Source: a virus (lineage: Duplodnaviria > Caudoviricetes). Taken from it: 64,000 nucleotides of DNA. Below, one piece after another: positions 1-64,000 of the stretch (positions within the stretch are counted from its first letter, which is position 1; each line of letters begins with the position of its first letter). The translations under genes were made by a program, and so were the position numbers. The stretch covers positions 123,210 through 187,209 of IMG/VR virus record IMGVR_UViG_3300020577_002562. One strand, 5' to 3'. The notes beneath the pieces are model-generated. The model had not been told where the DNA came from. It searched no databases and saw only the letters and a list, made by a program, of their open reading frames with translations.

Positions 1-231
1 TCGGATCACCGTGTTGAATGACAGTGCGGTCTTGCATTGGTAACAAACCTGTACAGTCTTGGTGAGCAGGTCGATTGCGTGCTGATAGACCAATGCGCCA
101 ATGTTCCAATCCCTCAAATTGATCTGTTGACCGCCTTCAGTCTTTTCCTTCTCAAAGCCGAATTGTGCATATGCCTTCTCAATGGCTTCCGCCAACTGCC
201 GCCAATCGAATGTGGGTATGATGCGTTCCAT
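1..231 (-). CDS. hypothetical protein (partial, runs off window)
   Basis: ATG at 231 preceded by GAAGGGG SD-like sequence; frame MERIIPTFDWRQLAEAIEK... Confidence 0.45.
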   Translation of the reverse strand, partial: MERIIPTFDWRQLAEAIEKAYAQFGFEKEKTEGGQQINLRDWNIGALVYQHAIDLLTKTVQVCYQCKTALSFNTVIR

Positions 232-362
232 GTCAACTGTCCCCTTCGTTGAATAGCTAGGCGTATTCATCACCTACTAATTGATTCATCATTTCCTTCA
301 CCTAGAGGCGAACCACGCCAGAGCCGCGATCAAACAAAACGCGAGAAAGGCGATGAAGTACA

Positions 363-1352
363 TCATGTTTGCACCTCTCGCAGCATCACCATCGTAGCTA
401 CAGGGCGCGAATGGATGGTAATGATCCGTAGCGAATAGTACACACGAATCACTCGCCATGTCCTGCAATGCAAACTCTTGACATGCTCAAGTGCCTCACT
501 GTTCCACGCCTCTTCGTCATGGAGACTGCTATCAACACTAATATGCTCATCCGCACGCGGGACTGCCTTCCCTAGATTAGTTGACGTGACCAACTCCTCT
601 ACACTACGTTCATGCAGTTTAGCCATATCCTCTACCAGCTTGGTCATCTCTAGATCAGGCTCAACCAGTGCAGGGCCAATCTTGGTCTTGATACAGTCTG
701 TGCAGTACAGAGCATACATCGTGTCTTGCGTACTGGTCTTTCCACACTCGGAGCACCTGTGTTTCGGTTCATGACCTTCAGCTGTAGTCTCTACCTTTGG
801 CTGTCGTGGCAAGATCGATAGGTCTACGAAACGAGGATCGGCAAATGTTTTGAACACGAACGTCCACGCCAGCCTACCATGTGGCTTTGTACCTGGATTT
901 GACGACAAACTCCTCAGATCAGTTGCGTCCACAATGCGGTTGATCAAGTGCTGGGGTTCACACGCATGCTCCGTCCACGGCACTGCCATCAGGTCCAAGT
1001 CTCTGGTGAACGAACCGTGTAGACCAACAGCATAGCCCTCATCCCAAGCGAGCTTGCGGATGATGGTGTAGACGCGACCGTAATCTGGGTCAATTATGCC
1101 ATACACTTGACCATTGGTGTTAGGTGCTGGTTCTCGCCGATTCCAGTTGGCAATGGCATCTTGCTCGGTGATACTTATCACTTCAGCGCCGCAACCACCT
1201 TGAACTTCTGGGCACTGCGCGCACCAGTCTTGGTTGCCCAGTTCATCTGGTCGTGTGGTTGGATAGCAGAAGTCTGGGTCAGTCGTGTCGATCACATGAC
1301 CGCAGAAAGGACACGGTTTAGCTCGGTTCGGTGCTAGTTCTCGATCAGTCAT
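363..1352 (-). CDS. Lar-like Zn-finger fused to nucleotidyltransferase-like domain
   Basis: KPCPFCG...CGA...AIANWNRR (Lar restriction-alleviation family pattern); HGSFTRDLDL (GS-x-DxD NTase-like motif). Confidence 0.55.
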   Translation of the reverse strand: MTDRELAPNRAKPCPFCGHVIDTTDPDFCYPTTRPDELGNQDWCAQCPEVQGGCGAEVISITEQDAIANWNRREPAPNTNGQVYGIIDPDYGRVYTIIRKLAWDEGYAVGLHGSFTRDLDLMAVPWTEHACEPQHLINRIVDATDLRSLSSNPGTKPHGRLAWTFVFKTFADPRFVDLSILPRQPKVETTAEGHEPKHRCSECGKTSTQDTMYALYCTDCIKTKIGPALVEPDLEMTKLVEDMAKLHERSVEELVTSTNLGKAVPRADEHISVDSSLHDEEAWNSEALEHVKSLHCRTWRVIRVYYSLRIITIHSRPVATMVMLREVQT

Positions 1353-1400
1353 AGTTTCTATCTCCTACCATAGAGACCCCACGCGCTTGACGTTCCCTGG

Positions 1401-1649
1401 CTAACGTCTTTTCAACTTTGCTGTAGCCTCGCTGCTCATAGACCGAGCCTTGGTTTGAAGAGCCTTCATCCAAGCAACCCCAATTTCCTCAAGCTGTTCG
1501 TCGGTGAACATATAGATTGGCCTGCCATTACCATCTAGCTGTAAAATAGAGGTCGGCACTTTCGGAATGAGGTATTCAGTGGCGTATGTACTATGGACTT
1601 TCACAACAGGCGGTGATTCTTTGATCTGCTTCATACATGCCCTTGTCAA
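1401..1649 (-). CDS. hypothetical protein
   Basis: ORF packed in minus-strand operon. Confidence 0.5.
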   Translation of the reverse strand: MTRACMKQIKESPPVVKVHSTYATEYLIPKVPTSILQLDGNGRPIYMFTDEQLEEIGVAWMKALQTKARSMSSEATAKLKRR

Positions 1650-1931
1650 CTAGACTTGTGGTTGAAGGTGGCGGGTCTGCTCCATCAAGCAGTCAAGACA
1701 CAAACCTGTAGAATTACATCCACCTTCATTAAAGACGACGATAACTCGTGGACATACCCAAAGAGTTTCAGACCAGGTAGTACCATCACCTCTGGTGTGT
1801 GTCTTGTTGTGTAAACCGTGGCAATGTTTGCACGGCGTTCCTCCACCATACTCTGAAACCTCCTCATTTTCATGAACAAACCAGTCTCCACCTTCCCACA
1901 TACTTCCAGAACTGAACGCATGCTTAGTCAT
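1650..1931 (-). CDS. hypothetical Cys-rich protein
   Basis: ORF with upstream AAGG, CxxC motifs. Confidence 0.55.
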   Translation of the reverse strand: MTKHAFSSGSMWEGGDWFVHENEEVSEYGGGTPCKHCHGLHNKTHTRGDGTTWSETLWVCPRVIVVFNEGGCNSTGLCLDCLMEQTRHLQPQV

Positions 1932-1944
1932 CTGTACACCTTAC

Positions 1945-2907
1945 CTACCACTTGATTCCGATGGTTGGACTGTCGTCAACTACTCTACGCCCCTTGTTCA
2001 TGTACTTCATGGCGACTTGTACCTGCTCTCGGTCGATCTTGAATCTCTCAGGCTTGTAGGTCTGCCAGAAGCAAGTGCGCAGACAGCCACGACTAGGGCC
2101 GTAGTCCTCTATGAAATGCTTGATCAACGGTTGTTGCTTGCCGTCCACCACTGTCCGTATACGTGCAGTCTCTTGCGCCAGCTTAGGTGGATTGGAAATC
2201 GGTATGACCTCGTAGATGGTGTCCCATCGCGGGATGTTCAAGCCGACTTGCACGATCCGTCGGATACCAACGATGATGCGAATGCGGCCGCTTCGCGCAT
2301 CTTGCAGTATCTTAGGACGCTGCGTGTTCCGTTCGACCTGACCAGTGAATGCGGCAGCAATGTCGCGGTCTTTCCCAGTCATACGTCGGTATGCCTTGTT
2401 CAGCACGTTGGTCAGCAGCATCGCGTGCTTCACTCGATCCACCGGGATGACGATTGACCGGTCGTGCTTGATAACGTCCTTCAGCGCGTGCTTGACTATC
2501 AGTGTGTTACGTTGCTCGTTGTTGGACAACCAAGTGATAGCACCCGGCCATGTCTTGTGACCGGCGTGCGTAACCCCAGTCTCTACGAACTGAACACTAG
2601 GCACCAGCGTATTGGCTTGCCCCTCGGCACGTACAGGACCGATCACCAACTGAGAGAGTATGATCTTGCCATCTTTGCGATCATACGTCCCCGTCAGTCC
2701 GATCATGTACAACGAGTTCAACTGAGCCACTACTTTGAGGTACTCATCCGCCGCAGTGTCGTGGCAATTATGAACGAGCACACCTTTGTCTGAGTCTGGG
2801 CCATAGACAAAGTAGTTGTGATGCTGCTCCACTCCTATATCGTACACATCTACAGGCGCATCCAGTTTGATATGCTCTACTGATGACACTCTCACTAATT
2901 TTGTCAT
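1945..2907 (-). CDS. split intein C-fragment (47 aa, 2767-2907) + C-terminal half of SF2 (UvsW-like) helicase
   Basis: VYDIGVEQHHNYF...LVHN|C (intein blocks F/G); then CH, GLTGT, VGLNIP, QETARIR helicase motifs. Confidence 0.92.
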   Translation of the reverse strand: MTKLVRVSSVEHIKLDAPVDVYDIGVEQHHNYFVYGPDSDKGVLVHNCHDTAADEYLKVVAQLNSLYMIGLTGTYDRKDGKIILSQLVIGPVRAEGQANTLVPSVQFVETGVTHAGHKTWPGAITWLSNNEQRNTLIVKHALKDVIKHDRSIVIPVDRVKHAMLLTNVLNKAYRRMTGKDRDIAAAFTGQVERNTQRPKILQDARSGRIRIIVGIRRIVQVGLNIPRWDTIYEVIPISNPPKLAQETARIRTVVDGKQQPLIKHFIEDYGPSRGCLRTCFWQTYKPERFKIDREQVQVAMKYMNKGRRVVDDSPTIGIKW

Positions 2908-2937
2908 ACTGGTGAATCATGTATTGGAGTTAAGGGC

Positions 2938-3966
2938 ATGTTACGTCAAGATCATCCGCGATTTCATCAAATGGTGTCCCGACATAGAGCCCTGTGCTCA
3001 GTAAGAAAGATAAAATTCACTGCCAAGATTGTTGACTTGAGCACTACACGTTATTTACATCGTTGTCACTGTGGTCATGCTTGGAAGCAAACTATATCGA
3101 ACTTTGTTGGCCGTACTGGATGTCCTGCTTGTGCGATGCGGCGTTTTCAACTAGCTGGAGCAGCTTCCGCGCGTGGAAAACCTGCGCATACGAGACTAAC
3201 AAAAGGGGAGTTTCTGAAGCGGCTTCCTAAAGGCTATCGTCTAATCGGATCTTACTCAGGACAACGCGAACTAGTCTCATTGAAATGCCCACAAGGTCAC
3301 ATAAGACGAACTACAGCGGACAACGCCCATCGTTATGGCTGTGGTGTATGCTCGGGAGTTGAAGTTTCACTTGACTCCCACAACAAGCAATTGGCTGCTC
3401 TGAATGACCGTGTTCGTTGCCTGCAGTATTTTGGGGCACGCACAGCATCCAGATACCATTGTCTACAGTGTAAGTTTCGCTGGTCTTGCATCCCTACAAA
3501 CATTTTGAAGACTAAACGATGTCATTGTCCGAGCTGTCAACCACCTGGCGTAACTGTCAGATGCGTCAAGCTTGGGCGTCGCAAAGTGCTTGTTCGTGGA
3601 TACGAGCCACAAGCTCTAAACTATTTGATACAAGTGAAGGGGTACAAACCTAACCAGATTCGTACAGAGCTTGAGGGAACTGTCCCAAGAATCAAAGTCA
3701 ATGGGCGACTTCATAAACCCGACTTTTTCATCCCAAGCGATAACCGTCTGGTAGAAGTCAAGTCGATTTTCACTCTCGGACTCAACGGTGAGCTATATTT
3801 CAAAAGAGCATTCCAGAAGTTGAAGACTAACCACGCAAAAGCCCGGGAGGCAGGGTACCGATACAACTTGCTAGTTTTTCTCAAAGACGGAACGCGAGTA
3901 GACATACCTAGTAAGTGGTATCTATTGAGCACTGAACAAATGCGACAGTTACTTCGACAACAATAG
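2938..3966 (+). CDS. putative homing endonuclease, repeated Zn-ribbons + PD-(D/E)XK domain
   Basis: multiple CxC..H..W / CPxC repeats; PDFFIP..N.LVEVKS motif; opposite strand to neighbours; paralog of 7056-7895. Confidence 0.85.
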   Translation: MLRQDHPRFHQMVSRHRALCSVRKIKFTAKIVDLSTTRYLHRCHCGHAWKQTISNFVGRTGCPACAMRRFQLAGAASARGKPAHTRLTKGEFLKRLPKGYRLIGSYSGQRELVSLKCPQGHIRRTTADNAHRYGCGVCSGVEVSLDSHNKQLAALNDRVRCLQYFGARTASRYHCLQCKFRWSCIPTNILKTKRCHCPSCQPPGVTVRCVKLGRRKVLVRGYEPQALNYLIQVKGYKPNQIRTELEGTVPRIKVNGRLHKPDFFIPSDNRLVEVKSIFTLGLNGELYFKRAFQKLKTNHAKAREAGYRYNLLVFLKDGTRVDIPSKWYLLSTEQMRQLLRQQ

Positions 3967-4965
3967 CTCGTCATTTACCGTTAACTCCGATGCCTTCACG
4001 TAATCTTGTCTAGTAACCGACCAAAACTTGTGGTTCGGAGTGCACAGAAGTTCTCTACCATCAATAGTGACGCGCACGAGATGGGTAACAGCTTTCTTTG
4101 TGAAGCTCTCTATGGGTTTGAATTCTCGTTTCCCAGATTGATGATTGAAGCACTCGACAGTCGTCTTGTAGCCGCTTTCTACAATATCACCTAAAGACAT
4201 CAGCCCATTTTTGGTCTTTACTCTATGACCATAGGTGAAGCATTCATCTATGATGATGGTCCCAAAGTGATCCTTGATCTGTTCAAGCTTCTTCTTGCCA
4301 CCAGCAGACAAGAACGTTTGATACGTACACAGCACGATGTCATACTTCAGCATATCCTTGACATCAGTGACTATGCCAGCGATCTTGCGTCCGTTGAACT
4401 TCTCTAGGTCGTCAATGTTGGTTACTGCATCCGCACCTTTGAGCGACAGCATGAACTGGCGCAACCAATCGATCTGGGCCGCAATGATCAGCGTGCGATA
4501 CCCGATCTTGATCGAAGCAGCTATCGCCATCACTGTCTTGCCCGAACGCGGCGGAGACAGTAAGACACCCCGCTTCTTCTTGATGATCGTGCGTACAGGA
4601 TCGCGTTGATTCTTCCAGAGCTTGCCTGTGAATTCGATGGCGTGACGAAACCGCTTGTATTCGGAAGCAGGCTTCTCTCTAGTGACAGTGATCGGCTTAC
4701 CAACTACTTCCTTGACGATTGACGGACGTCCCAACGGTAAACCAAGCATGCCATCTCGTTTGGTCCACAAGTGGTAAGTGCCCCGGAACTCAGGGCATTC
4801 GTCGCAGATGTCACAGTGACGCTCTTCTAGGTACTCACATTTGTTGCATGCTTTCTCGTTGTAGATGCGGATAGTCAGGTGTTTTTTGGCACGCTCTACA
4901 TTCTGCTTCGTAGCTGGCACCCACAGCTTGGAATTACGTACCGCCTCAACTGCTTGAGTCTTCAT
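3949..4965 (-). CDS. N-terminal half of SF2 (UvsW-like) helicase + split intein N-fragment (97 aa, 3952-4242)
   Basis: PPRSGKT Walker A; IIIDE|CFTYGHRV (intein block A); LCTPNHKF (block B TxxH); ASELTVNDEL end. Confidence 0.92.
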   Translation of the reverse strand: MKTQAVEAVRNSKLWVPATKQNVERAKKHLTIRIYNEKACNKCEYLEERHCDICDECPEFRGTYHLWTKRDGMLGLPLGRPSIVKEVVGKPITVTREKPASEYKRFRHAIEFTGKLWKNQRDPVRTIIKKKRGVLLSPPRSGKTVMAIAASIKIGYRTLIIAAQIDWLRQFMLSLKGADAVTNIDDLEKFNGRKIAGIVTDVKDMLKYDIVLCTYQTFLSAGGKKKLEQIKDHFGTIIIDECFTYGHRVKTKNGLMSLGDIVESGYKTTVECFNHQSGKREFKPIESFTKKAVTHLVRVTIDGRELLCTPNHKFWSVTRQDYVKASELTVNDELLLSK

Positions 4966-5251
4966 GTCCTGTATGCCCAGCTACGATTTTCAGTGCTGCG
5001 TTTACCGTCAACGACTCTGCAAGACTCAGCCCATACTGTCGTGGCGCCCAGCTACACATCGTAGCCAACTTGCGCAGCTTGGACTTAGGGCCAAGCACTG
5101 TTCCATTATTTAGTGCAATCAACTCACCGGCGCAGGCTTTCACATGTTTCTCAGCGTATGCTATGGCGCAGGTCATTTGTTCAATCGACGACCTGAGGGG
5201 TTTGCTGGTCTTAGTGATCTTGGTAGGCATGCTTTGAATCTCAACGTCCAT
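4946..5251 (-). CDS. hypothetical protein
   Basis: ATG 5251 with GAGGTG SD; start shortened relative to ORF track. Confidence 0.5.
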   Translation of the reverse strand: MDVEIQSMPTKITKTSKPLRSSIEQMTCAIAYAEKHVKACAGELIALNNGTVLGPKSKLRKLATMCSWAPRQYGLSLAESLTVNAALKIVAGHTGHEDSSS

Positions 5252-5261
5252 TGTCTTCACC

Positions 5262-5615
5262 TCATTCTGCCGCGTGGTCTTTGGTTTCACTGCTCTCAGC
5301 GGCCGTGGTGGCATTAGCTGACACCTCGAACAACCAACCTGAAGAGAGTGTCGCTTGCTTGTGATACTGCAATGACACTTGTCCTCGACGAATCTCTTTG
5401 ATGAAGCGCTTCGATACCAGAAGCGACCCAGCGTGTATCTTCCAATCAACCCCGGGTGTCATGGTCTGCTGGTTGTTAAGCACAGCTACAGCTACCACCT
5501 CTGATGGCAACCGGGTAGTTCGCTTGTTGATGGTCTTGATCTTCAACTCTACAGGTTTGTTTGTCACATCAACCTCAGTAAACGACTTTGTGCAGCCAGC
5601 CCATCGTTCTTCCAC
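5262..5615 (-). CDS. hypothetical protein
   Basis: operon packing. Confidence 0.5.
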   Translation of the reverse strand: MEERWAGCTKSFTEVDVTNKPVELKIKTINKRTTRLPSEVVAVAVLNNQQTMTPGVDWKIHAGSLLVSKRFIKEIRRGQVSLQYHKQATLSSGWLFEVSANATTAAESSETKDHAAE

Positions 5616-5833
5616 AGCATCTTGCGCCCGTTGAATATGGCATCTGCCGTTACTGACTCATCGGAAGTCAGAATCATAAACGCCGCTTCGGCTACTTCAT
5701 TTACAGTTTTGAAGACATAGAGAGCCACCTCTCCTCGGTCAATCACGCGTAAGCATACCACACCATCAGTCGGTGTGGGTACTTCGCGGGCATTGAAGTA
5801 AGTGGCTCGTAGCCGAAGCTGGTCATAACTCAT
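5564..5833 (-). CDS. hypothetical protein
   Basis: ATGA overlap with upstream gene. Confidence 0.5.
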   Translation of the reverse strand: MSYDQLRLRATYFNAREVPTPTDGVVCLRVIDRGEVALYVFKTVNEVAEAAFMILTSDESVTADAIFNGRKMLWKNDGLAAQSRLLRLM

Positions 5834-6150
5834 GTTGGTGGGTTGTTGGTTGCGATGGGTTCCGTTGCTACAGTGGTTGTTCCGTCAGTGGTTTCATCAC
5901 CTGCAGTCGTGCGTCGGTAATCGGGCTCGATTGGACTCGGTGTGGGCGCCTCACGCCACGGTTGTACCTGCCTAGTGGGTGCATACCACTGTTCTCTTTT
6001 GGCAACTGTTTGGTCAAACAGTTCCAAGCACTTGGCTAGATATTCTGCCAGTATGAAGTCCGGGGTGTTGGACCCGTTCTCTCTAGAGTGTTGATTGATC
6101 AGTGCGCGAAGCTCTTGTTCAAAGGTCGGTCGTTCAACTGTGTCTGTCAT
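5830..6150 (-). CDS. hypothetical protein
   Basis: AGGAG SD; ENGSNTPDFILAEYL motif seen in small phage proteins. Confidence 0.65.
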   Translation of the reverse strand: MTDTVERPTFEQELRALINQHSRENGSNTPDFILAEYLAKCLELFDQTVAKREQWYAPTRQVQPWREAPTPSPIEPDYRRTTAGDETTDGTTTVATEPIATNNPPT

Positions 6151-6289
6151 ACCATTCTCCTAATTGAGTTAGGACTCAAAGAAAATACCCTACCACCGCC
6201 AACAAGACCAGAGTGACTAATACTCCGATCCATATCCGTTCAGTCGTTCGCTTGATGCCCACTCACATCTCCTGCACTTACTGTCTAGA

Positions 6290-6544
6290 TCAACGCAACC
6301 GAAGGGTCGCGTACTTGTTACTGCGGTTATCCGAGTAACGGAGGTACATATGCAGTCTGCGATGAGACTGCTGGATCTTCTGGCACAACAAGCGAGCGGC
6401 GCAGCTTATGTGGGTGATTGATCGGAGTACCGATCCGTCACCTGCAGCTGGATACGCTGCTCGCCACAGACAACGTCCCAGCTTACGTCTGTTTGACCAG
6501 ACGAATCGGTACCGTCGCTTATTTCCCTTGAGCTTGACTTTCAC
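6290..6544 (-). CDS. hypothetical basic protein
   Basis: GTGA overlap with upstream gene. Confidence 0.45.
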   Translation of the reverse strand: MKVKLKGNKRRYRFVWSNRRKLGRCLWRAAYPAAGDGSVLRSITHISCAARLLCQKIQQSHRRLHMYLRYSDNRSNKYATLRLR

Positions 6545-6945
6545 AGCACACCCTCCATCATCCAGGCCAATCGAACAATAGCTCGTTGAACGCGGGTCTT
6601 GTAGTCCGAAAACTCCGCCATGCTAGGTCCACTACGCGGTATCGTAGCCACTTTTTCGCAGCCTGGTCTGGATACAACTGTACCTTCATCTGTATGGTTA
6701 ACGTTTATGCCTTTGAGCAAAGCAAGCTCCAAAGCTTGATCCCCATCTAGTATGGGGTTCCACAGCGCAGTTAATGTTGGAGCAAGATGGATCTGGATAC
6801 CCCATCTATTCGTACCTTGTAAGAAAGTGGTCTTCCACCCAAACGATTTGGCTATATGCTCTAGACATACGCGATCACCGGGTCTCTGCATTCGTGGGTC
6901 GCCGTTGTTGACCTGCATCGCAACATCGTTCAGTTCTGCAATCAT
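6541..6945 (-). CDS. hypothetical protein
   Basis: ATG 6945 with GGGAG SD, overlapping the stop of the stranded remnant; WNP..D..QALEL motif. Confidence 0.6.
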   Translation of the reverse strand: MIAELNDVAMQVNNGDPRMQRPGDRVCLEHIAKSFGWKTTFLQGTNRWGIQIHLAPTLTALWNPILDGDQALELALLKGINVNHTDEGTVVSRPGCEKVATIPRSGPSMAEFSDYKTRVQRAIVRLAWMMEGVL

Positions 6946-7016
6946 GTAGCATGCTCCCGTTTGGTGGCAATCTCCAACGCAGACAAGCTGTTCTTCACTG
7001 CCCACGCTGCTTTATC
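6942..7016 (-). pseudogene. stranded copy of the C-terminus of the 7892-8425 gene
   Basis: translates DKAAWAVKNSLSALEIATKREHAT*, versus DKASWAIKNSLNALEIVTKREHSA* at 7892-7966. Confidence 0.9.
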
Positions 7017-7055
7017 CGAAAGTCACTAATTTGCACGTAGACACCGGAGAAATAT

Positions 7056-7895
7056 ATGCCTCCAGTTTTGCGTTCACAAGTTGAAGTTACTCGTCTACTA
7101 AATAGTAACAATCCAACTATACGATCTATATCCGAGTATAGAGGATGTAGAAGTGAAGGACAATTCGAGTGCTTAGAGTGTAAGCATGTTTGGTCAGCTC
7201 AATGGAGACGCATAATACAAGGCGCAACAAAATGTCCTCGATGCGTATCTGTAAGACTTGGAGGCAAAAACAAGAAAACGCACCAAGTCTATTGTGAAGA
7301 ACTTGCGTTGGTCGATCCTTCTATCCAGCCTCTAGAAAAATACGTCAATAGCTACACGGCTATTTTGCATAGACATGAGTGTGGGCATGAGTGGAGACTA
7401 ATGCCGTTAAACTCACTCCGCGGTAGAGGCTGTCCTAAGTGTAAGCTTCGTTTGCGCACCGTCAAATTGGGGGCCCGAAAGGTTAACGTGCGTGGATATG
7501 AAGCCATAGCTTTAAAGTGGCTTGTTCGTAACAAGAAAGTCAAACCGTCTGAAATACAAACACACAACGAGAAAACGGTACCTAATTTTCTATATCACCA
7601 CAGAGGTAGGCGAACATATTTCCCAGACTTTTACATACCCAAAACGAATTGTATAGTCGAAGTCAAGTCTTTATCAACCGTAGGCATTCTTGGTAACTTC
7701 TTTAATCTTAAACCTAGAACTCTGTTCTCGCTCACACAAGCCAAGGCTAAAGCTGTACTGAACGCAGGCTATCGTTTTAGACTATTGATCATGGGCAGCG
7801 ATGGCAATAGAATACCGACTCCGAAAGGATGGCTTCGTATGACACACAAAGAATTTTGCGCGTCTATCGGACCTGAGCATACCAGCAAACATTAA
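7056..7895 (+). CDS. putative homing endonuclease, Zn-ribbons + PD-(D/E)XK domain
   Basis: CxxCxHxW/CPxC repeats; VKLGARKVNVRGYE and PDFYIP..N.IVEVKS shared with 2938-3966. Confidence 0.85.
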   Translation: MPPVLRSQVEVTRLLNSNNPTIRSISEYRGCRSEGQFECLECKHVWSAQWRRIIQGATKCPRCVSVRLGGKNKKTHQVYCEELALVDPSIQPLEKYVNSYTAILHRHECGHEWRLMPLNSLRGRGCPKCKLRLRTVKLGARKVNVRGYEAIALKWLVRNKKVKPSEIQTHNEKTVPNFLYHHRGRRTYFPDFYIPKTNCIVEVKSLSTVGILGNFFNLKPRTLFSLTQAKAKAVLNAGYRFRLLIMGSDGNRIPTPKGWLRMTHKEFCASIGPEHTSKH

Positions 7896-8425
7896 GCGGA
7901 GTGTTCTCTTTTTGTGACTATCTCAAGAGCGTTTAGACTATTTTTGATTGCCCAAGAAGCTTTGTCGAGGTCTTCCACCACCAAGTTGACCATCTCAAGC
8001 AGAGAGTCTAGGTGATCTACACTTTCTTGAGCCCGCTGTGTCAGCAAATTGATCAGTGCTCGCTGACCGGTCTTGGTACGAACGCCCATATTCGATAGCT
8101 GGGACTGGTACTCGGATTCGATGTATCGTTGAATGCCGAACAGTACAGAGGCCAAGTAGTTCCTGTTGCGTGTGATCAGCAGTATGATTTCAATGCACCG
8201 GCTGCGATAGGACTGGTCTTGAAGCCCAGCCTCTGACAATTTGCGAGCACCGGATTTGCTGGACAAGAGGCGCACACCCCGAGCCTTGTGCAGCTTGATC
8301 ACCTCTTCCAGCCAAGTCTCGAACTGAGGGTCCACTGCACGCTTGGCTACTACTCTGAATGCCTTGTACCGTGTGTCTTGTCTTAACAGCTTACGCAGCT
8401 TGAGCAAGGAGCTAGTTGGCGCCAT
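7892..8425 (-). CDS. helical protein of replication block (possibly UvsY-like recombination mediator)
   Basis: coiled-coil character, size and context; function is a guess. Confidence 0.45.
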   Translation of the reverse strand: MAPTSSLLKLRKLLRQDTRYKAFRVVAKRAVDPQFETWLEEVIKLHKARGVRLLSSKSGARKLSEAGLQDQSYRSRCIEIILLITRNRNYLASVLFGIQRYIESEYQSQLSNMGVRTKTGQRALINLLTQRAQESVDHLDSLLEMVNLVVEDLDKASWAIKNSLNALEIVTKREHSA

Positions 8426-8427
8426 CT

Positions 8428-8928
8428 TTACGTTTCCAGGTAGTCAGAGGTTTCATCTTGGGTTATTGCCTTCGACACCAAGACACCAAGGTCTTCCACC
8501 GAGTAGATTAGAAGGCCACCGACCCTGTACTTACATTCGCTACCGATCTGCTCCAATGCACTACTGATAGCGTCCATGTTTCTTCGGCACGCTATCAGAT
8601 ACTCAGGCTCTATCACCACTTGAAGTGGCGTGCGAAACATAAACCCTAGTCGAATGCCATTCGCCACGCTATGCCTAACATCATACACTTGAACTGCCGG
8701 CAAGTTCATCGCGTTTGGCACCAACAGCACAGGCTCTTTGCCTGGAATCCATCTGTTCAACCACAGATAGCAATGTAGCATCTGCTCCACCCGATGGAAC
8801 TGATGAAGTTTCGCGCTGTAGATGGTGCAGGTCAAACGGTGATCCAACCCAGACCAGTCCACAGAACGCAACGGTACTTCCGTTGCGTCGAACAGGAGTT
8901 TACTGTCAGTTGGAGTAGAGGAAGCCAT
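8428..8928 (-). CDS. hypothetical protein
   Basis: operon packing. Confidence 0.6.
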   Translation of the reverse strand: MASSTPTDSKLLFDATEVPLRSVDWSGLDHRLTCTIYSAKLHQFHRVEQMLHCYLWLNRWIPGKEPVLLVPNAMNLPAVQVYDVRHSVANGIRLGFMFRTPLQVVIEPEYLIACRRNMDAISSALEQIGSECKYRVGGLLIYSVEDLGVLVSKAITQDETSDYLET

Positions 8929-9940
8929 AGTGATAGTCGATGTCCTCGTCCGTGATACGTAGCCAGCAGATGTTCTCCGTGAACATCAGTTGAGCTTTCT
9001 TGCCTTTCATGTTCTGCAACGTGTCATACGCCAGCATTGGGTTGATCTTGGTCTTGAACATCATCGTCTTGGTTGCTGAGCACACGGCACTATATTTGCC
9101 AAACTCATTACTGGCCTTCAAGCTGATGCCGTCGTCAGTTACGGCCAAGTCAAGCCCTCCCGCTTTGTCGAACAGGTGGAAGCTTTGGTATAGCAAGGCC
9201 AGCAGTTCATCAATGTTGACAGTAGCCAACCCAATCGGCTTTGTCTTCTGTAGCGCAAGCTCCAACGGCACGTCGATAGCTACTTGCGGTGGGGCCAGCG
9301 CAGGAGACTGATACTCCAGCATGTCCGATCTGATTTGCGTGCCAGAGTCCTGAATGTTCAACTCAATGGCAGACTCGGACCAGGATGATACTTGTGCCAG
9401 CAGATAGCTGCTGATCTGAGTGCTCATCCGCGCCTTGATAGGCTTTGTTACGGCCAACGCCATGTGATACATATCGTAGCGGCCTACTACCAAATGACTC
9501 TTGGTACTGTGTATGTGGAGCATAGGCTCGACGCCTACACCGTATACGTCAGACAGCATAGTCTTGCGACCCATCTCTAGCACTCGTTTTTGCTCCTTAG
9601 CAGTCATCTTGTCTCCGCCCTCCATCTTGAACTTGACGGAAGGGTCGTAATCAACTGCATTCAGAGTGGCTTTAGCTCGGGCCGATTGCACCAGCAAAGT
9701 CTTCGTTGTCGGGGTCAACTCTACGTCGCCCGCCGACAACAACGGAATTAGAGTTTCCATCCCTATCCAACACGTCTTGCTTTCTCCTGTGGCAGATGCC
9801 CCAGGCACCAAAAACTTAGCATACGTGCCTTCCATCTCAGCACGGATCGATCCATCATTCTTGATGCCGATTATGGTTGCACCCGTCAATCCACTGACCG
9901 TGTTGATGGTCTGTTTCAGGTCTTTTGCTTTGGCTTTCAT
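8906..9940 (-). CDS. putative sliding clamp (beta-clamp-like processivity factor)
   Basis: 344 aa, apparent three-repeat alpha/beta pattern, N-terminus resembling DnaN, near polymerase. Confidence 0.5.
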   Translation of the reverse strand: MKAKAKDLKQTINTVSGLTGATIIGIKNDGSIRAEMEGTYAKFLVPGASATGESKTCWIGMETLIPLLSAGDVELTPTTKTLLVQSARAKATLNAVDYDPSVKFKMEGGDKMTAKEQKRVLEMGRKTMLSDVYGVGVEPMLHIHSTKSHLVVGRYDMYHMALAVTKPIKARMSTQISSYLLAQVSSWSESAIELNIQDSGTQIRSDMLEYQSPALAPPQVAIDVPLELALQKTKPIGLATVNIDELLALLYQSFHLFDKAGGLDLAVTDDGISLKASNEFGKYSAVCSATKTMMFKTKINPMLAYDTLQNMKGKKAQLMFTENICWLRITDEDIDYHYGFLYSN

Positions 9941-9978
9941 TCTGTTCTACCAATCACTTGGCTTACTTTACACATCAG

Positions 9979-10764
9979 TCAACCGCCCGCAATCACCGAG
10001 TTGCGAATACGATTGCTGATGTACTGCATTACGTACATGTACTTGTCAGGTCCAGGGCCGTAGTTCTTGATGTACTTGTGAAACTTGTGTACTAGATGAA
10101 GGGGCTGCAAAGCAACCACCATGCTCGGCGGCAATTCGATAGGAACAGTCAGCAGGTGGTTCTTCTCTTCACTGTCAAACACAGGCTCAAACAGGTTGTC
10201 CAGCGTGGACCACACAATCATGTAGTTGCCTTGTACGTACACCAACCACATATTGATGCGCTTCAAATGCGACGACAAGATGAAAGACGTGCTGCCTGGA
10301 GCCGGCCCAGCGTACACCATGCTCACACTTCTAGGGATCGGAGGCAACTGTGAAAACACCCGAGCAGCCACGCGTTTGCCGTAGTTTGAGGTATCTTCTC
10401 CCCACGGCTCCTGATTCAGTTGCAACAGATTGGTGGTGCAGATGCGAGCACACGACTCATCATTGGTGGAGGACCATACCGTGATACTGCTGTTCCGTTG
10501 CGGAATCAGTGTATGCAACGGTGCAGTGCCCCAGGCAGTATAAGCATATGACTCGAAGCGAAAATCGCTAACCATCTTGAATAGCATCTCAGAGACAGCA
10601 GTGTCACCTGAAATCTCGAACATCGAGTGCTGCGTGTGCTTGACGTTCCCGATCGTGAAGGCTGCGGTATCTTGTCTTACGATATAGCGCCACAACCAAT
10701 CCACACGGTCGTTGCCCTCTTTGTTGGTCGAACCGCGCAGAATGAATGCTCCCGTGAAATTCAT
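9979..10764 (-). CDS. hypothetical protein
   Basis: 261 aa ORF coupled to polymerase (ATGA overlap). Confidence 0.65.
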   Translation of the reverse strand: MNFTGAFILRGSTNKEGNDRVDWLWRYIVRQDTAAFTIGNVKHTQHSMFEISGDTAVSEMLFKMVSDFRFESYAYTAWGTAPLHTLIPQRNSSITVWSSTNDESCARICTTNLLQLNQEPWGEDTSNYGKRVAARVFSQLPPIPRSVSMVYAGPAPGSTSFILSSHLKRINMWLVYVQGNYMIVWSTLDNLFEPVFDSEEKNHLLTVPIELPPSMVVALQPLHLVHKFHKYIKNYGPGPDKYMYVMQYISNRIRNSVIAGG

Positions 10765-13700
10765 GATGTTACCTTCGGCATGATAGGGTAGTGTTTGTCC
10801 AAGTAGCTTTTCATACTTGGGGTCTGAGAGTACACACGCTTGTAACAGGCTTCAACTTCTACAGCCGGTAGCCGCTTCGCTTGCTCCTCTAATGCGGAGC
10901 GCACAATCTTCTTCATCGAGGAGTCTGACCAATCCCACTTGATCAGAGTAGAGCTATCAGATCCAAGCTCAAATTCTACCTCGAGCGGTGTAGTGAACTT
11001 GACCCCAAAGTGCTCGGCGTAATACTCCATGCAACCAATGGTCGCGCACCATTGCAGAATCTGGATAGCCGACAGATACAGTTCATACGGGCTGTCCGCT
11101 TCCAGAGCATCATGCACCATCAGTTCGATGTTGCCAAGGTCTACGCTACCATCTTCAAGCTCCCACTTCATCGGCACATGCTTGAAGCCAAACTTCTTGC
11201 AGAAGCGTTCCAGGTGGTAGCCAAACAAGTAGGCCGCGGTGTGCCCGATGTCACTGGCTACGCTTTGGATCGGGGAGTTTGCGCCGCGACGCTCCACGGC
11301 AGACTCGAACTGTTCTATGCCGAACAGGTGAGCATACATATGACGCCGACGACCGATCAACGACACTACAAAGTTGTGGAGCAGAGGCATCTTCTTCGCA
11401 GCTTCCAACCATGAGCTTGCTCTGGGGAATCGCTTGAAGAACTGCTTGAGCAGCTTCTCGATGAACTCCTTGGTCTTGTTCACTTGACCGGCGATTGAAC
11501 GAGCACTACGTCCATAGATTGCACCGAAGACGATACTCTTCACCGCGTCCCGATATGCAGCAATGTTGGAGGGCAGCCCTAGCTTATTCTTTATCTTGTC
11601 CATCACGGGCTTGATCTTGTCCATCGAGATGGAAAAGAAGAAGCTCACATTCTGAACGTGAACGTCGCCTTCCGTCAGCATACGTTCCAGATACTTCGGG
11701 TCTTCAGTCTTGCGAAACTTGCGGCGAAGCTCTCGACCAAAGTCAAACAGCTTCGACAGGATGGTGTCTTGTGATGTGATGGCCCACATTCGCACTTCGT
11801 GGGCGTTGTAGTCAACCTTGATCTTCAATCGGCCAAAGACGGTGGCGAAGGTTCGCTTCATGGTCTTGGCAAACTTGCCGCGACTCGGCAGATTCTGGAA
11901 GTTGGGCTCGTATGAGTTGCTTCGACCTGAGACTACATCAACAAAACCAAATGAAGGGAATAGCCGCTGCGTGGCTTTGAAGTCCGGGTTGGTTCGGAAG
12001 TTGAACAACCACGGCTTGACGTAGGTAGACAGAAGCTTGTCTACCTCACTAATGCTAGTGTAGTGCTTGACCTCTTCTACATCAGCATAGTGTTTGCAAA
12101 ATGCCTTGTCTATGGAGGGGCCACTCTTACCGAATGTCAACGGTTCGAGCTTCAACACGTCGAAGAACAACATCGCCTTGTGCTCTGGCTTGTTGATCTT
12201 GAACATCCACGCATTGTACTGTGACCCGTACATTGACGTGGCAGGAGCTCCGGTCAACTTGACCAGACGTTCATTGGCTTTACGTACAGCCTTTGTCTTG
12301 TATAGGGTTGAGCGTGTTTCATTGACTATGCTCTGCAACGGTCCATTGTTCCGACGCAGGTAGTGCAACCACTCCAAGTCAACCGCCACGCCACGGCCTT
12401 CCATCGTGGCGTGTACGTTGATCATGTTGTTGAGTTGCGTCACCATCAACCGCTGATAGTCCTTACGGTAGGACATATCGAGCACACGGCTGGTCCAGCT
12501 ACGAGTATGTCGGGTATGCTTGGCTCTTAACTGCTGTTGCTCATGTATGGCGAACGGAGCCTGGACATCCATTGCGGCATAATTGAGCACCTTCTTGGTC
12601 AACTTGACCGATCCGATGGTAGCACGTTCCGCCTTAGAGAATTCGGCCCTACGATACCAGTCGCATCCATAGTTGACACACACCTGCATCAAACCGTACT
12701 GTGGCGTGCCGTACTTCTTGAGCGTCTTGACGTTTTCGTCAAGCAGAAACTCCCCCGCCATCAAATCCCAGACTCGACGCTTAAACAGGAAGAGCTTCAG
12801 ATTCAAGCGCGACACGATCATGTCGAACTTGATGTTGTGTCCTATCGCATACTCGTCATACTCTGTGTCCATTGGATCTGGACCAGAATCAAACAGTTCA
12901 TACAAGTCCTGCTCGATACTAGCTAGATCGCTTCTGGAGAACTTGCTGTCTTTGTGGTATAGAGGGACAACATAGCCACGCTTAGAGTCGAACGCGAACT
13001 GAAGTAACAGCAGTCTGTTGTCAACTGCACGGTTGAGGTTATCTGTCTCAGTATCGAACGCCCACACTTTACGTCGCATCAATGCTGAGTGTAGCTTGCG
13101 CCACTTGCGCATTGTGTCGATCAGCACTGGTCTTGGCTTGACCTCAATCTTGTAAAGCAGGTCTCCGTGCAATGCCGATGCTACGTTACGTGATTGATAC
13201 CCCAACAGATTGGCGTGATCTAGTGCCGCGTCATCTACATCGCCTTCGCCACCATCATCTAGTTGCTTCTTCGAGTACGCCTTGTGAAGCGACACTGTGC
13301 TGAACCACAGCATCTTGGTCTTTGGATGCTTGTGGGGCCAACCACGATACACTTCAGGGTCTTCTATCCACGGGAGTAATGCTCGTGCAGCGTTGTCGCC
13401 AATCACCAGCACCTTGTGCGGCTTTGCTTTCTCTATGAATGCGTTGACCCGTTCAGCCGCCGCTGTGTCGCATAGATCTTGCGTTTCGCGAGATAGATCG
13501 TAGGTCTTGACAAAGTTGAAGTTTATGAAGGCAAATGCTGGTACCGTCAGTTCGTGGCCCGCGTTTCTGACTTGATCCACAGCCATCTTGTAGGCATTGG
13601 AAAAGCTAGTGCTGAACGGACCCGACAAAAGTCGTCCACTCTCAAGATCCTGAGTGTCTACGTGCTCAATGACTACCAAAATGCGGTGCTTGCTGATCTT

Positions 13701-13808
13701 CCAGCTAGGATCGACCGCAATGGATAGGTTGTATGGTTCTCGCTCTTTCAGTTCGGGAACTCGCAGCAAAGAGCGCGGCAAGTCCGATTGAAACTTCATG
13801 TAGCGCAT
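10761..13808 (-). CDS. family A DNA polymerase with 3'-5' exonuclease and probable N-terminal UDG-like domain
   Basis: FDTET, GHNIKFD, YAAMD exonuclease motifs; PNFQNLP, DYNAHEVR, RDAVKSIVFGAIYG, MVHDA polymerase motifs. Confidence 0.95.
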   Translation of the reverse strand: MRYMKFQSDLPRSLLRVPELKEREPYNLSIAVDPSWKISKHRILVVIEHVDTQDLESGRLLSGPFSTSFSNAYKMAVDQVRNAGHELTVPAFAFINFNFVKTYDLSRETQDLCDTAAAERVNAFIEKAKPHKVLVIGDNAARALLPWIEDPEVYRGWPHKHPKTKMLWFSTVSLHKAYSKKQLDDGGEGDVDDAALDHANLLGYQSRNVASALHGDLLYKIEVKPRPVLIDTMRKWRKLHSALMRRKVWAFDTETDNLNRAVDNRLLLLQFAFDSKRGYVVPLYHKDSKFSRSDLASIEQDLYELFDSGPDPMDTEYDEYAIGHNIKFDMIVSRLNLKLFLFKRRVWDLMAGEFLLDENVKTLKKYGTPQYGLMQVCVNYGCDWYRRAEFSKAERATIGSVKLTKKVLNYAAMDVQAPFAIHEQQQLRAKHTRHTRSWTSRVLDMSYRKDYQRLMVTQLNNMINVHATMEGRGVAVDLEWLHYLRRNNGPLQSIVNETRSTLYKTKAVRKANERLVKLTGAPATSMYGSQYNAWMFKINKPEHKAMLFFDVLKLEPLTFGKSGPSIDKAFCKHYADVEEVKHYTSISEVDKLLSTYVKPWLFNFRTNPDFKATQRLFPSFGFVDVVSGRSNSYEPNFQNLPSRGKFAKTMKRTFATVFGRLKIKVDYNAHEVRMWAITSQDTILSKLFDFGRELRRKFRKTEDPKYLERMLTEGDVHVQNVSFFFSISMDKIKPVMDKIKNKLGLPSNIAAYRDAVKSIVFGAIYGRSARSIAGQVNKTKEFIEKLLKQFFKRFPRASSWLEAAKKMPLLHNFVVSLIGRRRHMYAHLFGIEQFESAVERRGANSPIQSVASDIGHTAAYLFGYHLERFCKKFGFKHVPMKWELEDGSVDLGNIELMVHDALEADSPYELYLSAIQILQWCATIGCMEYYAEHFGVKFTTPLEVEFELGSDSSTLIKWDWSDSSMKKIVRSALEEQAKRLPAVEVEACYKRVYSQTPSMKSYLDKHYPIMPKVTS

Positions 13809-13825
13809 TATTGAGAGACAAAGAG

Positions 13826-13857
13826 TAAGGGCCGATGAGTTACCCCATCGGCCCTTA
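13826..13857 (-). terminator. intrinsic terminator-like hairpin
   Basis: 12-bp stem TAAGGGCCGATG/CATCGGCCCTTA followed by pyrimidine run on minus strand. Confidence 0.65.
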
Positions 13858-13930
13858 GCTCTTGATACCTTGATGGTGGTGGATTGGCTACTTTACAGTC
13901 CGTATGTGACGCGGACTTGCATTTGCAACA

Positions 13931-14350
13931 TCACGGAGCAGGCGTGTCTACCGGTTCTTCTTGCGGCTGCTGTGGTTGCACTTGGTCTTCTACTACAGGA
14001 GCATCTGGCACGACCGGCGTATCAACAGGGTCGACTGCTACAACTGGTTCCACAGGTGCTTCCGGTGCTTCAGGTGCTGCCGGTGCTTCAGGTGCTGCCG
14101 ATGCTTCAGGTGCTGCAGGAGCTTCCGCAGCGAATAGCGCTTGCAGTTCATCCGGCAATCCTTGCATGTAGATAGGCTGCTGACAGTCGAGTGCAGTAGA
14201 TCGGCCGGCGCGACGGCAGCAATCTTCGTATGCCGATTGCAGATACTGATCGTAGCCACCTTCTTCAGAAGCATACAGCACGCCCTTGTTGAAGAAATAG
14301 CTGCGAATCGTTTGCCAGTGCTCGGGTGTCAGGTGTACGTATCCAGTCAT
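13931..14350 (-). CDS. hypothetical protein with EAPAAP low-complexity tail
   Basis: AGGAAAG SD; 9/18-bp internal repeats. Confidence 0.7.
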   Translation of the reverse strand: MTGYVHLTPEHWQTIRSYFFNKGVLYASEEGGYDQYLQSAYEDCCRRAGRSTALDCQQPIYMQGLPDELQALFAAEAPAAPEASAAPEAPAAPEAPEAPVEPVVAVDPVDTPVVPDAPVVEDQVQPQQPQEEPVDTPAP

Positions 14351-14357
14351 TTGAGTC

Positions 14358-17300
14358 TCACTTTCCTATGGTTCGGAGTTCATCGATGCGCTTCGAGGTC
14401 TTCAGCGCGTTAGTGATGGTATAGCTCTTAGTCAGTTCAACAAGTTTCCTCTTTGCGTCTTGGCGGTTGGCACAGAACAGGAACATCTCATGCTCGGCTT
14501 CTTCCCATGCAATGCCGGGTACGATGATGCGACGAATGGCAGACCAAGATTGCTTGTGCGCCGTCTGATCAATGCACAAGTACACATCACCGTTGTCCAC
14601 CATCACATATGGCCTAGCCTCCTTTGCGCCTACTGGCTTGATGGCGGCTCGCAGAAAGTCCTTCAACACCGTCGGTGTCAGCACCTTCATAAAATTGTCC
14701 AGATCCTTGGCACGCTTCCAAAGCTCCAGAGTCTCTTGTAGCCGTTTCAGATGCGCCTCGTTGATTTCCAACTTGGCTTGTGCCAAATCAAGCCACTTAG
14801 CAAGATGACGCCAGGTCTTCAGTTCTGTGTAGTAGTACGGACGGTTCGGGACGAAGCCTAGTCTCCTCAACTCTGTCACTGGTACGTCCGGATCTTCTGC
14901 GTCTACGCCCAGAGCAATCCACTCGTTGTAGTTGATGGCGAACACGCTGAACTGCTGGTTCACCGTCTTGTCAACGTTTGGCACCGGCTTGTTTGGAATG
15001 ACCTTTGGAAGTTCCTTCTTACTACGACCTGGGTCCACAGCGCGAGTCGAATCTGCACCAGCAATGCGTGCCATTGTCTCGCGCACGTTCACTGTCTTAC
15101 GTTGAACCACGAACGCAGTGTCCTTGTTGTATGCTTGCACCTTTCCATTGATGCGAACACGTACACTGCGGTCACTCATACCAGTGCATTCACCCTCGCC
15201 ATCTTCGGTGTGAATGATTAAGCCAGTTGGATCGAACTCCTTCTTACGCCTGTTCTCACTCTCGTAGGTCGTGAACTTGACCAGGCCAAGCTCTTCCATG
15301 CCATATAGATCGATGCCGGGAATGTACGGCACCTTCTTCAACATGGCACTGCCAGGCAACACACCGCCGTCCTCAAGCTTATACGGTTTGGAGAACCGCG
15401 TCTTGTCTTTCAGGAAGTCTTCATACGCTTCTTCTTCCAAGTTACGATACTGTTGGTACGTATCGATGTAGTTTGCAAGACTATTCTCCCCACCGTCAGT
15501 AAAGGAGTTCGACGCCGAAATGTTGGTCAATGACATTGACACCGGAGGGAGAGAAGGAAGATTCTGGAAGCGCGGGTCTTCCGATTCATACCACTTCAAG
15601 GTCTCTACGAGTTTCGCAACCATGCGACTCGTCTTGGTAACGTCAATCGAGTTGTTGACGATCACCATGTCAATGAAGATTTCCTTGCGGAACTCGCTTG
15701 CCACATTTGGTCGAAGCACACGAGCTTCGCCTTGCTCCATAGCACCCCAGTTCCACACGGCTTGGATTCGGATGAGCCGCGAACAGAACTGTAGGTTACG
15801 CCCGGTGTTCAACGAATCTTCAACGCCGACCAGTGCCCAGATCTCCGGGTTCTTCTCGAACTCGTCAAGATACTGGTCCTTGGTCATCTCACCACCGCTT
15901 GCACGGTACAGCAATATGTGCTTCTTCAACTCAGGTGGAGCATACTTGTAGACTGCGTTGGCACCGATATGGTTTTTGGCGAAGATCAGTACCTTACCAG
16001 GGTATTGTTTGATCTGTGCTTGGTGCTTGGTGATCAGTTCGTGAACCTTCTTGATCTTGGGACTGATGGCTTTCCGCTCATCAGTGATGGCAAACCCCGC
16101 TTCATCTGCCATCGGATCACATAGGAATTCTTCCAGACGGGCGATGTGGATAGATCCGTCGAGGAAATTCTCCAACTCGTCTTCTTCATCTTCCGTCATC
16201 TTACCCGTCTCAAGCGCCTTCTTGAGTTTGGGATTCTTCTCGGCGATTTCTTCTCGGATAGCCTCGATCTGTTCTTCAACCAAGCGGTTATAAATGATCT
16301 GAACATCCTGGTCCATCGGTACAACGAAATACTCGTCTGTGACCTTCGGCAACAGTGCTTTCCACTCACGACGCTTGATCGTGATGACGTTGGAGTGTTG
16401 CTCTTGTCTGCGACGAATGGCACGACCAGCATTCGGAATCCAAGCTCCACGGCCCTTGTTGGGATCTTTGAACTCCTCATTGAATCGCTTGAGGTCACCA
16501 AACACAGTGGGCTCGATTTGAGCGAACAACGCCACCACGTCTTCGTTAGTGTCTGGCAAGTATGTGCCCGACATTTGGCGAATGACTTTGATGGTACTAG
16601 CTAGTTGCATAGCCATGCGGGTACGGACGGAGTACACATTCTTCAGCTTGTGCACTTCATCTACCCACAAACCATCCCACTCGAACTCGCGTAGAAACTC
16701 CAGGTTGTTGCTGGTGGTAACACGCGATGTTCCGTAACCATAGTCTTCTGACCTACCACTGAGAAACTCGAAGCCTGTGATGCAGATGGTGTTTGGTGGT
16801 GCAGACTGAATCAACTCACGCAGCTTGTCATAGCCCCAGCTATTGACTGTGACAGTCGAGATGGCGATGATGTTGACTCGACCCCCAAATACCTTGTTCG
16901 CATCGATAAAGTAGTTCTTCATCAAGTCCGCGGGACACATGATGAGCGGACGCTTAACTCTACCGACCTTCATGTTCAGGGCAATATCTATCAGGGCAAC
17001 AATGGTTTTACCACCACCAGCCTGAACATCGATCACTGCAGCAGGTGGGAGATTCTTAAGCCACGAGAATATCTTGCCCTGATGAGCGAGAAGTGTTGCG
17101 TTCTTTACGAACGGCACCTTCGGCATCGTGAAAGTTTCAGCCGTTTCCAACTGTGGATTGACATAAACGGCACGTAGCTTCTCGTCTTGTGCTCGAATCT
17201 CGGCCTTCTTTGGGGCGTACTTGGAAATGACAACGCAGATGGCGATAGCCAGAGTAGCTCCGTGAACACCACAGGCTTCACAGATGTCGCTCAGACGCTT

Positions 17301-19007
17301 CTCGTAGTTCTTGGCCAGGTAATCAGCGGCCTCTGCCAGCAGACGTAGAGGCAGCACTGGGCTTTTATCTGTGATGTCTGCCAGCACGAATCCGTACCGT
17401 GCAGCCCACTCCTCTGAGAAATACTTGTATAGGGCTGGATTCGAGTCTTCAGACAGTGTACGGCCCATGCGGGCCAAGTCTGCATTGATGATGTTCAACA
17501 GCGTCTTGGTCGAACCCTCATTCAACGCAGCAATCACGCCGGTACGCGAGTCTGGCAGGAACCATTCGGTGTACTTAAGGCCTGCATGTTGCGTCAACTT
17601 GTAGCCGATTGCCGCCAGCGCTTTGCCCAAATGACTGAACGCGGTTCCTGCTGCACCGCGTTGTGGATCAGACTCTAGCAACTGACGGATGTGGGTCGCC
17701 GTGGCTGGACGGCAAGAGTTCAGATCATCAACCTTGAGTGTTCCGCTGTCGGTGGTGTAGGTGAACTTGCCTTGGTACCAGTCAGTGAACACTGGCTCAT
17801 TTCGACCCGCACGCTTACGCAGCATCGTGGCTTGACCAGCAGCGTTCAAGCCCTCTCTGTAGTGGGTCTTCTCTGGCGTGATCACATCGACGGCCGCAAA
17901 CTCGCCGCCTTCTGTTGTAGAACCTAGTTCAATCTCGTTCTCAACGCGCACAGCATTGTCTATTCCGACTTCTGGGATGAATCGGAAGTGACCACGTTGC
18001 GTTACCAGCAGACCATCATCATTGGTGCGCTTGACGGGAACGAGCCGTGAATCTTTGGTAGCACGAGCAATGGTGCTGATAGGGTTCAGAGTCTCTGTAT
18101 AGTTGGTGGCGCCACCTTCACCTTCATCAGTCTCGTCGCCTTTGTCGTCTTTCAGAGTGATGTTGATCAGACTCTGCAGGAACGCCGAGAAGTATTGAAG
18201 CCGAACCTTCGACAGTTCAGTCTGAGTGACGTATTCAACGACTTCAGTCGGGAAGTCATAGACGCCCGCAACATACACTTCCGCCAAGCGGAAGACGTGC
18301 TGACGTGCGTAGCCTACGAACTCACCGTCAGGCAGCTTCATCAATTGGTTGAATGGCACACCATCTTTGGTAGCACGCCCCATGAAGCGCACGCTCCGTG
18401 TTGCTTCAAGAAGCATCTCAGCCGGATCTTGAGAGTCCTCGTCTACCAGTTCAAGCTTATCCCAATCCGGCTTGAATCCCTTGTGGTTCTTGAAGACTCG
18501 CGCGGCTGGGATCTCAAAGTCGATTGGACCTGGTTCACTGAGGGCTGGATGAATCAGCCGAAGACCCTGCATGAACGCTTTGAGCGCGGGGACGTCACCC
18601 CCAAGACGACGACTCAGCAGTTCAGGAGTGCGTTGGATTCTGGTCAGTTGACCCAACGGAACTGTAGCTTGAACACCCTCGTCGGTACGCTTGAGTCTGA
18701 TGCCTGCAGCTGCCTTCTTGACGATTGGAAACTGCAACGCATCTTGAAAGCCGATGAGGAAGTCGTCATCTCGAAGATCCAGATTGAGCTTGGATGTTGC
18801 TGTCGCCGCCACAAAGGCATGCGTGAACATCGCGGTGAAGATGATGACGCCTTTGAAGTCTTCGACCAGAATTGAATACTGGTGGTAGTCCGTCAGGTCC
18901 ACTTTCGGTACGTCACTGAACCGACCTGCCAACTCTCGGACCGGCGTGTACTCGGCAAGGGTAGCAGCAGACGCGGCTGCGGCAGCCGTGGTTGTAAGTT
19001 CAAACAT
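14358..19007 (-). CDS. large SNF2/SF2-type helicase (about 1550 aa), possibly virion-associated
   Basis: QAGGGKT, WVDEVH, MSGT, NTGRNLQ, QGEARVLR motifs; start moved to MFELTTT, which overlaps the upstream stop. Confidence 0.85.
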   Translation of the reverse strand: MFELTTTAAAAASAATLAEYTPVRELAGRFSDVPKVDLTDYHQYSILVEDFKGVIIFTAMFTHAFVAATATSKLNLDLRDDDFLIGFQDALQFPIVKKAAAGIRLKRTDEGVQATVPLGQLTRIQRTPELLSRRLGGDVPALKAFMQGLRLIHPALSEPGPIDFEIPAARVFKNHKGFKPDWDKLELVDEDSQDPAEMLLEATRSVRFMGRATKDGVPFNQLMKLPDGEFVGYARQHVFRLAEVYVAGVYDFPTEVVEYVTQTELSKVRLQYFSAFLQSLINITLKDDKGDETDEGEGGATNYTETLNPISTIARATKDSRLVPVKRTNDDGLLVTQRGHFRFIPEVGIDNAVRVENEIELGSTTEGGEFAAVDVITPEKTHYREGLNAAGQATMLRKRAGRNEPVFTDWYQGKFTYTTDSGTLKVDDLNSCRPATATHIRQLLESDPQRGAAGTAFSHLGKALAAIGYKLTQHAGLKYTEWFLPDSRTGVIAALNEGSTKTLLNIINADLARMGRTLSEDSNPALYKYFSEEWAARYGFVLADITDKSPVLPLRLLAEAADYLAKNYEKRLSDICEACGVHGATLAIAICVVISKYAPKKAEIRAQDEKLRAVYVNPQLETAETFTMPKVPFVKNATLLAHQGKIFSWLKNLPPAAVIDVQAGGGKTIVALIDIALNMKVGRVKRPLIMCPADLMKNYFIDANKVFGGRVNIIAISTVTVNSWGYDKLRELIQSAPPNTICITGFEFLSGRSEDYGYGTSRVTTSNNLEFLREFEWDGLWVDEVHKLKNVYSVRTRMAMQLASTIKVIRQMSGTYLPDTNEDVVALFAQIEPTVFGDLKRFNEEFKDPNKGRGAWIPNAGRAIRRRQEQHSNVITIKRREWKALLPKVTDEYFVVPMDQDVQIIYNRLVEEQIEAIREEIAEKNPKLKKALETGKMTEDEEDELENFLDGSIHIARLEEFLCDPMADEAGFAITDERKAISPKIKKVHELITKHQAQIKQYPGKVLIFAKNHIGANAVYKYAPPELKKHILLYRASGGEMTKDQYLDEFEKNPEIWALVGVEDSLNTGRNLQFCSRLIRIQAVWNWGAMEQGEARVLRPNVASEFRKEIFIDMVIVNNSIDVTKTSRMVAKLVETLKWYESEDPRFQNLPSLPPVSMSLTNISASNSFTDGGENSLANYIDTYQQYRNLEEEAYEDFLKDKTRFSKPYKLEDGGVLPGSAMLKKVPYIPGIDLYGMEELGLVKFTTYESENRRKKEFDPTGLIIHTEDGEGECTGMSDRSVRVRINGKVQAYNKDTAFVVQRKTVNVRETMARIAGADSTRAVDPGRSKKELPKVIPNKPVPNVDKTVNQQFSVFAINYNEWIALGVDAEDPDVPVTELRRLGFVPNRPYYYTELKTWRHLAKWLDLAQAKLEINEAHLKRLQETLELWKRAKDLDNFMKVLTPTVLKDFLRAAIKPVGAKEARPYVMVDNGDVYLCIDQTAHKQSWSAIRRIIVPGIAWEEAEHEMFLFCANRQDAKRKLVELTKSYTITNALKTSKRIDELRTIGK

Positions 19008-19431
19008 TGGACATCTCTGCATAGTGGGACCAAACACTCGGAGCACCGAGCCCCGCACTTGGATAACGATTCAGCAGTTCCTTGGCCAATAGACGAGCCA
19101 GTTCGCGGTCTGGTTCTCTCTTGAACCATTCCTCAGTGTATTCAGTTGCTGCCAGCTTTGAGGCTTCAGCATCATGGAAACCGCTAAGACCATCTAGGAT
19201 TCGGTTCAGCACGTCACGACGATCTGCGTCAGTCAATGCAGGCCGACGCAATTCGTCAATGACTGAGCGTAGCTCGACGATTCTCTCCTGCAGCATTCGC
19301 TTGGTTTCCGTGGATCGTCCGGCTGTCAGCACGGGTGTAGATGCTCCCGTGTTTGGCAACCGATCAATCTGATCGTCTATCTCCGCAAGAATGCGGTCCA
19401 TGCGTGCGACTGTTTGATTAAGGTGTTTCAT
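19000..19431 (-). CDS. hypothetical protein
   Basis: operon packing. Confidence 0.65.
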   Translation of the reverse strand: MKHLNQTVARMDRILAEIDDQIDRLPNTGASTPVLTAGRSTETKRMLQERIVELRSVIDELRRPALTDADRRDVLNRILDGLSGFHDAEASKLAATEYTEEWFKREPDRELARLLAKELLNRYPSAGLGAPSVWSHYAEMSNV

Positions 19432-20105
19432 CAGAACTTGGCCCTTGTAGTGCGTAACCGCTGAGTCAAAATTACTGGTAACCAGAGGCGGCGAATGACG
19501 AATTCTGCAAATGCCATCTCAGGTTCAGTGTGCATCACTTCCGACACGTATGGGGTTTCATCGAACCTCATCGTATACCAGACGAAGGTCTCAAAGTTGT
19601 TCGCTGCACTCACGCCGATTTCGTAGGGCTTGCTGGGGAACTTACGATGCCAGTCCCACTTACCAAGCTTGTAAGGACCGTTGTACTGGAAGAAGTTGTT
19701 GGCACTAAGCCACTTGCGCAATGGTTCCAGTGGTTCCTGTCTCAGCATCAGCATGCCATGCAGTTCAAAGCCTTGCTCGAAACGTTTGACCTTGAACGTG
19801 ACTGGAGGCATACGCTCGTTCAGTGTTCGAGCAAGTATGCCCCATTCATCTACATACTTTACAAGTTCGCGTCTGATCTTACGCATGGCGAACGTCAGAA
19901 CCAAGTTGTTCTGGGAGCCGTTAGCGTGCCGGAAGGGATTGCGACCCAAGCTGTTGCACAAGCGCAGATACGCTCCGACTCGTTGAGATTCTGGCTCCTT
20001 GTACGCGCGTGACCACAGTTCCGCATTGCGCGGATCGAACTGTCGTGGCATCGTCCTAGACTTCGGATCAATGCCTAGTATCTCAGCGGAGTCAACAGGC
20101 TTCAT
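19431..20105 (-). CDS. hypothetical protein
   Basis: operon packing. Confidence 0.65.
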   Translation of the reverse strand: MKPVDSAEILGIDPKSRTMPRQFDPRNAELWSRAYKEPESQRVGAYLRLCNSLGRNPFRHANGSQNNLVLTFAMRKIRRELVKYVDEWGILARTLNERMPPVTFKVKRFEQGFELHGMLMLRQEPLEPLRKWLSANNFFQYNGPYKLGKWDWHRKFPSKPYEIGVSAANNFETFVWYTMRFDETPYVSEVMHTEPEMAFAEFVIRRLWLPVILTQRLRTTRAKF

Positions 20106-20250
20106 TCTACGATCTCGTATACCAGTATGGTTTTGTCACCGCGCTTAGCCTCGTTTGTACACTTCTTGTTCCTTGAGTAGTTCATCTAGGTATTCTTTGG
20201 CAACTTTTACAGCGCGTGCGCCCCACTTCTCTCGACGAGTCATATCCAGA

Positions 20251-20706
20251 TTACGCTTCGCCGACCGGATAGCTTCTTTTAGAGCCTCGGGGGACACCGC
20301 TGCCCATAGGCTTAGTCTTAGCCGATGCTGACGCCGCAAGCCGGGCAGTTGCTTCGCGGATGATGCGAGAACTGTTGCTAGTAACCGCATCCTTACCGTA
20401 ATAGTTCTTTTGCGCCCCATCACGTAGAGCTACCGTGTACGGGGTCTTCCTATCATCTCGGTCCCACTCAAGAACAAGCCAACGCCTGTTGCCAAGATCC
20501 CAAGTCCAGTGCTTACCACCAGCGGTACCACCCTCAATACGTGGTCTGCCAAACTTGGCAGTGAGTGCTGGAATGTAGTCATCAATGTGAGTGAATCGAT
20601 CAAGATGAAAGCGAATGTAGCCGTTGAGAGCACTAGGTGGGTACTTGGCTAGTTTGAGGCCAAGGCTTGCCAGATACTTGCGTGCCGCATCAATTGAGAT
20701 TGCCAT
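20251..20706 (-). CDS. hypothetical protein
   Basis: AGGA SD. Confidence 0.6.
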   Translation of the reverse strand: MAISIDAARKYLASLGLKLAKYPPSALNGYIRFHLDRFTHIDDYIPALTAKFGRPRIEGGTAGGKHWTWDLGNRRWLVLEWDRDDRKTPYTVALRDGAQKNYYGKDAVTSNSSRIIREATARLAASASAKTKPMGSGVPRGSKRSYPVGEA

Positions 20707-20726
20707 GATGGTCCTGGTAGTTGTTG

Positions 20727-21059
20727 TCAGGCCCGTTGAAACCGCTTCATGAAGTCCTCGGCAATCTTATGTACCCTATCTTCTGGTAGACCAGGCTTCA
20801 AGAACTTCTTTTCCACGTTTCGGTTCTTGTACTGAGGCAGCAATTTCACACGCCCTACGTGTAGATTGTCGATGAAATTCTTGTCGAATGGTCCGATAAT
20901 CGTCCAACCTGATGTTGGATCCGGGTCGCACACTATCCAACAGTATGGTGACATGCCACAATTTGGAATCTCGCCCACCGTCATCTGAGAGTCGTCCCAG
21001 TACGGCTTACCGATCTTGCGCCACTTAACTGTAGTGGCCGTTTGTGTCAGTCGCTTCAT
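20727..21059 (-). CDS. hypothetical protein (RLxxTA leader)
   Basis: AGGAG SD. Confidence 0.65.
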   Translation of the reverse strand: MKRLTQTATTVKWRKIGKPYWDDSQMTVGEIPNCGMSPYCWIVCDPDPTSGWTIIGPFDKNFIDNLHVGRVKLLPQYKNRNVEKKFLKPGLPEDRVHKIAEDFMKRFQRA

Positions 21060-21074
21060 GGTCTGCTCCTAAGA

Positions 21075-21374
21075 TCAACCAACGTCAACAGCCAGGATGC
21101 CCGAGTACACCAAGTAATAGACGGTTATCCCGATACCAATTGATTGCGGAGGACTGAATTCCCACATCATCAAACCATAGTGGCCCGGTATCTTCATCCG
21201 CTTGAATCCGCTTGACAACAGTTTCTTGTCAATCGCGCCGGATTTGTCTGCTTGGGTTAACCACAGCAAAGTTGTAGCTGTCCCCGTTTCATTGATTCTT
21301 TTCGGTACCCCAAGCTTGAACGGAAATATCTTCACGAATCCGTCAACAACATCTTGGAAAAGCTTACTGTCCAT
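21075..21374 (-). CDS. hypothetical protein
   Basis: GAGGTG SD. Confidence 0.6.
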   Translation of the reverse strand: MDSKLFQDVVDGFVKIFPFKLGVPKRINETGTATTLLWLTQADKSGAIDKKLLSSGFKRMKIPGHYGLMMWEFSPPQSIGIGITVYYLVYSGILAVDVG

Positions 21375-21377
21375 GAT

Positions 21378-21662
21378 TCACCTCAAGTGACGATGCTTAG
21401 AAACGTGGCATTTGCCACAAACTGTCATTTGGTTGTGAGCCGCGTCGGCTCCACCTCGTGACAACGAAATGATGTGATGTGCTGCTCGCTCTGGATCACC
21501 CACTACGGAGCAACCACAACGTCTACATCTGTAGCCATCACGCTGAAACACCTTTTGCGCGGCCGCTCGTCGGTCTGACCCGTAGTCTTGCTCCCACGGC
21601 TTTCGGCTACGAACAGCAACACCATACTTGTTACGCTGGGTAAGTCCGGCCTTCACAGTCAT
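21378..21662 (-). CDS. small HNH endonuclease
   Basis: RDGYRCRRCG...HHIISLSRGG...NQMTVCGKCH. Confidence 0.85.
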   Translation of the reverse strand: MTVKAGLTQRNKYGVAVRSRKPWEQDYGSDRRAAAQKVFQRDGYRCRRCGCSVVGDPERAAHHIISLSRGGADAAHNQMTVCGKCHVSKHRHLR

Positions 21663-22029
21663 CTGTGAGCACCCCGTTTTGAATGAATCCGTGATACACA
21701 CCGACGACATTGATCGACGGGCTTACTGTAATCAAGGGTGCTGTACCAGTAACGGTCCAACCACCATGCATGCCATTCTGATCCCAACATTTGCTGTCTA
21801 CGCAGAACACACCTGCTTTGGGCAACATCACCAGGAGCGGCAGTCGATGTGTGTTGTTGGTCAGGTAGTAGTCACTCAAGCGTTTGCGGCTGGCGAAGAA
21901 GTCAGGCCAATCTAGATGGTCATCAGATTCTTCGGATAAGACCTTTGCGTCGGCATACCAGATCGAACCTACAGGAATCGTTCTAGCGTCTTGCCCGGTG
22001 TACTCGATCAACTTTAGTTGCCAACTCAT
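21631..22029 (-). CDS. conserved hypothetical protein (DUF6527-like)
   Basis: W..TG....ITVSPSI.....YHGFIQNG motif. Confidence 0.6.
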   Translation of the reverse strand: MSWQLKLIEYTGQDARTIPVGSIWYADAKVLSEESDDHLDWPDFFASRKRLSDYYLTNNTHRLPLLVMLPKAGVFCVDSKCWDQNGMHGGWTVTGTAPLITVSPSINVVGVYHGFIQNGVLTDDCEGRTYPA

Positions 22030-22889
22030 GTCGCACCTGTCATCATTGCAAGCAGTCCAGGCTTATTGGTCCACTTGTCATTGAACACGGACTTGATCTG
22101 ACTGCTGTAGAACACACCCCAAACACGCACTTTAGCCGGGTCACGACCGTCATCGTCCATCTGATTGAACGCACTGCTTGAACCCTCATAGCTGAGAAAG
22201 CCATCGAAACCCTGGTGCTTGGCTGCTTCCACGAATCCAGGATACGCTTCTTTGACTTCCCAACGACCGTTCAAGAACAGAGTACGGCACCGCTCCATCA
22301 ACGCTTGCTGACCAGGACCACGAGTGGATCGAACGTAGAACTGCTCCATCTTCTTCCAGTGCGGCTCCGTCGGCAGCATTGGGTTCAACACTCGCAGGTA
22401 GCACTTGTATAGCACCCCTCGATTGTCTTCGGTCTTGTCTTCACTGTGCCAAGTGGAAAAGCCATGCGCGTATCTGGATTCCTCTGAGAAGAAGAACACG
22501 CGGAAGCCCGCAGCGACACGCTCACTAACTGGCATGTAGGGATTGATGTAGAGCGCAGCTTCTCGTCTAGCGTCCCTCTCGTTGTTGGCGTCGAGTCGTT
22601 CCAACTGACCGAACTGGTGCAGGATCCACAAGTTACCAAGATGCCACAGTTCGCCTTCTAGAGTCTTGGAACCATCGTACCGAAGACCCAACACGTTCCA
22701 CTTGTGGTCCTCGAACGATACAAAGTCCAGCCGCTTGTACTGGCGCGGTTGAAAGGCAAACTGGTGGATGTCTGCGCGAGAAGCGTGATACACAGGCAAC
22801 GGATTACCTGCTCGGTCAACCACTTTAGAACCGCGTATCCACTTGGCTAGACTTGAATCGTCAGATCTAGCTGTCAACGTGCGTCGCAT
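22026..22889 (-). CDS. ADP-ribosyltransferase-like (ART-PolyVal-type) protein
   Basis: W..GSKVVD..G.P..VYH; FFFS; YL...NP; GFDG; VF...QIKS. Confidence 0.65.
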   Translation of the reverse strand: MRRTLTARSDDSSLAKWIRGSKVVDRAGNPLPVYHASRADIHQFAFQPRQYKRLDFVSFEDHKWNVLGLRYDGSKTLEGELWHLGNLWILHQFGQLERLDANNERDARREAALYINPYMPVSERVAAGFRVFFFSEESRYAHGFSTWHSEDKTEDNRGVLYKCYLRVLNPMLPTEPHWKKMEQFYVRSTRGPGQQALMERCRTLFLNGRWEVKEAYPGFVEAAKHQGFDGFLSYEGSSSAFNQMDDDGRDPAKVRVWGVFYSSQIKSVFNDKWTNKPGLLAMMTGAT

Positions 22890-22893
22890 TCCG

Positions 22894-23673
22894 TCACTCT
22901 TCCGCGGGCTCTTCTTCCGATTCTGATTCAGGCTTAGATTTCTTGGACTCCTTCTTGGCGAAAGCATCGCGCAGATACTTCACCTTCTTGGTGGTGCTCT
23001 TGTCGAAGATGAAGAGGAAGACACCCCAATCCGGCAGCATCTCGATCTGGATGTCAATCCCATTGGCGTATGGTGCAGCCATCCAGATGCTCTGGTTCTT
23101 CTTGAGAACTTGCACGTAGCAGTGCTTGGGGTCCGCCACTTTCTTGACCTGCTTGGCAGCCGCTACCGCAGCTAGCCACTGTACGTTCTTCGATGTGAAG
23201 CCACAGACCACGCGACCGAACTTGAGGAACTTCCAACCAGCAGTGATGCCCAACCAACGCATCAACGTCTGGATCTCTTTGATCTGGTTGATGGCGGCAG
23301 TCTCCTGCAATCTTACAGCAGCGGACTCCATCACCCTATCGACATGAGATTCGATTTTGCCTTTGCTCATGACAGCCTTCTTCAGAAGTTCAAGCACCGC
23401 CTCTACGGGCTCGAATAGATTGTCCACTTCAGACGGCGGACCACCAACTGTTCGCCCGATGAATCTATCAAAGTGCGTGTATGCTCTGGTGATTTGCGCT
23501 CCAGGAACACCATCCTTGCGGATGAAGCGCACACCGAGCGTCAATGCGGCGGAGTGTGGAACAGTATCATCACCGAACTTAATGAAGACGCCCCAGTCTG
23601 GGTTCTTGCCTGGCTTCATGCCAAGTCGCTTGGCGCCCGCCAACAACTTTTTCTTGTACTGTTCTGGCGACAT
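22894..23673 (-). CDS. hypothetical two-domain protein
   Basis: operon packing; internal RLQETAA motif. Confidence 0.65.
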   Translation of the reverse strand: MSPEQYKKKLLAGAKRLGMKPGKNPDWGVFIKFGDDTVPHSAALTLGVRFIRKDGVPGAQITRAYTHFDRFIGRTVGGPPSEVDNLFEPVEAVLELLKKAVMSKGKIESHVDRVMESAAVRLQETAAINQIKEIQTLMRWLGITAGWKFLKFGRVVCGFTSKNVQWLAAVAAAKQVKKVADPKHCYVQVLKKNQSIWMAAPYANGIDIQIEMLPDWGVFLFIFDKSTTKKVKYLRDAFAKKESKKSKPESESEEEPAEE

Positions 23674-23679
23674 GGGTCT

Positions 23680-24402
23680 TCACTTCCAGTTCAAGTCGAT
23701 GAGTGGGTCTACAAACGTGTTCACCACTTGCTGCCACGCTTCAAGTTCCTTCTGACAACGAGCGATGTCTTGCGTACTCACCTTGTACAGGTGAAACTCG
23801 GGTGGTTCGATCCATCCAAACTTCCAGTGAGCCGGAGTATCCGTCCGACTGAACCACAGCTCAAAGTCCGGCACGCTCGCATTGCCAGGGCTGAACTGAC
23901 CTCCGGCACGCAACACAGCAAAGTTCGCACCCGGCTGTTCGATCATATCCATACGTGCGGCCGCGCCCAGATCAACGCCGAGCCGGTAGGCAAACTGCCT
24001 TTCGTCGCCGAGATAGAGTTCCTTGAACCGCTGAACGCGATCCAGAATCTGTTGCTTGAGGCGCGCTTCAGACACTGCCGCAGTCAGCAACGATGCGAAG
24101 AACAGCTTGGGGTGATCCAGATTCATTCGCACCCTGAACATATTGTCAGTGGTGCAGTCCCAATCACCTTCAGTCTGCTTGTAGACCAGCGTAAACGAAC
24201 CAGAGTCGTCAAACGGTTGGCCCACCAGAGTGCTGCGATCACTCTTGAAGGTCAACGTGTGGACGTTGTTCAACGAAACGATTTCACAGTCATCGTAACG
24301 ACGCAACCAGTTACGAGCCTTCGACAACGCAGCTAGCGGATCGCTATCCTGGTTAACGATGGTTGTGCGGTACTGCTGTAGGGCTTCCGAGAAGTAACTC
24401 AT
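23680..24402 (-). CDS. hypothetical protein
   Basis: GAGGTG SD, ATGA overlap. Confidence 0.65.
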   Translation of the reverse strand: MSYFSEALQQYRTTIVNQDSDPLAALSKARNWLRRYDDCEIVSLNNVHTLTFKSDRSTLVGQPFDDSGSFTLVYKQTEGDWDCTTDNMFRVRMNLDHPKLFFASLLTAAVSEARLKQQILDRVQRFKELYLGDERQFAYRLGVDLGAAARMDMIEQPGANFAVLRAGGQFSPGNASVPDFELWFSRTDTPAHWKFGWIEPPEFHLYKVSTQDIARCQKELEAWQQVVNTFVDPLIDLNWK

Positions 24403-25064
24403 CGAATGATCACCTCGTTGATCTGCATTACTGCGGTCTTGTACTGCTCCGCTGCGTGGCGAGCAATGGTTGCGCCTGCTGAGTCGATCAAGTCCATTGC
24501 ACGTCGTCGCTCTTCAGGCAGAATCTTCTCATCCAGCCGCCGACGCAACGAATGGTGCTCGTCCACCAGAATCTGAGCGACTGCGCGAAAGGCTGGCATA
24601 AGTATCTCGCGGGACAGAGTGGCAGCCAACTTCTGACGGTCACCCGTGTTCTGCAAGTCTGATGCTAGTTCGCGTGCTTGGGATACCAGTGCGTTCAGCG
24701 CATACGCATAGCTTTGCGTTGGGTTGCGACGGTATTGCTTCTCGGCGATTGGGATGATGCGCGTCACAGCATCAAGCATCTGCTTCTGGAAGTGTCCAAT
24801 CGCTTTGTCTACGTTGCCCTCTTGGATCATCTGCGTGATCTGTTTGGCGGGCAACGAGAAGCGACTTCCGATCTTCTGAATCTCAGCCCCAGTCTTACGC
24901 AGCTTGGAGGCTTTGGCCTTGATCACACGCACTGGCGTAGCTTTGGGCGCTGACAGACGAAGCAAGTCAGCCGAAGCCCGGGAGCTGGATTTACCTGGCT
25001 TACCTGATTTGCTTGGCTTACCAGACCTACTGTGCGTTATCGTGATTGACTTGGCAGTCTTCAT
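24399..25064 (-). CDS. hypothetical helical protein with basic N-terminus
   Basis: start moved to MKTAKS. Confidence 0.6.
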   Translation of the reverse strand: MKTAKSITITHSRSGKPSKSGKPGKSSSRASADLLRLSAPKATPVRVIKAKASKLRKTGAEIQKIGSRFSLPAKQITQMIQEGNVDKAIGHFQKQMLDAVTRIIPIAEKQYRRNPTQSYAYALNALVSQARELASDLQNTGDRQKLAATLSREILMPAFRAVAQILVDEHHSLRRRLDEKILPEERRRAMDLIDSAGATIARHAAEQYKTAVMQINEVIIR

Positions 25065-25092
25065 GTTACCGTTCTCGGTACGGAGGGTGACT

Positions 25093-25596
25093 TCAGATGT
25101 GGACCAGAGTGAACTCGACATTGCCTTTGCGAGCAATGCATACTTCGGGCTTTGGACAGTCGATCCGCCAACCCATCAATTTGACTGCTTGGCAAAAGTC
25201 GGTGAACTCGCAGTCGCTGATTTCAAACAGGTTCTTGCCTCGACCATCTAGCACGCATTGAATAGTGCAGTGTCCTGCGTGAGCCATGCGTTCCAGCATC
25301 TCAACGACGGCAAGATCAGGCAACTGGTTCAGAGGCACTGCATCGTACTTGTTATATGCCAGCACCGCTTGAACTTTCTCCGGCTGGACTGCCAGAGAGA
25401 ACAGACGGTAGATGTGGCCTTCAAGCTCTTCTGGGCTGATGCCAAGCTGGCCGGCCAGTTCGTGAACGTCTACGTCCTTGATGTCAGGATGATCACGAAA
25501 CCACTCGACGATCATCCGGTCGAACTGAGCAGTTGTGGCAAACTGCCGCCGTGCTTTGGCCTTGACGGCCTTGAATGGTTTACGTGATCGTTTCAT
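25093..25596 (-). CDS. hypothetical protein
   Basis: operon packing. Confidence 0.6.
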   Translation of the reverse strand: MKRSRKPFKAVKAKARRQFATTAQFDRMIVEWFRDHPDIKDVDVHELAGQLGISPEELEGHIYRLFSLAVQPEKVQAVLAYNKYDAVPLNQLPDLAVVEMLERMAHAGHCTIQCVLDGRGKNLFEISDCEFTDFCQAVKLMGWRIDCPKPEVCIARKGNVEFTLVHI

Positions 25597-25597
25597 G

Positions 25598-26014
25598 TTA
25601 CTTCTTCTTGACAGCGTACATATACTCCATATAAGACAGAGGGTCTGTACCGCCTTCCCACTTGTTACGCAACTTGGCTAGCTTAAACATATCAGACAAA
25701 GATCCGTAGAAAGCCACTTCTGGGTTACCACCGCCCGGACCTTGTTGGTTAACGATTTGAAAACCTGCGGTGTCTGGGTCCATGCGAGCTTCTTTCATGG
25801 TTTTCTTCGCAGCTTTGATGATGTCATCTACATCGAGGCCAGCATCATTCTCGTAATCCTCAATATACAGATCCACTGTGACAGCATACGTTTCTATGAT
25901 GGGGTAGGCAAGGGAAGCCCACTTGTATTTCCCAGAGCCAGGAGTAACCTTAAGTCTAATAGAAGCTGCGCTTTCTTGCAAACGTTGATGGGCGGCAGTG
26001 ATTACTTGCTTCAT
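25598..26014 (-). CDS. hypothetical protein (RLxxSA leader)
   Basis: start moved to MKQVIT, downstream of tandem repeat. Confidence 0.6.
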   Translation of the reverse strand: MKQVITAAHQRLQESAASIRLKVTPGSGKYKWASLAYPIIETYAVTVDLYIEDYENDAGLDVDDIIKAAKKTMKEARMDPDTAGFQIVNQQGPGGGNPEVAFYGSLSDMFKLAKLRNKWEGGTDPLSYMEYMYAVKKK

Positions 26015-26025
26015 GGTGGTCTTTC

Positions 26026-26093
26026 GGTGGTTGAGGGTGGTTGAGGGTGGTTGAGGGTGGTTGAGGGTGGTTGACAAGAATCAACCACCCTCA
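26026..26093. repeat. (GGTGGTTGAG)x4.9 tandem repeat plus 13-bp inverted copy
   Basis: direct reading 26026-26074; TCAACCACCCTCA at 26081-26093. Confidence 0.9.
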
Positions 26094-26099
26094 GCTGCA

Positions 26100-27032
26100 T
26101 CACAGAGCGGCGTGCTGATCGATCTGATCAGCGATCATCTGATAGTACGCCTTCGCTTCTGGACTGTACGAGTACAGCTTCTGGAAGTAATACTTCAGCT
26201 TGTCACCTTCCGTGGTGTTCGGGATCTGGAAGTCCTTGAACATATCGGCATCGTTCTCTGCCACGTATGCCGACTCGATCAACATAGCAGTGTCCAGCAC
26301 CACTTGTTCCTTGCCGCTAGCACCCTTGGTGTCGCGGTTGTGCTTCTCTTCAGGCGAGTCGTTGACGCCTTCGGTAGCACCAGGATCTTGCTCGACCGTA
26401 ACGCCAGCATCCGCATACACACCATCCAGCGCCGTGTTCGGAACCACAGTGATCTTGCCTTGGTCAGCAGCCACCACGTAACCGAAGCGCACAGCTTGCT
26501 TTTCTGGGTCCATGAATGCGGCGAACTCGCGAACGGCCGGAGCGGTGCTGATCGACGCCAACACCGGAGCACCGCGAACGCTGTAGACCTTGGCAGTCTG
26601 CAACAGTTGCGTCAGATCATCGCGCGTCTTGCGGGCCAGCATCTTCTGCCCGTTCGGACCAGCCGTGACTTCCCAAAGACTCTGATCGTCCTTGTCCATC
26701 AGCAGATTGCTTGCCAGTGCCTTCATGTGCTTGCCGTCGTCTTCGGTCATCGCACGAACTTGACGGTTCAGCTTGACGTAACCGTAGTAGGCCGGAGAGC
26801 CAGACGACTGCACACGACGGAACGAACCAGGTACTGCCATCGCCTTGCCGTCCAAGACTTTGGCAACTGCGCGAGACAGGTCTTCACGCGTGGATTCGAC
26901 GGAGGTCGAGATGACTACGCGAGCCAGCGTCGGAGTGACGGCCTGATAGTCGGTGATCGCTGCAACAACCTTCATGTTCTGGCTCATGCGATTGAGAACA
27001 CGAGCTACAGCTTGTTGGGACAAACGGGTCAT
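26100..27032 (-). CDS. putative virion/head-associated protein
   Basis: AAGGAAG SD, strongly biased codons, late-operon context. Confidence 0.55.
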   Translation of the reverse strand: MTRLSQQAVARVLNRMSQNMKVVAAITDYQAVTPTLARVVISTSVESTREDLSRAVAKVLDGKAMAVPGSFRRVQSSGSPAYYGYVKLNRQVRAMTEDDGKHMKALASNLLMDKDDQSLWEVTAGPNGQKMLARKTRDDLTQLLQTAKVYSVRGAPVLASISTAPAVREFAAFMDPEKQAVRFGYVVAADQGKITVVPNTALDGVYADAGVTVEQDPGATEGVNDSPEEKHNRDTKGASGKEQVVLDTAMLIESAYVAENDADMFKDFQIPNTTEGDKLKYYFQKLYSYSPEAKAYYQMIADQIDQHAAL

Positions 27033-27098
27033 GGTGCTTCCTTTGTGCGGATATCTACCGCGTTACTAGTTGCGAATGGATACTCTACCGCGAGGGTT

Positions 27099-27407
27099 CT
27101 ACTTGCTCAGATACCAATCGAGTGCCTGATCAATTTCACGTTGCTGACCAGGCGTTGCTACAGACACCCTGCCGTTCACTCTGAACGACACGAGTGATTC
27201 TTTGACTTGAGCTTCAGTCAAGCCATAGACATACGGGCCGTAGTGCGTACCGATGAACACATCGTAGGTCTTGTCGGCTCGTCTACGGCACCAATAGGTG
27301 AAATGTTGGTGCAGTCGGTACCGTGTAGCCAACGGCCCCTTCTTGACATAGACCTTGAACCACGCACCATCTGCCACCGCTGAGAACTCAGGCACTAGCC
27401 GTTTCAT
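27099..27407 (-). CDS. hypothetical protein
   Basis: AAGGA SD. Confidence 0.6.
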   Translation of the reverse strand: MKRLVPEFSAVADGAWFKVYVKKGPLATRYRLHQHFTYWCRRRADKTYDVFIGTHYGPYVYGLTEAQVKESLVSFRVNGRVSVATPGQQREIDQALDWYLSK

Positions 27408-27425
27408 GTCCAGTCCTTGAGTTGA

Positions 27426-28592
27426 TTACCACGAGAAGAGTGCCCCAGGATTACGATACTGACCGCCACGCAGCGGAGTCAGGTTGTTCAGTCTGATGCC
27501 GATTGCGCCAATCGATCCCATTGTCGGGTTGATCAGAGCACCGTCACCACCGAAGATGCCATACTTGTTCAGCATGTCCTTGAACGGCTTGATCTGCTGA
27601 TCCAGATCGTTGAGCGTGGCGCTAGCCATCTGTTCCCAGTATTGCGTGCGATCTACGTCTAGACTGATCGACTGTCCGGCAAAGTTGAACGCTCTCATGC
27701 CTTCAGCCAGTTGCTGGGCACGGCATGCGTTGACAATCGAGTAGCCAATCCAGAACTGACGAATCGCACCTGCCGCATTGGTCATGGTGAAATTAGTCGG
27801 TCGGACTGCGCCGTTGAACTGATCCATGCCCTTGCGCAGATACTGCAGGAGTGTGGGTTGATCCAGTGTTGCGAACGGTTGCAAGCCCATATCCTGGTAC
27901 GCTTGATTCAGCACTTGCTCAAGCATTCGCGCGGCTTGAAGAATCGACGGGTTCACCACGTACATCTGACCCATCTCAGTACGTACTTGGCTCGTGTCAT
28001 CTGGATACTGAAACATCACGGTCAGCGCGTCCATAGACGCTACGATACCCGCACTTGTGTTGTGACTCCAATCGTAGTAGTATTGCCAACCATCGGTTGT
28101 TTCAATAGGTTCAGCCACTACTGCGGTGTTCACCTGTTCAGTGTTGTTCTTGTAGATCTTGATGGTCAGTGACAGATCTTCTAGTGCAGAGCGATAGGAC
28201 AGTCGTGTAGTGGAATTTTCCATGTCCACCACGTCCACTACACCTTCGCGGTCGATCTCTTGGCTGCGTACAGTGATCGCATCGTACACGGTGTGCTCGT
28301 AGCCTTCGTGCAGCAGCACCCACTTGATTCTGTACTTGGTGCCCAGCGAATTGACTGGAACATTGGCAGGCACATCAACTTGCGCATCAGCGCGGAACTT
28401 GTAGAAACCTGGTTTGAACTGGTGCGGCGCTACGGTCAACGAAATGACTGGCCCTTGAGCGTAGACCAGTCCGTCCTCATCGATGAACGACCAGTTGGCA
28501 GTGGCGGTCGTGACGGTCGTGCGCAGTTCCCAATCAGCGTAAGCCGAATTGGTGGAGCCAGCTACGATCACGTTGATAGAGGCTTGAGTCAC
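27426..28592 (-). CDS. putative virion structural protein (beta-rich N-terminus, helical neck-like C-terminus)
   Basis: GGAGG SD with GTG start; context only. Confidence 0.5.
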   Translation of the reverse strand: MTQASINVIVAGSTNSAYADWELRTTVTTATANWSFIDEDGLVYAQGPVISLTVAPHQFKPGFYKFRADAQVDVPANVPVNSLGTKYRIKWVLLHEGYEHTVYDAITVRSQEIDREGVVDVVDMENSTTRLSYRSALEDLSLTIKIYKNNTEQVNTAVVAEPIETTDGWQYYYDWSHNTSAGIVASMDALTVMFQYPDDTSQVRTEMGQMYVVNPSILQAARMLEQVLNQAYQDMGLQPFATLDQPTLLQYLRKGMDQFNGAVRPTNFTMTNAAGAIRQFWIGYSIVNACRAQQLAEGMRAFNFAGQSISLDVDRTQYWEQMASATLNDLDQQIKPFKDMLNKYGIFGGDGALINPTMGSIGAIGIRLNNLTPLRGGQYRNPGALFSW

Positions 28593-28593
28593 T

Positions 28594-28851
28594 TCAATCC
28601 TCCAAGTGGAGTTGCAAAGCCTGATTGATGCAGTCGATCACGTCAGGCGTCTTCCAGCGGATATGGCGGTGAACGTCCTTGAAATCGTCATGGTGAAGCA
28701 ATGCACGCTTCAGCAGTTCTGGGTTCTTGCGGAAACGCGCCACCGTTGCAGGGTCGCACTCTTGCAGATACGAAGTTACACGCGGATGCAGGTGTCGTCC
28801 GATAGAGGATGCGTGGAGTCGTTCAGCAGTTGCTAGCAGGATATGTTTCAT
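28594..28851 (-). CDS. hypothetical protein (RLxxS leader)
   Basis: ATGA overlap. Confidence 0.6.
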   Translation of the reverse strand: MKHILLATAERLHASSIGRHLHPRVTSYLQECDPATVARFRKNPELLKRALLHHDDFKDVHRHIRWKTPDVIDCINQALQLHLED

Positions 28852-29189
28852 GGCATCGCTTTCAGGTCTTTGACGGAAATCCGTCGCAGCAGTTCATAGC
28901 TGCCATCATCACGATCATACCGTATCCAGGGTTGACGTTGAGGAACACCGTAACCGTCTACCAGTACCATGTTGTTTGGCGTCAGCAACGTTGCGTGCGC
29001 TACGTACTCGAAGTTCGCCCCGGGCATTCCGTACAGATGGATGAACCCGCTAGTACTAGGGTGCTTGTACAAGTACAAGCCGACTTTGTGATAGCAAGTG
29101 CTCGGGCTAGCCGATTGTCCTGTCAGCATCAACCGACGAATCTTAGTCAACACATGCTTTACGTCGTTGGTTGAGGCTAAATGCTTCAC
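28848..29189 (-). CDS. hypothetical protein
   Basis: GTGA overlap. Confidence 0.55.
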   Translation of the reverse strand: MKHLASTNDVKHVLTKIRRLMLTGQSASPSTCYHKVGLYLYKHPSTSGFIHLYGMPGANFEYVAHATLLTPNNMVLVDGYGVPQRQPWIRYDRDDGSYELLRRISVKDLKAMP

Positions 29190-29443
29190 GTTCTAGCCAA
29201 ACGAGTAGAGGTAGCCATCAACACACTAGCCAGCGCAGATTCAACGGCAGGGTGCGGCACCAAGTGATCGTAGTCATCCATCGTCAGGGTTCGCTTGGCC
29301 TTGATCAGGTTCTCCGCCAAGTTGTGCAGGTCCATGTCAGTCTTGGCATCCTCTCGGGCATACTCCAACAGACGGATCAACAGAGGCACGTCCACTGTCA
29401 CTGTGTCTACTTGGTCTGCGGCAATCACTTGGCTGCGTTTCAT
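29186..29443 (-). CDS. conserved small phage protein
   Basis: DTVTVDVPLLIRLLEYARED..TDMDLH motif. Confidence 0.65.
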   Translation of the reverse strand: MKRSQVIAADQVDTVTVDVPLLIRLLEYAREDAKTDMDLHNLAENLIKAKRTLTMDDYDHLVPHPAVESALASVLMATSTRLART

Positions 29444-29452
29444 GGTGTGCCC

Positions 29453-29845
29453 TCAACTAACTGTTCGGCCTACTGGTTCACCAGTGTTCGGGATGACTTG
29501 GACTGCTTTGTCGTCCCAGAATTCGACCATTGCCATGTCTTTCTCGCACGTCACCGGCAATACTTGGCCCAGATGCGTCTTGCACCACTGTTGAATGGCG
29601 GACCTAGCGCGCTCGGCCTTCATCATGTGGTCGTGACTACCATCATGGCTTACTCTAGCAGTGAAGATGCGAACGTCACGCCCAGCAGCCAGCCAAGCTC
29701 GCACACGTTCGACCATGGGCATGACTGGTTCGCCAATGTGCGTGTGGCTGACCCAACCATCGTATCGAGCCAGTGTAGCATCCAAGTCCACCCCGATCCA
29801 GCTCATATTGTTGGTCGCCGTTTGCTTTAACCGTTGCACGATCAA
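29453..29845 (-). CDS. HAD-family phosphatase (PNK 3'-phosphatase-like)
   Basis: DLDATL, IFTAR, K, WDD motifs. Confidence 0.8.
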   Translation of the reverse strand: MIVQRLKQTATNNMSWIGVDLDATLARYDGWVSHTHIGEPVMPMVERVRAWLAAGRDVRIFTARVSHDGSHDHMMKAERARSAIQQWCKTHLGQVLPVTCEKDMAMVEFWDDKAVQVIPNTGEPVGRTVS

Positions 29846-31128
29846 TGGCCCCGTTGACGAATAGACCGAATGGCCTTCAGATCGTCGTCGTCAAAACCGA
29901 AGTCTTCCCTCAAGCTGTCAAGTTGCTGCGGGGTCAGTGCTTCTGGGTCCGCTTCTGGTGGCAGCACCACAACGAACTCCAACGTGTACTGATCGGCACG
30001 ATTGCGCTTGGGCGCACGGTACTTGATCTTTCCCCCGGTCTTACCGGACAGCAAACGGTGGATGTCCTCCAACACCTTCTTGGCTACCAGATCCTTGTTC
30101 TTGTCAGTCACTGCTTTGGTCAGAGTGATCTTGATCACTTGATCGTCAGTGACCTTGACGTCCTCAATGACTTCACGCGCCGCAAAGTGCTTGACATCGA
30201 GAGAGTCCTCAGGAACGCGAGAGCGTTCCAGCACGTCTACAAAGTCATCGGCAGCTAGCAGACCAGCCAATCGGCTGATACCTTGCTTGACCGAGTTGAA
30301 CTGGCTGCCAAGCTTGAACGTACCTGGCGACTTGAACTTGTGCAGTGTCTGAATGAACGTGCGCATCAGCCCCTTCGAGTTGATCGTGGCGCTGAACACC
30401 ATGAAGTATTTGGGGTACGTGAAGTCCTGCGAGTCGTTACGCAGCCCCGTGAATTCGATGTAGTGGTTGAACACCAAGATCGTACCGTCAGACCCTGGGA
30501 TGTCCGTCTTCTTCGTGGTCACATACACGTACTGTTCCGCAGCGTCGAACTTGTCCTTGAGCTGAGAGTAAAACGAGTTCATCACCTCTTGAATCATCTC
30601 GCTCAGTTCAGGCGGCTCGTGTGCTTTGGCGATCTTGCGCAAAACTGCCAGCGCCTTCTTGAGTTGGCTCTCGTACTTGCGACGCAGTTCTTTCAGCGAC
30701 GGGCCGATCCTGTTGCGCTCGTTGCCGAACGCCTCCTGATACTGAACCTCAAGGCTGTCGATCACTTGTAGTCGCTTGTCCAGATCCTTGATGATGTCAA
30801 AGTTGGACTGGAGTTGTTTGATGTTCTTGATGTCCACAGGCTCAATTCGGTCGCCATCTTGATTACGCACCGTCTTACCTGCAGGCTTAGCACCACGATT
30901 GAACGTGATGACGAACTCTTCGGCCGCAGTTGCCTTGGCTGCAGGGAACAACCGCTCCAACTTCTTTAGGCGTGTCTCCGTGCTCTTGAGTTGTTCACTC
31001 ATCTGGTCAATGAGCGTTTGCACCTCATCTGGGCTCCGGAAGTTGAAACCGCTGACCTTGTCAACCGACAAGTCTTGCGCCAGCGCCATGATGTCTCGCA
31101 TCGAAGTGCGTGTCTTGAGAGTTTTCAT
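29842..31128 (-). CDS. hypothetical protein (probable virion protein)
   Basis: 428 aa, coupled ORFs. Confidence 0.65.
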   Translation of the reverse strand: MKTLKTRTSMRDIMALAQDLSVDKVSGFNFRSPDEVQTLIDQMSEQLKSTETRLKKLERLFPAAKATAAEEFVITFNRGAKPAGKTVRNQDGDRIEPVDIKNIKQLQSNFDIIKDLDKRLQVIDSLEVQYQEAFGNERNRIGPSLKELRRKYESQLKKALAVLRKIAKAHEPPELSEMIQEVMNSFYSQLKDKFDAAEQYVYVTTKKTDIPGSDGTILVFNHYIEFTGLRNDSQDFTYPKYFMVFSATINSKGLMRTFIQTLHKFKSPGTFKLGSQFNSVKQGISRLAGLLAADDFVDVLERSRVPEDSLDVKHFAAREVIEDVKVTDDQVIKITLTKAVTDKNKDLVAKKVLEDIHRLLSGKTGGKIKYRAPKRNRADQYTLEFVVVLPPEADPEALTPQQLDSLREDFGFDDDDLKAIRSIRQRGH

Positions 31129-32414
31129 CGTACTTTGCTCGTGTAACCAGATGGGTATGGAACGTATGGGTCAACTGTTGCTCGGAGTGGGTGTGGTTGA
31201 ACGCGAGTGAATGTATGCAGTGATGTTGGTACGTACAGCAGATACTGGTACTCGTAGTTCTGTACCAGACGGCAGGATGCTTCCCATGGCGCAACGATTC
31301 TACGCTCACGATCACGGCGCCCTACCACGTTGGTCAGCATCCATTGTCTGTTGTACACGGGTTCGGCGATCACGTCACCAACTCGAACATCGGCCAGATA
31401 CGGACTCAGGAACACTTGCACCGAGTCAAAGTTCTCTGGCAGTGCTGGGTTCTGAGTCTCCGAGAGCGAAGGCCACTCGGCGTAGATTGGAGTAGTCGGT
31501 ACCCGCATCTGAATCTCAAGATGCGTGAATGTCAACCCTGTGTCCACATTCAACCGCATTGTCACGGGCTGGCCTGTGGCGTAATCAGCAAGATACTGAG
31601 CAGCGTCCTGCCACTCGTTACCACTCCATAGATCAAGGCGCCAACCGTTAGGCACTTGCACCTTGTTGTTCCAAAGCTTGATGCAATCCACTGACGTAGC
31701 ACCAATCGGCACCGTAATTTCAAACTGTGTGCGGCCATGAATGCCTGTCGAAGTCAATGTGTTCGGATGCTGCTGTTGATCCACCCCAATGTCAAGAATT
31801 GACCACGGAGTCTGGGCATCCAATACAACGCGCCACGCGCCGACGGGACTGTAGCCACCAACGTATCCAGTGCCCATGCAAACACCGCATCCGAGAGATG
31901 CGGTACCTAGCAACAAGGACGCATCGTAGTTGTCGTCAGTGAGTCCTGCAGCTTCCAGTGTCTGCTGTGTCAGGTTCTCAACGAACGGATCGTCAATGTC
32001 TGCCGAGTTATTGACTTCGTCACCTTGTGGAAGATCGGATGAACTGCGTGTAGTAGATGAAGGATCAAGGGCGCGAGCGCCGTATCGAGCCACACGAATT
32101 GTGATCTCCTGATCATCGACGGTAGTGTCACCAGAAGGCAAAACAGCCGACTTTCCAGATTCCAGATTCTTGAATGTGGAGGTCGGCGTCGGCGCTGGCT
32201 GAATTGAAAGTCCCTGACTGCAAGTACACGTCAAACCGGAACCCGCACGGTACCTTCTGTAAAGTAGAATTGGATAGCCGTCCACGCTCAATGCATTGTT
32301 GTTCTGTTCTGCCGCAGCGGGAGCCAAACGGTCGATAGCAGTTCTCGCGGAGCGGTTTGCTCCACGATTTTTGGGACCAATTGGATGTGTGGTGCGACGA
32401 TTGACTATAGGCAT
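31125..32414 (-). CDS. putative virion structural protein with CxC and CxxCxGxG Zn-finger
   Basis: first gene after RCTAATTT motif; CTC and CGVCMGTGYVGGY. Confidence 0.55.
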   Translation of the reverse strand: MPIVNRRTTHPIGPKNRGANRSARTAIDRLAPAAAEQNNNALSVDGYPILLYRRYRAGSGLTCTCSQGLSIQPAPTPTSTFKNLESGKSAVLPSGDTTVDDQEITIRVARYGARALDPSSTTRSSSDLPQGDEVNNSADIDDPFVENLTQQTLEAAGLTDDNYDASLLLGTASLGCGVCMGTGYVGGYSPVGAWRVVLDAQTPWSILDIGVDQQQHPNTLTSTGIHGRTQFEITVPIGATSVDCIKLWNNKVQVPNGWRLDLWSGNEWQDAAQYLADYATGQPVTMRLNVDTGLTFTHLEIQMRVPTTPIYAEWPSLSETQNPALPENFDSVQVFLSPYLADVRVGDVIAEPVYNRQWMLTNVVGRRDRERRIVAPWEASCRLVQNYEYQYLLYVPTSLHTFTRVQPHPLRATVDPYVPYPSGYTSKVR

Positions 32415-32440
32415 AGGCCACTAGCTTTCCGAGTTGACTG

Positions 32441-32448
32441 AAATTAGT
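32441..32448 (-). promoter_or_regulatory. putative phage late promoter ACTAATTT
   Basis: 26 nt upstream of first gene of the long minus-strand operon; same motif precedes four endonuclease genes. Confidence 0.55.
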
Positions 32449-32457
32449 GAAAATCAC

Positions 32458-32991
32458 ATGCGAGTTCTAGCGTTAGATGCCGGTTCCGTGAATTTTGGAT
32501 ACGTAGGTTTCGATACCGGCGTTGCCACTCCTCGCATCATTCAGTGTGGAATGCTCAACAGCCCGTTGAAGATACTAACAGGCGACAACATACTGGATGA
32601 CTTTCTGTTGTACCGAAAAGAGATAGGTCGATTGATAACTCAGTTGGATCCTGATCTGCTGGCAGCCGAACGGTACACCACACGCATACGCGGCACCACC
32701 ACTGAAGCCGTCAACATGATGTTGGGGGCCGCTGCCGACATTCTGATGCGCTTCAACAAGCAGCAGAAACGTGATCCGCCCGCTACAATGAAGGTGGTAA
32801 TGGCTGCGAACTGGAAAGTACCGGTGAAGAAACGCTTAGACCTTGACGCATTGTACAAGAGTGTGGGCGTACCAGATCACGTAGTAGACGCAACGTTCAT
32901 GGGACTACACTGCTCACCAACAAATTGGAATCGGCTGTCTGTGAACAGCCTTTTGCGACAACTACAACGAACGTACATCGACGGTGCTTGA
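32458..32991 (+). CDS. RuvC-like Holliday junction resolvase
   Basis: MRVLALDAG..NFGY; AAE; DHVVDA. Confidence 0.8.
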   Translation: MRVLALDAGSVNFGYVGFDTGVATPRIIQCGMLNSPLKILTGDNILDDFLLYRKEIGRLITQLDPDLLAAERYTTRIRGTTTEAVNMMLGAAADILMRFNKQQKRDPPATMKVVMAANWKVPVKKRLDLDALYKSVGVPDHVVDATFMGLHCSPTNWNRLSVNSLLRQLQRTYIDGA

Positions 32992-33525
32992 ATGTTAACC
33001 TGTCCTCTGACCGATATACAAGTCAACAAGTGTCCTGTTCGCACTTGCATGTACTGGACGAAGAAGCGTCCAGGCAATTGTCTAGGACCAGATGCTGTTG
33101 GTGAGCCCTTAGATTCAGATGATCCGCTGCTACGAATGTCTCGTGGGTACACTACCAAGCTGGGTAAAGAGAGTGTCGAACGCATCAAGCAAGCTCTACT
33201 GGTCAATAACTACTTAGAGTGGTGCGCAGAGAAATTCACCTGGCAAGACTATCCGTTTGTCATAGGATATCGTAACAAGCGACTGAGGGCCTACGTCAGT
33301 GAATTGGCTAGCACTACGTTCCCTTACACACTGACTTCATTGCCGTGGAACATCGGCCTTGTGTGTGCCACGGTCTACCCAAAATGGCTAACCAAGTGGA
33401 ACCGACCACTTGACAACTGGCCTATTAGCGAAGAGCTATCTCAAGAGATACGCTCACACTTCAGAAGAGCGGCCGAAAAGGCAGCGAGTCGAAAATGGAA
33501 TGCAACGGACAGTCGTCCACGATAG
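32992..33525 (+). CDS. hypothetical Cys-rich protein
   Basis: adjacent to RuvC-like gene. Confidence 0.6.
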   Translation: MLTCPLTDIQVNKCPVRTCMYWTKKRPGNCLGPDAVGEPLDSDDPLLRMSRGYTTKLGKESVERIKQALLVNNYLEWCAEKFTWQDYPFVIGYRNKRLRAYVSELASTTFPYTLTSLPWNIGLVCATVYPKWLTKWNRPLDNWPISEELSQEIRSHFRRAAEKAASRKWNATDSRPR

Positions 33526-33541
33526 AAGGAAAGCACTAATC

Positions 33542-34150
33542 ATGCCAATGTCAATCAATGAACTTGAACGCGAACCTATCGGCCCGATCTGGGTACGTAA
33601 CACTTCCGGTCCCAAAACCGGCGGTCGCGGGGTAGTATGCTTGCTGGTGCAGTACCAAGATCGGAGTGTAGCAGTCGCTGTACCGATGACTTGGGTTCCA
33701 GTGAACTTGACAGAACAACTACCGAAGGCTGCTCTACTGCAAAGTGCCGAATTTCGACGTGCGCTGCGCAACGGTCAACTAGAACTGCTCGATGACTCCG
33801 AGGCGGAAGGTGAACTGCGTCGTCCAGGTGCTGCTGAGGAAAGTCAGCGCATTGCGCGATTCACTATGGCCGGAGGAGCACAGCAACAACGCAGTGAGGC
33901 TTCACAGACGCCGAACGACGAACCAGGGCGCAATGCTCTGCTGAGTACGCCGGTACAGGGCATCATCCATACCATGTCACTGTCGGAACCCCCGCCAGAG
34001 ATTGAAGTCATCAACTCACTGCGTAACCTCGGAAGTTTGAGCATCGATGAGATCCGAGCCGTTGGTCTTAAAGCAAAGGAGGTCAACTTCGGTGAAGTCA
34101 GACGCTACTGCAAGTCTGAGTTGGCCCGACTTGACCCAGGCCAGAACTGA
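33542..34150 (+). CDS. hypothetical protein
   Basis: AAGGAAAG SD before ATG 33542. Confidence 0.6.
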   Translation: MPMSINELEREPIGPIWVRNTSGPKTGGRGVVCLLVQYQDRSVAVAVPMTWVPVNLTEQLPKAALLQSAEFRRALRNGQLELLDDSEAEGELRRPGAAEESQRIARFTMAGGAQQQRSEASQTPNDEPGRNALLSTPVQGIIHTMSLSEPPPEIEVINSLRNLGSLSIDEIRAVGLKAKEVNFGEVRRYCKSELARLDPGQN

Positions 34151-34179
34151 TCTCGTAAGCTGAATCTCAGCCAGACGCA

Positions 34180-34215
34180 AGAAGGGGGCAACGGAATATT
34201 CCGTTGCCCCCTTCT
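34180..34215. terminator. 36-bp perfect palindrome between convergent genes
   Basis: AGAAGGGGGCAACGGAAT|ATTCCGTTGCCCCCTTCT. Confidence 0.75.
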
Positions 34216-34226
34216 CTTTGTGCAGT

Positions 34227-35204
34227 TCATTGTTCTAGAGTCGAGTACACCAACTTGGCTTTCGCTATGAAACGGGTAACCTTCGAGTACGGGACGCTTG
34301 CGTACTTGGCGTATAGCTTTGCCCTCTGCTCTACCACCAGCTTGGTGAACTTGTCCGGTGTGCCAAGCTCCCTCTTGATCCAAGCTCCGAACTCTGGGGT
34401 AAAGTTCCCGCCCAGTGCATGTAGCAACTCCATTTGACGATCAGAGCACTTGGCTATGAACCGGGTCATATCGATATTCTGCGGTTCAACCTTCAACTGT
34501 TCAGATGCGTAGCCAGAATCCATGTTGAAGGTTCGACTAGTGAAACTGCCGTTGCTTTCCATCAACTCGGATCTCTTCCCGGCGGTGCTGCTTTGAATCA
34601 AGTTGATGCCAGCGTTATGCACACTCCTCTTGTAGCAGTTTAACAGATGCTCTGCACTATCGAACCTAGGGTACATCAGGTAGACACATCGTATACCAGA
34701 GTGCCGCAAATCCGATCTAATCGTGGAGAAGGTCTTACCGTAGCTTTGCTGCAGGAACTTCATCTTGTGGTTGATGAACTTACCGATCCAGTCCTTAGCT
34801 TGCGTATCCGCCCACATTACGTAGTTGTCTAGCTGCTCCGGCGTCATAGCAGGCGTGCGAATCTTCTGCAAGCTCTTGAACAAAGGCTGCGCGATGACTG
34901 ACAGCCGCATATCTCCAGGCTCGATTTGGAATTGCTTGGCAACGGTGGCGCTAAATGTACCTCCGTTCTTGGCACACCAGTACAACCACAGCTTGAGGTT
35001 CTTAATGACGTACCCATTGTTCGTAAGGGAACCACGCATACGATGGAACCGTACTTCTGCAGGTAGCCGTTTGCGCAGAGTCTTCAAATCAATGATGCGG
35101 AATAGGTACTGAATGATGCGCAGCACATGCTCGGTGGCATGCTGATCCTTCAGACCATACTCCCGTAGAATTTTCTCCAACGTGTTCTGCGCCCTCATGT
35201 TCAC
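34227..35204 (-). CDS. hypothetical basic helical protein (possibly sigma-like)
   Basis: 325 aa; function is a guess. Confidence 0.5.
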   Translation of the reverse strand: MNMRAQNTLEKILREYGLKDQHATEHVLRIIQYLFRIIDLKTLRKRLPAEVRFHRMRGSLTNNGYVIKNLKLWLYWCAKNGGTFSATVAKQFQIEPGDMRLSVIAQPLFKSLQKIRTPAMTPEQLDNYVMWADTQAKDWIGKFINHKMKFLQQSYGKTFSTIRSDLRHSGIRCVYLMYPRFDSAEHLLNCYKRSVHNAGINLIQSSTAGKRSELMESNGSFTSRTFNMDSGYASEQLKVEPQNIDMTRFIAKCSDRQMELLHALGGNFTPEFGAWIKRELGTPDKFTKLVVEQRAKLYAKYASVPYSKVTRFIAKAKLVYSTLEQ

Positions 35205-35986
35205 CCCTCGATATGAACACGAACTTGGCGTGCTGTCTTGGACTTCTTGGCCTTCTTGACAGTCTTCACTTCGCGGGGATCAACCAACTTGGTCAGCACA
35301 CGACGGTCCAACCATTTGCTCGGTACTGTATCTATGGTTGGAGGTTGATATGTCTCAGGGGACTTCTCAAGAGACTTGTGGAACGCACGCAGCTCCTTCT
35401 TGGTCATGCGAAGTTGCTCAAGTACGCTCGGTATGTTTCGTGAGCCGGGGTCGAATACTCGATCTGCTTTGATCAGAGCAACCCTCAACTTGTTGTACTG
35501 CTGCTCGGTCAGCACAGAGTTTCTATACAGGCGCGCAGTGGCTTGCTGCTTCTGCAAGCCTTCCATCGTGGAAACCAGCACAACTTGCTCACCATCTCGG
35601 GTGATGGACACAAGTCGTCCGTGAACAATGTTTGACAGGTAGTTGTCTCCGACAACAAAGTACAGCTTCTGCCCAAACGTCAAGCCGGCATTGTCGAACC
35701 AGGTTCGACGCATCAGCACATGGCTCAGTATCCGGCATTGCTGTGAATTGCACTCGGTCACTAACTCGGACAGTTTTACCAACGCCCCCTCGGTTACCGA
35801 CTTGAGGGCGGTGACATCTGGTGCAAAGTAGTCGCATATCGGACTGTATACCTTCTTTCCGTGATCTCTGCACAGCCCAGCGTATGCCGGATGTGCTGGA
35901 CCTGTCTTGAAGTGAATACAGTCTCCGCAGCGAAGTTCGGTTCCGTGTTTACGGTCTGAGGACTTTGAATGCTCTATGAGGGCCAT
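35201..35986 (-). CDS. hypothetical protein with N-terminal CxxC..F Zn motif
   Basis: CGDCIHF...C...CDYF. Confidence 0.6.
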   Translation of the reverse strand: MALIEHSKSSDRKHGTELRCGDCIHFKTGPAHPAYAGLCRDHGKKVYSPICDYFAPDVTALKSVTEGALVKLSELVTECNSQQCRILSHVLMRRTWFDNAGLTFGQKLYFVVGDNYLSNIVHGRLVSITRDGEQVVLVSTMEGLQKQQATARLYRNSVLTEQQYNKLRVALIKADRVFDPGSRNIPSVLEQLRMTKKELRAFHKSLEKSPETYQPPTIDTVPSKWLDRRVLTKLVDPREVKTVKKAKKSKTARQVRVHIEG

Positions 35987-35991
35987 GATCT

Positions 35992-36459
35992 CTACTTGTG
36001 GGTAGGTTGTAGAGGTGCTATCAATTGGTACGCTACGTCAATAGCATGCTCAACTGCCGCCTGCTGTGATCCGGCGTTTCTGACATGCTGAATGGCACGC
36101 AGCTTGATACCGTAAGCAGGGGAAAGCGTTAGTGAGAGCTGAAGTGGTTTGCTTCGTTGTGAATGCGCCCAGCGCTCACGGGCCATCACAACTACTGTGG
36201 TCAGGTATTCTAAACGTCTCCTCTCTTCTTCGTCAAGTGTCTGGAACACCCATGGTTGGGATGCTCTAGCCAAGCTATGCAACTCGGTGTGATGAGCACC
36301 ACATAGCGTTACTTGGGGACCATCGGTTCCGCCGTATGCTTCAGGTATGACATGGTGTTCGTGAAGACCGCTGCGCGAACTACAGACCCAGCAGCGATCC
36401 AGCTTGATGATTGCGGTGATAGGTGGATCAGGACCGAAGATCACGAGTTCACCCAACAC
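35992..36459 (-). CDS. HNH-domain protein with C-terminal DNA-binding-like segment
   Basis: CWVC...HEHHVIPEAYGG...TLCGAHH. Confidence 0.75.
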   Translation of the reverse strand: MLGELVIFGPDPPITAIIKLDRCWVCSSRSGLHEHHVIPEAYGGTDGPQVTLCGAHHTELHSLARASQPWVFQTLDEEERRRLEYLTTVVVMARERWAHSQRSKPLQLSLTLSPAYGIKLRAIQHVRNAGSQQAAVEHAIDVAYQLIAPLQPTHK

Positions 36460-36744
36460 ACACTCAAAACAGAGCCATCATACGAATTGCCTTCTACTTC
36501 CAGAGACCTTCCGTTCGACAACTCCAGTATCAAACGATACTCGTAAGCTCTTACACCTACGATAGATAACCCTAGAAGTTCTCTAGCCTCTTCTATTGTG
36601 ATGGAGGACAAATCTGAGACTTCTACCGATGTTGGTTGGTTCATCTGCTAGCTGCCGTGGTGTGGAGCCATCAAAGGCCGTTGCCCCACAATTGCCGTAC
36701 CCCGTTGACGCGAGTGATGGCTCCACACCACGGCAGCCTCTAGT

Positions 36745-37710
36745 TCAGTGCAAGTTAAATGGGAATGCCCATCCAGTAGCACCACCATGGGTGATTCGGA
36801 TGAGCTTGGTGAGTTGACGTTCAGGCATGATCCAGTAATACTGGAAGCCGTTGGTGGATGCTGCTGGGGAATCGAACACCAACGCATACTTGGTACCTGT
36901 GCGTTTACTGATCTGGTCCAGCGCGCTCTCAACTATCGTATCCCTCTCCATGTCCATCTGAGCGATGTACTTGGTGTTCACTCCGAGTACCTTCTGGTCT
37001 TGCAAGATGGGGTAGTCTGCTACCAAGTCAATCTTGAACCCCATGTTCTGCAGGTTGGCTTTGATGAAGCTGTTGAACACCGCTATCACAGGAAGCACTG
37101 CGAACGTGACTGCTTGCTTCTTGTACTTTACAGAGTTGGCATTGGGCAGCATAGCTCCAACAGGAGCATAAACTGCCAGCATGTTCTTGATGCGCTCGTA
37201 GATACGATCCTCGTACTCTGCCGAAGCAGCAGTTTCGGATAGCCTACCACGCTCCGTCAGACTTTGTGACGCCAGCGTACAGGCAATGCTCTGCCGCTTG
37301 AACTCTGATACAGTTCTCTGTAGGTCGGCTCTAAGCTCCTCCACATCGGAGGCTTTCAGTGGATCACCCAAAGCCAGCACATCACGGGCACTGGACAACG
37401 AGTTGAAACCACGCTCCATGCAGGCCAGCAGTTCCCGGCTGTCTTGACCTCTAGCATTCTGTCGCTTCCGTTCCTTACGCAACAGGGTGCATACCTCTTC
37501 GATGGTGTTGCACAACTCGGCCATCACTGGATGACCCACAATCGGATTGGCGTGGCGAGCAGTCAACTGCGCCCGACCAGTTTCCAGCTTGGCGAGCAGC
37601 GTTCGCATTTGCTCCTTGACCGAAGGGTTCCGATTCAAGGAGAAGCCGCGCTCTACGACTGCCTTACCGGGGCCATCGTCATCATCTAGCATGTCTGTGG
37701 GGTCTGTCAT
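36745..37710 (-). CDS. hypothetical protein
   Basis: AGGA SD; 321 aa. Confidence 0.65.
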   Translation of the reverse strand: MTDPTDMLDDDDGPGKAVVERGFSLNRNPSVKEQMRTLLAKLETGRAQLTARHANPIVGHPVMAELCNTIEEVCTLLRKERKRQNARGQDSRELLACMERGFNSLSSARDVLALGDPLKASDVEELRADLQRTVSEFKRQSIACTLASQSLTERGRLSETAASAEYEDRIYERIKNMLAVYAPVGAMLPNANSVKYKKQAVTFAVLPVIAVFNSFIKANLQNMGFKIDLVADYPILQDQKVLGVNTKYIAQMDMERDTIVESALDQISKRTGTKYALVFDSPAASTNGFQYYWIMPERQLTKLIRITHGGATGWAFPFNLH

Positions 37711-37807
37711 GTCTGTCCTATATCAACTGAACAGGTGTACGGGCTAATGGTCCGCGTGATCTGAGTCTCTCCGCGTATTTCGGCGGATTGCTACCGTCCG
37801 TGATTCC

Positions 37808-37848
37808 ATTGTACCAAAGAACTGGTGCGCTCTGGTGCTCTCTGGTGC
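37808..37848 (-). promoter_or_regulatory. putative promoter: three phased GCACCAG repeats + TACAAT -10
   Basis: repeats at 37822/37832/37842; same layout at 59819-59859. Confidence 0.6.
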
Positions 37849-37913
37849 TCAAGCACTACAGGCTCTGCGCGATTGTGTGTGACGCAACATGAAATTAGCG
37901 TGGGCCGCCGCGC

Positions 37914-38180
37914 CTATTCCTCTACAGTCGGAACGTCTTGCCACACAACTTCGCCGGCAGGTAGCGATATGAATGCCTGTTGCAATACTCGAGGCTTGAG
38001 TACAGGTGGATTCACGTTGTCACTACGTTGCAGCCATCGCAGTCCGTGCGTTGGCTTTAGTACAACGGATGGACCTGTCATCATGTGTTCAGTCAGGTCA
38101 ATCACGCTCGGTTGCTCAAACTCCATCTCAATCTCCTGTTCCGGTTCCGGTTCCGGCGCCGAACTTGGCAAAGACATCAA
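37914..38180 (-). CDS. hypothetical protein
   Basis: LRW...RVLQQ..W.DVP motif of small phage proteins; true start probably internal. Confidence 0.5.
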   Translation of the reverse strand: MMSLPSSAPEPEPEQEIEMEFEQPSVIDLTEHMMTGPSVVLKPTHGLRWLQRSDNVNPPVLKPRVLQQAFISLPAGEVVWQDVPTVEE

Positions 38181-39597
38181 GTTGCTGGGCCATGTGAGGT
38201 TCTGGATTACGCTTGCGTTCTTCCAGCGTCTTACGTTCCTTCTCTACTGTCGCGTGCTCAGCCTCCAGCGTCTTGCGCTCCAGCTTGCGCAACTGAATCA
38301 CCTTCAGCGAATAGATCGTGTGCGCTTCCGCAGGTGTGATGTTCAGCTTCTTTGCTAACCATGCTTCTAGTCCAGCTTGATCCAGATCCAGGTCCAGACT
38401 CTCGATGATTAGCTTCCGGTTGTCCACCGCCAGCATCAACAGTTCAAGGTGCTTCAACCTCTTCTTAGCTTGCTCGATCCAGTATGCACAGGCTTTACGT
38501 TCCAACTCGGTTCGCCATGCAATCCAGGTCGTGAGCATATCCAACACGCTCATGGCACGGACACGCGCTGCACCTTGACCATGCTCGTCGATGTAGCGTT
38601 CCGTAAAGTTCAACGTGTAGCTGGCCCGGTCGCTCAGTTCCGAGTCGATACGGGCCAGCATGTCTTCGCGCTTTGCAGTACGCCCCAACTCGATGGTCAG
38701 CTTGCCGTACTTGTCCGTCTTGGAAGAGTCATCACGGGCACGCAGCACGCCATTCATGTTGTTCAGCTTGGTGAGCATCGACTCCATGCTCCTGGTACCA
38801 GCGAACTTGGTGACTACCACTTTGCCTTTGGAGTCTAGCTGAGGGTTGGCGTATAGTGTAACCCGTCCGCGAGTGCTCTTGAACACCGCTAGTCGATCAG
38901 TGCGAGCCTCTGCATTCCCTTCTGTCTTTGTGAGCTTGCGTTCTGCACCGCCGTACAGGCTTGTAAACTTGAGCGTCTGGGACAGCATCTTAGCCGTCAG
39001 CTTCTCCCCTGAGTAAACTCGCTTCAGCAGCTTGAGCAGGGTCTTGAACTCGAATGCCGGTATGTGTGTCTGTGCACCAGGAGCGATGCCGAAACGACCG
39101 TTGATCAGTGCAATAGGCAGCAATGCTGGCAGTACCAGAGGTTCGATTTCGGAACTGTCGAAGTTAGGTACGAACTCGATGGTAGGTGTGTAGAACTTGT
39201 CGAACACTACCTTGCTGGCAAACTGGCTGAGTCGAACTTCAGTATACCGCATGGCGGCTGCGGTGGATTCACTAAGCGATCCCCAATTGCCAGCACCCTC
39301 CATCAGCGGCATGATGGCATTGGTGTTAGTCATCTTCACGATGGCCTCATACGCCGCAGAGTCCCCGTGGGGGTGATACTTACCGAGTGTTTCGCCAACA
39401 ACACGGGCGCTCTTGACGTATTTGGCCGTCGGCATCAAGCCCAAGCCATACGCCGCCCACAGAGCGCGACGATTGACCGGATTGAAGCCATCGCGGTAGT
39501 CAGGTATGGCACGATCCTCCAACACCGCTATCCCGTACTTGTAATACTGGCGCTTGGCGAACGAGTGTAGCTTTGTCTGCTTGACAGGCTTAGTCAT
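38128..39597 (-). CDS. gyrA: type IIA topoisomerase subunit A (GyrA/ParC-like, no C-terminal pinwheel)
   Basis: DRAIPDYRDG.NPV.RR; KSARVVGETLGKYHPHGD; AAMRYTE. Confidence 0.93.
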   Translation of the reverse strand: MTKPVKQTKLHSFAKRQYYKYGIAVLEDRAIPDYRDGFNPVNRRALWAAYGLGLMPTAKYVKSARVVGETLGKYHPHGDSAAYEAIVKMTNTNAIMPLMEGAGNWGSLSESTAAAMRYTEVRLSQFASKVVFDKFYTPTIEFVPNFDSSEIEPLVLPALLPIALINGRFGIAPGAQTHIPAFEFKTLLKLLKRVYSGEKLTAKMLSQTLKFTSLYGGAERKLTKTEGNAEARTDRLAVFKSTRGRVTLYANPQLDSKGKVVVTKFAGTRSMESMLTKLNNMNGVLRARDDSSKTDKYGKLTIELGRTAKREDMLARIDSELSDRASYTLNFTERYIDEHGQGAARVRAMSVLDMLTTWIAWRTELERKACAYWIEQAKKRLKHLELLMLAVDNRKLIIESLDLDLDQAGLEAWLAKKLNITPAEAHTIYSLKVIQLRKLERKTLEAEHATVEKERKTLEERKRNPEPHMAQQLDVFAKFGAGTGTGTGD

Positions 39598-39615
39598 GAT
39601 GGTGACTGTGACTCT

Positions 39616-39930
39616 CTACGTTGGATACATAATTACGTCGATGCTGCGGGCTCTCAAGTAGTCTATAGCATCCCATGCCGCTGTGTCCTTCGCATGGTGG
39701 TGATCTACAACCACTTGAGTAATTTCTCCGCTCGAAAATGGTCGAAAGAATGTGTCGGTAAGTGAAGATGCTCGAATGATGCGCAAATCTTCTCTACCGA
39801 GGGCTCTGGCAAGCCACATCGGGTACCTCAGATCACTGTTGCACCACACGAACACGGCGTTGGGCTTGGCGTCCCGCATCATCCGTGATGTTCTGCCTGT
39901 AACTGAGTTGGGCGTAGACTGCGCCATCAT
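39616..39930 (-). CDS. hypothetical protein
   Basis: ATGA overlap with gyrB. Confidence 0.55.
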   Translation of the reverse strand: MMAQSTPNSVTGRTSRMMRDAKPNAVFVWCNSDLRYPMWLARALGREDLRIIRASSLTDTFFRPFSSGEITQVVVDHHHAKDTAAWDAIDYLRARSIDVIMYPT

Positions 39931-41777
39931 TGCACTCCGAACAGTTCTTTGCGGTACGCTGAGTCTTTGCCCATCAGCAGCCGGAACTCATTGGCCCCAT
40001 TCTTGTCGGGGCCATTCACTCGGTAGAGAATGCGACGATCTGGGCTCAGTGCGATGTCCAACTCGTTCTCACTGATCTCACCCCAACCCTTGATGTATGT
40101 GATCGCCAGCTTGTCTGCGTCTACACCAGTGCGCTTGGCAATGGTCTCCTTCTTCATGCCAAAGTACAGCTTGCCCTTGTGCCAGCACTTGTAGAGCGGC
40201 GCCCTGACCACATGCACCACACCTTGCTTGAACAAGTGCGGCATGTAGCGCCACAAGATCGCCAAGCACAAGCAGTTGATGTGAGAACCGTCCACGTCCG
40301 GGTCCGCCATCGCAATGACTTTGCCGTAGCGGACAGTTGGTGGACCCTTCTTACCAAGCTCAACACCCAACGCAGCCAGTAGACCAACCACTTCTTTGTT
40401 GCTGTTTACTTTACCGGCATCCGCTTCCATCACGTTCAACGGCTTGCCACGTAGCGGGTAGATGGCTTGGAACGACTTGTCCCGCGCACGCTTGGCACCA
40501 CCCCCTGCGCTCTCACCTTCTACGATGAACAACTCGCACTCACCGGGTGGCCGCTTGCCGCTAACGTCTGCCAACTTGGTGCCGATGGTTTTCTTAGCCG
40601 AGTTGACTTCCTTGATCAGCTTCTTGTCTTTGAGGAAGTCTGCTGTACGTTCTCTCAGTTGAGCGGCACGAGCACACAGTTCCTTGGTGAATGTCTTGTT
40701 GACTTTGAAGAAGCTCTCGAACACCTTCAAGCACTCATTGTAGCAGGGCTCCTTGACTCGAATATCTACGAGCTTGTCTTTGGTCTGACTGCTGAACTGA
40801 GGTGCAGTGACTTTGTAGTTGAGCACACCCACCAGACCCTCGCGTAGATCCGTCGGAGTGAAGTGCTGACGCGCTCCCTTGTACGGCTCAATGGCATCGA
40901 CCAGTGCCTTGAACATAGCATCGGCGTGGATGCCTCGGTCAGCGTTGCGCACAGTGTTAGTAAAGAACTCGACTTGCTCACCTTCCGCGTTTGTGAAGTT
41001 GAGACACAGGTCAAGCGTGTGCGAAGTGTGGTGGAGTGGAGTCTTGTTGAAGGGCTCTGCCGACAACTCTTTCATTCGCTTCGCCAAGTACTCCTGCACA
41101 CCCTTCTTCGAGAACCACTGGCGCATCTTGCCATTGTGGAACACTTGGATGGTCAGACCGGCATTCATGTAGGCAGTCATCTCTGCCCACACCGTAAGCC
41201 GCTTCATGTCCAGTTGGTGCTTGCCGAAGATGTCCGGGTCCGGTGTGAACTGGATCACTGTACCAGACTTGATAGACTTGCCAGCGATCTTGGGGGGTCG
41301 GCACTTCTTGACCGGCTGCGTTTCACGACCCTGCTTAAACGATGTGCTGTGCCATCCACCACTGTCTTTGCGGTACGTCCAACACATGAAGTTGGAGGAC
41401 AGAGCATTGGTGCCCTTGATTCCAACCCCGTGTGTACCGATGGCCGACTCGTATGCACCCTTCTTCATCTTGCCACTAGACTGCAAGTTGGTCAGCACGT
41501 GAGTCAGCGTGCTGATCTTCATCACTGGGTGTTTGGCAACTGGAATGCCAACCCCGTGATCAATGACAGTGAACTGCCCCTTGTCCACATACACTTGGAT
41601 CAAGTCGTTCCGACCGGCACGGGCTTCATCCACTGCGTTGTCCAAGCACTCACGCAATACGGTGAAGACCCCGTCACTATCGACCGGACCCACATACATA
41701 GCTGGCCGACTACGTATCTTTTCCAGATCTCTTTTGAATGCCGTTATCGAAGTTTCGTCATACCGAGAACGGGTCAT
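39927..41777 (-). CDS. gyrB: type IIA topoisomerase subunit B (GyrB/ParE-like)
   Basis: RPAMYVG, ECLDNAVDE, DHGVGIP, GTHGVG, VEGESAGG, PLRGK, DPDVDG; ATG 41777 with AAGGA SD. Confidence 0.95.
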   Translation of the reverse strand: MTRSRYDETSITAFKRDLEKIRSRPAMYVGPVDSDGVFTVLRECLDNAVDEARAGRNDLIQVYVDKGQFTVIDHGVGIPVAKHPVMKISTLTHVLTNLQSSGKMKKGAYESAIGTHGVGIKGTNALSSNFMCWTYRKDSGGWHSTSFKQGRETQPVKKCRPPKIAGKSIKSGTVIQFTPDPDIFGKHQLDMKRLTVWAEMTAYMNAGLTIQVFHNGKMRQWFSKKGVQEYLAKRMKELSAEPFNKTPLHHTSHTLDLCLNFTNAEGEQVEFFTNTVRNADRGIHADAMFKALVDAIEPYKGARQHFTPTDLREGLVGVLNYKVTAPQFSSQTKDKLVDIRVKEPCYNECLKVFESFFKVNKTFTKELCARAAQLRERTADFLKDKKLIKEVNSAKKTIGTKLADVSGKRPPGECELFIVEGESAGGGAKRARDKSFQAIYPLRGKPLNVMEADAGKVNSNKEVVGLLAALGVELGKKGPPTVRYGKVIAMADPDVDGSHINCLCLAILWRYMPHLFKQGVVHVVRAPLYKCWHKGKLYFGMKKETIAKRTGVDADKLAITYIKGWGEISENELDIALSPDRRILYRVNGPDKNGANEFRLLMGKDSAYRKELFGVQ

Positions 41778-42531
41778 GTCCAATCCTTGAGTTTATCAGC
41801 TTGATACGATGTTGTAGTGATCTGCGGCTAAAGGTGCTACCAGAACCTTTCTTAATGTTGGCTTTGTAGTAGACAACATTAAGATTCGCTGGGTGACACA
41901 ATTCTTCCAATGGTACAGGTTTCTTTCGACGAATTAACGTCTGTTGTATATCAGACCATTTGAAATAGCCTGAAAACACAGAAAGCATGTGATCCACATG
42001 ATACTGCCTAGACCATTTTTCTGCGTTTGGAATGAACTCTGCGTAAAGCCCCATTACAGATCGAGTTAGTTTGTAAACGGTCCTTTTATACTCATCATAG
42101 GAGAGCTTCGATAGATCAAGACGAATCTTCTCCCGTATTGAAACTCTTATCTGCTGCCTACTACGGTGTTTACCTTGTTCCACCATTAGCTTGCGCTGTT
42201 CAACTTTTGAACGCAAAGCTTCATGCTCTTTCAACATACGTTCTATCTTGGAGTGAGATACTCCGTACTGGTCCGCTAGTTCTGCGCAAGTAGCTCCCTT
42301 CCGATAGCTTAGCACAATTTTCTTTTCTGGGAGCTCGACGTAGCGTTTCCTTATCCATCCTTCAGCTTCAGCTAACTTTTGTACTGTTGCGTGTGCGCAT
42401 TTCAGCACGTCAGCTACAGCTCTAAGGGATTGCTCTTCATTTATGTACAGTTTCCTGGCTAAAGCTTTTTTGCTGGGTGTCCAAATGGACGAGAGTCGTC
42501 CTGACTTAGTTCGTGGTCTATCAGGAAACAT
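41758..42531 (-). CDS. putative homing endonuclease (HTH repeats + HNH-like C-terminus)
   Basis: two HTH-like segments; YHVDH...HPANL...NIKKG; AT-rich; GGAG SD before ATG 42531 (alternative GTG 42549). Confidence 0.75.
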   Translation of the reverse strand: MFPDRPRTKSGRLSSIWTPSKKALARKLYINEEQSLRAVADVLKCAHATVQKLAEAEGWIRKRYVELPEKKIVLSYRKGATCAELADQYGVSHSKIERMLKEHEALRSKVEQRKLMVEQGKHRSRQQIRVSIREKIRLDLSKLSYDEYKRTVYKLTRSVMGLYAEFIPNAEKWSRQYHVDHMLSVFSGYFKWSDIQQTLIRRKKPVPLEELCHPANLNVVYYKANIKKGSGSTFSRRSLQHRIKLINSRIGHDPFSV

Positions 42532-42558
42532 AACAGCTCCAATGTACACACTTTCAAA

Positions 42559-42615
42559 TTAGTGTACATTGGCACGCTTGAAAGCAGTGATGTCTTTCTC
42601 TGTGTACTTTGCCAT
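42559..42615 (-). pseudogene. stranded copy of the gyrB N-terminus
   Basis: MAKYTEKDITAFKRANVH* versus gyrB MTRSRYDETSITAFKRD. Confidence 0.85.
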
Positions 42616-42618
42616 GAT

Positions 42619-42987
42619 CTAGAGGATTGTAGTCTCGCTGTTAGTAGTCGTTGACTTAGTCTTTTGACTCTTGGAACTCTTCGGGCTGAAGTGCAGCGCT
42701 CTTGCAAACTTGATCAACCTTTCGGTGTGCATATTTACCCACGTCTTCACCAGATGCAAGTGTTCACACTTTACATGATGGAAACCATGCGGCAAACCTC
42801 TGACTGCATACACATGCCATTGAGGTAACAATGTCTTTTCGTCTACTGCTAATTCTCGGGTAATGTTCCACAAATGGATCCCACGCCAGAACACACGAAA
42901 GCATGTGCGCATTTCGGAGGCTGCACTATCCTGATTAGGTTCCGGTGGATTCACTTCCTGATAGTCTAGTTCCGTCGGATCAAACAT
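42619..42987 (-). CDS. hypothetical protein
   Basis: GGAG SD. Confidence 0.6.
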   Translation of the reverse strand: MFDPTELDYQEVNPPEPNQDSAASEMRTCFRVFWRGIHLWNITRELAVDEKTLLPQWHVYAVRGLPHGFHHVKCEHLHLVKTWVNMHTERLIKFARALHFSPKSSKSQKTKSTTTNSETTIL

Positions 42988-43009
42988 GATTGTTGCTCCA
43001 GAAGTAGAG

Positions 43010-43031
43010 AAGGGGCCAATAAAGGCCCCTT
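43010..43031 (-). terminator. terminator-like hairpin
   Basis: AAGGGGCC/GGCCCCTT stem, pyrimidine tail on minus strand. Confidence 0.55.
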
Positions 43032-43035
43032 ACTG

Positions 43036-43362
43036 CTAAACCCAGTACGTTCCGTTTGCGATGTTAAACTCGGCACCACCATTCAAGTGTGGATCTTCTT
43101 GCCATGGGAACATCCAAGCGTCGTTCACGAAACCGTTCCTCTCCAGTTTGAGCGCAGTGAAAATCACTGGTCCAGAACTCCAGGGCTCTGCCTGAACTTT
43201 CTCAAGTACACAGACCTCTGTAGTACCTAGACGCCATTTTCCAAGAGGAATGCGCTCGTCGAACATGCCCGTGGTGTGATTGTCCGAGTCTATGCGCTCT
43301 AGCGTAGAAACATATGCCAGAGCATCAGCGTTGAGCCCGATGTACTGTGTTGACCGTGCCAT
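43036..43362 (-). CDS. hypothetical protein
   Basis: Q.EPWSSGP..F motif. Confidence 0.6.
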   Translation of the reverse strand: MARSTQYIGLNADALAYVSTLERIDSDNHTTGMFDERIPLGKWRLGTTEVCVLEKVQAEPWSSGPVIFTALKLERNGFVNDAWMFPWQEDPHLNGGAEFNIANGTYWV

Positions 43363-43369
43363 GCGGTTC

Positions 43370-44128
43370 TCACTTGTGAACCGAGTCGAGATACTGAGGT
43401 TGTTGGTCGGTCACGATCACCAAGTCTCGGTCTTTGAACGTGATCTTCTCGTGTCCGTCAGGCTTGTTGTAGTTGACCATGATCGCCGTTGACTTGCCGG
43501 ACTTGACGAACACTCGCTTCTTGTTCTTGCCCCAGTCGATGGTGAACTGAGTTAGCAAACCGATGGTCTTGAACTTGAATTGCTTGGGAGCTTCCGGTGG
43601 ATAAGGAAACACATTGATAGGCTTCACCGGCGCTGGCGTGACAGAAACTGTCGCTACTGGGTGCTCTCCTGTCGCAACCGGATGCGTGATGGACGTAGTG
43701 TGCGAAACTGGCTTACTCCCATCAGCCCCGATAGACGGCTTCGGAAGCCTCTCACGGTAGTTCACCAGATGATCGTAGAGCGTGCGAGCATCTTCCGCGA
43801 CACGCCCCTTCTTGATTTTCTTCTCGTTGAGGGTGTAGAATACAACCAACAGCTTGCCGTGGTACACTTCAAGTTTCATACCCATAGGTTCGTCTAGCAA
43901 GTCATCACCCGGCAGAGTGACCAGCTTGGTCCTGAACTTGGTGTTGCCCGCTACTCCTACAGGACCCCGCATCGAAAACGATGACGGAGTACCAATCATC
44001 TTGACTCCGTTCTTCATCTTGATGTCAATCGCCCTCTTCACCACATCGAGTGCGTACTTCTTCAGTTTCTCTTCTGCCTTGTGGTACTTCGTACTCTCGG
44101 TCTTGATCTTGCCGGTCTTGCGACTCAT
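43370..44128 (-). CDS. hypothetical Lys-rich protein
   Basis: GGAG SD before ATG 44128. Confidence 0.65.
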   Translation of the reverse strand: MSRKTGKIKTESTKYHKAEEKLKKYALDVVKRAIDIKMKNGVKMIGTPSSFSMRGPVGVAGNTKFRTKLVTLPGDDLLDEPMGMKLEVYHGKLLVVFYTLNEKKIKKGRVAEDARTLYDHLVNYRERLPKPSIGADGSKPVSHTTSITHPVATGEHPVATVSVTPAPVKPINVFPYPPEAPKQFKFKTIGLLTQFTIDWGKNKKRVFVKSGKSTAIMVNYNKPDGHEKITFKDRDLVIVTDQQPQYLDSVHK

Positions 44129-44159
44129 GAGGAACACTCCATCATTTACCGGTTCTGAA

Positions 44160-44550
44160 ATGGAACAAGCACGGGCGAACCAGAAATTCCCGTGCTTGCG
44201 TTGGTGTATGTGCTCTCCGAGTAACGTGTGCGCTGAGTCTAACGCAATAGATAGCGATGGGTCTGAGGCCGCTATCCATAAGCGCCGACACCAAGAACTT
44301 CCGCTAGGTACGCTGGGCCAACCGTCGTGGTTGGTCCAACTGGTTCGCTTTCATTCTCACCGACTTGACCGACGTTCTGTCAGACCACCTGGGTCGACTG
44401 GTGGAACGTGAGCTGCTTCGGGCGTTGAGTCTCGTTCTCAACTTTCTGGGAGAGTCTTGTCGTTTTGCGGTTACTCCAGACTACCCGCATTCGTACTCGC
44501 TCCTGGACAGCGAGAGGTGCCGGCCACCGTTCGTTAACCAAGTCTTGACT
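44160..44550 (-). ncRNA. candidate structured ncRNA (about 390 nt)
   Basis: no credible minus-strand ORF; many hairpins and two loop-mediated pairings. Confidence 0.45.
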
Positions 44551-44553
44551 GGC

Positions 44554-45072
44554 TCATTCAAAGCCAGGCAGACTGCTCGGCAAATCCGGGATCTTCTTCT
44601 TGGGCCACGCTGCCATACGTTCTGCATGCTCTTGAGCTTTCATTGCCACTGGCAGTGCCTGTGACCGCTTGCATAGCTCGACATAGTACGCCACTGCCTT
44701 ACAAGCCAACTCATCTTGAGCCCGCAGCAGAAATACAGGCTCGTCTTCAGGGATCAGACCAGCTGGGTCTTGAATCCGGTTGTAGTCTTCACGTGCGTGA
44801 ATCATGGTGCTTCCATTCGTTTGTTTCCGATTGACGTTACCGTCCGTGCTTCCATTGTACCACTTCAATGGTGCGCTGTGGTGCTGAGTGGTGCGCTGCT
44901 CGTAGGAGACTTGCACAGCTTGCAACCGGCAGAGTAGCAAGACAAGCCACAGAAGAGGTCCACACAAGATCAGTGGTACCCACCCCATCCACGGTGTTCG
45001 TGGCCAGGACTCGATGCGGTGCAGCACAGAGAACGCCACAGGTCCTAAAAGTATCCACAATAACCAACTCAT
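44554..45072 (-). CDS. hypothetical protein (hydrophobic N-terminus; conserved IP.DEPVFLLRAQD domain, possible internal start 44805)
   Basis: motif typical of small phage proteins. Confidence 0.55.
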   Translation of the reverse strand: MSWLLWILLGPVAFSVLHRIESWPRTPWMGWVPLILCGPLLWLVLLLCRLQAVQVSYEQRTTQHHSAPLKWYNGSTDGNVNRKQTNGSTMIHAREDYNRIQDPAGLIPEDEPVFLLRAQDELACKAVAYYVELCKRSQALPVAMKAQEHAERMAAWPKKKIPDLPSSLPGFE

Positions 45073-45186
45073 GTGTAGACTCTTGTCTAGGATAGATGCC
45101 TGCGGTAGTCGCTTTTCCAGCTAGATGGGGATGTCCAGTCCAACAGCACAGAAGTTCGTGCAACCATCTTCACTACCGCAGGCAAC

Positions 45187-45262
45187 TGGTGGGTGCTGAC
45201 GGGTTCGAACCGCCGACATCCGCCTTGTAAGGGCGGCACTCTACCAACTGAGTTAAGCACCC
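45187..45262 (-). tRNA. tRNA-Val(TAC)
   Basis: full cloverleaf, loop CTTACAA, encoded CCA. Confidence 0.95.
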
Positions 45263-45269
45263 GTTATTC

Positions 45270-45605
45270 TCAACCTTCGTGCACTAGACTACACAACGAC
45301 TTTCCAACATCGGTATCGTTGTCATACATAGAGCCGACCACCACTATTTCAGCATGTTCATAGGGGTAGTGAGTTTCACTGACGAACACAACTGGTTCAC
45401 TAACCCAGTCAAAAATCAACCGTGACATCCGTCTAGCGTACTCTGCTGGGTTTTCCGCATTTGGCTCACTTTGAAGAATGGCCTCTTCCAAATCCAGGGC
45501 TGTTTTGTACTCAACGCCTTCTATCTCAACGGGTGGATGCTTGCCTAGAACAACTGCATAACCAGTCTTTCTAGACTGACCAACTCCGTAGACTACGTAG
45601 CCCAT
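45270..45605 (-). CDS. hypothetical protein
   Basis: GAGG SD. Confidence 0.55.
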   Translation of the reverse strand: MGYVVYGVGQSRKTGYAVVLGKHPPVEIEGVEYKTALDLEEAILQSEPNAENPAEYARRMSRLIFDWVSEPVVFVSETHYPYEHAEIVVVGSMYDNDTDVGKSLCSLVHEG

Positions 45606-45608
45606 AGA

Positions 45609-45866
45609 CTAAACCTCGCCAACCGACTTTGGAGCGGCCCGCGTCTTGTCCACCAAGTCTACCAGTTGCTGAATGGTGGTCACCTCTTCCAGGTTGGCGT
45701 CTGGCAGCTCAATGTCGAACTCGTCTTCGAGACTCATCACAATCTCGATCTCGTCCAAGCTGTCAAGCCCTAGCGCTACTGTGGTGGACTCTGGTTTGAT
45801 TTCTTCTGGAGCAAAGCCAGCCCATTCACCTACAGTCTTGCACACTCGTTGATACGTATCGCTCAT
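45609..45866 (-). CDS. acpP: acyl carrier protein
   Basis: LGLDSLDEIEIVMSLEDEFDIE phosphopantetheine-site motif; start 45866 downstream of tRNA. Confidence 0.9.
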   Translation of the reverse strand: MSDTYQRVCKTVGEWAGFAPEEIKPESTTVALGLDSLDEIEIVMSLEDEFDIELPDANLEEVTTIQQLVDLVDKTRAAPKSVGEV

Positions 45867-45880
45867 GCTTCTCTCATTTA

Positions 45881-45957
<77 letters not shown>

Positions 45958-45969
45958 GTGTACTCTTGA

Positions 45970-46521
45970 TTAGTTACTTGAGTCAGTCGAATCGGTAGAT
46001 TCCCTAGAGTCTGCGCTTCCTAGTCTAAACGGCGAACTCCAGTTCAAGGCGGGCGCAATTGGTGCCCCCATACTTGCAGCATGTTTGTGTTTGTACCGAG
46101 TCTCCAATTCCTCAAGTGACTCTTCGCCTTGCTTCAACGTCATGCTGACCACTGACTGAGAGCATCCAATGATCTCAGCAATCTCACGATGCAACATCAT
46201 GCGACCGTGAAACATGACCATTGATCTGCTCTTGGTTGGCACTGGCATTTTCTTTGCGGGAACAGGCGCGTCCGACTGCTTGTCTTCTACTGGCTGGATC
46301 GCCCACACAGGCGAAATCACAGTGTTGTAACTCATGATGTAGACGATACCCGCGTCGTGGAACGCTTTGACGTACTTGGCTAACGCTCCACTATGGGAAA
46401 TCAATGACGAGTCTGCGTAGACGAACCGCACAATGTCTATCATGGCTTTGGGGCCATCATACAAAGCCGCTATCACTTTGGCAGCAATGTCACACGGTCG
46501 GTGGTAGTATGTTTTACCCAT
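45970..46521 (-). CDS. HTH-domain DNA-binding protein
   Basis: REIAEIIGCSQSVVS; architecture similar to 52964-53512. Confidence 0.65.
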   Translation of the reverse strand: MGKTYYHRPCDIAAKVIAALYDGPKAMIDIVRFVYADSSLISHSGALAKYVKAFHDAGIVYIMSYNTVISPVWAIQPVEDKQSDAPVPAKKMPVPTKSRSMVMFHGRMMLHREIAEIIGCSQSVVSMTLKQGEESLEELETRYKHKHAASMGAPIAPALNWSSPFRLGSADSRESTDSTDSSN

Positions 46522-46540
46522 AGTCTCACACTTCGCGATG

Positions 46541-46610
46541 TTAGGGTGCCCCGCTCTTGCTGGCTAAAGAGCCAGTTTCTGACACAGATAACCAGTGTCT
46601 ATGCAACCGT
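46541..46610 (-). ncRNA. structured motif, copy 1
   Basis: homologous to 47494-47570 with compensatory stem changes. Confidence 0.5.
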
Positions 46611-46654
46611 AGATGCCGAAGCTCCTCGGCGTTCTCGCGCTCCGGCACCATGGG

Positions 46655-46765
46655 GCCTAACTCCTCGGTCAACTCGGACCCGCGGTCGGCGGCGTTCGTT
46701 TCTTGGTTTGTGCTCATCGTTGCTCCAGTAGCCCACGCGCGGGCCGGTTACCTCGAACGTTGAAC
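46655..46765 (+). mobile_element. integron attC-like recombination site (111 bp)
   Basis: GCCTAAC (R''), GGTCAAC/GTTACC L boxes with extrahelical C, second bulged A, GTTGAAC (R'). Confidence 0.7.
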
Positions 46766-46882
46766 TCGTCCTCGAGACTCACCACAATCTCGACCTCAGC
46801 CAGACTGTCAAGTCCTAGAGCTACTGTGGAGTTCCGCCAAGAGGATCGCGGCTATCTCACACGGGCGGCGGTTCTTTGGCAT
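46759..46882 (-). pseudogene. chimeric remnant: HTH-gene 5' end fused out of frame to an ACP fragment
   Basis: MPKNRRPCEIAAILLAELH (cf. HRPCDIAAKVIAALY); STVALGLDSLAEVEIVVSLEDEFN at 46759-46830. Confidence 0.8.
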
Positions 46883-47069
46883 GCTTCATCTATACGATCG
46901 TCTACTAGATTGGGATCTTCTTACCAAACATCTAAACGCTTGCGAGTACCACATATCAGCAAGAGTTCGACAAATCCACGCCTGGACATGGGCATCATGT
47001 AAATCAACGGGTCTATTCATTGTGCGTCAACTTCTGGTGTCTTAGACACAGAGGCGATAGCACCATACA

Positions 47070-47471
47070 CTACACCCTCAGTCGATTACGGACATCTAGA
47101 ACTCGTCTACTCTGTTCACAGACGATTGAGTACAACTCTGCTAGACATTTGGACAAGGGGCATGACACGGAATACGCATAGTCACCATCCATTTCCGAAT
47201 CTTGCTGTTCAGGACCTTCCATTACCGTCACTGGTTCGAGCGCTAGTCTCAATTGAGAAATCCTCTCCGCCAGTTCGAGAAGTTCTTGCTGAATACAACC
47301 AGCCCACGTATTCACCTCAGATTCTTTGACGACTTCGGCAGTCTTAGTGGGCAAGGTATCAAGTAATGTTGGGGCAGGGCCGCAACGTGCACTCTTTTCA
47401 GGCTCTCTTCTTAGCCCCTGACGCTCTTCAGTGCGATCACGACGATTTGCTCTTACGAGTTGTGAAGACAT
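47070..47471 (-). CDS. hypothetical protein
   Basis: AAGGA SD. Confidence 0.6.
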   Translation of the reverse strand: MSSQLVRANRRDRTEERQGLRREPEKSARCGPAPTLLDTLPTKTAEVVKESEVNTWAGCIQQELLELAERISQLRLALEPVTVMEGPEQQDSEMDGDYAYSVSCPLSKCLAELYSIVCEQSRRVLDVRNRLRV

Positions 47472-47493
47472 GATTGATTCCTTCTAGCTAAGT

Positions 47494-47794
47494 TAAGGGT
47501 GTCCCTGCTCTTGCCACTTGAAGAAGTGGTTTTTGACACAGATGGCTCCGATCTATGCGACCCAACAAGCTTGTTAACTTGCTGAGTCTATGCAATCATC
47601 GCCACGGCAGGGACCACCTTAGTCAGCACATCACTTCATTATCCGCTAGTGCTGACCAAGGGACTATGGATCAGGCCGCGAGGGCCTGATCGAATTGCGC
47701 GTCGTTGGCAGTTCTCTCTTTGCTTGGTTTGCGGCTCCGCTTGCCGGATCGTCGTTCTTACTCTCGGTAACCCTGTCGAAACTATTTCAGCCCC
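47494..47794 (-). ncRNA. ssrA: two-piece tmRNA, coding piece (5' end 47794; tag ANDAQFDQALAA at 47709-47671; 3' end uncertain)
   Basis: GGGGCTGAAATAGTTTCGAC start; resume context AACT|GCC; stop within GATCAGGCC/GGCCTGATC hairpin. Confidence 0.92.
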
Positions 47795-48285
47795 ATCACA
47801 AGTGCACGAACGTACCCCGTTGGAATCTGATTCGTCTTTGGTTGGACGACTCTATGAACTTCCCACCCTTTTCTTATAGCTGATCGCTCTTTCTTCGCAT
47901 CTAGTTGCTTGATAGTGGCATCAAAATGATAAGCACCATCGAACTCGATAAGAATCCTACGATCATCTATCTTCAGAGCCAGATCAAACACGTATTTTCC
48001 AACGGGAAGTTCAAATTTATGTCTTACCTTGTATTTTGTCAACCAGGCCTGAAGCTTTCCGTATTTGCTAGCTTCTCTCTTTCTAAGCAAAGCTGCTACG
48101 TGTTTTACTTCATGCCCGTAAGTTGCTCCAGAATAGTGCTGTCCACATTTACGTGAACAGAAATATGGTTTTGGCAGTTTCTTACCTGCTTTCACCCATT
48201 TGCTATTTTGGTGCGTTACTTCGGCTAACTTTTTCGTGAAGTTAGCCTTGCACAAACTACAAGTTAGTTTTACCGTCTGTATCAT
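47782..48285 (-). CDS. putative homing endonuclease (Zn-ribbon + Vsr/DUF559-like nuclease) in tmRNA intervening segment
   Basis: CSLC...FCSRKC; FDLAL...IEFDGAYH...GWEVHRV; AT-rich; ATG 7 nt after CCA. Confidence 0.8.
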   Translation of the reverse strand: MIQTVKLTCSLCKANFTKKLAEVTHQNSKWVKAGKKLPKPYFCSRKCGQHYSGATYGHEVKHVAALLRKREASKYGKLQAWLTKYKVRHKFELPVGKYVFDLALKIDDRRILIEFDGAYHFDATIKQLDAKKERSAIRKGWEVHRVVQPKTNQIPTGYVRALVMGLK

Positions 48286-48292
48286 ACACTTA

Positions 48293-48510
48293 TGGTGGAG
48301 CTGGCGGGTACTGCCCCCGCGTCCAGAACCCCTCAAGCTCGATCTCTCAAGCTCTTTACGAGCCCTCACGATCATTACTACCACGACGTTCCATACTCAC
48401 AACCTTTCGATTGCCGGTACGGGTGCGGTATCGCGTACCGACCTGACCACTTGCGGAATACAGCTTTACCCTATTGACCGTCACTTGGGCAGCTGCTTGA
48501 CGGTCAAGAT
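48293..48510 (-). ncRNA. ssrA: two-piece tmRNA, acceptor piece (CCA end at 48293; 5' end uncertain)
   Basis: GGACGCGGGGGCAGTACCCGCCAGCTCCACCA; pairs with GGGGCTG giving G3-U70. Confidence 0.9.
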
Positions 48511-48893
48511 CAGCAACACCAGCAATGTGGGCCACGACCAGTGCTACTCAACGCTTCTACTTTACAGTGTTCGGTTGTTCAGTGCGCTACTCAACGTCAT
48601 CAGACCAAGACCTGACTAGCCAATGAACCCATAGCCACCAGCGCCACAATCAAGAGGGCGGCGATAAGCGATAGACCCCATTCCGCCATCTTCTTCATGT
48701 CAGGCATAGTGCTCTCCAGATCAATGATCGTACTGACTGCGCTTGTCGTTCAGCTTTGCTCGTTGCGTGCGCTTACCATTATCCACCCGGCGGTTTACCG
48801 AACGCTCACGTTTAGCCTCATTCGTACCGCCGAAGCTTGCGTACAGTGTAGCCCACTGTTCTCGGCGTCGTTGTCGCTTTGTGTCTGCCATAG

Positions 48894-50120
48894 TCAACCC
48901 TTCACACAGACTACTTGCTTGAGCGTGTGAACCACGTCCACAAGGTCAGCTTGAGCTGCCATCACCATGTCGATGTCCTTGTAAGCCATCGGTGTCTCAT
49001 CCAACACCGAATCGTCTTTGCGGCACTCTACGCCGACGGTGGCGGCAACGTGATCCTCAACCGTAAACCTCTTCTTCGCTTCGTTGCGTCCCATCACACG
49101 ACCAGCACCGTGACTGCACGAACAGAAGGAGTCCGGATTGCCCTTACCACGCACGAGGTAGGACTTGGCACCCATGGAACCTGGGATGATGCCAAGCTGA
49201 TCGGCTTGTGCTGATACAGCCCCCTTGCGTGTCAAGTAAACGTCCTGGCCGAAATGACGCTCAATCGACACATAGTTGTGGTGGCAGTTCACTGCCGATT
49301 CCATTAACAGGAACTCTTTCGATACTGACTCAACCAATGCCTGTACCGTACTCATCATCATGAGCTCCCGGTTCTTACGAGCAAATGCTTGCGCCCAGAG
49401 AACTGCCATGCAGTAGTGGTCGAAATGCTTGGAGCCTTCAGACAGGTACGCCAAGTTCTTGTCGCTGAGTTGGTACTTGCCGACGATGTCCATTTCACGT
49501 TTGGCCTTCTCGATGAAGAAGGTGCCAATGCGGTTACCGATGCCGCGCGAGCCTGAATGCAGCATCAACCATACGTACTGATCTTCATCGATGCAGACCT
49601 CAATGAAGTGATTGCCAGTGCCGAGAGTACCTGCATGCAATGGTGCTCTACGTGCAGCACGCTCCAACTCGGGGTACAGTTGGACCAGAGCCTCCAGTTC
49701 TGTCAACTCGTCTTTGAGATACTGCAAGACCATCGGATCGGGCAGATCCCATGCACCACAGTCACCTGGGCCACCTTCATGTGAGCGACCATGCGGAACA
49801 CGTCGTTCAATGTTGGTGCGTAGCTCATGCAAATTATCCGGCAAGTCACTTGCTCTAAGCGAGGTCTGTTGTGCCATCATGCCACAACCAATGTCCACCC
49901 CAACAGCGGCTGGAATCAGTGCTTTGATGGTCGGCACAACGGTACCGATGGTGGTGCCTGCGCCCCAATGAACGTCTGGCATCACCGCGACATGACTGTG
50001 AACAAACGGTAATGCTGCCAGGTTCCTCAACTGCGTGACCGCAGCGTCTTCAACTGGCACTCCCTTCGTCCACATCTTGATCGGTACTGGGCTGCCTTGC
50101 AACTCGATATAGCTCACCAT
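48894..50120 (-). CDS. rtcB: RtcB RNA ligase
   Basis: MPDVHWG, VGVDIGCG, GTLGTGNHF, HSGSRG, HHNY, SCSHGAGR, YKDID, VCVKG. Confidence 0.97.
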   Translation of the reverse strand: MVSYIELQGSPVPIKMWTKGVPVEDAAVTQLRNLAALPFVHSHVAVMPDVHWGAGTTIGTVVPTIKALIPAAVGVDIGCGMMAQQTSLRASDLPDNLHELRTNIERRVPHGRSHEGGPGDCGAWDLPDPMVLQYLKDELTELEALVQLYPELERAARRAPLHAGTLGTGNHFIEVCIDEDQYVWLMLHSGSRGIGNRIGTFFIEKAKREMDIVGKYQLSDKNLAYLSEGSKHFDHYCMAVLWAQAFARKNRELMMMSTVQALVESVSKEFLLMESAVNCHHNYVSIERHFGQDVYLTRKGAVSAQADQLGIIPGSMGAKSYLVRGKGNPDSFCSCSHGAGRVMGRNEAKKRFTVEDHVAATVGVECRKDDSVLDETPMAYKDIDMVMAAQADLVDVVHTLKQVVCVKG

Positions 50121-50497
50121 GTTTCCTTGGCAGGACTTGGCGTCTTCGGCGTCCCATACTTGGTTATCAGCTTTTCCAGTTGCTTCCGTTCGCTCTGTTC
50201 GCGCCTCTTCTTTGTGGCTTCCCGCTCACGCTTGTCGCGTTCACGCGTCTTTTGTTCTCTGCTCAAACGCGCAGTGCGTTCCTGCTCAGTTTCCGGCCTG
50301 TACCAGAAGAAGATTTGGTCGTCAGCATCGAACTTGATCTTCGAGTAGTCAACTCCTTCTGGAAGTCTATCCACAAGATTTTCGATGCTATCACCATCGT
50401 ACAGAGGGACGCTGTCCTGAACAAGTTTGGGTTGAGCCGACTTGGTGTTCTTAGTTGAGGGCGCGGTCTTGGTGGTCTTGGTGGTCTTAGCGTTCAT
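50114..50497 (-). CDS. hypothetical protein with KTTK-rich N-terminus
   Basis: ORF between tRNA and rtcB. Confidence 0.6.
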   Translation of the reverse strand: MNAKTTKTTKTAPSTKNTKSAQPKLVQDSVPLYDGDSIENLVDRLPEGVDYSKIKFDADDQIFFWYRPETEQERTARLSREQKTRERDKREREATKKRREQSERKQLEKLITKYGTPKTPSPAKETW

Positions 50498-50539
50498 GTT
50501 GATCTACCGTTGAATGTTGTGGGTGGTGAAGATGGTTAA

Positions 50540-50617
50540 TGGTCCGCCGGAAGGGATTCGAACCCCCGACCTGCTGCTTAGAAGGCAGCTGCTCTAATCC
50601 TACTGAGCTACCGGCGG
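50540..50617 (-). tRNA. tRNA-Arg(TCT)
   Basis: full cloverleaf, loop CTTCTAA, CCA. Confidence 0.95.
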
Positions 50618-50856
50618 TTGGTTGGCTGGTGGTTCTAAAGCACTCGAATTTGAACTCAAGTCGTCTTTGAAGTAATAGAGAGTGACTCCTGGCGGAAGCG
50701 CATCTAACCACAGCACTCTTCCGAACTTAGGGTCATAACCAGTACGGCTCGCCTGTGTACTTCCGTACCTGAGTACGGTGTACTTCCCACGCAAACAACA
50801 TAGCATCTTCTACGAACGGATCGTAGTCTATGACTGCTGAAGCATCCGTTTCGGAG

Positions 50857-51387
50857 TCAATAGAGGTTTTCACTGAACAGTTCACGTTCATCTCCTGGGC
50901 AACGATGCAATATCTGACCAGCGGCTCTAGCTACGGTCAAGGCTTCGTAACGGTTCATCCACTTGCCGTGCTGGTCCACGAAACCATCTTCAGCTTTCGC
51001 CCAGTCTGCTAGGTTTCTCACGCCAAACTCTAAAAGCTGCTGCATGATTGAATCGTAGTGTCGCGGGCCGCACAAGATGTGGCCTCGCTTACTACGGATA
51101 GCGGCACATACCACCCGACGTTGACTGGCATCCGGCTGTACTGTCTCTTCCTGCTCTACGGCCTTTACTGGTGGAGTAGCATGCCAGGTTCGTGTAGCAG
51201 AACATGAGCCGCCATGACTGTTATATGGGTCGAAGCGAAGTCCATCAGGTCGTTCCAACCAGACCACTGCCTGGTGGTTAACCTGTGGATAGTTGGCATC
51301 AGTGATGCCAGTAACGGTACCGGGACCAACTGAACTTCTAGACACAGGGTCACCAATGTTCAGCGTACACGGATCAAGCTCAGACAT
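50857..51387 (-). CDS. hypothetical two-domain phage protein
   Basis: AGGAG SD; RVVCAA...GPRH...GF.DQ.G.WM.R.EA motif. Confidence 0.65.
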   Translation of the reverse strand: MSELDPCTLNIGDPVSRSSVGPGTVTGITDANYPQVNHQAVVWLERPDGLRFDPYNSHGGSCSATRTWHATPPVKAVEQEETVQPDASQRRVVCAAIRSKRGHILCGPRHYDSIMQQLLEFGVRNLADWAKAEDGFVDQHGKWMNRYEALTVARAAGQILHRCPGDERELFSENLY

Positions 51388-51796
51388 GTTCAACTCCTGT
51401 CCAGGGATCATCGTATACTGGTGGTCGAAGCCGCATCACTTCAAACCAAGCGTGTTCGTACATGGGCTGCTCAAAGTAGCGTCCGATTCTGATCACGATG
51501 GGGGTGTGTAAGCTGTTTATGCTGTGTGTCCCGACTACACGGAGTCGGGGGCTCAATATACCTCTACTCAATGACCATCTGTTCGCTTCCATCAGATCCT
51601 TGGCGAAAATCAGTATGACCGACTCGTTAGCTTGGAGCACGTCAAGCAGCGGACGAGTTTCTTTACAGTACCTAGCAACCGGCTTCAATTCGGAGAACAG
51701 CTTACGTGTCTCCTCAGAACACTGAAATCGAGGTGGCATCTGGAATCCTTGTTTGCTCATCGGCTTGATGGACAAAGGGGTGGCACACGAGGCCAC
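51380..51796 (-). CDS. hypothetical protein (start probably internal)
   Basis: operon packing. Confidence 0.5.
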   Translation of the reverse strand: MASCATPLSIKPMSKQGFQMPPRFQCSEETRKLFSELKPVARYCKETRPLLDVLQANESVILIFAKDLMEANRWSLSRGILSPRLRVVGTHSINSLHTPIVIRIGRYFEQPMYEHAWFEVMRLRPPVYDDPWTGVEHV

Positions 51797-51800
51797 CCCT
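51776..51800 (-). terminator. terminator-like hairpin after HU gene
   Basis: AGGGGTGGC/GCCACCCCT. Confidence 0.6.
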
Positions 51801-51822
51801 GTAGTTGCTAAGACTATCCAGA

Positions 51823-52281
51823 TCAGCAGTCGCCGTTCGACGCCCTCTTCAGCTTGGCGAGCACTCGGATGCGAGCTTTGATGTAAGACGGGCGAGTGTA
51901 CGCGGGCCGTCCCTTGGACTTCATCATCTCTCCGGTGCTTGGGTTGCGGACTTCAGTGCCCTTCTTGATAGCCGGAAACTTCTTGGCTGGCATCTTCTTG
52001 GTCACGACTTTGAACATACCCGGCCACGAAAACTCGCCAGCGCCGCCGGGCATGACTGATGCCATCATGGCACGCTCGAAGGTAGCCATGACTGCCTTCA
52101 CTTGGCGTGGTTCCAGTTCGTTCTTCTCAGCGATCTTTGCCATCAGCTCATTCTTGGTGAACTTCTTGCGAAGAGGCTTGATTGCATCGACGGTTTTTGC
52201 ACGACGAGCCCTCGTCGTCTTGGCCTTGCTCTTGGTGGTCTTGCTGGTCTTCGTGGTCTTTGCCTTGGCGGTACGTGCCAT
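51823..52281 (-). CDS. HU/IHF-family DNA-binding protein with basic N-terminal tail
   Basis: TKNELMAKIAEK; F.WPGMFKV; RNPSTGE; AGGA SD before ATG 52281. Confidence 0.88.
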   Translation of the reverse strand: MARTAKAKTTKTSKTTKSKAKTTRARRAKTVDAIKPLRKKFTKNELMAKIAEKNELEPRQVKAVMATFERAMMASVMPGGAGEFSWPGMFKVVTKKMPAKKFPAIKKGTEVRNPSTGEMMKSKGRPAYTRPSYIKARIRVLAKLKRASNGDC

Positions 52282-52312
52282 GATGGTTCCTACTGTGAAA
52301 GGTGGGTGAATC

Positions 52313-52369
52313 TGGTGCCGGCTATCCGACTCGAACGGATGACCTACCGGCGGTTTCAATGAAATTGGT
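52313..52369 (-). tRNA. 3' half of split tRNA-like gene
   Basis: CCGGT-AGGTC-ATCCG TTCGAGT CGGAT-AGCCGGC-ACCA preceded by 17-nt extension. Confidence 0.8.
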
Positions 52370-52452
52370 GCTGGGGGTGAGATTCGAACTCACGTGAGGT
52401 TGCCCTGCCGGCTTACAAAACCGGTGCAATCGACCAACTATGCGACCCCAGC
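52366..52452 (-). tRNA. nested tRNA-Thr(TGT) with long variable arm
   Basis: GCTGGGG/CCCCAGC acceptor, loop TTTGTAA, AGG-GCAA-CCT variable arm, CCA. Confidence 0.85.
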
Positions 52453-52862
52453 TAGTAAGATTTACCTTCTGCATAGCGCACACGACGCGAATGGCGTCCG
52501 TAGCCACGGTTTCGTCCCTTATAGGTATCAGTTTGCGCGTCACAGTTATGACAGATCAGCCGTAGATTTGTCAATTTCCAATCGTATGGGTTTCCATCCA
52601 TATGATCCATAACAAGTGGTACTGGGTACCCACGCCATGTAGTTCTTTTGCAGAGTTTGCATCTATGACCGCGCGTGAAAATTAGGTATGTTTTGATTAG
52701 TTTGACTGTCATACCCTTTGGAAGTTTACCAAGCTTCCTGATCTTAGCGAACGCCAACTTACGTTGATATTGCTGCTGACAATTATTGCTGCAATACTTT
52801 TGGGTTGCCGTTTCCCGGTACAGCTCGATGCTGTCTCTACAATTCAAACAACGTACTTTCAT
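52452..52862 (-). CDS. HNH homing endonuclease
   Basis: CLNC..YCSNNC; CKLC; DHMDGN....LTNLRLICHNC. Confidence 0.9.
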   Translation of the reverse strand: MKVRCLNCRDSIELYRETATQKYCSNNCQQQYQRKLAFAKIRKLGKLPKGMTVKLIKTYLIFTRGHRCKLCKRTTWRGYPVPLVMDHMDGNPYDWKLTNLRLICHNCDAQTDTYKGRNRGYGRHSRRVRYAEGKSY

Positions 52863-52922
52863 GTAGTACCTTTCTAGTCTACATGAAATTAGCGTACCAC
52901 TGTTAATGCGCGTTACAGGTTT

Positions 52923-52973
52923 ACCAATTTCATTGAAACTGCCGATTGCTCTACCAGACTGAGCTAAGCCGGC
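52923..52973 (-). tRNA. 5' half of split tRNA-like gene
   Basis: GCCGGCT-TA-GCTCAGTCTGGTAGAGC-A-ATCGG followed by extension complementary to the 3' half. Confidence 0.8.
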
Positions 52974-53512
52974 GTTGGTTGATTTGGACTGATAGCGTCA
53001 GTCCTAGCTATCTTGGATTGAAGTGCTAGAGCAACAGCATGCCGTTGTTCCGCAGACAGTGCTTGAAAGATTTGCTCTACGGTTTTACCTTTAGTTAAGC
53101 ACCTCCAGAGAGTGATGTACTTGATGTTGAACATGGCGGCCAATTCTCTACGCGAGAACTCCATGTCCTTCCATTTGATCGGTGTTCTGTTCTGTTTGAG
53201 TCGTTGTTGATGCAGGTGCTTCGTCTTTACGTTGTAGTCTGGGAAGAAAAACGGGGACGGTTGCACCGCGTACAATGGAGCCCAACCACTGCTAAGTTTC
53301 TCCGCGCCGGACTTGTATACGCAGCCCTCGGTTCTCAGTTTGCGCAAGCAAGCTTGAACTCTTTTTCGAGACACTCGTGCTACATGCACCAACTGTTCTA
53401 TGGTGGCCTCACCCACTAGCAATCGCTTGACTATTGCCACCAGTACGTCGGTTGATCGAACGTACTTAGTCCCACAACCAGTTTGCATCTTTGTGGACTC
53501 GAACTTCGGCAT
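52964..53512 (-). CDS. HTH-domain DNA-binding protein
   Basis: winged-HTH-like N-terminus, second HTH; true start may be internal. Confidence 0.6.
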   Translation of the reverse strand: MPKFESTKMQTGCGTKYVRSTDVLVAIVKRLLVGEATIEQLVHVARVSRKRVQACLRKLRTEGCVYKSGAEKLSSGWAPLYAVQPSPFFFPDYNVKTKHLHQQRLKQNRTPIKWKDMEFSRRELAAMFNIKYITLWRCLTKGKTVEQIFQALSAEQRHAVALALQSKIARTDAISPNQPTPA

Positions 53513-53738
53513 CGAAGTCCTCCTTAGTTGCCAACGTCAAGGTAGCTAGCTTTTCTCGGAATCGGGCACGCTCTGGTTTAGTCAAATGAACACGATTGAA
53601 GTAGCTGGGCGGCGTACTGCTAACCGGCCAAGGCCGTTGGCGAAACATTCTACCTTGTCCCCTGTACCAAACACAGAACTGATGCCACGATTCCCAAACA
53701 TCACGGTCGATCAAACGGTCTTTGTATGTACGAGACAT
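53466..53738 (-). CDS. hypothetical protein
   Basis: GGAG SD; MSRTYK start. Confidence 0.55.
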   Translation of the reverse strand: MSRTYKDRLIDRDVWESWHQFCVWYRGQGRMFRQRPWPVSSTPPSYFNRVHLTKPERARFREKLATLTLATKEDFDAEVRVHKDANWLWD

Positions 53739-53959
53739 ACCACGCTCCAGTAGTTACACTATCGCATGGTATCCTCCTTCACAGATAGGGTTGAACGCTG
53801 ACTTAGATGAACCAGCTCAGGACGGCATCCAGCCAAGTCTCCGGTCCAGCCCACTTACAACCATGAATCAAGCACGATGCTTGGGTGCTTGCGGTTGCCA
53901 CAAATGCACATACTCCGACAACGATCTTCTTCATTTCCGTTTCCTTGGTTAGGCCACTC

Positions 53960-54157
53960 TTAGTGACCAAGTAGTGACTTCAGCAAGCTGAAGGGCCATT
54001 GATGCAATAACCAACCCTCCCACAAGACGTGCTCCAGTGGATAGCCGATAGTCAAGCCGATCCAAAATCCAACCCGCCTGACTTCAGTAACCGACTTGTG
54101 GTAGCACCGAACTAGAAAACCCTCCTCAGTCCGGTGTAGATGGAACGTCTTTGCCAT
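53960..54157 (-). CDS. small membrane-associated hypothetical protein
   Basis: hydrophobic C-terminus. Confidence 0.5.
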   Translation of the reverse strand: MAKTFHLHRTEEGFLVRCYHKSVTEVRRVGFWIGLTIGYPLEHVLWEGWLLHQWPFSLLKSLLGH

Positions 54158-54420
54158 AGCGTGCTTCCAATTCCTGGATGAGTTTTCTCAAATGCTCTGC
54201 GTCTTCGGCGAAAGACGCCGCCAGTGCAGGCCATATGATACCGTTCGTATATGTCTGAATGTGGGCTTCAACGTGAAACAAACTCCGTTTCACTTCCCTG
54301 ATGTCACCAGAGTCTCTCAACTGCACTAGACGCCGATTGAAGTGATCTCGAAATACAGTGCTCTCAGCCACGGGTATGCTCCACGGTACGCAGTCTACTT
54401 TACCACATTGCTTTTGCCGT

Positions 54421-54783
54421 TCATTGGCATGGGATGACAGTCTGGTAGACTCTGCGCTCCCACCGATCTTTGCAACCGTCATTGGCACAGCTCTTGATAG
54501 AGAGAGGTAACCACTGCATGTTGACTGGTGTATCACACCCGCCGCAAGCTAATGGTATTACGTGATCGATTGACCAGCCTTTGCATGACGGAACCGCTTT
54601 ACCGGTCACTGGGCAAGGGTGCAACTTAGCAAAATCGTCTTTGGACTTCACGCTTCGATGGATCGAACCATCTGCATCGCGTTTTGGTGTTCCGCAGTAT
54701 CTGGGATTCTGTGCTGTAGCGGAACTACTCACCAGACCTAGCAGCACTGATACCAGGATCATGATTAGTACGTCGGTCTTCAC
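54421..54783 (-). CDS. HNH-domain protein with N-terminal signal peptide
   Basis: hydrophobic leader ending ATA; CPVTG...IDHVIPLACGGCD...NMQWL. Confidence 0.75.
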   Translation of the reverse strand: MKTDVLIMILVSVLLGLVSSSATAQNPRYCGTPKRDADGSIHRSVKSKDDFAKLHPCPVTGKAVPSCKGWSIDHVIPLACGGCDTPVNMQWLPLSIKSCANDGCKDRWERRVYQTVIPCQ

Positions 54784-55057
54784 TTGGAGGCCACTCCATT
54801 ATGTTGATCTTCGTACCGCTACGGTGCTCTTGAATTAGCCGCGCCTCCAGTTCAGGAGACCATCTGCTACGTGTTCTCAGGTACACGATGTCCAGAACAG
54901 CGCCGTCTGACAAATCAGGAAAAGCTGTCTTGACTTCGCGTTCTTCTTGATCATGGGCTTCAGCACAGGCATCGCCGAACGCTTGCAGTGCATCCATTTG
55001 GTCTTGTGTGATCTTTCCGTCTACCGGGTGGAGTTCCAACACTACAGTTCCCATCAC
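54725..55057 (-). CDS. hypothetical protein
   Basis: GGAG SD, ATGA overlap. Confidence 0.55.
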   Translation of the reverse strand: MMGTVVLELHPVDGKITQDQMDALQAFGDACAEAHDQEEREVKTAFPDLSDGAVLDIVYLRTRSRWSPELEARLIQEHRSGTKINIMEWPPSEDRRTNHDPGISAARSGE

Positions 55058-55410
55058 CGATCTCCGTTGCTGTTGGGTTTAACCTCCGAGTGTCGGAGCA
55101 ATGCTGCTGTCGTTGGCTTGGGCCTCATGGTAGACTCGTCGGAACCTGGTAGAAACTCTCCCGGTATGCCGCTTTGGAGAATCTTGTGCCACTTACCGTC
55201 GATCAGGATCGCGGCGATTCGTGATGGAGTCAAATTATGCTGCACACAAAACACGGCGACTGCTACTGGGTCGAACGACCAGCACTGCGGCATCTTGTTG
55301 CGATCACGAACGTCTATCCCAATGTACACTGGACGAGCACCTCTCGGCAAGTGCTTCATGGGTCTGCGTAACTGATCGATGTAGTCAGAGACTCGTTTGT
55401 CCTTGTCCAT
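55054..55410 (-). CDS. hypothetical protein
   Basis: follows tRNA. Confidence 0.55.
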   Translation of the reverse strand: MDKDKRVSDYIDQLRRPMKHLPRGARPVYIGIDVRDRNKMPQCWSFDPVAVAVFCVQHNLTPSRIAAILIDGKWHKILQSGIPGEFLPGSDESTMRPKPTTAALLRHSEVKPNSNGDR

Positions 55411-55424
55411 CGTATCTCTTTCTA

Positions 55425-55499
55425 TGGTAGGCCCGCTAGGAGTTGAACCTAGGTTGAGGCATTATGAGTACCCTATTCTAACCGTTGAATTACGGGCCC
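55425..55499 (-). tRNA. tRNA with CAT anticodon (Ile2 or Met)
   Basis: cloverleaf, loop CTCATAA, CCA; GGGCCCG acceptor resembles Ile2. Confidence 0.9.
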
Positions 55500-55502
55500 A
55501 AA

Positions 55503-55667
55503 TTACAGTCTGCGATATATGCGTGCTGCTTGCCATTTAGATATTCCTAAGCGTCTACCTATGCTAAGAAAAGTCTTTCCTCTGGCTCGCAACGAAGCAA
55601 TCTTTCGTCTCAAGTGTCTAGGTCTAGATTTGCCTAGGGCTTTGACGGCCCGTTTACTATTTCGCAA
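55503..55667 (-). CDS. small basic HTH protein (54 aa, below ORF-track cut-off)
   Basis: KIASLRARGKTFLSIGRRLGISKWQAARIY; TTG start. Confidence 0.55.
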   Translation of the reverse strand: MRNSKRAVKALGKSRPRHLRRKIASLRARGKTFLSIGRRLGISKWQAARIYRRL

Positions 55668-55971
55668 TGTCTTCCACTGGTATATCGCAAACGTCCAAGT
55701 TCGTCCAGTCGTCTACTATGCCAACCTTCACGATGAACGTTTTACAACCCCTAAGCTCCAACAAACGCTGAACTCGCAACATCCTGTTTGTTGTCCAGTT
55801 CGCATTGTCAGTGTAGGAGGCCACATTATTAACCTCATCCACAAAGAATCGTGCGTCTTCTTTATTCGCGGAATGGAGCTGGACCAGGACGTACTCATCT
55901 TGTTGTGCTTTACGAGTCCGAAAATTATCTCTAAGCTCTTGCAGAGGAACCAGCAAATGCACGGTGCCCAT
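55657..55971 (-). CDS. hypothetical protein
   Basis: operon packing. Confidence 0.5.
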   Translation of the reverse strand: MGTVHLLVPLQELRDNFRTRKAQQDEYVLVQLHSANKEDARFFVDEVNNVASYTDNANWTTNRMLRVQRLLELRGCKTFIVKVGIVDDWTNLDVCDIPVEDIAK

Positions 55972-56168
55972 TGATTACCCATCGACCATTTGGAGTTCTT
56001 CTGGAGTCAATGCTTCTAGAATGAAGTTGCCAAGCATGCGTACCAGGGAGTCTTCCGGCTCGAGGACAAAGGTCTTCCACAGCAAGTCTCCGAGCAGACC
56101 CCAGTTCTTTTCCGCGTATGCCACTTCTAGTGGATGGAACTTGCGTCTTTTGCGAATCACGGGTTGTT

Positions 56169-56513
56169 TCATGGTCCGATCCTGTTGATAAAAGCCTGAA
56201 GTGCGTAATCCAGAGTTGTAGAGCCTACGCACGGCGCTCCATCTCTTGTGACGTGATACTCGTTTGGCATGACCTCATTCTTGTCGTTCACTCGACGCAC
56301 ACAAGTCAATGTGATAACTGACCTGATTGTCGGATCTTGTAGAGAGAGGGGCTGACTTTGCCTAGGTCTACGCAGAATGAACGTTCCTCCGTAGTCAATT
56401 GAACAAAGCTGCCAACCATCAAGTCCATGCACATTCAACGTGTCTGTCACATCATCATTAGTAGCCGTCCCGCGCATCGGCACTAGCTTGTATTCCCACT
56501 GTTGATGGTTCAC
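56169..56513 (-). CDS. DUF4177-like hypothetical protein
   Basis: QWEYK...LN..G.DGWQL...RRP. Confidence 0.6.
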   Translation of the reverse strand: MNHQQWEYKLVPMRGTATNDDVTDTLNVHGLDGWQLCSIDYGGTFILRRPRQSQPLSLQDPTIRSVITLTCVRRVNDKNEVMPNEYHVTRDGAPCVGSTTLDYALQAFINRIGP

Positions 56514-56723
56514 GAGTCACCTCGTATGATTTGTTCAATGGCATCACGCTTTGGATGATCAGTAGCGTGGTCGTTCATCGTCAAAATGAACTCAGCCCAC
56601 CGTTCTGGTATCATTTCGGGTGGGCTGAACTCTACACTGCTACGAAGACTACCAAGTGTATCGCGCAGATCGGGTGCCACTTCTAGCACCCGATCAATCA
56701 CATACAACAACGGTCGCACGATT

Positions 56724-57428
56724 TCACTCTTCGTAGAGTTGGGCGGCCCTCTGCATGATCCTGGTGAACTTAGCCGGAGACAGCAGCCCCTTTCCGTGGT
56801 AGTCCCACATCTTGCTGACATGACCCAGCAGCTTCTCCAAGTCACCTTCATTGACTGCGTTTGCGATAGCGCGCGCGGCCTTCTTGACGTTGACGTTCTT
56901 CTCAATCACTACATGCTGCGCAGGACACAGCTTGTTCCCCTTCGAGTAGTGACAGTTGTCATAGAACTTGGCAGCACCACGTACCAAGTGTCCGCAGGAC
57001 AGACATGGCTTGTCAGGCTCAATGGACAGCACCTTACCATTCCATCTCACCGGAGATTCCCCGACCGGCGTCAACGGCGTCAACGACACTGGAGTGCCAG
57101 CCGGTGCCTCTGAAGATACTGTTGCCTGCACAGCCTGCACACTCTGTACTGTCTGTTGTACACCAGTTGCTTGCGAAGCGTTCTCTACAGCACCGTCTGC
57201 GACCTTGATGTCTGGAGCAGCCGTAGGCTCTGCCGCAGTTGCGGTTTGTGCTGTAGTTGATTCAGCAGCCTCTTGTGTCACCACACCAGCCTCGATCAAC
57301 TTGTCTGCCAGAGGAGTCTTTCCTGCGCGTACACGACGTGGGGCTCCAGGCAGTTGTTTCGGTCCAACTCTTTCCGTTTCGGTAATGGGCATTATGCAAG
57401 TGGACCCGTTTCCGGGTCCACTCCTCAC
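56724..57428 (-). CDS. hypothetical protein with Cys cluster
   Basis: low-complexity middle region, CLSC...C...CPA. Confidence 0.6.
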   Translation of the reverse strand: MRSGPGNGSTCIMPITETERVGPKQLPGAPRRVRAGKTPLADKLIEAGVVTQEAAESTTAQTATAAEPTAAPDIKVADGAVENASQATGVQQTVQSVQAVQATVSSEAPAGTPVSLTPLTPVGESPVRWNGKVLSIEPDKPCLSCGHLVRGAAKFYDNCHYSKGNKLCPAQHVVIEKNVNVKKAARAIANAVNEGDLEKLLGHVSKMWDYHGKGLLSPAKFTRIMQRAAQLYEE

Positions 57429-57448
57429 AGGTTGAGATCGATCAGCTA

Positions 57449-58267
57449 TCAGAAGTCTTCGTCATCATCGGAGTCATCGTCATCATCCGAGTCGTCGTCC
57501 CCGGAATCATCGTCGTCATCGTCGTCATCATCGTCCTTCTTGGACTTGCTCTTCTTCCCCTTCTTTCCCTTCTTGGGCTTCTCTTCTTCCTCATCGTCAT
57601 CGTCATCGTCATCGTCATCATCCGAGTCGTCGTCCCCGGAATCATCGTCGTCATCGTCGTCATCGGAGTCATCGTCATCATCCGAGTCGTCGTCCCCGGA
57701 ATCATCGTCATCGTCCGAGTCGTCGTCATCGTCAGCTTCTTCGGCCTTGGCTGCCGCAGAAGCCAGAGTCAGCGTGTCTGCGCGAACCAGGACGTCACCA
57801 TCTTCCGAATCCAGAACGACGTGGGCACCATCGATCTTGAAGCCCTTGACACCAAACGGCTTTTCCAGTTGCCGTTGCATCGTGCCAACCAGAATGTCAG
57901 CACCATCGCCGCCGCCATCGTAGAAGTACAGGATGTCAGCGCGCGGGAAGAACGAGGATTGCGTCTTTCCGCGATACTTGTACTGGAACAGCACGCCCTC
58001 TTCTGAAGACTTGAGCGCAGTACCTTCCACATCCATCGTGATGCGTGCCACCAGCGTAGCCATCAGTTGTTGCTTGGAACCGCTCTTCTTTGCCTTGACT
58101 GCTTTCGCCTTCACTGGTGCTGCCTTCTTGGTACGGGTTGTCTTGGATGCCTTCGCCGGCTTTGCTGCCGGCTTCTTCTTCGTTGCCGCCGGCTTGCGAC
58201 CGGGCTTCGCCTTCGCTTTTGCCTTGGTGGTCTTGGCGGTCTTGCTACCCTTTGCTGTACGGGCCAT
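57449..58267 (-). CDS. protein with histone H1-like basic N-terminus and poly-Asp C-terminus
   Basis: GGAG SD; K/A-rich about 60 aa; DDDDS repeats interrupted by a KKGKK patch. Confidence 0.85.
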   Translation of the reverse strand: MARTAKGSKTAKTTKAKAKAKPGRKPAATKKKPAAKPAKASKTTRTKKAAPVKAKAVKAKKSGSKQQLMATLVARITMDVEGTALKSSEEGVLFQYKYRGKTQSSFFPRADILYFYDGGGDGADILVGTMQRQLEKPFGVKGFKIDGAHVVLDSEDGDVLVRADTLTLASAAAKAEEADDDDDSDDDDDSGDDDSDDDDDSDDDDDDDDSGDDDSDDDDDDDDDDEEEEKPKKGKKGKKSKSKKDDDDDDDDDDSGDDDSDDDDDSDDDEDF

Positions 58268-58315
58268 TTCAGAAATCTCCGTGATGTGACCGTTGGTGAA
58301 TCGTTGGGAGTTTGG

Positions 58316-58933
58316 TCAGAACTCACCTACGAGTTTGTAAACGCTTTGTGCTCTAGCGCCTAAGCGCGGATCGGGTTGGAACCCCAGTATGTCCTCCACT
58401 TCAACCGCAACTGCTTGCGGAACAGTGAAATTACTGGTAGCTCCGTTCAATGCTTTCTTCTCTGCCAAAGCCTTGTTCACTTCATCGATGTAGCTCCTAA
58501 GGTGATCTTCCACTTCCGAACGATGCTTTGCTTTAACAACGTTCAACCACTTTACATACCCAAGCGGAGTACGAAAACCGCTCTTGTGCAAGAGGTTGAG
58601 CGTTGACAGTCTGTTCGTCACGGTTCCGCAGCTAGGCAATGCGTCTACCGCAATGAACTGGCGTTGTGACAACACCAAACGCACGATCACTGATTGACAC
58701 TTAAAGTGTGCCCATCTACCTGGTTGGTACCCAACCACGGTTGGTACGCGAGCCTCCTTCAACATCTGTTGTTGTTTAGGCGTAAACTTTTCCAAAGGAA
58801 GTGTTCCACGCCGATACTCCAACTGAACTAGCTTTCCGTCCAGAACAGGAACAAGAAGCACATCATGTTTCGCTTTACGCGCCTGACGCACTCGTTCCAG
58901 ATTGTTGTTGGTTTCCAGCATCGGATACCTCAC
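58316..58933 (-). CDS. degenerate NAD-dependent ligase adenylation-like domain
   Basis: VPVLDG.LVQLEY resembles EPKLDG...L.Y; L..L...GF.TP. Confidence 0.4.
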   Translation of the reverse strand: MRYPMLETNNNLERVRQARKAKHDVLLVPVLDGKLVQLEYRRGTLPLEKFTPKQQQMLKEARVPTVVGYQPGRWAHFKCQSVIVRLVLSQRQFIAVDALPSCGTVTNRLSTLNLLHKSGFRTPLGYVKWLNVVKAKHRSEVEDHLRSYIDEVNKALAEKKALNGATSNFTVPQAVAVEVEDILGFQPDPRLGARAQSVYKLVGEF

Positions 58934-58949
58934 TCAGCGCCTCGTCAGA

Positions 58950-59696
58950 TCACTCGTCGTCTTCGGATACCGTCTCCTGATCGGATTCGACAGCATTGAA
59001 GTCGGTGACCAGCATCAACGTGGAGTCCCCGTTTGCGGCAATTGTCTTGAACTCAACGCCCAATTCTGATGTCACTTCGTTGAAATCGGTGATCAGCTTC
59101 AACGTCGCCTTGGCATCTTCCGTGTCCAGCATGACGCCAGCATTCACAGGAACGTCCAGCGACGGCTGCTTGGACATCCAGACACTGAGGCTAGCGATAG
59201 CCGGTGTCGCCTGTCCGATAGCACACGGGAAAGCTGCCATCACATTGATCAGGTTCGGATCTTTCGTAGAGGAAAACACGCTACATTGCTGCGCAAAGAC
59301 GTGTGCTGTCTTTTCGAGCTTTTCACCAACGGCCTCGGAGTAGGCGGCCACACAGTCTTCCAAGGCAGCTTGAGAGCCGATCATGTAGGTCGATGCTGCG
59401 ATCTGCTGCATATCTAGCAGAATGGGGTACGCATCTTCCAGGAAGCGTCGCGTTGCTCCCCTAACCATGCTCTCTTTCTTCTTGAACATCGGCCGATCCC
59501 AAACCGTCCCTTCCGTTGCGGCAGGTACACGATCTTGACTTTCTTGGAAGAGAATCAGCAAACGCAGCCGGATTTGCATTGGTCCAGTCATCTGGACCGC
59601 CTTCATGAGCGACTTCATAGTCGTTTCCGACAGTGCGGGCATGTCGATGGTCATTTCAGCAGTTGCTGTAGGTTGAGGTGTTTCAGTGGTATTCAC
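58950..59696 (-). CDS. hypothetical protein
   Basis: AAGGA SD; downstream of phased-repeat promoter. Confidence 0.65.
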   Translation of the reverse strand: MNTTETPQPTATAEMTIDMPALSETTMKSLMKAVQMTGPMQIRLRLLILFQESQDRVPAATEGTVWDRPMFKKKESMVRGATRRFLEDAYPILLDMQQIAASTYMIGSQAALEDCVAAYSEAVGEKLEKTAHVFAQQCSVFSSTKDPNLINVMAAFPCAIGQATPAIASLSVWMSKQPSLDVPVNAGVMLDTEDAKATLKLITDFNEVTSELGVEFKTIAANGDSTLMLVTDFNAVESDQETVSEDDE

Positions 59697-59818
59697 TTAG
59701 TGTCCTTGGTGAGGGTTTGGGATGCAAGCGGAACGACGGTAGCCGAGTCTAGATCCAGATCATCGATTGCTTCTCAATGCTCGGTGTTTCGGTTTCCGTA
59801 GTTCCGCCGCATGACTCT

Positions 59819-59859
59819 ATTTTACAGAGTATCTGGTGCGCTCTGGTGCGCTCTGGTGC
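59819..59859 (-). promoter_or_regulatory. putative promoter: three phased GCACCAG repeats + TAAAAT -10
   Basis: repeats at 59833/59843/59853. Confidence 0.6.
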
Positions 59860-59875
59860 CGACGGTTTTGGGGGC

Positions 59876-60178
59876 TTAATCGCTAGCTTCGCTCCTCCGT
59901 CTGTTGTAGTGCTGCATCCAACCCCAATCGAAGAAAGCTGGATACGTGTCGATATACGCCTTGATCAAGGGGATTTCGATACGTTTGGGACGCAAACCGA
60001 CGGCTACTACCAAAGCCGCCTCAGCAGCACTCGCCTGTTGCTTCAAGCGAGCGATCTGCCGACGCAGCCCCTCAGCAACATACTGGTGGATGAAAGCAGC
60101 CGCTTCAGGATCATGTTCGATGTACATGCGAACGCCTGTCAAGAACTCGCTGCGTACTGGGAAGTCTGGAACACTCAT
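59876..60178 (-). CDS. hypothetical protein
   Basis: AAGGAG SD. Confidence 0.55.
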   Translation of the reverse strand: MSVPDFPVRSEFLTGVRMYIEHDPEAAAFIHQYVAEGLRRQIARLKQQASAAEAALVVAVGLRPKRIEIPLIKAYIDTYPAFFDWGWMQHYNRRRSEASD

Positions 60179-60459
60179 GTCTGGTGCTCCTTAACGGATT
60201 CCGCCAACTCTGCCAGCATACTTGACAGTTTACGAAGTGTCTTCGCTGTGTTCTTGTCTTCCTTCATTACGAATCCACACCGACTATCAGGAATCATGTC
60301 GTCGGCTTTGCGAATGAACCGCCTCAGACCAACGAACACTGTTCCGTCTGGGGCTTTCAGTCGTTGTGCTGCCCACTCGACGTTTTCGCTCACTTCATAC
60401 TTGGCGATGGTGCGTGACTTCCACGCTTGCTTTTCGCCTGTCTTACTTATCTTTGCCAT
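60175..60459 (-). CDS. PC4-like single-stranded DNA-binding protein
   Basis: FVGLRRF......P...G pattern, 94 aa. Confidence 0.5.
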   Translation of the reverse strand: MAKISKTGEKQAWKSRTIAKYEVSENVEWAAQRLKAPDGTVFVGLRRFIRKADDMIPDSRCGFVMKEDKNTAKTLRKLSSMLAELAESVKEHQT

Positions 60460-60460
60460 T

Positions 60461-61501
60461 TCAAATCAATCCTAGATGGTTGGCAATCACTGCCGCACCT
60501 ACGTTCTTGTCTTTGCCTTCCCACAGGATGTCGAAGCCGAAAGACGCTGCGTAGCTGATAGACGGTGTATGCCATGGGTGAAGAGAATGCGCACGTAGCC
60601 GAGACTTGGTAGTGTGCTCCAGTAGAGCACCCAAACTCATGCTGCGTTTGCGCTGTTGTCCGGTACAAAGATCAGGGTCACTCATAGCCAAATGCAACTT
60701 AGGCTGCACACCTCGCCAAGTTTGACGTATCTGCTCAACCAGCGAATCGTCTGGTTGGATGCGTTTTCCCTCGTGTATCCAGTGATGATGCACATCGAGA
60801 ACAACAGGTACTATATCGCCAAACTGGTCTACGATAGAACGGGTAGACCATGAGAACTCGTCGTTTTCCAGTGTTACTAGGTTTCGCACATAGTCTGGTG
60901 CTCCTTTCAGTAGTTTACGCATCTGCTTTACAGCAGCGTGTTTTGGCCCCACATGAACGTTGATAGCCAACCCATTCGGATGCCACCCTCTGTACCCCAT
61001 CCAATGGAACAGTAGTCCGTGGTACTCTAGCTCCGCTAGAGCGTTCTCACGAACGACCTGGCTTTGGGAGCCAAGCACTACGTACTGTCCTGGATGGAAG
61101 CTCAGACGAATGTCGGCGGTTCGTGCAGCCCTGCCGATACGCTTCAGCTTCTGTTCAATTCGCTCCTGTACGTCCACGTCTTCGTAGAACGATTGTGCAA
61201 TGTCGTGGGTGTAAAGCGGCAGCACGTCACTACCTATACGCCAGAATCGCAACGGTGCGGGCAGCAAACCGACTACCTGTATCTGTTGCTTCAACGCACG
61301 GAGATTATGCTTGACCAGTGCGTACAGGTAGTTAAACCGTGCGTGTGGGTCCAAACTTGCCACATATCGCACGGTTGTTGTCGCCAGGTTCCACTCCGGA
61401 TGCGTGCTGCCGTCTGGCTCGGTCCATTTGCACGCACCGCCTACGCGTATCGCATTCATTTGCCAATCGCAGGATGCACAGGAGGGTTTGACCATTCCCA
61501 T
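60461..61501 (-). CDS. uvsE: UV-damage endonuclease (UvsE/UVDE)
   Basis: RIGSDVLP, RLSFHPGQY, NVHVG, LENDE, DVHHH, RAHS, EGKDKN. Confidence 0.9.
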   Translation of the reverse strand: MGMVKPSCASCDWQMNAIRVGGACKWTEPDGSTHPEWNLATTTVRYVASLDPHARFNYLYALVKHNLRALKQQIQVVGLLPAPLRFWRIGSDVLPLYTHDIAQSFYEDVDVQERIEQKLKRIGRAARTADIRLSFHPGQYVVLGSQSQVVRENALAELEYHGLLFHWMGYRGWHPNGLAINVHVGPKHAAVKQMRKLLKGAPDYVRNLVTLENDEFSWSTRSIVDQFGDIVPVVLDVHHHWIHEGKRIQPDDSLVEQIRQTWRGVQPKLHLAMSDPDLCTGQQRKRSMSLGALLEHTTKSRLRAHSLHPWHTPSISYAASFGFDILWEGKDKNVGAAVIANHLGLI

Positions 61502-61695
61502 ATCATCGCTTGTGCGTACTCACGCTCTATCGCGTAGAGTTCATTCATAATTCTAAGATCTGGGTCATTAACCGCGGTTAACGAGACCGAAACACCTCCT
61601 TGAAGAGTCCAGCCGAGATGTATATGCTCTCTAACCTGGTCTTTCAAATGCTCCGGCGTTTCCGCCGTCAACACTACGTAGTCATGCACTCGCAT
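61456..61695 (-). CDS. DUF1737-like small protein
   Basis: GWTLQGGVSV...YAQAM. Confidence 0.6.
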   Translation of the reverse strand: MRVHDYVVLTAETPEHLKDQVREHIHLGWTLQGGVSVSLTAVNDPDLRIMNELYAIEREYAQAMIWEWSNPPVHPAIGK

Positions 61696-61706
61696 GACTG
61701 CCTCGC

Positions 61707-62060
61707 TTACCAGTAACCTGTTTCACCACCGTACAACGCTCCATAGCTGGAATCCACCTTCTTGAACCGACCGTCTTCCATCTTGGTTTGCGATCGAACG
61801 AAAATCGGACCTACGCACTCATTCTTCAACGTATCGTACTTGCGGTATCCATACGCAGGCTCACCTGTTTCTTCGATTAGCATCGTCACAGGTGTATGCG
61901 TGATCTGGTAGCGGTCACCGTTCTTATGAACGACGTGCTGATCGCGTAGAAATTTGATAGGGAATTGGACTTGGATTGGATTCACTCTGGGCATGGTTAC
62001 TTCCCTATCGACATATGCTTGATGATCATAGGTTTCTCGACTAGAGGCGACAGCCTTCAT
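61707..62060 (-). CDS. DUF1653-like small protein
   Basis: HKNG..Y...EET.EP.Y.Y...FVR....EDGRF. Confidence 0.55.
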   Translation of the reverse strand: MKAVASSRETYDHQAYVDREVTMPRVNPIQVQFPIKFLRDQHVVHKNGDRYQITHTPVTMLIEETGEPAYGYRKYDTLKNECVGPIFVRSQTKMEDGRFKKVDSSYGALYGGETGYW

Positions 62061-62066
62061 CCTCGC

Positions 62067-63014
62067 TCATGTCACCACCTTGTGTTCTGACTCTACTTTA
62101 CCATATGCTTCGTTTCCGCGAGTGTGCGGATTCCACCAGAAGATGCCCGTCTTTCGGTGCTTGAAGTGGCCCGCAACCATGTGCAACGGAAGACCTCTGA
62201 ACTGAGCCAACACGGTTTGTGGATCAGGCATGCGCTTTCTCCAACCGGGATCGGTACGGCTCAGGAATACGTTCAATGTGTGGTACGCAAAGAATGGCTG
62301 CTTGCCACAGCGCAATCGCTTCTTGTTCAACCGTTCCGGAGCTTCAATCAACGGTACCTGCTGAATGTTCCGCGCGTTGATCAGTGCCAACATACGTAGC
62401 ACATGGCACAGGTCTTCGTGAACGTCGTTAGCCATGATACTCCGCGTTTCCTCCACGCTGTACTCATCCAACAACAACTCAACAGCGTGGAGAAATGTAG
62501 GGACTATGCCATAGGTCAGCTTGTTCTGCACTCCATCTAGGCACATACCAACAGTGTCTTCAGAAGTCCAAATACCCGAAGCGGCTGATGGCATCCACAC
62601 CTGAGTCTTCACCAACCAATAGAACGACTGAACTGCTATGCCTTGTGATAGCTGACCCGTAGCGCGTATAGCACGGGCCGTGTTGGATTGACTTGTAGCC
62701 AGATCGATTACCAAAGCCACCCGTTTAGTAGAAGCCTCCGTCGGGACATCAACTTCCTTGACCAACTCATTGTTGTCGGTGGCGTAGGGAATCTGGTACT
62801 CGAATACCATCTCTGGAAACGGACACCGGATGAAAGGAGCGCTCTTGGCGTCGATCTTGGTTTTGACCGTTAGAGGAGGTGGCACGATGTACTTGTGGCT
62901 GTCCTGAATGGACTTGATCAACATCCGCGCTACAGCAGCGTTATCAGCGTTTCGATACATGGATACGGCACGTATTTTGTTCAGTGCCTCGATCACTTGG
63001 ACTGAGAAGTTCAT
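62067..63014 (-). CDS. conserved hypothetical phage protein
   Basis: NKKR...GKQPFF.YH.L; H...GHFK.RKTGIFWW..H.RG. Confidence 0.7.
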   Translation of the reverse strand: MNFSVQVIEALNKIRAVSMYRNADNAAVARMLIKSIQDSHKYIVPPPLTVKTKIDAKSAPFIRCPFPEMVFEYQIPYATDNNELVKEVDVPTEASTKRVALVIDLATSQSNTARAIRATGQLSQGIAVQSFYWLVKTQVWMPSAASGIWTSEDTVGMCLDGVQNKLTYGIVPTFLHAVELLLDEYSVEETRSIMANDVHEDLCHVLRMLALINARNIQQVPLIEAPERLNKKRLRCGKQPFFAYHTLNVFLSRTDPGWRKRMPDPQTVLAQFRGLPLHMVAGHFKHRKTGIFWWNPHTRGNEAYGKVESEHKVVT

Positions 63015-63238
63015 TGCATTCCTTCTGCTTTTTCAGCTTTGGGTTGACAAGTCCAGAAGCCATGACTATCATCACGGCCCTCGATCAAAGCCATCAACGA
63101 CAGTCCTCCTGCTTGAATCCAATGACCACCGTACTCGCCACAGTGCTCGCACAGATGACGGGCTAACGTCTTGGCACGCACCTGTCGGGCTAGTTCACCG
63201 GCAGTTGCTCGATTCTTGCGTCGTTGACTCGCGTTCAT
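63011..63238 (-). CDS. hypothetical protein
   Basis: ATGA overlaps. Confidence 0.5.
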   Translation of the reverse strand: MNASQRRKNRATAGELARQVRAKTLARHLCEHCGEYGGHWIQAGGLSLMALIEGRDDSHGFWTCQPKAEKAEGMQ

Positions 63239-63480
63239 GGAGTGAAGGGTGACTCTAGGATGTCGTGCAGACTACGGTTCATCAGCTTCTCGATCTTTGA
63301 TCGGCGCACATATTCACCGACCAGGCTGTGCAAGTGCCGGAAGGGGATGGCGACTGCTGTCTTGATCCCGTCGTCCGCTGTACGGGTGATTTCGCACATA
63401 GCCCCATAGCGACCGTCATACGAAAACTCGGTAGTTCCTGACGGAGCCGTTGGCGCATCACGGAGTGTCAAATTGATCAT
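63235..63480 (-). CDS. hypothetical protein
   Basis: GAGGA SD. Confidence 0.55.
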   Translation of the reverse strand: MINLTLRDAPTAPSGTTEFSYDGRYGAMCEITRTADDGIKTAVAIPFRHLHSLVGEYVRRSKIEKLMNRSLHDILESPFTP

Positions 63481-64000
63481 GTGTTAGTCCTCTTTCTGAA
63501 CGATGTCTTGCGTACCACGCCGCAACACGACGTGTGACTCTTTGCGGCTAGTCCACGTTGGGGTGTCATTAGCCATCAGCACATCTCCGAGCTTGTGCGC
63601 CCATGGTCTAAGAATCGGATGGACAGTCTCACTACTGCGCAGTTCTGCAAAGTAGACGGCACCTACCAATCCAGTGGTATACATGACGGGAACGCTAGTG
63701 CCCAAAGGATGCGCGTACTCGGCTTCATCGGTTAACGAGTGGGTTCTCATAAACAGTTTGTCTGTTCGATTGTGAATGTCGGTAGCTGAGGCCTCAGCTA
63801 CATACCGATAGAGTTGCTCCCAATACCATGAATGCAGCCTGTGCCCTGCTAATTGCGGCGGTCGTCCTACCAGTAGCCGATGGCCCAGCATGTCCGCCAG
63901 CAGCGCGGGCTGAGCGTAGCCGGTCAGGGCCGCGCGTAGCAGCGCAACCTCGGCTTCTGCCTTGATGGCTCTGCGCAGGTAGTCGGCCGAGCGCGATGCG

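What the first reader, a model, noticed from the sequence alone, without database searches (positions are those of the whole stretch)
52313..52973. tRNA inside a tRNA: anticodon loop replaced by a 17-bp duplex enclosing an HNH gene and a second tRNA
Seen: the 5' half (52973-52923) and 3' half (52369-52313) form perfect acceptor, D and T arms with CCA. The anticodon stem continues into a perfect inverted repeat GTTTCAATGAAATTGGT (52353-52369/52923-52939). Between the arms lie a promoter-like motif, an HNH ORF and tRNA-Thr(TGT), whose ACCA forms the first 4 nt of the 3' arm. Removing the insert leaves only a 4-nt loop, so no normal anticodon is evident. Possible readings: a two-piece anticodon-less tRNA mimic or decoy; a protein-spliced intron; or an HNH cassette bringing a replacement tRNA (both start G1-C2, as tRNA-Thr does).
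Basis: partly seen in the sequence, partly recalled or inferred. Interest (0 to 1): 0.9.

Follow-up and report, generated by a model that had tools for sequence, protein, structure and literature searches.

The report
Nuclease cassette with spare tRNA splitting tRNA-Thr
A selfish DNA-cutting-enzyme gene that carries its own working threonine tRNA sits in the anticodon loop of this phage's original threonine tRNA gene, and an unusual 17-bp clamp holds the two broken halves together; it is a DNA insertion, not a new kind of tRNA or intron.

Summary
On the minus strand, 52973-52942 and 52350-52313 are the two halves of a flawless tRNA body. A perfect 17-bp inverted repeat (52939-52923 / 52369-52353) extends its anticodon stem. 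The repeat encloses an intact HNH gene (52862-52452) and a complete tRNA-Thr(UGU) (52452-52366).

The outer body is itself a tRNA-Thr(UGU). A wastewater contig carries the same upstream gene and tRNA nucleotides 1-27, then continues into a normal Thr(UGU) anticodon arm. That is an uninterrupted "empty-site" allele.

The HNH family is tied to tRNA-Thr(UGU) genes. It lies next to one in 64 of 80 bacterial-genome loci and 48 of 80 metagenome loci. It is nested with a spare tRNA between tRNA halves in other phage contigs (L031, L047), and it sits inside a group I intron of a tRNA-Thr(UGU) in L038.

Best reading: an intron-less homing-endonuclease cassette that brings a replacement tRNA. No excision gives a normal anticodon loop, there is no ribozyme or splicing endonuclease, and no spliced form was seen.

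The 17-bp clamp was found only here among 192 related loci, and its role is unproven. It may act as an RNA zipper, a processing signal or a switch on HNH translation.

Earlier notes of this scan describe the same class on other DNA.

The parts
52942..52973 (-). Outer tRNA-Thr(UGU) 5' half: acceptor 5' strand, D arm, 5' strand of the anticodon stem (nt 1-31).
   Evidence: Sequence reading. The joined halves are accepted as a tRNA. The body is closest to phage tRNA-Thr(UGU). Nucleotides 1-27 are shared with the empty-site contig.
52923..52939 (-). 5' arm of the perfect 17-bp inverted repeat. It can also pair with the HNH leader (helix H2).
52876..52891 (-). Leader strand. It pairs either with the 5' arm (H2) or with the start-codon region (H3).
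   Evidence: Inverted repeats I4 and I6. The local hairpin has z = -4.0.
52854..52866 (-). Start-region strand of hairpin H3. It contains the HNH ATG (52862-52860).
52452..52862 (-). HNH endonuclease ORF of 136 aa with an N-terminal zinc ribbon. Its TAG stop overlaps G1 of the inner tRNA.
   Evidence: PHROG HNH endonuclease, E = 2e-19. Pfam HNH_3 matches 18 of 24 family members. Cys, His and Asn residues are invariant in the alignment.
52366..52452 (-). Inner, complete tRNA-Thr(UGU) of 87 nt with a long variable arm and encoded CCA. This is the replacement tRNA.
   Evidence: ARAGORN. Rfam tRNA, 56.7 bits. The same tRNA type occurs in 14 IMG/VR phage contigs and beside or around HNH homologues.
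52353..52369 (-). 3' arm of the 17-bp inverted repeat. Its first 4 nt are the ACCA end of the inner tRNA.
52313..52350 (-). Outer tRNA-Thr 3' half: 3' strand of the anticodon stem, variable loop, T arm, acceptor 3' strand, A73, CCA.
   Evidence: It is nearly identical (2 differences in 34 nt) to the T arm and acceptor of an intact tRNA-Thr(CGU) contig in run X2.
52964..53512 (-). Context: upstream 182-aa winged-helix-like ORF. Its last codons and stop lie inside the first 10 nt of the outer tRNA.
51823..52281 (-). Context: downstream HU-like DNA-binding protein gene, starting about 30 nt after the outer CCA.
   Evidence: Pfam Bac_DNA_binding.

Best explanation
This is an intron-less homing-endonuclease cassette inserted, as DNA, into the anticodon loop of the phage's resident tRNA-Thr(UGU) gene. 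The cassette holds a translationally masked HNH gene followed directly by a complete tRNA-Thr(UGU) of a common phage long-variable-arm type.

Inferred mechanism: the HNH enzyme cuts uninterrupted tRNA-Thr(UGU) genes of related phages in or near the anticodon loop. Repair from the occupied genome then copies the cassette in. The insertion destroys the resident tRNA and nothing splices it out, so the cassette carries a spare tRNA with the same anticodon. The outer shell is therefore a broken gene, not a decoding tRNA.

The 17-bp inverted repeat at the cassette ends extends the old anticodon stem into a helix of about 24 bp. I infer, with only about 40% confidence, that it acts at the RNA level. 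It would zip the two halves into a tRNA-shaped processing signal around the cassette. By competing with the leader for pairing, it would also shut HNH translation once the whole transcript is made.

Shown: the anatomy, the Thr(UGU) identity of the shell, an empty-site allele, and the family-wide link between this HNH and tRNA-Thr(UGU) genes. Inferred: the cleavage specificity, homing itself, and any role of the clamp.
For: 1. Empty site. Contig 9 of run X2 matches 53094-52946 (the upstream gene plus tRNA nt 1-27, 2 differences) and then continues into a canonical Thr(UGU) anticodon stem-loop, variable loop and T stem. Contig 8 of the same run carries the occupied junction.
2. The outer body's three nearest neighbours among 147 phage tRNAs are all Thr(UGU).
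3. The HNH is intact and is an HNH family member.
4. Homologues lie within about 150 nt upstream or 200 nt downstream of a tRNA-Thr(UGU). This holds for 64 of 80 bacterial-genome loci, 48 of 80 metagenome loci and 9 of 10 contigs fetched by exact protein look-up.
5. Independent nested cases exist.
   - L047: the insert sits exactly between G35 and U36, and the rejoined halves give tRNA-Thr(tgt).
   - L031 is syntenic with the window. There the HNH stop again overlaps G1 of a long-variable-arm tRNA-Thr, between halves whose acceptor strands pair.
   - L032, L050 and L188 carry truncated Thr fragments.
6. In L038 the same HNH family sits in a group I intron at position 34/35 of a long-variable-arm tRNA-Thr(UGU). 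Rfam gives E = 9e-6, and the joined exons give Thr(tgt).
7. Leader hairpins that mask the start region recur in the window, L024 and L031.
8. The full 666-nt RNA folds with the outer acceptor stem, the clamp, the inner cloverleaf and the leader hairpin (z = -5.1). The nascent 5' part instead pairs the 5' arm with the leader.
Against: - The empty-site evidence is a single 189-nt low-depth contig with a 40-nt divergent end, of which only 30 nt were shown.
- That allele's anticodon and T stems differ from the window's, so it is a diverged allele and not the exact precursor.
- HNH cleavage of tRNA-Thr genes has not been tested.
- The loop residues 33-38 are replaced rather than simply split as in L047, so the insertion history is not simple.
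- A perfect 17-bp repeat abutting the anticodon stem, plus an undecayed tRNA body, is more than a dead scar needs. It may mean the shell has a function of its own.
Confidence: 0.8

Rival explanations
1. The outer shell is kept by selection as a functional RNA. Held by the 24-bp clamp, it would be an anticodon-less, tRNA-shaped molecule, in one piece or cut into two. It could serve as an RNase P / 3'-end processing signal for the flanking genes, or as a decoy for tRNA-targeting host nucleases or for ThrRS. This can be true alongside a DNA-insertion origin.
For: - The 17-bp repeat is far beyond chance.
- A C:G pair extends the stem.
- All conserved tRNA elements are intact.
- The predicted fold contains the outer acceptor stem and the clamp.
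- The upstream ORF ends inside the tRNA and the next gene starts about 30 nt after it, so processing at the shell could matter.
- Earlier scan notes report inverted-repeat-bracketed nested tRNA-Thr cassettes in other genomes (not tested here).
Against: - None of the other 192 loci with HNH homologues has such a clamp.
- Other nested shells are truncated or decayed.
- There is no covariation data, because all strains seen are identical in the arms.
- Without an anticodon, ThrRS recognition should be poor (established identity rules; not tested).
Confidence: 0.3
2. The 17-bp repeat is a neutral by-product of how the cassette arrived. It could come from fold-back or template-switch repair that copied the inner tRNA's 3' trailer in inverted orientation. 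It could also be the terminal inverted repeat of a hairpin-ended cassette that moves without homing.
For: - The window departs from the empty allele from nt 28 onward, so the repeat and the present anticodon stem may have come in together.
- The 5' side equals the inverted 3' side apart from two transitions over 24 nt.
- The 3' arm is the natural AU-rich trailer after the inner tRNA's CCA. Similar trailers follow tRNAs in L052 and L202.
Against: - No target-site duplication is visible in the sequence.
- There is no transposase and no second copy of the repeat in the 187-kb record.
- The repeat is perfect and sits exactly in register with the tRNA stem.
Confidence: 0.3
3. The insert is a true intron. 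It would be removed by proteins, for example a nuclease acting on the long duplex followed by the nearby RtcB ligase, to restore a decoding outer tRNA.
For: RtcB is encoded 2.2 kb away. The long helix resembles the pairing that joins the halves of split archaeal tRNAs (recalled knowledge).
Against: - Every possible 7-nt loop left by excision has A at position 33, and most have a pyrimidine at 37.
- No bulge-helix-bulge motif is visible.
- The record has no EndA-like or RNase III gene.
- The cassette already supplies the same anticodon.
- RNA repair ligases sit in other phage tRNA regions too: L024 has an RNA ligase gene.
Confidence: 0.03
4. The insert is a self-splicing group I intron carrying the HNH ORF.
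For: Group I introns with or beside this HNH family occur in tRNA genes of other phage contigs (L038 and L011).
Against: The permissive Rfam search (E-value up to 1) finds no group I match in the window region. Only about 60 nt of the insert is neither ORF nor tRNA, which is too little for a ribozyme core.
Confidence: 0.01

Closest known systems
Phage T4/T6 SegB (GIY-YIG) and phage T5 F-TflI/II/IV: free-standing homing endonucleases in phage tRNA gene clusters (PMC2330249; PMC13096335)
   Same: A nuclease gene lives among phage tRNA genes. It targets tRNA gene DNA of relatives that lack it, spreads with flanking tRNA genes, and is tightly controlled in expression.
   Different: SegB sits between tRNA genes and recognises the T-arm sequence. 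Here the gene sits inside a tRNA gene, is tied to the tRNA-Thr(UGU) anticodon loop, carries a same-anticodon spare tRNA and is bracketed by a 17-bp inverted repeat. The enzyme is HNH, not GIY-YIG, and its cleavage is untested.
Group I introns with homing-endonuclease ORFs in bacterial and phage tRNA anticodon loops (review PMC3984707; example found here, L038)
   Same: The same target (the anticodon loop of a tRNA gene), and in L038 the same HNH family and the same long-variable-arm tRNA-Thr(UGU).
   Different: There is no ribozyme in the window. The damage is compensated by a spare gene instead of by splicing.
Split and intron-containing tRNA genes of Archaea (Nanoarchaeum-type halves joined through complementary leaders, EndA plus RtcB; recalled knowledge, see also PMC3400036)
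   Same: Two tRNA halves are brought together by a long complementary helix next to the anticodon stem, and RtcB is encoded nearby.
   Different: There is no bulge-helix-bulge motif, no EndA and no anticodon after joining. The setting is a bacterial phage, and the halves lie in cis around a mobile cassette.
'Fractured genes': protein genes split by a homing-endonuclease gene between split-intein halves (PMC2677866). Also mitochondrial endonuclease ORFs that insert into a gene end and bring a replacement end (recalled, not checked here).
   Same: A homing endonuclease occupies the middle of a gene, and function is rescued without an intron.
   Different: Rescue here is by a whole spare RNA gene, not by protein trans-splicing or a duplicated gene end.

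Membership tests
Free-standing (intron-less) homing endonuclease element | Encodes an intact site-specific DNA endonuclease of a known homing family. | tested here: met
   PHROG HNH endonuclease, E = 2e-19. HNH_3 matches 18 of 24 relatives. The zinc-ribbon Cys residues and the D-H...N...N core are invariant. Enzyme activity itself was not assayed.
Free-standing (intron-less) homing endonuclease element | Presence/absence polymorphism: close relatives carry an uninterrupted target at the same locus. | tested here: met
   Run X2 contig 9 has the same upstream gene and tRNA nt 1-27, then an intact Thr(UGU) anticodon arm. Contig 8 of the same run has the occupied junction. This rests on a single short contig.
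Free-standing (intron-less) homing endonuclease element | The enzyme cuts the empty allele near the insertion point and the element is over-inherited in mixed infection. | not testable with these tools
   Only indirect evidence exists: insertion or break points in relatives cluster at anticodon-loop positions 34-38 of tRNA-Thr(UGU).
Free-standing (intron-less) homing endonuclease element | Not embedded in a self-splicing intron or an intein. | tested here: met
   No group I match at E-value up to 1, and there is no room for a ribozyme core.
Group I intron in a tRNA gene | Conserved catalytic core (P3-P8), and exons that join to a normal anticodon loop. | tested here: not met
   By contrast, L038 and L011 do match.
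Archaeal-type tRNA intron / split tRNA | Bulge-helix-bulge motif at the exon-intron junctions and a splicing endonuclease. | tested here: not met
   The helix is continuous with one mismatch and no 3-nt bulges. PF01974 is absent from the record, which is about 75% complete.
Archaeal-type tRNA intron / split tRNA | Joining yields a functional anticodon loop. | tested here: not met
   No combination of the flanking letters gives U33 with a purine at 37.
Inverted-repeat-bounded transposable element (IS/MITE-like) | Terminal inverted repeats, a target-site duplication, a transposase or multiple genomic copies. | tested here: inconclusive
   Inverted repeats are present. No direct-repeat duplication is seen, there is no transposase in the insert, and the repeat occurs once in 187 kb.

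The most novel reading that the evidence does not exclude
The 24-bp clamp is a selected RNA device. It would refold the broken tRNA-Thr around the cassette into an anticodon-less, tRNA-shaped signal that RNase P and 3'-end enzymes still recognise. That would preserve processing of the neighbouring mRNAs. Three mutually exclusive helices (5' arm with leader, leader with start codon, 5' arm with 3' arm) would allow HNH translation only on nascent transcripts. In this reading a homing element has recruited the corpse of its target gene as its own regulatory and processing scaffold.
Probability: 0.3. Interest if true: 0.75.

Novelty: new variant of a known kind. Interest (0 to 1): 0.6.

Why it matters
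Homing endonucleases are thought to need an intron or intein to live inside essential genes. This locus and its relatives show another route for RNA genes: break the gene and bring a spare copy.

That route can explain nested tRNAs and the litter of tRNA halves in phage tRNA arrays and in some bacterial chromosomes. It warns annotators that such "split tRNAs" are scars, not new tRNA biology. It also identifies a large HNH family with a predictable target, the tRNA-Thr(UGU) anticodon loop, which could be tested directly.

The clamp is the one feature a simple scar does not explain. If it works at the RNA level, it would be a new way for a selfish element to limit its cost and time its own expression.

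Tried and rejected
- ARAGORN with introns up to 1500 nt and Rfam at E-value up to 1 see only the inner tRNA.
- IMG/VR has no relatives of the flanking 182-aa and HU-like genes, and no exact match to the 5' junction. No closely related genome could therefore be aligned.
- The phage collection (blastn) matched only the inner tRNA.
- There is no sigma-70-like promoter in the insert.
- Laying contigs of four runs gave no joint that skips the insert and no strand-switch joint. These are contigs, so this says little about RNA splicing or inversion. RNA-library contigs cannot show ends or strands.
- The record has no EndA-like or RNase III gene.
- A search for flanking inverted repeats of 11 nt or more (12 or more in the bacterial-genome loci) around the HNH in 192 related loci found only chance-level 11-14-mers.
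- The motif AATTTCAT is not a genome-wide repeat: 9 copies in 187 kb.
- The HNH has no paralogue in this genome.
- Flank complementarity around actinobacterial tRNA-Thr genes was not pursued, because GC-rich flanks inflate the energies.
- Literature searches found no description of nuclease-plus-spare-tRNA cassettes nested in tRNA genes.

Full report
**What is there**

The window is the last 64 kb of a 187-kb linear IMG/VR phage record, about 75% complete. On the minus strand, 52973-52942 reads as the acceptor strand, U8 A9, a 4-bp D arm with a GG loop, A26 and the 5' strand of an anticodon stem. The stretch 52350-52313 gives the matching 3' strand, a 5-nt variable loop, a canonical T arm, the acceptor 3' strand, A73 and CCA.

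Between the two halves, a perfect 17-bp inverted repeat (52939-52923 and 52369-52353) continues the stem through a C:G pair and one A/C mismatch. The repeat occurs nowhere else in the window, and none of 100 shuffles gave two matches. The combined duplex has a predicted energy of -33 kcal/mol.

ARAGORN calls the joined halves a tRNA with any artificial loop of 6-9 nt. Neither ARAGORN in intron mode nor Rfam recognises the locus as it stands.

The insert holds three things:
- a roughly 60-nt leader;
- a 136-aa HNH ORF at 52862-52452 (PHROG HNH endonuclease, E = 2e-19);
- a complete 87-nt tRNA-Thr(UGU) with a long variable arm at 52452-52366.

The ORF's TAG shares its G with G1 of the inner tRNA. 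The inner tRNA's ACCA forms the first four bases of the 3' arm. The consensus scan finds no sigma-70-like promoter in the insert.

**What the outer shell is**

Among 147 phage tRNAs from related loci, the three closest to the outer body are all tRNA-Thr(UGU).

Contigs of public wastewater runs settle its origin. In run X2, one contig bridges the occupied 5' junction. A second contig matches the end of the upstream gene and tRNA nucleotides 1-27, then continues for 40 nt into a normal anticodon stem, a CTTGTAA loop, a variable loop and a T stem. That is an uninterrupted tRNA-Thr(UGU) at the same locus.

The occupied contig ends 31 nt into the shared sequence. This is what a de Bruijn branch between two co-existing alleles would produce (inference).

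The empty allele's anticodon and T stems differ from the window's. The cassette therefore came with flanking tRNA sequence from another Thr gene, or the alleles are old.

Another contig in the same run is an intact tRNA-Thr(CGU). Its T arm and acceptor are almost identical to the outer 3' half.

**The nuclease family**

Homologues of the HNH (55% identity and below) are common. Their contexts were surveyed in loci fetched from four sources.

| Source of loci | Loci with an adjacent tRNA-Thr(UGU) |
|---|---|
| Bacterial genomes, mostly Actinomycetota | 64 of 80 |
| Metagenome contigs | 48 of 80 |
| Contigs fetched by exact protein look-up | 9 of 10 |

"Adjacent" means within about 150 nt upstream or 200 nt downstream of the gene.

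- **L024-L030.** The closest homologue precedes a long-variable-arm tRNA-Thr(UGU) like the window's inner tRNA, with no outer shell.
- **L031.** This contig is syntenic with the window: tRNA-Val, tmRNA, a DUF559 nuclease, tRNA-Pro and tRNA-Thr. It shows the same layout:
  - a 5' tRNA half;
  - a leader hairpin;
  - the HNH, whose TAG again overlaps G1 of a long-variable-arm tRNA-Thr;
  - a 3' fragment whose acceptor strand pairs with the 5' half;
  - further orphan 3' fragments.
- **L047.** A whole tRNA-Thr(UGU) plus the HNH sits exactly between G35 and U36 of another tRNA-Thr(UGU). The nuclease's TAA stop is U36 A37 A38 of the host tRNA. Rejoining the halves restores tRNA-Thr(tgt).
- **L032, L050, L188.** These carry Thr fragments. 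Those of L032 and L050 are cut in the anticodon loop, and L188 keeps an old 3' remnant after the HNH gene.
- **L038.** The same nuclease family lies inside a group I intron (Rfam E = 9e-6) at position 34/35 of a long-variable-arm tRNA-Thr(UGU).

The family therefore has three lifestyles on one target, the anticodon loop of tRNA-Thr(UGU) genes:
1. intron-borne;
2. free-standing beside the gene;
3. nested with a spare tRNA and no ribozyme.

**Why it is not an intron or a new decoding tRNA**

- Every 7-nt loop obtainable by excision has A at position 33, and most have a pyrimidine at 37.
- There is no group I core and no room for one.
- The helix has no bulge-helix-bulge motif.
- The record has no EndA-like or RNase III gene.
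- RtcB at 48897-50120 is real. However, RNA repair ligases accompany phage tRNA regions elsewhere too: L024 has an RNA ligase gene.
- The cassette already supplies the UGU anticodon.

**How it most likely works**

- *Shown:* the cassette is a DNA insertion into a Thr(UGU) gene, and the nuclease family tracks that gene.
- *Inferred from established homing biology (SegB, PMC2330249):* the HNH cuts uninterrupted alleles during co-infection, and repair copies the cassette with its flanks. The spare tRNA pays for the gene that is destroyed.
- *Expression control:* the leader forms a hairpin that buries the ATG (z = -4.0). Comparable hairpins precede the homologues in L024 (z = -6.6) and L031. This is the usual way phage homing endonucleases are kept low.

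**The clamp**

This is the one feature that the scar model does not need. Among 192 loci with homologous nucleases, no other has a flanking inverted repeat above chance length. There are therefore no homologous examples to test for covariation, and the strains seen in the four runs are identical in the arms.

Thermodynamically, the whole 666-nt transcript folds with the outer acceptor stem, the clamp, the inner cloverleaf and the leader hairpin (z = -5.1). The first 141 nt alone pair the 5' arm with the leader instead, which frees the start region. Three mutually exclusive helices therefore exist.

My preferred reading, at about 40% confidence, is an RNA zipper. It would keep a tRNA-shaped processing signal between the upstream ORF, which ends inside the tRNA, and the next gene. 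It would also shut off HNH translation once transcription is complete.

An equally simple alternative is that the repeat is a by-product of fold-back repair or of a hairpin-ended cassette.

**Relation to earlier notes of this scan**

Notes written by other agents describe the same class on other DNA. They report HNH or GIY-YIG genes with replacement tRNA-Leu, tRNA-Arg or tRNA-Thr nested in split tRNA genes of phages. They also report inverted-repeat-bracketed tRNA-Thr cassettes in Patescibacteria.

I reached the cassette reading before opening them. They agree with it, and they add that inverted-repeat brackets may recur. I could not test that addition.

**Novelty**

Free-standing homing endonucleases in phage tRNA clusters are known: SegB and the T5 F-Tfl enzymes (PMC2330249). 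I found no paper describing nuclease-plus-spare-tRNA cassettes nested in tRNA genes. I rate this a new variant of a known kind. The clamp remains the open and more interesting part.

Noticed in passing
window 47671-48344 (-): Permuted (two-piece) tmRNA, Rfam RF04321 at 97.8 bits, stretched to 674 nt. A DUF559-type endonuclease ORF (about 47785-48285) fills the intervening segment. The relative L031 has an unpermuted tmRNA followed by a DUF559 gene.
   Followed up: partly
window 48897-50120 (-): Complete RtcB RNA ligase (Pfam 408 bits) inside the tRNA/tmRNA region. L024-L025 have an RNA ligase (PF09414) directly upstream of the homologous HNH.
   Followed up: partly
window 52964-52973 (-): The upstream 182-aa ORF ends (TAG) inside the first 10 nt of the outer tRNA. 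RNase P cleavage at the tRNA 5' end would therefore remove its stop codon. The same holds for the HNH ORF and the inner tRNA, and for the HNH in L031.
   Followed up: partly
window 37882-37896 and 52876-52890 (-): An identical 15-nt motif (ACGCTAATTTCATGT) occurs in the HNH leader and in an unrelated intergenic region 15 kb away. The chance expectation is about 4e-4. It may be a shared regulatory or promoter element. AATTTCAT-type motifs also flank the cassette in L024.
   Followed up: partly
window 52366-52452; L194-L207; L024, L031, L038: A widespread phage family of tRNA-Thr (UGU or CGU) has a class-II-like long variable arm and a conserved D arm. It was found in 14 IMG/VR contigs of 7-330 kb by a 19-base pattern. 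Why a Thr tRNA carries a long variable arm is unexplained.
   Followed up: partly
L114-L193 (for example L188 at 1363-1950): In many Mycobacterium, Nocardia and Nocardioides chromosomes an HNH of this family sits about 40 nt downstream of the chromosomal tRNA-Thr(UGU). In L188 an old 3' tRNA-Thr remnant follows the HNH gene.
   Followed up: partly
L031 1989-2029 and 2746-2869: Four orphan 3' tRNA fragments (T arm, acceptor strand and CCA) lie around the cassette, three of them in tandem downstream. They look like the residue of repeated invasions.
   Followed up: partly
L011 3298-3592 and 5547-6009; L013, L014, L018, L020: More distant HNH homologues sit just upstream of a tRNA-Leu that holds a group I intron of about 190 nt (Rfam 52.7 bits in L011). 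L011 also carries a GOLLD RNA (201.8 bits) that encloses a tRNA-Lys.
   Followed up: no
L133 1222-1877: In a Chitinophagaceae MAG contig an HNH homologue lies between the 5' half and the T arm and acceptor of a tRNA, with no inner replacement tRNA in view.
   Followed up: no
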